Of a stretch of 32,000 nucleotides of DNA, positions 1 through 32,000 are shown piece by piece. Source of the stretch: Clostridium kluyveri (lineage in GTDB: Bacteria; Bacillota; Clostridia; Clostridiales; Clostridiaceae); NCBI RefSeq assembly GCF_001902295.1, contig NZ_CP018335.1:1926702-1958701 (forward strand), written 5' to 3'. Numbering within the stretch: position 1 is the stretch's first letter; each line of letters opens with the position of its first letter. The notes beneath the pieces are model-generated. The model was not told the DNA's origin, did no database searches, and saw nothing but the letters and a program-made list of their open reading frames with translations. Both the position numbers and the translations under genes were made by a program.

Positions 1-9
1 ACATATAAG

Positions 10-60
10 AGGCTTAATTTCTCATATTAAAGTATTTGATATGGAGAATTAAGTCTTTTT
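10..60 (+). terminator. Rho-independent terminator of a gene upstream of the window
   Basis: A long imperfect hairpin pairs approx 10-27 with 39-56 (about 17 bp, two bulges, loop 28-38). It runs directly into TTTTT (56-60). Confidence 0.55.
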
Positions 61-173
61 ATATTAACACTAATTCATAGGATATTGAAGTATTTAACAA
101 AAATATTCATGTACTAATATTCAAAGTTTAAGGCTTATTATAAATAATACATTATAAAGAGGAGAGATTTAAT

Positions 174-1007
174 ATGTCAAATGTAACAGCTTTTGCAGGA
201 GTGGATGTTGGCTCATTGGGAACAAAAACAGTAATTTTAGTGGATGGAGAGATTGCTGGATTCAGTATACTTCGTACTGGACCTAATACTGAGGAAAATG
301 GGCTGAAGGGTTTAAATGCTGCACTTGAAAATGCGGGCCTTCAGCGTGAAGATTTAAAGTACATTATTGCTACAGGATATGGCAGGATTTCTGCACCTTA
401 TGCCAATAAAACCGTTACCGAAATAACTTGCCATGCTAAAGGGGCCAATTATGTTCATCCACAGACCCGAACTATTATCGATATGGGAGGGCAGGATTGT
501 AAGGCTATCCGATTGGATGAATATGGTAATGTAACAGATTTTGCTATGAATGATAAGTGTGCTGCAGGAACAGGACGTTTTCTTGAAGTTATGGCAAATG
601 TGTTGAAAGTAACTTTAGATGAATTGGGGCCATTATCTCTGAAAGCAACTGAAATATTGCCTATAAGCAGCACCTGCACTGTATTTGCGGAGTCGGAAAC
701 TGTTTCTTTGTTAGCACGTGGCGAAAAAGCGGAGAATATCATTGTCGGTATTCATCATGCCATTGCCAATAGAATTAGTGGTATGTTTTCAAGGGTTGGG
801 ATTGAAACTGACCTATTTTTCTCTGGAGGGGTAGCAAAGAATATCGGAATGAGAAAAGCATTGGAGGATGTGTTGAAAATCAACATTGCCGCTCCAGAAA
901 AGGATCCTCAATTGGTGGGAGCAATCGGTGCGGCTGTTCTGGCACAAAATGCATGGAAAAAGTTAAAAGCATTGGATAACATCGGAGAACATCCTGTGGC
1001 ATTGTAA
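174..1007 (+). CDS. BcrAD/BadFG-family ATPase; [4Fe-4S] activase of 2-hydroxyacyl-CoA dehydratase-type enzymes (HgdC-like)
   Basis: 277-aa ORF with RBS AAGAGGAG (157-164). It has the N-terminal ASKHA ATPase motif GVDVGSLGTK and the two cluster-ligand Cys contexts typical of HgdC-type activators (NDKCAAGTGRF, SSTCTVFAESE). Confidence 0.85.
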   Translation: MSNVTAFAGVDVGSLGTKTVILVDGEIAGFSILRTGPNTEENGLKGLNAALENAGLQREDLKYIIATGYGRISAPYANKTVTEITCHAKGANYVHPQTRTIIDMGGQDCKAIRLDEYGNVTDFAMNDKCAAGTGRFLEVMANVLKVTLDELGPLSLKATEILPISSTCTVFAESETVSLLARGEKAENIIVGIHHAIANRISGMFSRVGIETDLFFSGGVAKNIGMRKALEDVLKINIAAPEKDPQLVGAIGAAVLAQNAWKKLKALDNIGEHPVAL

Positions 1008-1060
1008 CAAAAAAAAATTGACATTCCAAAATTAATAAAGGAAATAGAAAGGAGAAAAAA

Positions 1061-2236
1061 ATGAGTTTGTTGACACTTGAAAAAATAAATGAGGCGGTAA
1101 AGCATCGTCCCGCAGAACTGGAAAAAGCCAGGGCTGAAGGGAGAAAAGTCGTCGGCTGGTTAAATTATAATGTTCCTGAGGAATTAATTTATGCATTGGA
1201 TTTGATTCCTATACATTTAGGTACTGGAGGAAATGATCGTCTGGTGGAATTGGGAGCACGCTATATTTCAGTAATGAATTGTGTTTTTACTCGCCAGGTG
1301 ATAGGACTTTTTTCAGAAGGTAATGATCCATATATAAAAAATACAGATGTAGTAGTAATAGACGTCACTTGCAAGCAGTTATACCGTGTTGCTGAGATAA
1401 TAAAACATTATTTTTCTATAAACACCGAAATAATTGGAGTTCCTTATAATTTTGATGTTCCTGCAGGTAAAACTTATTTTCGTAATGAAATTAAAGCATT
1501 CACAGAAAAATTAGAGAAAATCGCAGGGAAAAAAATTGAACAGGAAAAACTAGAAAAATCGGTTGAAATCTATAAAGAAATTCGTGAATCCATTAAAAGG
1601 CTTTATAAATGGCAAGCTGAACCTATTGCGCCAATTTCCTGGCGAGAAGTATATAATATCGTTCAGGCAGGATATTATCTTGATAAAGAAATCTATCTAA
1701 ATCTATTAAGAGAACTTCTGACTGAACTCACAGATGCTGTACCCAGCCAGCAAGTTTCGGCAACAGAACCGAGGATTTTTGTTTCCGGGAGCATTATTCC
1801 TCCAGGAGATAGGAAAATATTAGATATAATTGAGGAAAAAGGAGGACGGGTTGTTGTTGACGATCTTTGGTCAGGTTTTGCACCTTATTTTGATACGGAA
1901 ATAGAAGAACCTAGTATTGAGGGAATAAGCGATGCTTATATATTAAGGTATACTCATGCGTCCTTACCTCAGCTTAAGAATGATACAGATAGAAGACTAA
2001 AAAATATTCGCAGACTTATCAAAGATTTTCAGGCCAATGGAGTTTTATTTCACACATTAAGATATTGTGATTCGTTTACTTTCAAGGCAAATGAAACAAA
2101 AAATGTTTTAAAAAACGATGGCATTCCGTTTTTAGAGATTCATACTGAATATGCTGGTTCAGATTATGGAGCCATAGGGACACGAATTGAGGCTTTTGTG
2201 GAAATGTTAAAAGTAAGAACCCTTAATATTGTTTAG
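1061..2236 (+). CDS. 2-hydroxyacyl-CoA dehydratase / benzoyl-CoA reductase family subunit (HgdB/BcrC/BadD-like, HGD-D domain)
   Basis: 391 aa with RBS AAAGGAG (1048-54). The N-terminus (KVVGWLNYNVPEELIYALDLIPIHL) is typical of the family, and scattered Cys residues (MNCVF, DVTCKQ, LRYCDSF) could ligate a cluster. The size matches beta subunits. Confidence 0.75.
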   Translation: MSLLTLEKINEAVKHRPAELEKARAEGRKVVGWLNYNVPEELIYALDLIPIHLGTGGNDRLVELGARYISVMNCVFTRQVIGLFSEGNDPYIKNTDVVVIDVTCKQLYRVAEIIKHYFSINTEIIGVPYNFDVPAGKTYFRNEIKAFTEKLEKIAGKKIEQEKLEKSVEIYKEIRESIKRLYKWQAEPIAPISWREVYNIVQAGYYLDKEIYLNLLRELLTELTDAVPSQQVSATEPRIFVSGSIIPPGDRKILDIIEEKGGRVVVDDLWSGFAPYFDTEIEEPSIEGISDAYILRYTHASLPQLKNDTDRRLKNIRRLIKDFQANGVLFHTLRYCDSFTFKANETKNVLKNDGIPFLEIHTEYAGSDYGAIGTRIEAFVEMLKVRTLNIV

Positions 2237-2252
2237 TATAGGGGTTGGGCAA

Positions 2253-3092
2253 ATGATAAAAATACAAGCAGAAAATATCGAAAAGAGATTTCCTATTAAA
2301 GCCAATCAACGAATTTATGCAAATAGTAATAAAATAGGAGAAATTCAAGTTTTGAAAGATCTGAATCTTTCTATAAAAAAAGGAGAATTTATTACAATCG
2401 TAGGCCCCAGTGGATGTGGCAAGTCTGTATTTCTCGATATGGTTGGAGGATTAACTAAGATGTCTAGTGGAAATGTATTTCTTGATGGAAAGAAAGTAAA
2501 TGGTTCTGATCCTCAGGTAGGGTATGTTTTTCAGCAATATGCTCTTCTACCATGGAGAACGGCTATATCAAATATTGAATACCCTCTGGAAATAAGAGGA
2601 ATTGAACCAGCAAAGCGAAAAGAAAAGGCAAAAAAATTGATATCACTCATCGGATTAAATGGCTTTGATAAATGGCTGCCTTATCAACTTTCTGGAGGAA
2701 TGCAGCAGCGTGTTGCAATTGCAAGATCTCTTTCCACTGATCCTGAGGTATTATTGATGGATGAACCATTTGCTGCCCTTGATGCTCAAACAAGAGAGTT
2801 GCTTCAAGAGGAACTTTTAAGAATTTGGGAAGGGATAAGAAACACTGTTATTTTTGTTACTCATAGTATAGAAGAAGCCATTTTTCTTGCTGACAGAGTG
2901 GTAGTTATGACTGCAAGACCTGGAAGGGTAAAACATATCATTGATATTCACCTCTCAAGGCCAAGAGGGGAAAATACCAGAGCTAGCAAAGAATTTGGAG
3001 CTTATAGACATAAAATTTGGGCTGCTTTAAAGGATGAGGTTAATAAAGCTCAAAAGGATTGGAAGTTATTTGCAGGTAATAATGGAAGATAA
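2253..3092 (+). CDS. ABC transporter ATP-binding protein, NitT/TauT (sulfonate/nitrate/taurine) family
   Basis: Walker A GPSGCGKS, signature LSGGMQQRV and Walker B LLMDEPF are present, with a SsuB/TauB-like context (VFQQYALLPWRTA). I place the start at ATG 2253 (MIKIQAE), not the track's TTG 2229, which overlaps the upstream stop. Confidence 0.85.
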   Translation: MIKIQAENIEKRFPIKANQRIYANSNKIGEIQVLKDLNLSIKKGEFITIVGPSGCGKSVFLDMVGGLTKMSSGNVFLDGKKVNGSDPQVGYVFQQYALLPWRTAISNIEYPLEIRGIEPAKRKEKAKKLISLIGLNGFDKWLPYQLSGGMQQRVAIARSLSTDPEVLLMDEPFAALDAQTRELLQEELLRIWEGIRNTVIFVTHSIEEAIFLADRVVVMTARPGRVKHIIDIHLSRPRGENTRASKEFGAYRHKIWAALKDEVNKAQKDWKLFAGNNGR

Positions 3093-3105
3093 AGGAGGAG
3101 AAAAT

Positions 3106-3987
3106 ATGTTAAATAAAGTGGAGAAAGAACAGAATACTATCTCTTACGATGAAAATTCTAACATGATTTCAGATGAATCCAGAGGTCAATTGATAAGTAA
3201 GATTATTAATCTAAAAGGGAAAATTGGTTCCTTTTTTTGGGGAGTTCCGCTTGTGGTGCTGTTCTTTCTTATATGGGAGATTGCTCCAAGAATTGGGATT
3301 CTTAGTCCCATTTTCTTTCCGCCTTTTTCAAAGGTGGTTCATGCATTATTGGATCTTATTCTAACAGGAGAACTACAAACTAATATCATAGTCAGCCTTT
3401 CTAGGGCTTTTATAGGGTTTTTGTTTGCGGTCATTATAGCTGTACCTTTAGGTTTCATTATGGGACGATATAGTTTATTTGAAAAGGTTATGGATTTATT
3501 GATTCAGGGATTGCGTAATACTTCCCAATTTGCTCTTCTTCCTGTATTTATTATGTTACTTGGTATTGGAGAAGCATCGAAGATCGCAATGACTTTTAAT
3601 GCGGCAGTATGGGTTATTTTAATAAATACTATTAGTGGAGTAAAAGGTATAGATCCTTTATTAATCAAATCCGCAATATCAATGGGAACATCTGATAAAG
3701 AACTTTTGAAAAAAATAATATTTCCAGCAAGTTTTCCATCCATTGTAACTGGAGTCCGTTTGGGTATTAAATCTTCACTTATGTCGGTAATTGCAGCTGA
3801 AATGCTTGGCGCAAAATCAGGAATTGGTTTCCTTATTCAAAATTCACAGCTAACCTATAGAATTCCACAAATGTATGCAGGAATTTTAGTTCTTACCATG
3901 TTAGGAGTGATTCTCAATTATTCTCTTGTTTGGATAGAAAAAAAAGCTACATCTTGGAAGACACAAGATGGAAATGTAACTTTCTAA
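3106..3987 (+). CDS. ABC transporter permease, NitT/TauT family (SsuC/TauC-like)
   Basis: Multi-TM protein with a BPD-transporter-type loop (AAEMLGAKSGIGFLI). ATG 3106 follows a strong RBS AAAGGAGGAG (3091-3100). The track start 3034 lies inside the upstream ATPase gene. Confidence 0.85.
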   Translation: MLNKVEKEQNTISYDENSNMISDESRGQLISKIINLKGKIGSFFWGVPLVVLFFLIWEIAPRIGILSPIFFPPFSKVVHALLDLILTGELQTNIIVSLSRAFIGFLFAVIIAVPLGFIMGRYSLFEKVMDLLIQGLRNTSQFALLPVFIMLLGIGEASKIAMTFNAAVWVILINTISGVKGIDPLLIKSAISMGTSDKELLKKIIFPASFPSIVTGVRLGIKSSLMSVIAAEMLGAKSGIGFLIQNSQLTYRIPQMYAGILVLTMLGVILNYSLVWIEKKATSWKTQDGNVTF

Positions 3988-4024
3988 ATAATATAAAATG
4001 AAATTTAAAAAAGGAGAAAATAAA

Positions 4025-5431
4025 ATGAATAGTAAGTTAGAAACAACAAAGATTTTCAAATTTCCCGAAAGTATAAAAGGAGCTTTTATTAAAACCCCTG
4101 GAATTCATTTCAAAGATGGAACTTATGTGAGTTCAGAAGAGATTTGGGATTTTATGACAGTCGAAGCCCCTATCAGATTTCCTTATGCGTATAGTCTTGA
4201 AAAAAATTATCAAAGTCGGTTATCAAGAGATGTGGAATTCTTTAGTGGAATTAAACATTCATATTTGAACCTAACTTTCAGAGATCGTTTATTGAGAGCT
4301 CACGCCAATGGTACTCCAATAGTTCATGTGCAAGGAGGACAAACAGTTGATCCTTATTTTGCTGCAGGGGCTATTCCAGTTGTTCCAGGACCATTAAGAG
4401 GATGGGCCAGAGATATGGAGGAAGGTTTGGATGTAAGATCAGCAGGCAGACGTGCAATGAAGATTATGGAATCAGGACGTCAGACCATCTCTATAGAATG
4501 TTGTAATAACCCTATTGGTTCAATTGAATCGATCCGTCAAAAACTTGTTCCTGTAGATCTAATTGCACCCTATCTTTGCTTGCGCTGCACGGATATTGCG
4601 TATGTTCTTGAGTCTTATCGAACAAGTATCAAGGACATTCCCTTGCATTTCATAGATTTTCCAGTGACCAGAGATAAGAAATGGACTGTGGAGTATGTAG
4701 CTGAATTGATATATGAATTAGTAAAAAAACTGGGTGATTTAAGGGGTGTTACTATTGCCAATGAAGATCTATGGAAAGAAATTAAACTGGAAAATAGAGG
4801 GCGTAGATTAGCTCGTGAGACGGTGGAAAGCATATGGAAAGCAAAAAAATTTCCTGTCACAAGTACGGATTTATCTAGCATCATTACTTCGGGGAGGTTT
4901 GACCGAGGTGATTCTTTAGCTAGTACAGAATTTTTAGAGCAGGCCAATAAGGAAGTTAAAGAAAGAATCAGTAAGGGGATTAAAGGTGCAGGCCTGTCAG
5001 ATAAACCTGTTAAAATTCTTTCTGTTGGATCCTGTTTTGGACTTAGAGCTGATTTTGTGGAAGAAAAGGGAGGGGTTATCGTTGGTACAGACGATCATCT
5101 AAGTAAGATATATGCAGATGTCGTAGAGTCCGGTGATCCTTATGAGGAAATTGCTAAGTCAATATTATCATATAAATATGAGCAACCTACAGAACAGAGA
5201 GCCCAATATGTCATTGATTTGGTTCGTGAATCTAAAGCTGATGGTGTGGTTTGCGGATATAACTGGGGATGTAATTATCAGTCTGCTTCTTCACGTATGA
5301 TTGCTGATATTGTAAAAAAAGAAACAGGAGTCCCAACAATCAATATTGAAGTTGCAGAATTAGGGTTATTGGAAGGAAATGAGCAAACTCAGAATCGACT
5401 TGAGGCATTTATAGAAATGTTGGATAATTAA
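4025..5431 (+). CDS. 2-hydroxyacyl-CoA dehydratase / benzoyl-CoA reductase family subunit (HgdA/BcrB/BadE-like, HGD-D domain)
   Basis: 468 aa from ATG 4025, with RBS AAGGAG (4011-16). It has family-like segments (GTPIVHVQGGQTVDPYFAAGAIPV; GVVCGYNWGCNYQS) and several conserved-looking Cys residues. The size matches alpha subunits. Confidence 0.75.
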   Translation: MNSKLETTKIFKFPESIKGAFIKTPGIHFKDGTYVSSEEIWDFMTVEAPIRFPYAYSLEKNYQSRLSRDVEFFSGIKHSYLNLTFRDRLLRAHANGTPIVHVQGGQTVDPYFAAGAIPVVPGPLRGWARDMEEGLDVRSAGRRAMKIMESGRQTISIECCNNPIGSIESIRQKLVPVDLIAPYLCLRCTDIAYVLESYRTSIKDIPLHFIDFPVTRDKKWTVEYVAELIYELVKKLGDLRGVTIANEDLWKEIKLENRGRRLARETVESIWKAKKFPVTSTDLSSIITSGRFDRGDSLASTEFLEQANKEVKERISKGIKGAGLSDKPVKILSVGSCFGLRADFVEEKGGVIVGTDDHLSKIYADVVESGDPYEEIAKSILSYKYEQPTEQRAQYVIDLVRESKADGVVCGYNWGCNYQSASSRMIADIVKKETGVPTINIEVAELGLLEGNEQTQNRLEAFIEMLDN

Positions 5432-5522
5432 TATTTATACCCATAAACTTTACTTTGGTAATCAGGGGAGCCTGAGAAAATAAGTTAATATATTAAAGAT
5501 TATAGAGGGAGATGAATAAATA

Positions 5523-6584
5523 ATGTTAAAAAGCAAGAAGTCCATATGGGTTATATCCATTGTTGTTATTATTGCTTTAGTAGTAACAGGCACTTTATTC
5601 TATATTAAAGTGCAAAATAATGCTAAAGCACAGCAAAGCACTAAAGTAGAGGAAAAGGTTAATGTAATCAGAATTGGAAGCACAGCTCCAGGCCATTTTA
5701 AATTTATCTTAAGCCAACAAAAAAAATTGCTGGATGATGAGTTTAAAAAGGATGGTATAAAAATCGAGTATCATACTTTTGATGGTGGACAAAGTGTTAT
5801 GACAGCTTTAGCAACTGGGAGTTTAGATATTGCTTATACCGGAACTGATCCAGCTGTGCGTACTGCTGCTTCAGGAGCAGATGTAAATTTAATAGGAATT
5901 TCAAGTTTTGATAAAGGTGGAGCATCCTACATCGCTGTTAAAAAAGATTCTCCAATAAAATCAGTTAAAGATCTTAAAGGGAAAAAAGTTGCTTTTTTAA
6001 CCGGAACAATGAGACATGCAACTATTGCCAAAGCATTAAAAGCGGAAGGACTTTCTTTAGACGATATTCAGGGAGTTAATCTTGCTTTTGATGCTTCAGG
6101 CCCTGCTTTAATTCGAGGAGATATAGATGCGGTTGTTGAAAGTCTTAGTACTTTTGCGCCTTTGCTAAATACCGATACTATAAGGATTATTCTTGACGGG
6201 TCAAAACATCCAGAGTGGTCAAGCCCAAGTGCTATTTCTGCTAGTGGCAATTTTGTGAGAAAACATCCTACGCTGGTAAAAAGATTATTAAAGGTTGACC
6301 TCGCAACTTCTAAGTGGGCTGATGCTAATTATGAAGAAGCCATTAAGGTTTTTGCAGAAGGGACAAAGCAGACAGCAGAAGCAGTAAAATTGAGCTATCC
6401 AGACAAGAAATTTTATCAAGATCCTAAGATTACAGAAGATGCTATAAATGCTTTTAAATCAGAAGAGGATTTCTTAAAAGAAGCTAAACTTGCAACTGGA
6501 AGCGTAGATTACAAAAAATGGGTAAATAGTAGCTTTGTTGATGAAGTATATGGGGAACAAAGTAAAAAGTCCATAAAGAAATAA
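5523..6584 (+). CDS. ABC transporter substrate-binding protein, NMT1/THI5-SsuA/TauA-like, membrane-anchored
   Basis: 353 aa with an N-terminal hydrophobic anchor (IWVISIVVIIALVVTGTLFYI). The periplasmic-binding-protein-like body (IRIGSTAPGHF..., GSLDIAYTG, KGKKVAFLTGT) is typical of NitT/TauT-family SBPs. Confidence 0.75.
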   Translation: MLKSKKSIWVISIVVIIALVVTGTLFYIKVQNNAKAQQSTKVEEKVNVIRIGSTAPGHFKFILSQQKKLLDDEFKKDGIKIEYHTFDGGQSVMTALATGSLDIAYTGTDPAVRTAASGADVNLIGISSFDKGGASYIAVKKDSPIKSVKDLKGKKVAFLTGTMRHATIAKALKAEGLSLDDIQGVNLAFDASGPALIRGDIDAVVESLSTFAPLLNTDTIRIILDGSKHPEWSSPSAISASGNFVRKHPTLVKRLLKVDLATSKWADANYEEAIKVFAEGTKQTAEAVKLSYPDKKFYQDPKITEDAINAFKSEEDFLKEAKLATGSVDYKKWVNSSFVDEVYGEQSKKSIKK

Positions 6585-6816
6585 AGTAACTTTTGTGCAT
6601 TGGTAAAGCCTATTATTATTGTAATTATGAGATACAAAGGATAATAAAAAATAAGACACTGTATAACTAGATTTTAATAGTCCTATAGGGTCTTACTTTT
6701 TTCTGTATCTCTTATACAGTAGAGTTGTTCAACGGAAAAAGCTACATCAAAGTCTTAAAATAAAAAATTATGTATTAGTGTTAATTTTGTAATACTAAAA
6801 TTAGGAGGAAATTTAG

Positions 6817-8082
6817 GTGAATGTGTTATCAATGCGAGAATTGCTTGGCGAGAAGCTATTAGTGAAGAAAATATCAAATAGAATTATTAAAGGTTTTCCA
6901 GCTTTGAAGCATAAGTATTTTAGATATTTTTTAGCTGGGCAATGTATATCACTTATGGGAACTTGGGTGCAAAGAACAGCTCAGCAGTGGGTTTTTTATG
7001 ATATTACCAAATCAGCATTTTTACTTGGAGTTTTAGGAGTTTTTCAATTTACCCCAATGCTTTTATTTTCTCTTCTTGCAGGTGTTTTCGTTGACAGATT
7101 TCCTAAAAAAAAGCTTTTATTAATAACACAATTTCTACAAATGATGCAGGCGTTTGTATTTGCTATATTAATATGGTCGGGACATATAAAATATTGGCAT
7201 GTTTTAATATTAGCAGGTGTTTATGGTATTGTTCAAACTTTTGATATGCCCACAAGACAGTCGTTTTTTATAGAATTGGTAGGTAAAGATGATTTAATAA
7301 GTGCTATAGGAATGAATTCTACTATTGTAAATATAGCAAGAATATTAGGACCTGCATTTTCAGGTATTATATTATTTAAATTAGGACCTATTTTCTGCTT
7401 TCTTATTAATGGTTTTAGCTTTATAGCGGTTCTTATAGGATTAATTAGTATTAAGTCTTATTATGCAGGCATAAGAAAGAAGACATGTAATATCATGGAT
7501 GATATTGTAAATGGTTTGAAATACATTAAGTCGCAAAAAACAATACTTACCGCAGTAATATCAATGCTTTTTGTTGGGACTTTTGCATTTAATAATGAAG
7601 TTATTATACCTGTTTATGTAAAGGAAGTTTTGCATAAATCTGCTGGAGTTTATAGTACTCTTCTATCGGCTTCTGGGATAGGTGCCCTAATTGGATCTGT
7701 AAAATTTGCTTCAAATACAAAAAGAAGATTAAATGTAATATTCATTAGTAGTTCAATTTTATCCATGTGCTTAATAACTCAAAGTTTTATTCATACATAT
7801 TATGTTTCTATATTAATACTAATAATATATGGATTCTTTAATATAATTTTCATGGCATCAATTAATTTTATAATTCAAATAAATTCACGTGATGAATATA
7901 GAGGAAGAACAGTAAGTGTTTATAGTCTGGTGCTTGTTGGAACAACTCCAATCGGAAATTTATTTGCAGGGACAATAGCTGAATATTTAGGTTCTAATGC
8001 TAGTTTTCTGCTTTGTGGTGTAACAACTCTAGTATTAATGTTTTTTGTTCTTTTTAAATTTAAAGAGGTTTTTTATTCGTGA
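6817..8082 (+). CDS. MFS transporter (MFS_3 / enterobactin-exporter-like)
   Basis: 421 aa with about 12 hydrophobic segments and the motif FAGVFVDRFPKKKLL, typical of this MFS subfamily. GTG 6817 lies 8 nt after AGGAGG (6803-08). An in-frame ATG at 6832 is an alternative start. Confidence 0.75.
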   Translation: MNVLSMRELLGEKLLVKKISNRIIKGFPALKHKYFRYFLAGQCISLMGTWVQRTAQQWVFYDITKSAFLLGVLGVFQFTPMLLFSLLAGVFVDRFPKKKLLLITQFLQMMQAFVFAILIWSGHIKYWHVLILAGVYGIVQTFDMPTRQSFFIELVGKDDLISAIGMNSTIVNIARILGPAFSGIILFKLGPIFCFLINGFSFIAVLIGLISIKSYYAGIRKKTCNIMDDIVNGLKYIKSQKTILTAVISMLFVGTFAFNNEVIIPVYVKEVLHKSAGVYSTLLSASGIGALIGSVKFASNTKRRLNVIFISSSILSMCLITQSFIHTYYVSILILIIYGFFNIIFMASINFIIQINSRDEYRGRTVSVYSLVLVGTTPIGNLFAGTIAEYLGSNASFLLCGVTTLVLMFFVLFKFKEVFYS

Positions 8083-8104
8083 AATTCGTATATTGTTTAC
8101 TAAC

Positions 8105-8150
8105 TAAGGCCACATACTAGATATTAATTCTAGCATAGGGCCTATTTTTA
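8105..8150 (+). terminator. Rho-independent terminator after the MFS gene
   Basis: AGGCC..CTAGA / TCTAG..GGCCT hairpin (8106-8143) followed by ATTTTTAT. Confidence 0.55.
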
Positions 8151-8171
8151 TAAATATGTAAGCTATAACTT

Positions 8172-8378
8172 TTAGTCTCCTTTATATGGTATATGATTTT
8201 CAATAAATGCTACTTCAATTCCAAGTTCTTTCTTACTAGAAAAATAAAAGTAAAAGGAACCTGCTGTTTTTATTAAGCTCTGTTTACAGTTATAAATTAG
8301 TGAAGTTAATTCTTTAATATCAAATTTACAATAATATGGTGGAATTATTAATAAATGTGTAGTAAAATTATTCTTGGA
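8172..8378 (-). pseudogene. Possible start-less C-terminal gene remnant
   Basis: A 67-codon stop-free frame on the minus strand ends at TAA (8172-74) and contains no ATG/GTG/TTG. It translates to ...KELTSLIYNCKQSLIKTAGSFYFYFSSKKELGIEVAFIENHIPYKGD. This is only marginally unlikely by chance in AT-rich DNA. Confidence 0.25.
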
Positions 8379-8845
8379 TCAATCAATATAACAAAAAACT
8401 TTATTAAAAATAAGTTGAGTGAAGTGAAAATAAAAATCAGAAAACAATAATTTAGATTGGATATCCTCTAACTTTGAGTCCTCTGTAAGGGATGGTACTT
8501 CTACAGAAACTATAATGATTTTAAATAAGAGTAAGCAAATGTTTTATCTAAATAAGACTGCAGATCCTGCTTGGAAGAAGAATCGACTGCTCTAGAAAGT
8601 ATAGGATGATAAAAGTGAAAGTCTTAAAACTGTTTCACAGAAATTAAATAACGTGGTAGGTGGATTTAAACTATAAAAAGTTAAAGTATTATGCTATACA
8701 CTGTCAAAGAAAATGGATAAAAGGGTAAATAATGGGTGATTTCTGGGTTCAGGCGGAATCTATTTATGTAATATTTTATGAAGGATTTTTGATATTTTTA
8801 GAGAATTAAATTTACTTATAACAGTAAAAATAAGGAGGTAAAAGA

Positions 8846-10240
8846 GTGGAAAAAGAATTATTAGAAAATAATCAGCTTAAAAAAGGTTTAAAAAATCGTC
8901 ATATGCAGATGATTGCCATCGGAAGTGCCATTGGAGTTGGTTTATTTTATGGCTCAGCTGATGCCATAAAGATAAGTGGTCCTTCAATTATTTTAGCTTA
9001 TCTAATTGGAGGAGTGTTCATACTTTTTATTATGAGGGCACTTGGTGAGCTTGCAGCAGATGATCCTAATTCAGGGTCTTTTAGTTATTACGCAAATCGT
9101 TATTTAGGTCGTTTTGCGGGATTTTTTACCGGCTGGACTTATTGGTTTGAGGCGATATTATGCATTATGGCAGAAGTTACAGCTCTGGGAATTTATGTTC
9201 AATTTTGGTTTCCGTCATTTCCGAGATGGTTAACTGCTTTAATATTTTTGCTAATGTTAATTTTAATTAATTTACTTGGTGTTAAACTCTATGGAGAATT
9301 TGAATTTTGGTTTTCATTTTTTAAAGTGGCTGCTATTGTATGTATGATTATTTTTGGAGTGTTAATAATATTCTTTGGTTTTGCCAATGGAAAGCATGCT
9401 GTTGGAATTTCTAATCTTTGGGCTCATGGGGGCTTTTTTTCTAATGGAGCCGAAGGGTTTGTATTGTCATTTATTTTTGTAACATTTGCTTTCGGAGGTG
9501 TGGAACTCACTGGTGTAACTGCAGGTGAAGCAGAAGAACCTAAAAAGTCAATACCAAAAGCAATAAATAGTGTATTTTGGCGTATATTGATTTTTTATGT
9601 TGGTTCTATGTTTGTTATGCTGTCACTTTATCCGTGGAATAAAATTGGCTTAAATGGAAGTCCATTTGTGCTTATATTTGCTAAAGTTGGAATTCCATAT
9701 GCTGCATCAATTATTAATCTTGTAGTGATAACAGCTGCACTTTCTGCTGTAAATAGTAACTTGTACGCTATAGGAAGGTTGCTTTATAGTTTATCTTTAA
9801 ATAATAATGCTCCAAAAGCATTTGCAAAAATAGATAAATCAGGGGTACCTAAAATTGCTATTTTGTTTAGTGGTTCATTAACGTTAGTTGCTGTAGTATT
9901 GAACTATCTTATTCCTGCTAAAGTCTTTTTATATCTTTCATCAATATCAACTTTAGCCATTGTGTGTGCTTGGGGAGCTATAGTTTTAACTGAATTAAAG
10001 TCAAGAAAAGAAAAGATCTCCAATAATGAAGAAATAAATTTTAAAATGCCTTTATATCCGTTTTCATCATATATTACTATGGTGTATTTAGCGGCAGTTT
10101 TTGTTTCATTAGCATTTTTACCTAGCACAAGGGTAGCCCTCTACATTGCACCAATTTGGGTATTGATTCTGATAATTTTATATAAAGTCCTTATAAGAAT
10201 GGAAGAAAAACATATCCAAAATAGTGTAGCCAATAAATAA
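8846..10240 (+). CDS. APC-superfamily amino acid permease
   Basis: 464 aa; GTG start 7 nt after AAGGAGG (8832-38). The N-terminus LKKGLKNRHMQMIAIGSAIGVGLF is classic for this family, FEFWFSFFKV and GVELTGVTAGEAEEPKKSIPKAINSVFWRILIFY are present, and there are 12 TM-like segments. Confidence 0.85.
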   Translation: MEKELLENNQLKKGLKNRHMQMIAIGSAIGVGLFYGSADAIKISGPSIILAYLIGGVFILFIMRALGELAADDPNSGSFSYYANRYLGRFAGFFTGWTYWFEAILCIMAEVTALGIYVQFWFPSFPRWLTALIFLLMLILINLLGVKLYGEFEFWFSFFKVAAIVCMIIFGVLIIFFGFANGKHAVGISNLWAHGGFFSNGAEGFVLSFIFVTFAFGGVELTGVTAGEAEEPKKSIPKAINSVFWRILIFYVGSMFVMLSLYPWNKIGLNGSPFVLIFAKVGIPYAASIINLVVITAALSAVNSNLYAIGRLLYSLSLNNNAPKAFAKIDKSGVPKIAILFSGSLTLVAVVLNYLIPAKVFLYLSSISTLAIVCAWGAIVLTELKSRKEKISNNEEINFKMPLYPFSSYITMVYLAAVFVSLAFLPSTRVALYIAPIWVLILIILYKVLIRMEEKHIQNSVANK

Positions 10241-10273
10241 TGATTAAAATTATTAAGAAAGGACTGATTAAAA

Positions 10274-11116
10274 ATGGACTTTAATCCTATAAGTGAAGAT
10301 CCAGTAAAATTAGATAATAATTACCCTACATTAATAGATGGATTTACATGTGATAGTAATAATTCCAAACTTATGGGTACAATATATGTTGCTCAGGGAA
10401 AAGGGCCTCATCCCACGGTGCTTTTATTACATGGCATTCCCGGGTACGAACAAAATTCTGACATTGCACATGTTTTATTAAGAACGGGGTATAATGTAGT
10501 GATATTTCATTATAGGGGTAATTGGGGTAGTGAAGGGACTTATTCTATAGGACATATATTTGAAGATATAGAGAATGTAATCGAATTTTTGAAATGTAGA
10601 CAAAGTGTAGAGTCTTACAGAGTAGATAGTAAAAACATAATTTTAATTGGACATAGTCTTGGGGGATTTAGTGCACTTATGGCTGCATCAAATCATCCCG
10701 AAATAAAATTAGTAGCAAGTATTGCCGGATTTAATTTTGGATTATATGGAGAAATAATTTCAGCTAACAATAATTTGGTGAAGTCGGCTATTGAAAATTT
10801 TGAATTTATTAAATCACCTGTTATTAAGGGTATTACTCCTACTAAATTTGTAGAAGAAATCATAGAACATAGAAAGAAATGGAACATACTGAATATAATA
10901 AAAAAGTTGAAAGGTCATTCAGTGCTTATGATTGGAGGAATAAGAGATAATATATCACCCATAGAGCAAAATTTTAAATTAATTGTAGAAGCTCTAGAAA
11001 AAGAAAGGGTTGATTTCAAGGAAGTATTATTAGATGGGGATCATTGTTTTTCTGATAAGAGGATAGTTCTTACAAAAGAAATATTAAAATGGCTTCAGGT
11101 ATATATTAGAAAATAG
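10274..11116 (+). CDS. Alpha/beta-fold hydrolase
   Basis: 280 aa with the nucleophile elbow GHSLGG, an oxyanion-region LLLHG, and a C-terminal DGDH consistent with the catalytic His region. Confidence 0.7.
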   Translation: MDFNPISEDPVKLDNNYPTLIDGFTCDSNNSKLMGTIYVAQGKGPHPTVLLLHGIPGYEQNSDIAHVLLRTGYNVVIFHYRGNWGSEGTYSIGHIFEDIENVIEFLKCRQSVESYRVDSKNIILIGHSLGGFSALMAASNHPEIKLVASIAGFNFGLYGEIISANNNLVKSAIENFEFIKSPVIKGITPTKFVEEIIEHRKKWNILNIIKKLKGHSVLMIGGIRDNISPIEQNFKLIVEALEKERVDFKEVLLDGDHCFSDKRIVLTKEILKWLQVYIRK

Positions 11117-11125
11117 TAATGGTGA

Positions 11126-11332
11126 GCCGTAGTTAATCCCATACTCAAATGGTTAGCCACTGCTAAGTGTTATCGAATAGGCGTCCATCATAATCTTTTA
11201 ATCAAATACAATACAGAAGATGGGGATTTTATCATATTTTCCGGACCAAGTGGTTGTGGTAAAGCAACTTTATTAAATATGATTGGGGTAATTGAAAAAT
11301 TTGATAATGGGGAAATAATGCGCTTGACTTAG
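11126..11332 (+). pseudogene. Truncated N-terminal remnant of an ABC transporter ATP-binding gene
   Basis: A start-less 68-codon frame translates to ...IKYNTEDGDFIIFSGPSGCGKATLLNMIGVIEKFDNGEIMRLT*. Walker A is intact, but the frame stops about 25 residues later, with no Q-loop, signature or Walker B. Confidence 0.65.
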
Positions 11333-11354
11333 AGTTAACTCCAAGTGGTAAAGT
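11324..11354 (+). promoter_or_regulatory. MerR-type promoter/operator (19-bp spacer) upstream of the flavodoxin gene
   Basis: -35 TTGACT (11324-29), a 19-nt spacer and -10 TAAAGT (11349-54). The spacer carries the near-perfect palindrome ACTTAGAGTTAACTCCAAGT (11327-46), with one mismatched pair. Confidence 0.5.
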
Positions 11355-11408
11355 ATAAATAGTTATATTTTTTTATAAACCTATAAAAAAGAATAGGAGG
11401 ATTTAAAG

Positions 11409-11888
11409 ATGTCAAAAAGTCTTGTTGCATTTTTTTCATATTCGGGAAATACAGAGGTTATTGCAAATGTCATAAAAGAAAATGTTGGTGGTGAGCTTTT
11501 CCAAATAAAAACAGTTGAATCTTATCCAACTAATTATAATAGAGTTGTGGATAAGGCTAGACAGGAGCAAAGTGTCAATTACAGACCGGAACTAGCAGTA
11601 AAAGTCACTGGTATGGATTCTTATGACATAATTTACATTGGTTATCCTAATTGGTGTAATACAATACCAATGGCGGTATTTACATTCTTTGAGTCATATG
11701 ATTTTTCTGGAAAAACAATCATACCATTCTGCACACATGGTGGAGGTGGCATGGGTAGAAGCACAACAGATATCAAAAAACTTTGTCCAAATTCAAATGT
11801 CTTAGAAGGCTTAGCAGTCAGAGGAAGTAGTGTTAATAAAGCAGGAAAAGATGTATCAGCATGGTTGAGTGAAATTGGTGTTATTTAA
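11409..11888 (+). CDS. Flavodoxin-family protein
   Basis: 159 aa with RBS AGGAGG (11395-400). It has an N-terminal FMN phosphate-loop-like FFSYSGNTE, and short-chain flavodoxin-like length and layout. Confidence 0.7.
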   Translation: MSKSLVAFFSYSGNTEVIANVIKENVGGELFQIKTVESYPTNYNRVVDKARQEQSVNYRPELAVKVTGMDSYDIIYIGYPNWCNTIPMAVFTFFESYDFSGKTIIPFCTHGGGGMGRSTTDIKKLCPNSNVLEGLAVRGSSVNKAGKDVSAWLSEIGVI

Positions 11889-11930
11889 GAACGCTAAGTC
11901 AAACATTTGAAAACTTTTCTATAGGACTTC

Positions 11931-11961
11931 TTAACCTGGAGTTAATTCTAAATAGTAAGAC
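11931..11961 (+). promoter_or_regulatory. Second, degenerate copy of the MerR-type box upstream of the DUF362 gene
   Basis: TTAACC (11931-36), a 19-nt spacer and TAAGAC (11956-61). The core GAGTTAATTC (11939-48) sits in the same register as GAGTTAACTC (11332-41) in box 1. The right half-site is degenerate and the -10 is poor. Confidence 0.35.
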
Positions 11962-12019
11962 TTGGATATCAAAATTGAATTTATTAAATCAATATTTTTT
12001 AAAACAGGAGTGATTAAAT

Positions 12020-13150
12020 ATGGAAAAATCAAAAGTTTATTTTACAGATTTTCGTACGAAACTTGGAGAGGGTCTACCTACCAAGCTAAAAAGGCTGATT
12101 AAAGATGCAGGTATCGGACAAATCGATATGGATAATAAGTTCGTTGCAATCAAGATGCACTTTGGTGAACTTGGCAATCTAGGTTATCTTCGTCCAAATT
12201 ATGCTAAAGCTGTAGCCGACATGGTGAAAGAACTGGGGGGTAAACCCTTTCTAACAGACTGCAACACTCTATACCCTGGCAGCCGTAAGAATGCCCTTGA
12301 GCATCTAGAATGTGCGTGGGAAAATGGATTCACCCCCCTTACAGTAGGATGTCCTGTTATTATCGGAGATGGATTAAAGGGGACTGATGACATCGCGGTA
12401 CCTGTAATAGGTGGTGAATATATAAAAGAAGCTAAAATTGGCCATGCAATTATGGATGCTGATGTGTTTATCAGCTTAACTCACTTCAAAGGTCATGAAA
12501 TGGCTGGCTTTGGTGGTACCATTAAGAACATTGGAATGGGCTGTGGTTCCCGTGCTGGAAAAAAAGATCAGCATATTAATGGTAAACCTCATATCATAGA
12601 GGAGCAATGCCGAGGCTGCCAAAGATGCCAGCGTGAATGTGCTAATAATGGTCTGTTTTTTGATGATGTAAAAAAGAAAATGACTATCAACACAGAAAAT
12701 TGTGTTGGCTGCGGTCGTTGCCTAGGTGCATGTAATTTTGATGCAATCGAGTTTGCAAACTGGTCAGCCAGTGAAGAACTGAACTGCCGTATGGCAGAAT
12801 ACGCCAAAGCAGTAGTAGATGGCCGCTCTTGCTTCCATATTTCCCTTGTGGTGGATGTTTCACCTAATTGTGACTGCCACAGCGAAAATGATGCTCCGAT
12901 ACTTCCAAATCTAGGCATGTTAGCTTCATTTGATCCTTTGGCACTGGATCAGGCATGTGTGGATGCCTGTATGGAGGCTGCCCCGCTGATTAATAGCCAG
13001 CTGTCCGATAACATAGCAAAATCCGACTTTGTTGATCATCATGACCACTTCACTAACTCTACACCGGAATCGGAATGGCGTACTTGTCTTGACCATGCAG
13101 AAAAAATAGGAATCGGTACTCGTGAATATGAACTGATTGTTATTAAATAA
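12020..13150 (+). CDS. DUF362-domain Fe-S protein with 2x[4Fe-4S] ferredoxin insert (COG2768-like)
   Basis: 376 aa with RBS AGGAG (12006-10). Two ferredoxin motifs are present (CRGCQRCQRECANN and CVGCGRCLGACNFDAI). The N-terminal KVYFTDFR...FVAIKMHFGE resembles DUF362 proteins. GC is about 45-48% in three 60-nt lines counted by hand, against about 27-33% in neighbouring genes. Confidence 0.7.
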   Translation: MEKSKVYFTDFRTKLGEGLPTKLKRLIKDAGIGQIDMDNKFVAIKMHFGELGNLGYLRPNYAKAVADMVKELGGKPFLTDCNTLYPGSRKNALEHLECAWENGFTPLTVGCPVIIGDGLKGTDDIAVPVIGGEYIKEAKIGHAIMDADVFISLTHFKGHEMAGFGGTIKNIGMGCGSRAGKKDQHINGKPHIIEEQCRGCQRCQRECANNGLFFDDVKKKMTINTENCVGCGRCLGACNFDAIEFANWSASEELNCRMAEYAKAVVDGRSCFHISLVVDVSPNCDCHSENDAPILPNLGMLASFDPLALDQACVDACMEAAPLINSQLSDNIAKSDFVDHHDHFTNSTPESEWRTCLDHAEKIGIGTREYELIVIK

Positions 13151-13224
13151 CATAAGCTGTACACAAAGATTACTGTAATCTTGAAAAACAACAAATACTA
13201 GAAGCTAATGAACGATAATCAGCA

Positions 13225-13260
13225 AAATAGTCCCCAAATGTTTTGAGGGCTATTTTGTTG
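13225..13260 (+). terminator. Weak candidate terminator after the DUF362 gene
   Basis: ATAG(T)CCC ... GGGCTAT bulged hairpin (13227-13253) followed by TTTGTTG. Confidence 0.35.
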
Positions 13261-13299
13261 ATATTGAAACTATAGTTTTAATTCTGTTGATACTTTGAT

Positions 13300-13351
13300 A
13301 TAGACAACTCTCTATATCATGTATATAATATACATATAGAGAGTTGTCTAT
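13300..13351. promoter_or_regulatory. Promoter plus large inverted-repeat operator of the arsR-hgcAB operon
   Basis: Perfect 18-bp inverted repeat ATAGACAACTCTCTATAT (13300-17) / ATATAGAGAGTTGTCTAT (13334-51), 16 bp apart. The left arm overlaps a -35-like TAGACA (13301-06). TATAAT (13324-29) lies 17 nt downstream, inside the spacer. Confidence 0.6.
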
Positions 13352-13397
13352 GTGTATATACTAATAATATGATTACAGACCAATGGAGGTGGATCAA

Positions 13398-13745
13398 ATG
13401 AAACATAACTATGCTGAATATGTACCAATATTTAAAGCACTTGCAGATGAGACCAGATTAAAAATAGTTGATATGCTTTCCTGTGGTGAGATGTGTGCTT
13501 GTGATATTTTAGAGTTTTTTAATATTACACAGCCAACACTTTCATACCATATGAAGATTTTAACTGATTGTAATATTGTTAACGCCAGAAAAGAAGGTTC
13601 TTGGATGAAATACTCTCTAAACTTACTTAAATTTGAGACATTTGAGAAGTTCGTGAACGACATCAGTAAAAATACTGATGATTGCATATGCAAAAATTAC
13701 TGCAAAAATATTAAAAAATGTTCCGATGATTCTGAGTGCAAATAA
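13398..13745 (+). CDS. arsR: ArsR/SmtB-family metal(loid)-responsive transcriptional repressor
   Basis: Contains FKALADETRLKIVDML, a Cys triad LSCGEMCACDI in the position of the ArsR ELCVCDL As(III) site, and the wHTH ITQPTLSYHMKIL. I prefer ATG 13398 (GGAGGTG 13385-91 lies 6 nt upstream) over ATG 13383. The C-terminal tail is Cys-rich. Confidence 0.85.
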   Translation: MKHNYAEYVPIFKALADETRLKIVDMLSCGEMCACDILEFFNITQPTLSYHMKILTDCNIVNARKEGSWMKYSLNLLKFETFEKFVNDISKNTDDCICKNYCKNIKKCSDDSECK

Positions 13746-13783
13746 GTCTTATAGGAAATTAGAAATTTGGGAGGTTAGTAAAT

Positions 13784-14992
13784 TTGAATAATAACAATTA
13801 TTTCAATTCTGAAAGAAAGCTTAAGAAGAATTCTAAAGTAAAAATAGTAAGAATAAAGCAAAAACCTGATGATACATCTATTTCTTCTAACTATGAAACA
13901 GTACAGAACTCCTGTTGTTGTGGAAGTGAAAGCAAGGAATCATGTGAACACATTACTAAATATGATATAAAACAGAAATGGATAATTGGAGAAATAAGTA
14001 CCTCACAAGGCTGTGTACCATGCATTTCTACTAAATTGTCACTTACTGATATATGGGGTACATGGAAAGTACGCTTTGGAGTAAACAGAATGAATTATAA
14101 AATCAATTCAGGACTCTATGCAGTAGGAACACCTGATAACACAGCCCCTATTCTGGTAACATCAAACTATAAACTGACCTTTGATACTTTGAGAAAAGAG
14201 CTAGATGGGCTTAATGTATGGATAGTGGTACTAGATACGAAAGGGATAAATGTATGGTGTGCAGCAGGTAAGGGCACATTTGGAACTAAGGAACTTGTGA
14301 ACAGAATTTCAAAAGTAAGGCTTTCTCAAATTGTATCACACAAAACGTTAGTACTTCCTCAGCTTGGGGCACCTGGAATAAGTGCTCACCAAGTTACAAA
14401 ACAGTCTGGCTTTAAGGTGGTATATGGTCCTGTGAGAGCTAAAGATATAAAAAAGTTTTTAGAATCAGGAATGAACGCCACAGAAGAAATGCGTGAAGTA
14501 AAGTTTAATATAATTGACAGGGTGGTTCTGACACCAGTTGAATTTGTGAGTACTTTTAAAATTGCCATGTTAGTTTTTGGAATAATGTTTGTTATAAATT
14601 TATTTGCCGTTAATCCCTTTGGAGTAATTGATTTTTATGCATTTATAGGTGCATTGCTGGTGGGCTGTGTTATAACCCCTATATTACTGCCATGGATTCC
14701 AGTAAGGGCTTTTGCTGCAAAAGGCTGGATTATGGGACTTATTTGGGCAGTTACTGTAAATATACTTAATGGTTGGTCTGCAATACCGGAATATGGTGCA
14801 TTAAAAACCATTGCATATTTATTGATTTTGCCATCTGTAGCCTCATATTATGCTATGAACTTTACCGGATCTTCTACTTATACATCTTTTTCAGGTGTAA
14901 TAAAGGAGATGAAGATAGCAGTTCCTGCAATTGCTGTTTCAATAGGACTTGGAGTAGGATTGCTTTTAGTAAACAGCTTTATTCACATTTAA
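13784..14992 (+). CDS. hgcA: HgcA, corrinoid protein of the mercury-methylation pair
   Basis: 402 aa; TTG start 9 nt after GGGAGG (13769-74). The diagnostic cap-helix motif N-V-W-C-A-A-G-K is at residues 156-163 (14249-14272). The C-terminal ~150 residues form about 5 hydrophobic helices, as in HgcA and unlike soluble CFeSP. Confidence 0.85.
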   Translation: MNNNNYFNSERKLKKNSKVKIVRIKQKPDDTSISSNYETVQNSCCCGSESKESCEHITKYDIKQKWIIGEISTSQGCVPCISTKLSLTDIWGTWKVRFGVNRMNYKINSGLYAVGTPDNTAPILVTSNYKLTFDTLRKELDGLNVWIVVLDTKGINVWCAAGKGTFGTKELVNRISKVRLSQIVSHKTLVLPQLGAPGISAHQVTKQSGFKVVYGPVRAKDIKKFLESGMNATEEMREVKFNIIDRVVLTPVEFVSTFKIAMLVFGIMFVINLFAVNPFGVIDFYAFIGALLVGCVITPILLPWIPVRAFAAKGWIMGLIWAVTVNILNGWSAIPEYGALKTIAYLLILPSVASYYAMNFTGSSTYTSFSGVIKEMKIAVPAIAVSIGLGVGLLLVNSFIHI

Positions 14993-15002
14993 GGAGGTTA
15001 TT

Positions 15003-15302
15003 ATGAAGAATAAGTATTTGAAAAATGTCTGTACACTTAAGGTTGATTCAGATAAGTGTGTTGGTTGCGGAAGATGTATTGAGGTCTGCCCGCATAAAGT
15101 ATTTAATCTAAATAAAAGTAAAATTGAACTTGTTAATAAAGACGCTTGTATGGAATGTGGTGCATGTGCAAAAAACTGTGCCTTTAATGCCATTGAGGTA
15201 AAATCAGGCGTTGGATGTGCCTACGCAGTTATAATGGGATGGCTTTTAGGCACTGAACCTACATGTGATTGTTCAGGTGACAACAGCAGTGGATGCTGTT
15301 AA
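15003..15302 (+). CDS. hgcB: HgcB, 2x[4Fe-4S] ferredoxin partner of HgcA
   Basis: 99 aa. Motifs are CVGCGRCIEVCP and CMECGACAKNC (the HgcB-typical CMECGA), an extra Cys72 and a C-terminal vicinal Cys pair (..SSGCC*). The RBS AAGGAGG (14991-97) overlaps the hgcA stop codon. Confidence 0.85.
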   Translation: MKNKYLKNVCTLKVDSDKCVGCGRCIEVCPHKVFNLNKSKIELVNKDACMECGACAKNCAFNAIEVKSGVGCAYAVIMGWLLGTEPTCDCSGDNSSGCC

Positions 15303-15321
15303 ATAGAATGGAGTGACTTAT

Positions 15322-16377
15322 ATGAGTATCGAACCCAAAAACAAATTGTCTTTTTTAGATAAGTTTTTAACACTTTGGATTTTTATTGCAATGGCAATAG
15401 GTATTTTATTAGGTTGGGGAGTTCCAGGTTTATCAGAGGAATTATCTAAATTATCTGTTGGTACTACATCTATACCCATAGCAATTGGACTTATTGTAAT
15501 GATGTATCCCCCACTTGCAAAAGTAAACTATAAGGAGATTGGAAAGGTATTTAGGAATCCAAAAGTTTTAGGATTATCACTTATCCAGAACTGGATTATA
15601 GGACCAATACTAATGTTTATACTTGCAGTAATTTTTTTGAAATCATATCCTGCATTTATGACAGGACTTATATTAATTGGTCTTGCAAGATGTATTGCTA
15701 TGGTTATTGTGTGGAATAGTTTAGCTGACGGCGATACGGAATATGCGGCAGCTCTTGTAGCGTTTAATTCTATATTCCAAATTATATTTTATTCTATATA
15801 CTCTTATATTTTTATTACAGTCTTACCAACTTGGATTGGTCTTACAGGTTACAAGGTAGATATATCAATGGGAGCAGTTGCTTCATCAGTAGCAGTTTAT
15901 CTGGGAATACCATTTGCGTTAGGTATATTAACAAGACTTTTATTAGAACCTAAAATGGGCACTGAATGGTACACAAAAAAGTTTATTCCTAAAATAAGTC
16001 CTTTGGCATTAATTGCTTTATTATTTACTATAATAATTATGTTTACTTATAAGGGGAAATATATAGTGGAGTTACCTATGGATGTGATAAGAATAACTAT
16101 ACCACTTATAGTTTATTTTGCTATTATGTTTACAGTTTCCTTCTTTATTAGCTTTAAAGCTGGTATTGATTATAAAAAAACGACTACTCTTGCATTTACG
16201 GCTGCAAGTAATAACTTTGAACTTGCTATTGCTGTAGCAGTTGCGGTGTTTGGGGTAGAATCTAAAGAGGCATTTACAGCAGTAATAGGACCACTTGTTG
16301 AAGTTCCAATTATGATAGGACTTGTGAATGTAGCTCTTCATTGGGGAAGAAAGTATTTTGGTTTAAAACAAGAATAA
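15322..16377 (+). CDS. acr3: ACR3-family arsenite efflux transporter
   Basis: The N-terminus [23 protein letters not shown], the conserved Cys context [12 protein letters not shown] and the conserved Glu context [13 protein letters not shown] are present, with about 10 TM segments. ATG 15322 lies 8 nt after GGAG (15310-13); the track's GTG 15313 overlaps that RBS. Confidence 0.85.
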
Positions 16378-16444
16378 TTATATTTATTATGTGTTGTGAA
16401 TTTAATTAAGAAATGATAATAAAGTACATGAGAGGAGAAAATTT

Positions 16445-25493: not shown

Positions 25494-25780
25494 TATTATA
25501 CTCCTTTTCAATAAATTGTTGGAACTAATATATCTATACTTTTAAACTTGAAATTTGTTCTATATAGACAATATTACTTATACCTTTTTTCTTTTATTTT
25601 GTCAATATCGATTTTAAATATACATAATACGAGTGCTTTATATATAAAATATTGCAGATTATATATATTTTTGTCAATATGTTAAGTTTAAAAAGATTTT
25701 TATTTTTAAATATTTTTTGTGATTTAGGTAAAGACTATGTTTATGTAAAATAAATATTTTATTGAAAAGGAGTGACTTTC

Positions 25781-26143
25781 GTGGGTGATACAAAAAGAGA
25801 GTCAGAGAAATCTTCTATAGGTGGTTATATAGTAAGATTTATTTTAACAGTAATTGTACTGGGGATAACTTCATTCTTAACACCTGGTTTTAGAATAGTA
25901 GGACTATGGTCTTATTTAGTGGCAGCAGTTGTGATAAGCTTAATAGACTATTTTGTAGAAAAATTTATGGGTGTAGATGCGTCTCCTTTTGGAAAAGGAA
26001 TAAAGGGTTTTATAATTGCAGCTATAATATTGTATTTAACTCAATTCTTAGTGCCTAATATGAGTGTATCTATATTGGGAGCTATTATTGCATCAGTTGT
26101 TATAGGAATATTGGATGCTGTAATCCCTGGAAGAGTAATGTAA
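25781..26143 (+). CDS. Small integral membrane protein (3-4 TM; possibly DUF360/holin-4_2-like, tentative)
   Basis: GTG 25781 lies 8 nt after AAAGGAG (25766-72). The product is hydrophobic (ILTVIVLGITSFLTPGF..., IIAAIILYLTQFLVP..., AIIASVVIGILDAVIPG). Confidence 0.5.
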   Translation: MGDTKRESEKSSIGGYIVRFILTVIVLGITSFLTPGFRIVGLWSYLVAAVVISLIDYFVEKFMGVDASPFGKGIKGFIIAAIILYLTQFLVPNMSVSILGAIIASVVIGILDAVIPGRVM

Positions 26144-26231
26144 AATGTTGTTTTTTTAGATTTAATTCTTAATAATGATATAAATTACAATCTAATAACA
26201 AAATTTAATATTTTTGTTTAGAATAATTTTT

Positions 26232-26275
26232 ACACACCGAAATTGATAAATTACTTCAATTTTGGTGTGTTTTTG
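26232..26275 (+). terminator. Rho-independent terminator
   Basis: ACACACCGAAATTGA / TCAATTTTGGTGTGT forms a 15-bp stem with one G-U pair (26232-70), followed by TTTT. Confidence 0.6.
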
Positions 26276-26479
26276 TATTGAATAATATTAATATTTAATT
26301 ACTAATAGAATGTTTAGTATTTTTCAATTTTTTGTTATAATTAAAAAAACAATATTTACTTGGAATTGTTTGCTTATAAATATTAGACAAAAATATATTA
26401 AAAGTTAGTTTGGATTTAATAGACCAATATTCATATATAATATAAGAGATGAACTAATTAGAGATGGAGGGATAACAAA

Positions 26480-26911
26480 ATGTTTGAATGGAAGGATGAT
26501 TATAATTGTGGCATTAAAAGGATAGATGAAGAGCATAAGAGACTCTTTGAAATAGGTGAATCTGTATACGATCTTATAATAAATGAAAACCATGTAGATT
26601 ATTTTGGGGATGTTTTAAATTTAATTGATGACCTTAAAGAATATACTGTGTATCATTTTGAAGATGAAGAAAGAATAATGAAGCTTTATGATTATCCCAA
26701 GTACAAGGAACAAAAAAAAGCTCATGATGCCTTTATAAATAAAATCGAAAGTTTAGATTTGGAAGAACTAGATGAGGACATACAAAAATCTGTATTAAAA
26801 TTATTGGATTTTATTTATGATTGGATATCAAAACATATACTAGGTATGGATTTGAAGTTAAAAGATTATTTTGATAGTCTAAAACCAAAAAAATCAAATG
26901 AATCAATTTAA
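26480..26911 (+). CDS. Hemerythrin-like (bacteriohemerythrin) metal-binding protein
   Basis: 143 aa with RBS GGAGGG (26466-71). The N-terminus FEWKDDYNCGIKRIDEEHKRLFE is typical, with downstream H/E/D ligand contexts (YTVYHFEDEE, KKAHDAF, WISKHILGMD). Confidence 0.8.
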   Translation: MFEWKDDYNCGIKRIDEEHKRLFEIGESVYDLIINENHVDYFGDVLNLIDDLKEYTVYHFEDEERIMKLYDYPKYKEQKKAHDAFINKIESLDLEELDEDIQKSVLKLLDFIYDWISKHILGMDLKLKDYFDSLKPKKSNESI

Positions 26912-26962
26912 AATATATTTTGAGCTTTGTCATAATGAGTAGAGAAATGTATTAAAATACCA

Positions 26963-26991
26963 TTGACTAATATTTACTTATAGTACATAAT
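26963..26991 (+). promoter_or_regulatory. Sigma-A-type promoter of the lysine-riboswitch leader
   Basis: TTGACT (26963-68), a 17-nt spacer and CATAAT (26986-91). Confidence 0.5.
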
Positions 26992-27004
26992 GTATTTGTA
27001 CTAT

Positions 27005-27195
27005 AAGTGAATATTTAAGATAGAGGCGCAAAATTTATAAGTAAAGTTTTGGAGGTAAGCACAATGAAGGGACTTGAAAGGAAATTTTGCCGAAGTGTTC
27101 AACAGATGCTTTGATGTTGAATTAACTGGTTTTGTATAAAATATATACAAGACTGTCACAAATATAATTTGTGAAGAGCTATCATTCATTGTGGA
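27005..27195 (+). promoter_or_regulatory. Lysine riboswitch (L-box) aptamer
   Basis: The conserved L-box blocks appear in the correct order: GATAGAGGCGC (27019-29), GGAGG (27051-55), TTGCCGAAG (27087-95), CTGTCAC (27153-59) and GAAGAGCTATC (27173-83). P1 is GATA/TATC plus TGAAT/ATTCA. It lies upstream of a LysP-like permease. Confidence 0.8.
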
Positions 27196-27219
27196 ATTAA
27201 TATATTTTTATATTTATAA

Positions 27220-27250
27220 CCTTGGGTGTACACTCTCAAGGCTATTTTTA
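27220..27250 (+). terminator. Riboswitch expression-platform terminator
   Basis: CCTTGGGTGT..ACACTCTCAAGG hairpin (27220-41) followed by CTATTTTT. Confidence 0.6.
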
Positions 27251-27308
27251 TGTTTATCTTACTTACTTCACTTATGGGGATTTTGATACCAATAAGGGGG
27301 AGAAAAAA

Positions 27309-28766
27309 ATGGAAAGCTCAGTAGAGCAAAATAATGAGCGTGATAATGAACTAAAAAGAGGACTTAAGACTAGACATTTAAGTATGATTGCCATAGGAGG
27401 AGCTATTGGAACAGGAATATTTTTAGCATTAGGTGCTACTATTAATCAGGCAGGTCCTGGAGGAGCACTAGTAGCTTATGGCTGTATAGGAATTATGGTT
27501 TATTTTTTAATGACGGGCTTAGGAGAAATGGCTACTTATATGCCGGTTTCAGGCTCTTTTGGTGTTTATGCCACTAAATTTGTAGATCCGGCTTTAGGAT
27601 TTGCATTAGGATGGAATTATTGGTACAATTGGGCAATAACTGTAGCTGCAGAAATGGTAGCAGGAGCGCTCATAATGAAATATTGGCTGCCAGGTGTACC
27701 AGCTATTGTGTGGAGTGTGTGTTTTTTAGCTGTAATAGTTTTATTAAATTTATTATCTGCAAGAGCTTATGGAGAATCAGAATTTTGGTTTGCAGGCATC
27801 AAAGTAGTAACCGTTATCGTTTTTATATTAGTAGGAGTAGCAACTATTATAGGCATATTTAATGGGAATCCAGTAGGACTTAAAAATTTTACAGTAGGAG
27901 AAGCACCTTTTGTAGGCGGCTTTAAATCTATATTCTTGGTATTTTTGATTGCAGGTTTTTCTTTCCAGGGTACTGAATTAGTGGGCATAGCTGCGGGAGA
28001 AAGTGAAAATCCAGAAAAAACCATACCAAAAGCTATTAATAGTATATTTTGGAGAATACTAATATTTTATATAGGAACAATATTTGTAGTAGGTGCCATA
28101 ATTCCGTATATGAATGCAGGAGTTGACACAAGTCCTTTTACTCTGGTATTTAAAAAGGCTGGTATAGCAGGAGCTGCATCTCTTATGAATGCGGTTATAT
28201 TGACTTCAGTGCTGTCAGCAGGAAACTCTGGAATGTATGCTTCAACTAGAATGTTGTATTCTATGGCTAAAGATAAGAAAGCACCTGCCTGGCTGGCAAA
28301 AGTTAATTCACGAGGAGTGCCTGTAAATTCATTGATACTTACAACAATAGTAGCATCTGCATGTTTTTTAACAGGGCTTTATGCGGAAAGTACAGTGTAT
28401 GTTTGGCTGGTAGCAGCTTCAGGTCTTGCAGGATTTGTAGCATGGCTTGGTATAGCAATTTGCCATTATCGTTTTAGAAAAGCTTATGTTGCTCAAAATA
28501 GAGATTTTGGAAGATTAAAATATAAGGCTAAATTATTTCCTTTAGGACCTATAATAGCATTGGTACTTTGTATCATAGTTATCTTGGGACAAGGAGTTAC
28601 TTATTTTGAAGCTAACAATATAGATTGGAGTGGAGTAACTTCATCTTATATAGGACTTCCGCTATTTTTAGGATTGTGGATATGGTATAAGAAAAAATAT
28701 AGTACTAAGGTAATAAAGCTAGAAGAAGTAGATTTTGACAGTATTGAAGAGGAAGTAAAATTATAA
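27309..28766 (+). CDS. lysP: APC-family basic amino acid permease, lysine-specific-permease-like
   Basis: 485 aa from ATG 27309, with RBS AAGGGGGAG (27293-301). LKRGLKTRHLSMIAIGGAIGTGIFL, ESEFWFAGIKV and GTELVGIAAGESENPEKTIPKAINSIFWRILIFY are present. The symbol is inferred from the upstream L-box. The track start 27222 lies inside the leader terminator. Confidence 0.8.
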   Translation: MESSVEQNNERDNELKRGLKTRHLSMIAIGGAIGTGIFLALGATINQAGPGGALVAYGCIGIMVYFLMTGLGEMATYMPVSGSFGVYATKFVDPALGFALGWNYWYNWAITVAAEMVAGALIMKYWLPGVPAIVWSVCFLAVIVLLNLLSARAYGESEFWFAGIKVVTVIVFILVGVATIIGIFNGNPVGLKNFTVGEAPFVGGFKSIFLVFLIAGFSFQGTELVGIAAGESENPEKTIPKAINSIFWRILIFYIGTIFVVGAIIPYMNAGVDTSPFTLVFKKAGIAGAASLMNAVILTSVLSAGNSGMYASTRMLYSMAKDKKAPAWLAKVNSRGVPVNSLILTTIVASACFLTGLYAESTVYVWLVAASGLAGFVAWLGIAICHYRFRKAYVAQNRDFGRLKYKAKLFPLGPIIALVLCIIVILGQGVTYFEANNIDWSGVTSSYIGLPLFLGLWIWYKKKYSTKVIKLEEVDFDSIEEEVKL

Positions 28767-28786
28767 TAGATAATTTAATTGATTAA

Positions 28787-28824
28787 TTGCTAGAGAATAG
28801 TTTATATTCTTTGGCAATTTTTTA
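28787..28824 (+). terminator. Rho-independent terminator after the permease
   Basis: A 13-bp stem with two G-U pairs, TTGCTAGAGAATA / TATTCTTTGGCAA (28787-28817), is followed by TTTTTTATTTT. Confidence 0.6.
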
Positions 28825-29028
28825 TTTTGCATATTTAATTAATGTATATTTAGCACAAATAGTCTACAGCAGTTTTGTTCTTATTAGATATATAAAATAT
28901 ATTGATGTTATGATAAATTATTAATAATAAAATTAGTAATTTGGAATAAATACTTATTTTTTATTTTTAATATATCAATAAGCTTCTGAAATGACTATTT
29001 TTAATCTTAGTTAAAGGGGATGGATATT

Positions 29029-30441
29029 ATGGATTTTAGAATTGAAAGTGATTCTATAGGAGAAAAAAAGGTTCCTAAAAGTGCATATTATGGAATAAAC
29101 ACTTTAAGGGCTGCAGATAATTTTAAAATTACAGGACTTAAAATTCATGAAGAATTTATAAAAAGTATTGCAGAGATAAAAAAGGCTGCTGCTATAACTA
29201 ATGAGGGTATTGGACTGCTTGGTGAACATATTAAAGAGACAATTGTAAAAGCTTGCGATGAGATAATAGATAGTAAATTTAAAGATCAGTTTATTACAGA
29301 TCCTATACAAGGTGGGGCAGGTACATCTATAAATATGAATGTAAATGAAGTGATTTCAAATAGAGCCATTGAATTATTAGGGGGAGAAAAGGGAAATTAT
29401 AATATTGTCAATCCAAATGATCATGTGAATATGGGGCAGTCTACTAATGATGTTATTCCAACAGCAGGTAAAATTACAACTATAAAACTTATTTTAAGGT
29501 GTATAAAACAGCTGAAAATATTAAAGAGAGTGTTTAAAGAAAAAGCTGATGAATTTAATGATATTGTAAAAATGGGTAGAACTCAGCTTCAGGATGCAGT
29601 ACCTATTAGATTAGGACAGGAATTTAATGCCTATAGTTCAGTGATAAAAAGAGATATATTAAGATTAAATCAGGTTATAGAAAGCTTAAAAGAAGTCAAT
29701 ATAGGTGGAACGGCCATAGGAACAGGTATAAATGCAGATATGAGGTATCAAATAAAAATAATACCGAACCTCAACAAAATTATACAAATACAATTAAACC
29801 AGGCGGAAGATTTAATTGATTCAACTCAAAACTTAGATAGTCTCGTAATAACTTCAGCGGCTATAAAAACCTGTGCAGTTAACCTATCAAAGATAGCAAA
29901 TGATTTAAGACTCATGTCATCAGGACCGAGAACAGGCTTTGGAGAAATAAATCTTCCAGCAAAACAAAATGGCTCTTCCATAATGCCGGGAAAGGTTAAT
30001 CCTGTAATACCAGAGGTAATTAATCAGATAGCTTTTAATATTATTGGAAATGATGTTACCATTAATATGGCTGCAGAGGCAGGTCAATTGGAATTAAATG
30101 CCTTTGAACCAATTGTATTTTTTAATTTATTCCAGTCTATAGAAACTTTGACGAACGGTATTAATACTTTTGTTGAAAACTGCGTTCAGGGTATTACAGC
30201 AAATAGAAAAAGATGTAAGGGACTTTTAGAAAACAGCATAGGAATACTTACAGCTCTTTGTCCTTATGTAGGATATAAAGAAGCTGCTAAAATTGCTAAA
30301 AAAGCTATGAATACTGGAGAATCTGTGAGGAAGATTATTCTAAGAGAAAAAATTTTAAATGAAAGAGAAATTAACAGTGTATTAAATACTGTGGATATGA
30401 CAAAACCTGGAATATCGAGGAAATATGTAGTTTATAAATAG
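29029..30441 (+). CDS. aspA: Aspartate ammonia-lyase
   Basis: The fumarate-lyase signature GSSIMPGKVNP is present. The aspartase-like N-terminus is FRIESDSIGEKKVPKSAYYGINTLRAADNFKITG, with TQLQDAVPIRLGQEF further on. ATG 29029 lies 9 nt after AAGGGG; ATG 29020 abuts the RBS. Confidence 0.85.
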   Translation: MDFRIESDSIGEKKVPKSAYYGINTLRAADNFKITGLKIHEEFIKSIAEIKKAAAITNEGIGLLGEHIKETIVKACDEIIDSKFKDQFITDPIQGGAGTSINMNVNEVISNRAIELLGGEKGNYNIVNPNDHVNMGQSTNDVIPTAGKITTIKLILRCIKQLKILKRVFKEKADEFNDIVKMGRTQLQDAVPIRLGQEFNAYSSVIKRDILRLNQVIESLKEVNIGGTAIGTGINADMRYQIKIIPNLNKIIQIQLNQAEDLIDSTQNLDSLVITSAAIKTCAVNLSKIANDLRLMSSGPRTGFGEINLPAKQNGSSIMPGKVNPVIPEVINQIAFNIIGNDVTINMAAEAGQLELNAFEPIVFFNLFQSIETLTNGINTFVENCVQGITANRKRCKGLLENSIGILTALCPYVGYKEAAKIAKKAMNTGESVRKIILREKILNEREINSVLNTVDMTKPGISRKYVVYK

Positions 30442-30560
30442 AAATATAATTACTTAATTGTGAATAAATATATTTATAGTTTAATCCTTTATTAACACAA
30501 ACTGAAAAATAATTGTAGTAGAATATATAATAAATGAAATACTGTATTGGAGGTTTTAAA

Positions 30561-31547
30561 ATGTCAATTTTAGTTTGTGGGGGAGCAGGGTATATAGGGA
30601 GCCATATGGCAGCAGAGCTTTTGGAAAGAGGAAAAGAAATTGTAGTATTGGATAACTTTGAAAAAGGACATAAATCTGCTGTACTTGGAGGCAAGGTTTA
30701 CCAGGGCGATTTAAGGGATGAAAATGTAGTGGATAAGGTGTTTAAAGAAAATAACATTGAATCAGTAATAGATTTTGCAGCTTATTCTCTGGTGGGAGAG
30801 AGTGTAGGGGAACCTCTTAAATATTTCGAAAATAATGTTGTAGGTACTTTGAACCTATTAAAGTCTATGAGAAAATATGAAGTAAAATATATTGTATTTT
30901 CTTCTACTGCTGCAACTTATGGAGAGCCTAAAAACATACCTATCTTTGAAGATGATTCAACATATCCCACTAATCCCTATGGAGAATCCAAGCTTACGGT
31001 AGAAAAGTTGTTAAAATGGAGTGATAGGGCATATGGTATAAAATATGCTGCACTAAGATATTTCAATGCGGCAGGTGCACATATTTCAGGACTTATAGGA
31101 GAAGATCATGACCCTGAAACACACTTGATTCCTATAATACTTCAGGTGGCTTTAAAAAAGAGAGATAAAATATTTATATTTGGAGATGACTATAATACAG
31201 AAGACGGAACTTGTGTTAGGGATTATGTTCATGTTATGGATTTAGCTAATGCCCATCTTTTGGCATTGAATAAAATTATTGAGGATGAAAAAAGTGGAAT
31301 TTATAATTTAGGTAATGGCAGAGGCTTCTCTGTAAAAGAAGTAATTGAAGTTTCACGAAAAGTAACTGGACAAAAAATAAAAGCTGAAATTGCTCCTAGA
31401 AGAGAAGGAGATCCTGAGACACTTATAGCCTCTTCTAAAAAAGCGGAAGAAGAACTTAATTGGAAACCAAAGTATAATTCACTTGAGACAATTATTGATA
31501 CTGCATGGAAATGGCATAAAGATCATTTAAATGGATTTGAAAAGTGA
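30561..31547 (+). CDS. galE: UDP-glucose 4-epimerase
   Basis: 328 aa from ATG 30561, with RBS TGGAGG (30548-53). It has the Rossmann motif VCGGAGYIGSH, the catalytic YGESK (YxxxK) and RYFNAAGA. Confidence 0.9.
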   Translation: MSILVCGGAGYIGSHMAAELLERGKEIVVLDNFEKGHKSAVLGGKVYQGDLRDENVVDKVFKENNIESVIDFAAYSLVGESVGEPLKYFENNVVGTLNLLKSMRKYEVKYIVFSSTAATYGEPKNIPIFEDDSTYPTNPYGESKLTVEKLLKWSDRAYGIKYAALRYFNAAGAHISGLIGEDHDPETHLIPIILQVALKKRDKIFIFGDDYNTEDGTCVRDYVHVMDLANAHLLALNKIIEDEKSGIYNLGNGRGFSVKEVIEVSRKVTGQKIKAEIAPRREGDPETLIASSKKAEEELNWKPKYNSLETIIDTAWKWHKDHLNGFEK

Positions 31548-31571
31548 AATATATTAATGGGTAATTATATA

Positions 31572-31601
31572 TTGACAAAAAAATGTTAATAGTAATATAA
31601 T
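31572..31601 (+). promoter_or_regulatory. Near-consensus sigma-A promoter after galE
   Basis: TTGACA (31572-77), an 18-nt spacer and TATAAT (31596-601). Confidence 0.55.
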
Positions 31602-31607
31602 AAGGTG

Positions 31608-31742
31608 TAGGTTATGTGATTTTATTCATAACGCTTGCATAAAGTGTTATAAGCTAGAAATATAATAGATAGGCTGTATACCTATTATTTAGATATTGTG
31701 ATAGGAGGAGGCCGTCTCTTAAAATAAAAGAGGCGGTTTTTT
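31608..31742 (+). ncRNA. Candidate small RNA or terminated leader (promoter-to-terminator unit of about 135 nt, class unknown)
   Basis: The unit starts just after the consensus promoter. It has an internal hairpin AATAGATAGG..CCTATTATT (31664-90). It ends in a terminator, GCCGTCTCTT / AAGAGGCGGT (31711-37) plus TTTTTT (31737-42). No ORF with an RBS lies inside. Confidence 0.35.
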
Positions 31743-31900
31743 ATATTATATAGTAACTTCGGATTTTTAGTTTTTATCTAAGCGCTGCCATTGATAAACT
31801 CCCATCTTCTTCAAAAGTTGGGGATAAGCAATGCTGTGCGTCTGGATAAGTTGTTCCCCTAAAGGATAACGTATTCTAAGTGCTAAAGACACTAATGTTA

Positions 31901-31967
31901 ATAAGGTTCAGATGGGAATAGGCATTTCTTATAAGCAAACTCCACCTGAACCGCTGAATCACTTGAT
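31901..31967 (-). repeat. 67-nt hairpin-forming intergenic repeat, copy B (inverted relative to copy A)
   Basis: The reverse complement aligns without gaps to 23676-23742, with 55/67 identities by hand alignment. Shared flanks are ATCAAGTGATTC and CTGAACCTTAT. The GGTTCAG..CTGAACC stem is retained. Confidence 0.7.
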
Positions 31968-32000
31968 TTAAAAGAATAGAAATGGGAGAGGAGCTGAAAA

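Follow-up and report, generated by a model that had tools for sequence, protein, structure and literature searches.

The Clostridium kluyveri window analyzed here (a stretch of 32,000 nucleotides, to which all positions refer) contains a six-gene operon that joins an iron-sulfur reductase to its own NitT/TauT-type importer of high affinity. This conserved enzyme-importer pairing is an uncharacterised system. With a probability of roughly 0.45, the operon provides sulfur for assimilation by desulfonating imported sulfonates reductively, in an anaerobic and ATP-driven reaction. We infer the substrate class, the reductive C-S cleavage and the fate of the products, narrowing the substrate, which an earlier note on this DNA had left open, to sulfonates as a candidate class. 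If true, the system would replace the oxygen-dependent Asf/Ssu route under anaerobic conditions with non-orthologous proteins, giving strict anaerobes access to sulfonate sulfur without oxygen.

Gene order, leader and flanking genes

The open reading frame (ORF) listing and domain searches placed six intact plus-strand genes at positions 174-6584. These and the adjoining features are:

1-64, plus strand: 3' part of the 5' leader (end of the leader box, and hairpin with U-run at 3-64), from folding and comparison
174-1007, plus strand: predicted activase (BcrAD_BadFG PF01869, 223.7 bits; TIGR00241 acyl-CoA dehydratase activase, 286.1 bits vs. a cutoff of 125.4)
1061-2236, plus strand: β-like HGD-D subunit, 391 aa (PF06050, 279.2 bits)
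2253-3092, plus strand: NitT/TauT-family ABC ATPase (ABC_tran PF00005)
3106-3987, plus strand: NitT/TauT-family ABC permease (BPD_transp_1 PF00528)
4025-5431, plus strand: α-like HGD-D subunit, 468 aa (PF06050, 174.4 bits)
5523-6584, plus strand: SsuA-family substrate-binding protein, SBP (NMT1; TIGR01728 SsuA_fam, 251.8 bits vs. a cutoff of 163.5)
6652-6702, plus strand: terminator-like hairpin with U-run that closes the six-gene unit
6817-8082, plus strand: MFS_3 (EntS-like) exporter (PF05977, 200 bits)

Profile searches confirmed the six ORFs, their order and strand as first described in the earlier note, with a match to each of the families it had named (BcrAD_BadFG, HGD-D, NMT1, ABC_tran and BPD_transp_1). 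The intergenic gaps of 53, 16, 13, 37 and 91 nt were likewise reproduced exactly when starts were picked by ribosome-binding sites. Note that the longest ORFs of three genes begin further upstream (2229, 3034 and 3998), where there is no ribosome-binding site; the α subunit measures 468 aa from its supported start and 477 aa if begun at 3998. Downstream of the SBP gene, the hairpin at about 6652-6702 folds with -17.9 kcal/mol (z = -3.3).

At the 5' end, a hairpin followed by a T-run (3-64) is predicted to fold with -21.9 kcal/mol (z = -6.3). The earlier note had seen this structure and taken it for a terminator, at 10-60, preceding the cluster. The structure is sound, but its assigned role is not: the upstream neighbor is a divergent LacI-family regulator gene on the minus strand, and the hairpin therefore terminates no upstream gene. 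It lies inside the roughly 350-nt leader of the operon itself, downstream of a perfect promoter (TTGACA-17-TATAAT) located at 8734-8762 of the corresponding C. kluyveri locus (CP110856.1; L001), where LacI-type palindromes also lie upstream. A conserved box, GCTGACT-N7-12-AGAGGC, and a covarying hairpin with compensatory changes in 7 of 12 stem pairs precede 13 homologous operons; the C. kluyveri version of the box, GCTCACT...AGAGGC, starts 8 nt before the window. A search of the leader against Rfam matched no family, and no S-box, T-box or other sulfur-responsive element was found before the operon. The leader hairpin is a candidate attenuator, and the operon appears to be controlled by a LacI-type repressor together with the leader element. 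Such control is more typical of substrate-induced catabolism, an observation that speaks against desulfonation.

Beyond the cluster described in the earlier note lie further conserved, accessory genes: those for the LacI regulator, for the MFS_3 exporter and for a pair of ABC exporters. MFS_3 homologues flank the system in 7 of 67 loci, including Rhodomicrobium, and SmdAB/MsbA-like ABC exporter pairs in 19 of the 40 loci whose flanks are long enough; in C. kluyveri such a pair lies just upstream of the operon. The MFS_3 gene is accessory and probably on a separate transcript, and its product may export the desulfonated compound.

A separate family within a known enzyme class

The activase matched MbdQ (249 bits), HadI (237 bits), HgdC (233 bits) and DCCP-R (160 bits) in the PDB and retains both cluster cysteines (NDKCAAGTG, SSTCTVFAE). 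By homology, it would be an "archerase": an ATPase of the ASKHA fold that carries a bridging [4Fe-4S] cluster and acts as an ATP-driven electron donor. The closest PDB matches of the β subunit were DCCP (E 1.7e-34), HadC (4e-26) and BzdN (1e-17). Its residues C74, C104 and C336 are invariant in 57 of 57 homologues and correspond in the alignment to the three cysteines that hold the cluster in HadC, while the four additional cysteines of DCCP are absent from it. β is thus probably the [4Fe-4S] electron-relay subunit.

The α subunit was modeled with AlphaFold (pLDDT 87.5). Foldseek returned HadB, a substrate-binding subunit, as the top match, with DCCP, MbdN and BzdN/O nearly equal at 14-18% identity; the predicted fold is equidistant from all of these. 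Four cysteines (C169, C197, C346 and C425 in the 477-aa numbering) are invariant in 87 of 87 homologues, C346 being specific to the family, and a conserved extension of about 120 aa forms the N-terminus. Relatives of α are rare: only 28 clusters (50% identity) were found at E <= 1e-30 among 1.84 billion representatives. In Methanoperedens, 5-6 tandem α-SBP pairs occur per single β subunit and single activase. α is the signature subunit of the family and probably its substrate-specific catalytic subunit.

Activase, β cysteines, HMM matches and the predicted α fold all fit the ATP-dependent two-component iron-sulfur enzymes of the HAD/BCR/DCCP class, supporting the class assignment of the earlier note; ATP-coupled electron flow and the subunit roles would follow by homology. 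Neither subunit groups with a dehydratase or a reductase of known substrate. Both fall below the equivalog cutoffs of the Had, Bcr/Bzd and double-cubane models, with scores of 128 vs. 700 bits for HadC, 45 vs. 750 for HadB, 100 vs. 421 for BcrC and 76 vs. 454 for BzdN, and of 219 and 94 for the two subunits against a double-cubane cutoff of 350 (NF040772). A double-cubane cluster is ruled out in either subunit, as the 7-cysteine motif is missing from both. Judged by sequence, the two subunits form a rare, separate α/β family.

The enzyme resembles HadBC-HadI and HgdAB-HgdC in having a single homodimeric ASKHA activase and a heterodimeric α/β HGD-D catalytic pair, and the cluster cysteines of β are precisely the three of HadC. 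In contrast to HadB, with which it shares only 15% identity, α carries the N-terminal extension, a fourth invariant cysteine and CxxC motifs. [quoted passage not shown] However, their ATPase is made of two different subunits and their substrates are aryl-CoA thioesters, whereas the window has one ATPase and no CoA ligase, and its HMM scores are 76-100 bits against their cutoffs of 421-454.

DCCP/DCCP-R of Carboxydothermus, the closest solved relative of β, acts on a non-CoA substrate; it reduces acetylene, hydrazine and azide, its physiological substrate being unknown (PMC9351452). A DCCP-like reduction of a small inorganic or nitrogen molecule, with nitrate-, cyanate- or hydrazine-like candidates, would agree with the transport of nitrate and cyanate by NitT/TauT systems and with the position of the Methylomusa locus 2 kb from anfHDGK. 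We give this reading little credence. DCCP forms a homodimer whose [8Fe-9S] site has seven cysteines, whereas the window family consists of two paralogues, always paired, that lack the motif. The SBP falls in with SsuA and TauA rather than with NrtA or CynA, and the α-SBP paralogues repeated in tandem point to several related organic substrates.

Conservation of the enzyme-importer linkage

The comparison covered 40 loci in which the α gene is flanked by 4 kb or more in each direction. The activase was present in 37, β in 34, each NitT/TauT component in 31-32 and a complete importer in 33. The hosts include Bacillota, Negativicutes, Spirochaetes, Chlorobiaceae, Margulisbacteria, Chloroflexi and purple bacteria, and among the archaea Methanoperedens, methanogens, Bathyarchaeota and Altiarchaeia. 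The recurrence of the same gene families around α homologues in dozens of bacterial and archaeal genomes is beyond chance. The interleaved order seen in the window (activase, β, ATPase, permease, α, SBP) is kept only within a clade of at least 65% identity, comprising Clostridium, Spirochaetes, Methanoperedens and, in part, Rhodomicrobium; the remaining clades have the identical gene set in different orders. Because gene order varies, it is the linkage of enzyme and importer, rather than the interleaving emphasized in the earlier note, that is the conserved trait. Many hosts, such as Chlorobiaceae and methanogens, live with sulfide and might not need sulfonate sulfur, which weighs against desulfonation.

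The window encodes no CoA transferase, ligase or acyl-CoA dehydrogenase, and no CoA-handling gene was found in the 9 kb upstream at locus L001. The absence of such genes reported in the earlier note thus extends to these 9 kb of the source genome. Together with the importer linkage, it supports the note's view of a reductase dedicated to an imported substrate that may not be CoA-activated. Unlike the Had and Hgd loci, the window locus has no CoA transferase or 2-hydroxyacid dehydrogenase context, and its enzyme genes accompany those of an ABC importer. A classical 2-hydroxyacyl-CoA dehydratase or benzoyl-CoA-type reductase could still operate if the transporter imported the free acid and the CoA transferase or ligase were encoded elsewhere; the HGD-D and BcrAD_BadFG domains would agree, and C. 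kluyveri is rich in CoA-transferase metabolism. We consider this the least probable of the alternatives, given the wide margins by which the equivalog models fail, the single activase gene as opposed to the two-ATPase module of class I enzymes, and the finding that CoA-activating or acyl-CoA enzymes are not recurrent in some 60 loci spanning more than 10 phyla, autotrophs included.

In nine loci, a flavocytochrome-c/KstD/vinylphenol-reductase-like flavoprotein is encoded directly 3' of the SBP. Such an ene-reductase has no obvious role in desulfonation. It could, as an FAD_binding_2 protein, complete the reduction of imported free aromatic or α,β-unsaturated carboxylates (lignin- or humic-derived phenylpropanoids, phenolics, N-heterocycles) after dearomatisation, dehydroxylation or dehalogenation of the free acid, for catabolism or as an electron sink. 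LacI-type, substrate-style regulation in 11 Bacillota loci, hosts from aromatic-rich termite guts, peat bogs and humic lakes, and the dearomatising activity of benzoyl-CoA reductases of the same class all point in this direction. Nevertheless, we regard carboxylate reduction as unlikely. Ring hydrolases, β-oxidation and other catabolic genes are not recurrent, ATP consumption per electron makes a poor electron sink, and the system occurs in obligate photoautotrophs, methanogens and ANME archaea, a distribution that suits the scavenging of nutrients better than the breakdown of carbon sources. The relationship of the transporter to sulfur-scavenging systems, described below, also argues against it.

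The importer and its sulfur context

The best NCBIfam models were SaoA, TauB and NrtCD-like for the ATPase, all under their equivalog cutoffs, and SaoP, TauC and SsuC for the permease. The SBP matched E. coli SsuA (4.7e-21), further SsuA proteins and TauA in the PDB. Its N-terminus is a hydrophobic anchor or signal sequence with no lipobox cysteine. The sulfonate-binding side chains of solved SsuA/TauA are not kept (Gln36/Gln30 is Ala; Ser141/Thr132 is Met163), leaving only the two backbone glycines of the site, and pocket positions are highly variable over the whole family; both findings count against desulfonation.

The desulfonation proposal is made because the transporter is 57-62% identical to rhizobial transporters that accompany asfAB. 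In Mesorhizobium, an operon encodes an AhpC-like redoxin, a flavoprotein, a ferredoxin, an ABC ATPase, a permease and an SBP; identities to the window proteins are 62.5% (ATPase), 62.3% (permease) and 56.7% (SBP). This operon type was present for all four close SBP homologues checked. The window SBP shares 50-60% identity with SBPs of rhizobial asfAB operons, and motifs at the pocket positions are invariant between anaerobe and rhizobial members. The Mesorhizobium flavoprotein and ferredoxin share 46% and 50% identity with a pair on the C. metallidurans CH34 megaplasmid, which by position, uniqueness and primer matches fits Rmet_4334/5, named AsfA/AsfB and assigned to aromatic desulfonation (PMC2864759). 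Published primers for asfA, an established marker of aromatic sulfonate desulfurization (PMC9694294), match both the Mesorhizobium and CH34 loci in the expected geometry. By these sequence comparisons, the window transporter is orthologous to asfAB-linked transporters. Note that the step from transporter to substrate is two removes long, because the biochemical role of AsfAB is itself unproven.

Apart from the three orthologous transporter parts, an efflux MFS gene often lies 3' of the SBP in both systems. Whereas the asf locus of aerobes encodes AsfA, AsfB and the AhpC-like redoxin, the window has the activase and α/β module instead; the c7 flavoprotein found at some loci of anaerobes does not resemble AsfA (E 7e-4).

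In the proposed desulfonation, the SBP would capture an extracellular organic anion, most likely a sulfonate, and in the C. kluyveri clade an aromatic one, for import by permease and ATPase. ATP hydrolysis by the activase would drive single electrons into the [4Fe-4S] cluster of β and onward to the cluster and active site of α, which would hold the free substrate and no CoA thioester. The radical anion would expel sulfite and take up a second electron and a proton (R-SO3- + 2e- + 2H+ -> R-H + HSO3-). Reduction of the sulfite and its incorporation into cysteine would follow, and the carbon skeleton would leave through the neighboring MFS_3 or ABC exporters.

A precedent for this logic is the nitrogenase-like isethionate reductase IsrBHDK with SsuCAB, an ATP-dependent two-component system of anaerobic sulfonate assimilation (PMC11423573). 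In Rhodobacter capsulatus, it likewise combines an oxygen-independent, ATP-dependent metalloreductase with a sulfonate importer, and sulfite is assimilated. However, Isr has the NifH/NifDK fold and a radical SAM partner and is unrelated to the window HGD-D/BcrAD proteins in sequence and fold.

The SAO system (Haft 2022 preprint) also associates a NitT/TauT-like importer with HGD-D-family reductases in strict anaerobes, and SaoA and SaoP are the top-scoring models for the window ATPase and permease. In contrast, the Sao models score below cutoff (249 vs. 360, 158 vs. 295 and 56 vs. 300), the SAO partner is DCCP rather than an α/β pair, and the window locus has no selenoproteins and no SaoL, SaoB, SaoC, SaoD or SaoE. 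The same preprint ties Sao transporters to double-cubane proteins and proposes organometallic substrates. An ATP-driven low-potential electron might reduce an otherwise irreducible complex, releasing metal from an imported chelate or processing a metal-organic compound or tetrapyrrole, with the exporters recycling the ligand. FecBCD-type importers in one subclade point to chelates or tetrapyrroles and away from desulfonation: within the operons of Methanoregula, Methanoculleus, Methanospirillum and one Bacillota MAG, Peripla_BP_2/FecCD importers take the place of NitT/TauT. A TonB-dependent receptor is present at alphaproteobacterial loci, where TonB and ExbB lie close by, an HMA-domain protein occurs at Chlorobiaceae loci, and EntS-like MFS_3 and ABC exporter pairs recur. 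We nonetheless judge metal release rather improbable, since NMT1/SsuA-family proteins are not known to bind chelates, a cysteine-rich metal site is lacking in the window SBP, the exporters are of generic SmdAB/MsbA-like type, no sign of iron regulation was obtained and, as noted, the Sao models fall short.

As to desulfonation in anaerobes, Denger and Cook are said to have found in 1997 that alkyl- and arylsulfonates serve Clostridium spp. as sources of sulfur for assimilation, and Denger et al. reportedly observed in 1996 that 4-tolylsulfonate gives rise to toluene. The neighborhoods showed no sulfite reductase, which speaks against the proposal. Sulfur genes at other loci comprise cysK in four, Cys/Met PLP enzymes in five and TusA/YedF-like genes in four; the Rhodomicrobium locus carries a pair of cysK and a CymR-like Rrf2 regulator, and a SAM riboswitch directly follows one cluster.

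Gene content and control of the operon

ORF calling on the window identified six plus-strand ORFs between 174 and 6584. Ribosome-binding sites set the starts at 1061, 2253, 3106, 4025 and 5523 and reproduced the intergenic gaps of 53, 16, 13, 37 and 91 nt read in an earlier, sequence-only note. Pfam and NCBIfam models agreed with the six domain assignments made there.

Genes of the operon (window coordinates; SBP, substrate-binding protein)
174-1007, + strand: activase; BcrAD_BadFG; TIGR00241 286.1 bits (cutoff 125.4)
1061-2236, + strand: beta subunit; HGD-D (PF06050) 279.2 bits
start 2253, + strand: ABC ATPase; ABC_tran
start 3106, + strand: permease; BPD_transp_1
start 4025, + strand: alpha subunit; HGD-D (PF06050) 174.4 bits
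start 5523, + strand: SBP; NMT1; TIGR01728 SsuA_fam 251.8 bits (cutoff 163.5)

A hairpin followed by a U-run at ~6652-6702 closes the 3' end of the six-gene unit. In C. kluyveri CP110856.1 (locus L001, which encodes the identical proteins), the 9 kb upstream contain, besides unrelated genes, two ABC exporter genes and a LacI-family regulator that is divergent from the operon. Downstream, again apart from unrelated genes, the window encodes an MFS_3 exporter, an amino-acid permease, a hydrolase, a flavodoxin and a DUF362/ferredoxin protein. No CoA transferase, 2-hydroxyacid dehydrogenase or acyl-CoA dehydrogenase was found in the window or L001, 9-10 kb either side; the 9 kb upstream of the window encode no CoA enzyme. 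Likewise, no CoA ligase, transferase or acyl-CoA dehydrogenase recurred near the system among related loci. A Pfam scan of 87 non-recurrent flanking genes showed no enriched enzyme family; these genes encode additional transporters, methyltransferases, two MetQ-like lipoproteins and one MetA.

Note that a 95-aa antisense ORF inside the activase gene (window 455-742, - strand; cluster c11) was rejected as an artefact. It recurs in homologous loci only because the activase itself is conserved, and greedy ORF picking had put it in place of the true activase gene in 5 loci. There was also no support for a CydDC or siderophore-type identity of the ABC exporter pairs, which gave generic SmdAB/MsbA-like scores below every equivalog cutoff. 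Elsewhere in the window, a lysine riboswitch (RF00168, 115.5 bits, 27013-27189) lies directly 5' of an amino-acid permease gene (27222-28766). At 13383-18094, an ArsR-family regulator gene precedes genes for a protein that has part of a CdhD-like domain, for an SBF/ACR3-type transporter and for a fusion of a CoA-disulfide-reductase-like flavoprotein with a rhodanese domain; the group may serve in metalloid or persulfide stress.

The operon is preceded by a hairpin with a T-run at window 3-64 (-21.9 kcal/mol, z = -6.3), ~110 nt 5' of the activase start. It had been read as a strong terminator, at 10-60, preceding the cluster. The upstream LacI-family gene is on the opposite strand, so the hairpin terminates no upstream gene and instead sits in the operon's own leader. 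In L001 a perfect promoter, TTGACA-17-TATAAT (8734-8762), is followed by LacI-type palindromes (ACGTTATA/TATAACGT) and then by the hairpin. A box, GCTGACT-N7-12-AGAGGC, abutting the hairpin and U-run was present 5' of 13 homologous operons from Clostridia and Negativicutes, and the stem covaries, with compensatory changes in 7 of 12 pairs. The conserved leaders lie 3' of near-consensus sigma-70 promoters and TTACGTAA/ACGTTATA LacI-type palindromes. Methylomusa has two such sites, one 5' of the transporter genes and one 5' of the enzyme genes.

Positions of the leader element
C. kluyveri: window 1-64; L001:8734-9000
Other homologous loci: L012:4014 and 6813; L013:1582; L014:6064; L037:5724; L045:3515
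Other homologous loci, continued: L049:3752; L050:6242; L054:5401; L055:6244; L057:6182; L069:6600

Rfam searches at gathering thresholds over the window and 15 related loci revealed no riboswitch in the leader and no matching family; the sole matches were the lysine riboswitch and a SAM riboswitch 3' of one related cluster. With the box and covarying hairpin conserved 5' of 13 operons and no Rfam family to account for them, the hairpin is most likely an attenuator, which makes the leader a candidate for a new element of attenuation or antitermination. Control of the operon, by LacI and leader, looks substrate-specific rather than sulfur-responsive. The C. kluyveri LacI was rejected as an orthologue of the LacI beside the Mesorhizobium asfAB-type operon (see below), since the HTH region alone aligns.

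Relation of the enzyme to known reductases

Some of the hardest reductions in biology are catalysed by the HAD/BCR/DCCP class. To our knowledge, wherever the physiological substrate of a member is known, it is a CoA thioester. The C. kluyveri proteins have the components of this class (PMC9351452): an ASKHA-fold ATPase with two cluster cysteines, and HGD-D-fold acceptor subunits, alpha and beta, with conserved cysteines. The activase aligned with MbdQ, HadI, HgdC and DCCP-R, with conservation of both cysteines that bridge the [4Fe-4S] cluster. The nearest solved relatives of beta were DCCP (E 1.7e-34), followed by HadC and BzdN. Alpha matched solved structures only weakly in sequence; its confident model (pLDDT 87.5) superposed equally on HadB, MbdN, DCCP and BzdN/O at 14-18% identity, HadB ranking first, with a Foldseek probability of 1.00 for each.

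Four cysteines of alpha (477-aa numbering) were invariant in 87 of 87 homologues: the canonical cluster cysteines C169, C197 and C425, and C346, which is family-specific and has no counterpart in HadC or DCCP. CxxC pairs occur at 194/197 and 343/346 in most members, C. kluyveri having Val at 343. C346 could act as a fourth ligand, belong to another metal site or provide a thiol for catalysis.

Comparison with characterized systems set the subunits apart from each. 2-Hydroxyacyl-CoA dehydratases are partnered with a CoA transferase and dehydrogenases, which the operon lacks, and their models scored far too low here (HadC, NF052456, 127.7 bits against a cutoff of 700; HadB, NF052455, 44.6 and 20.8 bits against 750). 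Given these scores and the lack of recurrent CoA genes, we consider a classical CoA enzyme with its partners encoded elsewhere most improbable. Class I benzoyl-CoA reductase has four subunits, two of them different ATPase subunits, whereas the operon has a single such gene, the activase; BcrC reached 100 bits (cutoff 421) and BzdN 75.7 (cutoff 454), with BcrA, BcrD and BzdQ also below cutoff. Reduction of aromatic or unsaturated acids is an unlikely alternative.

For the double-cubane cluster protein (NF040772, cutoff 350) the subunits scored 219.4 and 94.3 bits. Of its seven-cysteine motif, CX19CX18-19CX29CX166-170CX32-34CX32C, beta keeps just the three shared with HadC, present without exception in 57 of 57 homologues; it lacks the other four cysteines of DCCP, and C346 of alpha aligns with no DCCP cysteine. 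Thus, a DCCP-like reduction of small molecules, to which the ranking of DCCP as closest relative of beta would point, appears very unlikely. The earlier note would have fallen had the subunits grouped tightly with a dehydratase of known substrate. They did not: all Had, Bcr, Bzd and DCCP equivalog models scored far below cutoff, indicating a separate alpha/beta family within the class.

Conservation of the enzyme-importer link

The alpha family is rare, with 28 clusters (50% identity) at E <= 1e-30 among 1.84 billion representatives, after which scores drop sharply. It is phylogenetically very broad: homologues were found in Rhodomicrobium vannielii (up to 66% identity), Spirochaetes, Chlorobiaceae, Margulisbacteria, Chloroflexi, Methanoperedens, methanogens, Bathyarchaeota and others. 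A tblastn search of PLSDB with alpha yielded no plasmid-borne copies with useful annotation. Many host lineages are diazotrophs. ORFs were called and clustered in 67 loci, and linkage was counted in the 40 where an alpha gene is flanked on each side by 4 kb or more.

Genes linked to alpha (40 loci)
Activase: 37/40
Beta subunit: 34/40
Each NitT/TauT component: 31-32/40
Complete importer: 33/40

Gene order depends on clade. The order activase-beta-ATPase-permease-alpha-SBP is kept in a clade of at least 65% identity that spans Bacteria and Archaea; Chlorobiaceae and Margulisbacteria have SBP-activase-beta-alpha-permease-permease-ATPase, and many Bacillota ATPase-permease-activase-beta-alpha-SBP. 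The same genes thus recur in different orders, indicating that the link between enzyme and importer is selected for. The interleaving stressed in the earlier note, and its six-gene order, hold within the one clade, while the linkage itself is kept in other gene orders too.

In Methanoperedens, one activase, one beta and one ATPase-permease pair accompany five or six tandem alpha-SBP pairs, suggesting that alpha is the substrate-specific subunit. Matched specificities of alpha and SBP may be proposed from this tandem arrangement; within loci, alpha and SBP paralogues showed no positive correlation in their diversification (n = 12, rho = -0.29). Tandem arrays of up to six alpha genes occur in L020, L021, L032 and L035 (Methanoperedens, Methanosarcinales, Altiarchaeia), where most alpha genes (five in L021) precede their own SsuA-family SBP and a TusA/YedF-like gene comes after. 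Each array is served by a single activase, a single beta and a single ATPase-permease pair. The paralogues are 57-63% (alpha) and 51-69% (SBP) identical.

One subclade (L038, L039, L059 and L067, from Methanoregula, a Bacillota MAG, Methanoculleus and Methanospirillum) lacks a NitT/TauT transporter. Here activase-beta-alpha is found among several Peripla_BP_2 proteins, FecCD permeases and a BchU-like O-methyltransferase, which hints at substrates of another kind, possibly a chelate or tetrapyrrole. As an account of the C. kluyveri system, processing of metal chelates is quite unlikely.

Seven Chlorobiaceae loci (L023, L025, L027, L043, L047, L048, L075) contain two enzyme sets, a Porin_O_P-like outer-membrane protein adjoining the SBP, a small HMA-domain protein, ABC exporter pairs and a TatD-associated radical SAM protein (TIGR04038, 252 bits). 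In Methylomusa anaerophila, the Fe-only nitrogenase genes anfHDGK (L012:13513-17778) lie 2 kb 3' of activase-beta-alpha, possibly by coincidence.

The linkage to a high-affinity importer, hard-wired across this family, and the lack of CoA enzymes point to a free, imported substrate, in line with the earlier proposal of an imported and perhaps non-CoA compound. We therefore favor, at a probability of roughly 0.9, an ATP-driven reductase for an imported, non-CoA substrate. The earlier note is borne out in both observation and interpretation, except for its reading of the 5' hairpin and its emphasis on interleaving.

Candidate substrates

The SBP belongs to the SsuA family by TIGR01728, with SsuA and TauA as nearest PDB matches; the best models for ATPase and permease were SaoA, TauB, SaoP, TauC and SsuC. 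The nearest precedent is a preprint by Haft in which Sao transporters are associated with double-cubane proteins. In contrast to the SAO system, SaoA (249 against 360 bits), SaoP (158.5 against 295) and SaoX (56.5 against 300) were all below cutoff here, and SaoB, SaoC, SaoL, SaoT, SaoE and SaoD were not found in the operon's neighbourhood. We compared the SBP with the sulfonate-coordinating residues of X. citri SsuA (Gln36, Gly68, Gly86, Ser141) and TauA (Gln30, Gly61, Gly79, Thr132). Both glycines are kept (G89, G107), but Gln is replaced by A55, and Ser/Thr by M163, which is part of a GT[MV]RH motif. Motifs at the pocket-lining positions of SsuA are invariant across the anaerobe and rhizobial groups and variable in the wider family.

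Outside the anaerobe clade, the nearest SBP homologues (50-60% identity) were from Rhizobiales and a Rhodocyclaceae MAG. In 4 of 4 contexts checked, one operon encodes an AhpC-like redoxin, an FAD_binding_2 flavoprotein (~545 aa), a small ferredoxin (~108 aa), ATPase, permease and SBP; no monooxygenase gene adjoins these four operons.

asfAB-type operons (rhizobial, Rhodocyclaceae)
L077:4651-10020
L079:4582-10035
L082:2645-8035
L083:5171-12149

On the megaplasmid of C. metallidurans CH34 there is a single pair of this kind, to which the flavoprotein shows 46% and the ferredoxin 50% identity; by position it fits Rmet_4334/5, the reductase-ferredoxin AsfA/AsfB of aromatic desulfonation (PMC2864759). 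No AsfA homologue in the protein search bore that name, and identity was tested with published asfA marker primers, which matched the Mesorhizobium and CH34 loci at the expected positions; asfA is an accepted marker of aromatic sulfonate desulfurization (PMC9694294). AsfA and AsfB are absent from the window and L001, the transporter being the only shared part, with all three window proteins 57-62% identical to their Mesorhizobium counterparts. The same importer thus accompanies AsfAB in aerobes and activase with alpha/beta in anaerobes, which argues for non-orthologous replacement acting on the same substrate class.

Sulfur genes at other loci include cysK, Cys/Met PLP enzymes, TusA-like proteins and, in one case, cysK paired with a CymR-like gene; one cluster is adjoined by a SAM riboswitch. 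Toluene formation from tosylate is reported for Clostridium. Clostridium spp. reportedly assimilate sulfonate sulfur (Denger and Cook, 1997). Nitrogenase-like IsrBHDK with SsuCAB serves anaerobic sulfonate assimilation (PMC11423573). We found no description of the present gene combination in the literature, and a paper on the C. perfringens cysteine regulon makes no mention of such genes.

Reductive desulfonation of sulfonates for sulfur assimilation would fit the importer and its partners. Caution is warranted, as the Gln and Ser/Thr of solved SsuA/TauA are replaced by Ala and Met, control does not look sulfur-responsive, sulfide surrounds several of the hosts, one subclade has chelate-type importers, 9 loci have an additional flavoprotein that resembles KstD/flavocytochrome c and not AsfA, and what AsfAB do biochemically is itself not settled. 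For these reasons our confidence, high for the reductase as such, falls somewhat short of even for reductive desulfonation of sulfonates in sulfur assimilation, and aromatic sulfonates specifically are a doubtful, tentative choice. Equally tentative is the idea that this would be the first archerase-driven enzyme to cleave a C-S bond, an ATP-dependent reductive (aryl)sulfonate desulfonase.

Should the substrate prove to be a sulfonate, the system would fill a gap of ~30 years in how anaerobes desulfonate aromatic sulfonates without oxygen. It would join the nitrogenase-like Isr and Mar enzymes as another ATP-driven route, unrelated to theirs, and would have implications for how sulfur is cycled in peat, humic lakes and termite guts and by methane-cycling archaea. 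An archerase desulfonase would explain Clostridium toluene from tosylate, open the large sulfonate pool of peat, humic lakes and guts to strict anaerobes, give methanogens, ANME archaea and green sulfur bacteria access as well, and hint at the role of the long-enigmatic AsfAB in aerobes. With one SBP and three soluble proteins, the system is a directly testable candidate for oxygen-independent sulfonate desulfonation.

Regarding other flavoproteins, the c7 flavoprotein of some anaerobe loci was rejected as an AsfA orthologue (BLASTP E 7e-4). The AsfA-like protein of S. meliloti gave a weak match over its full length to the adenylylsulfate reductase alpha model (58 bits).
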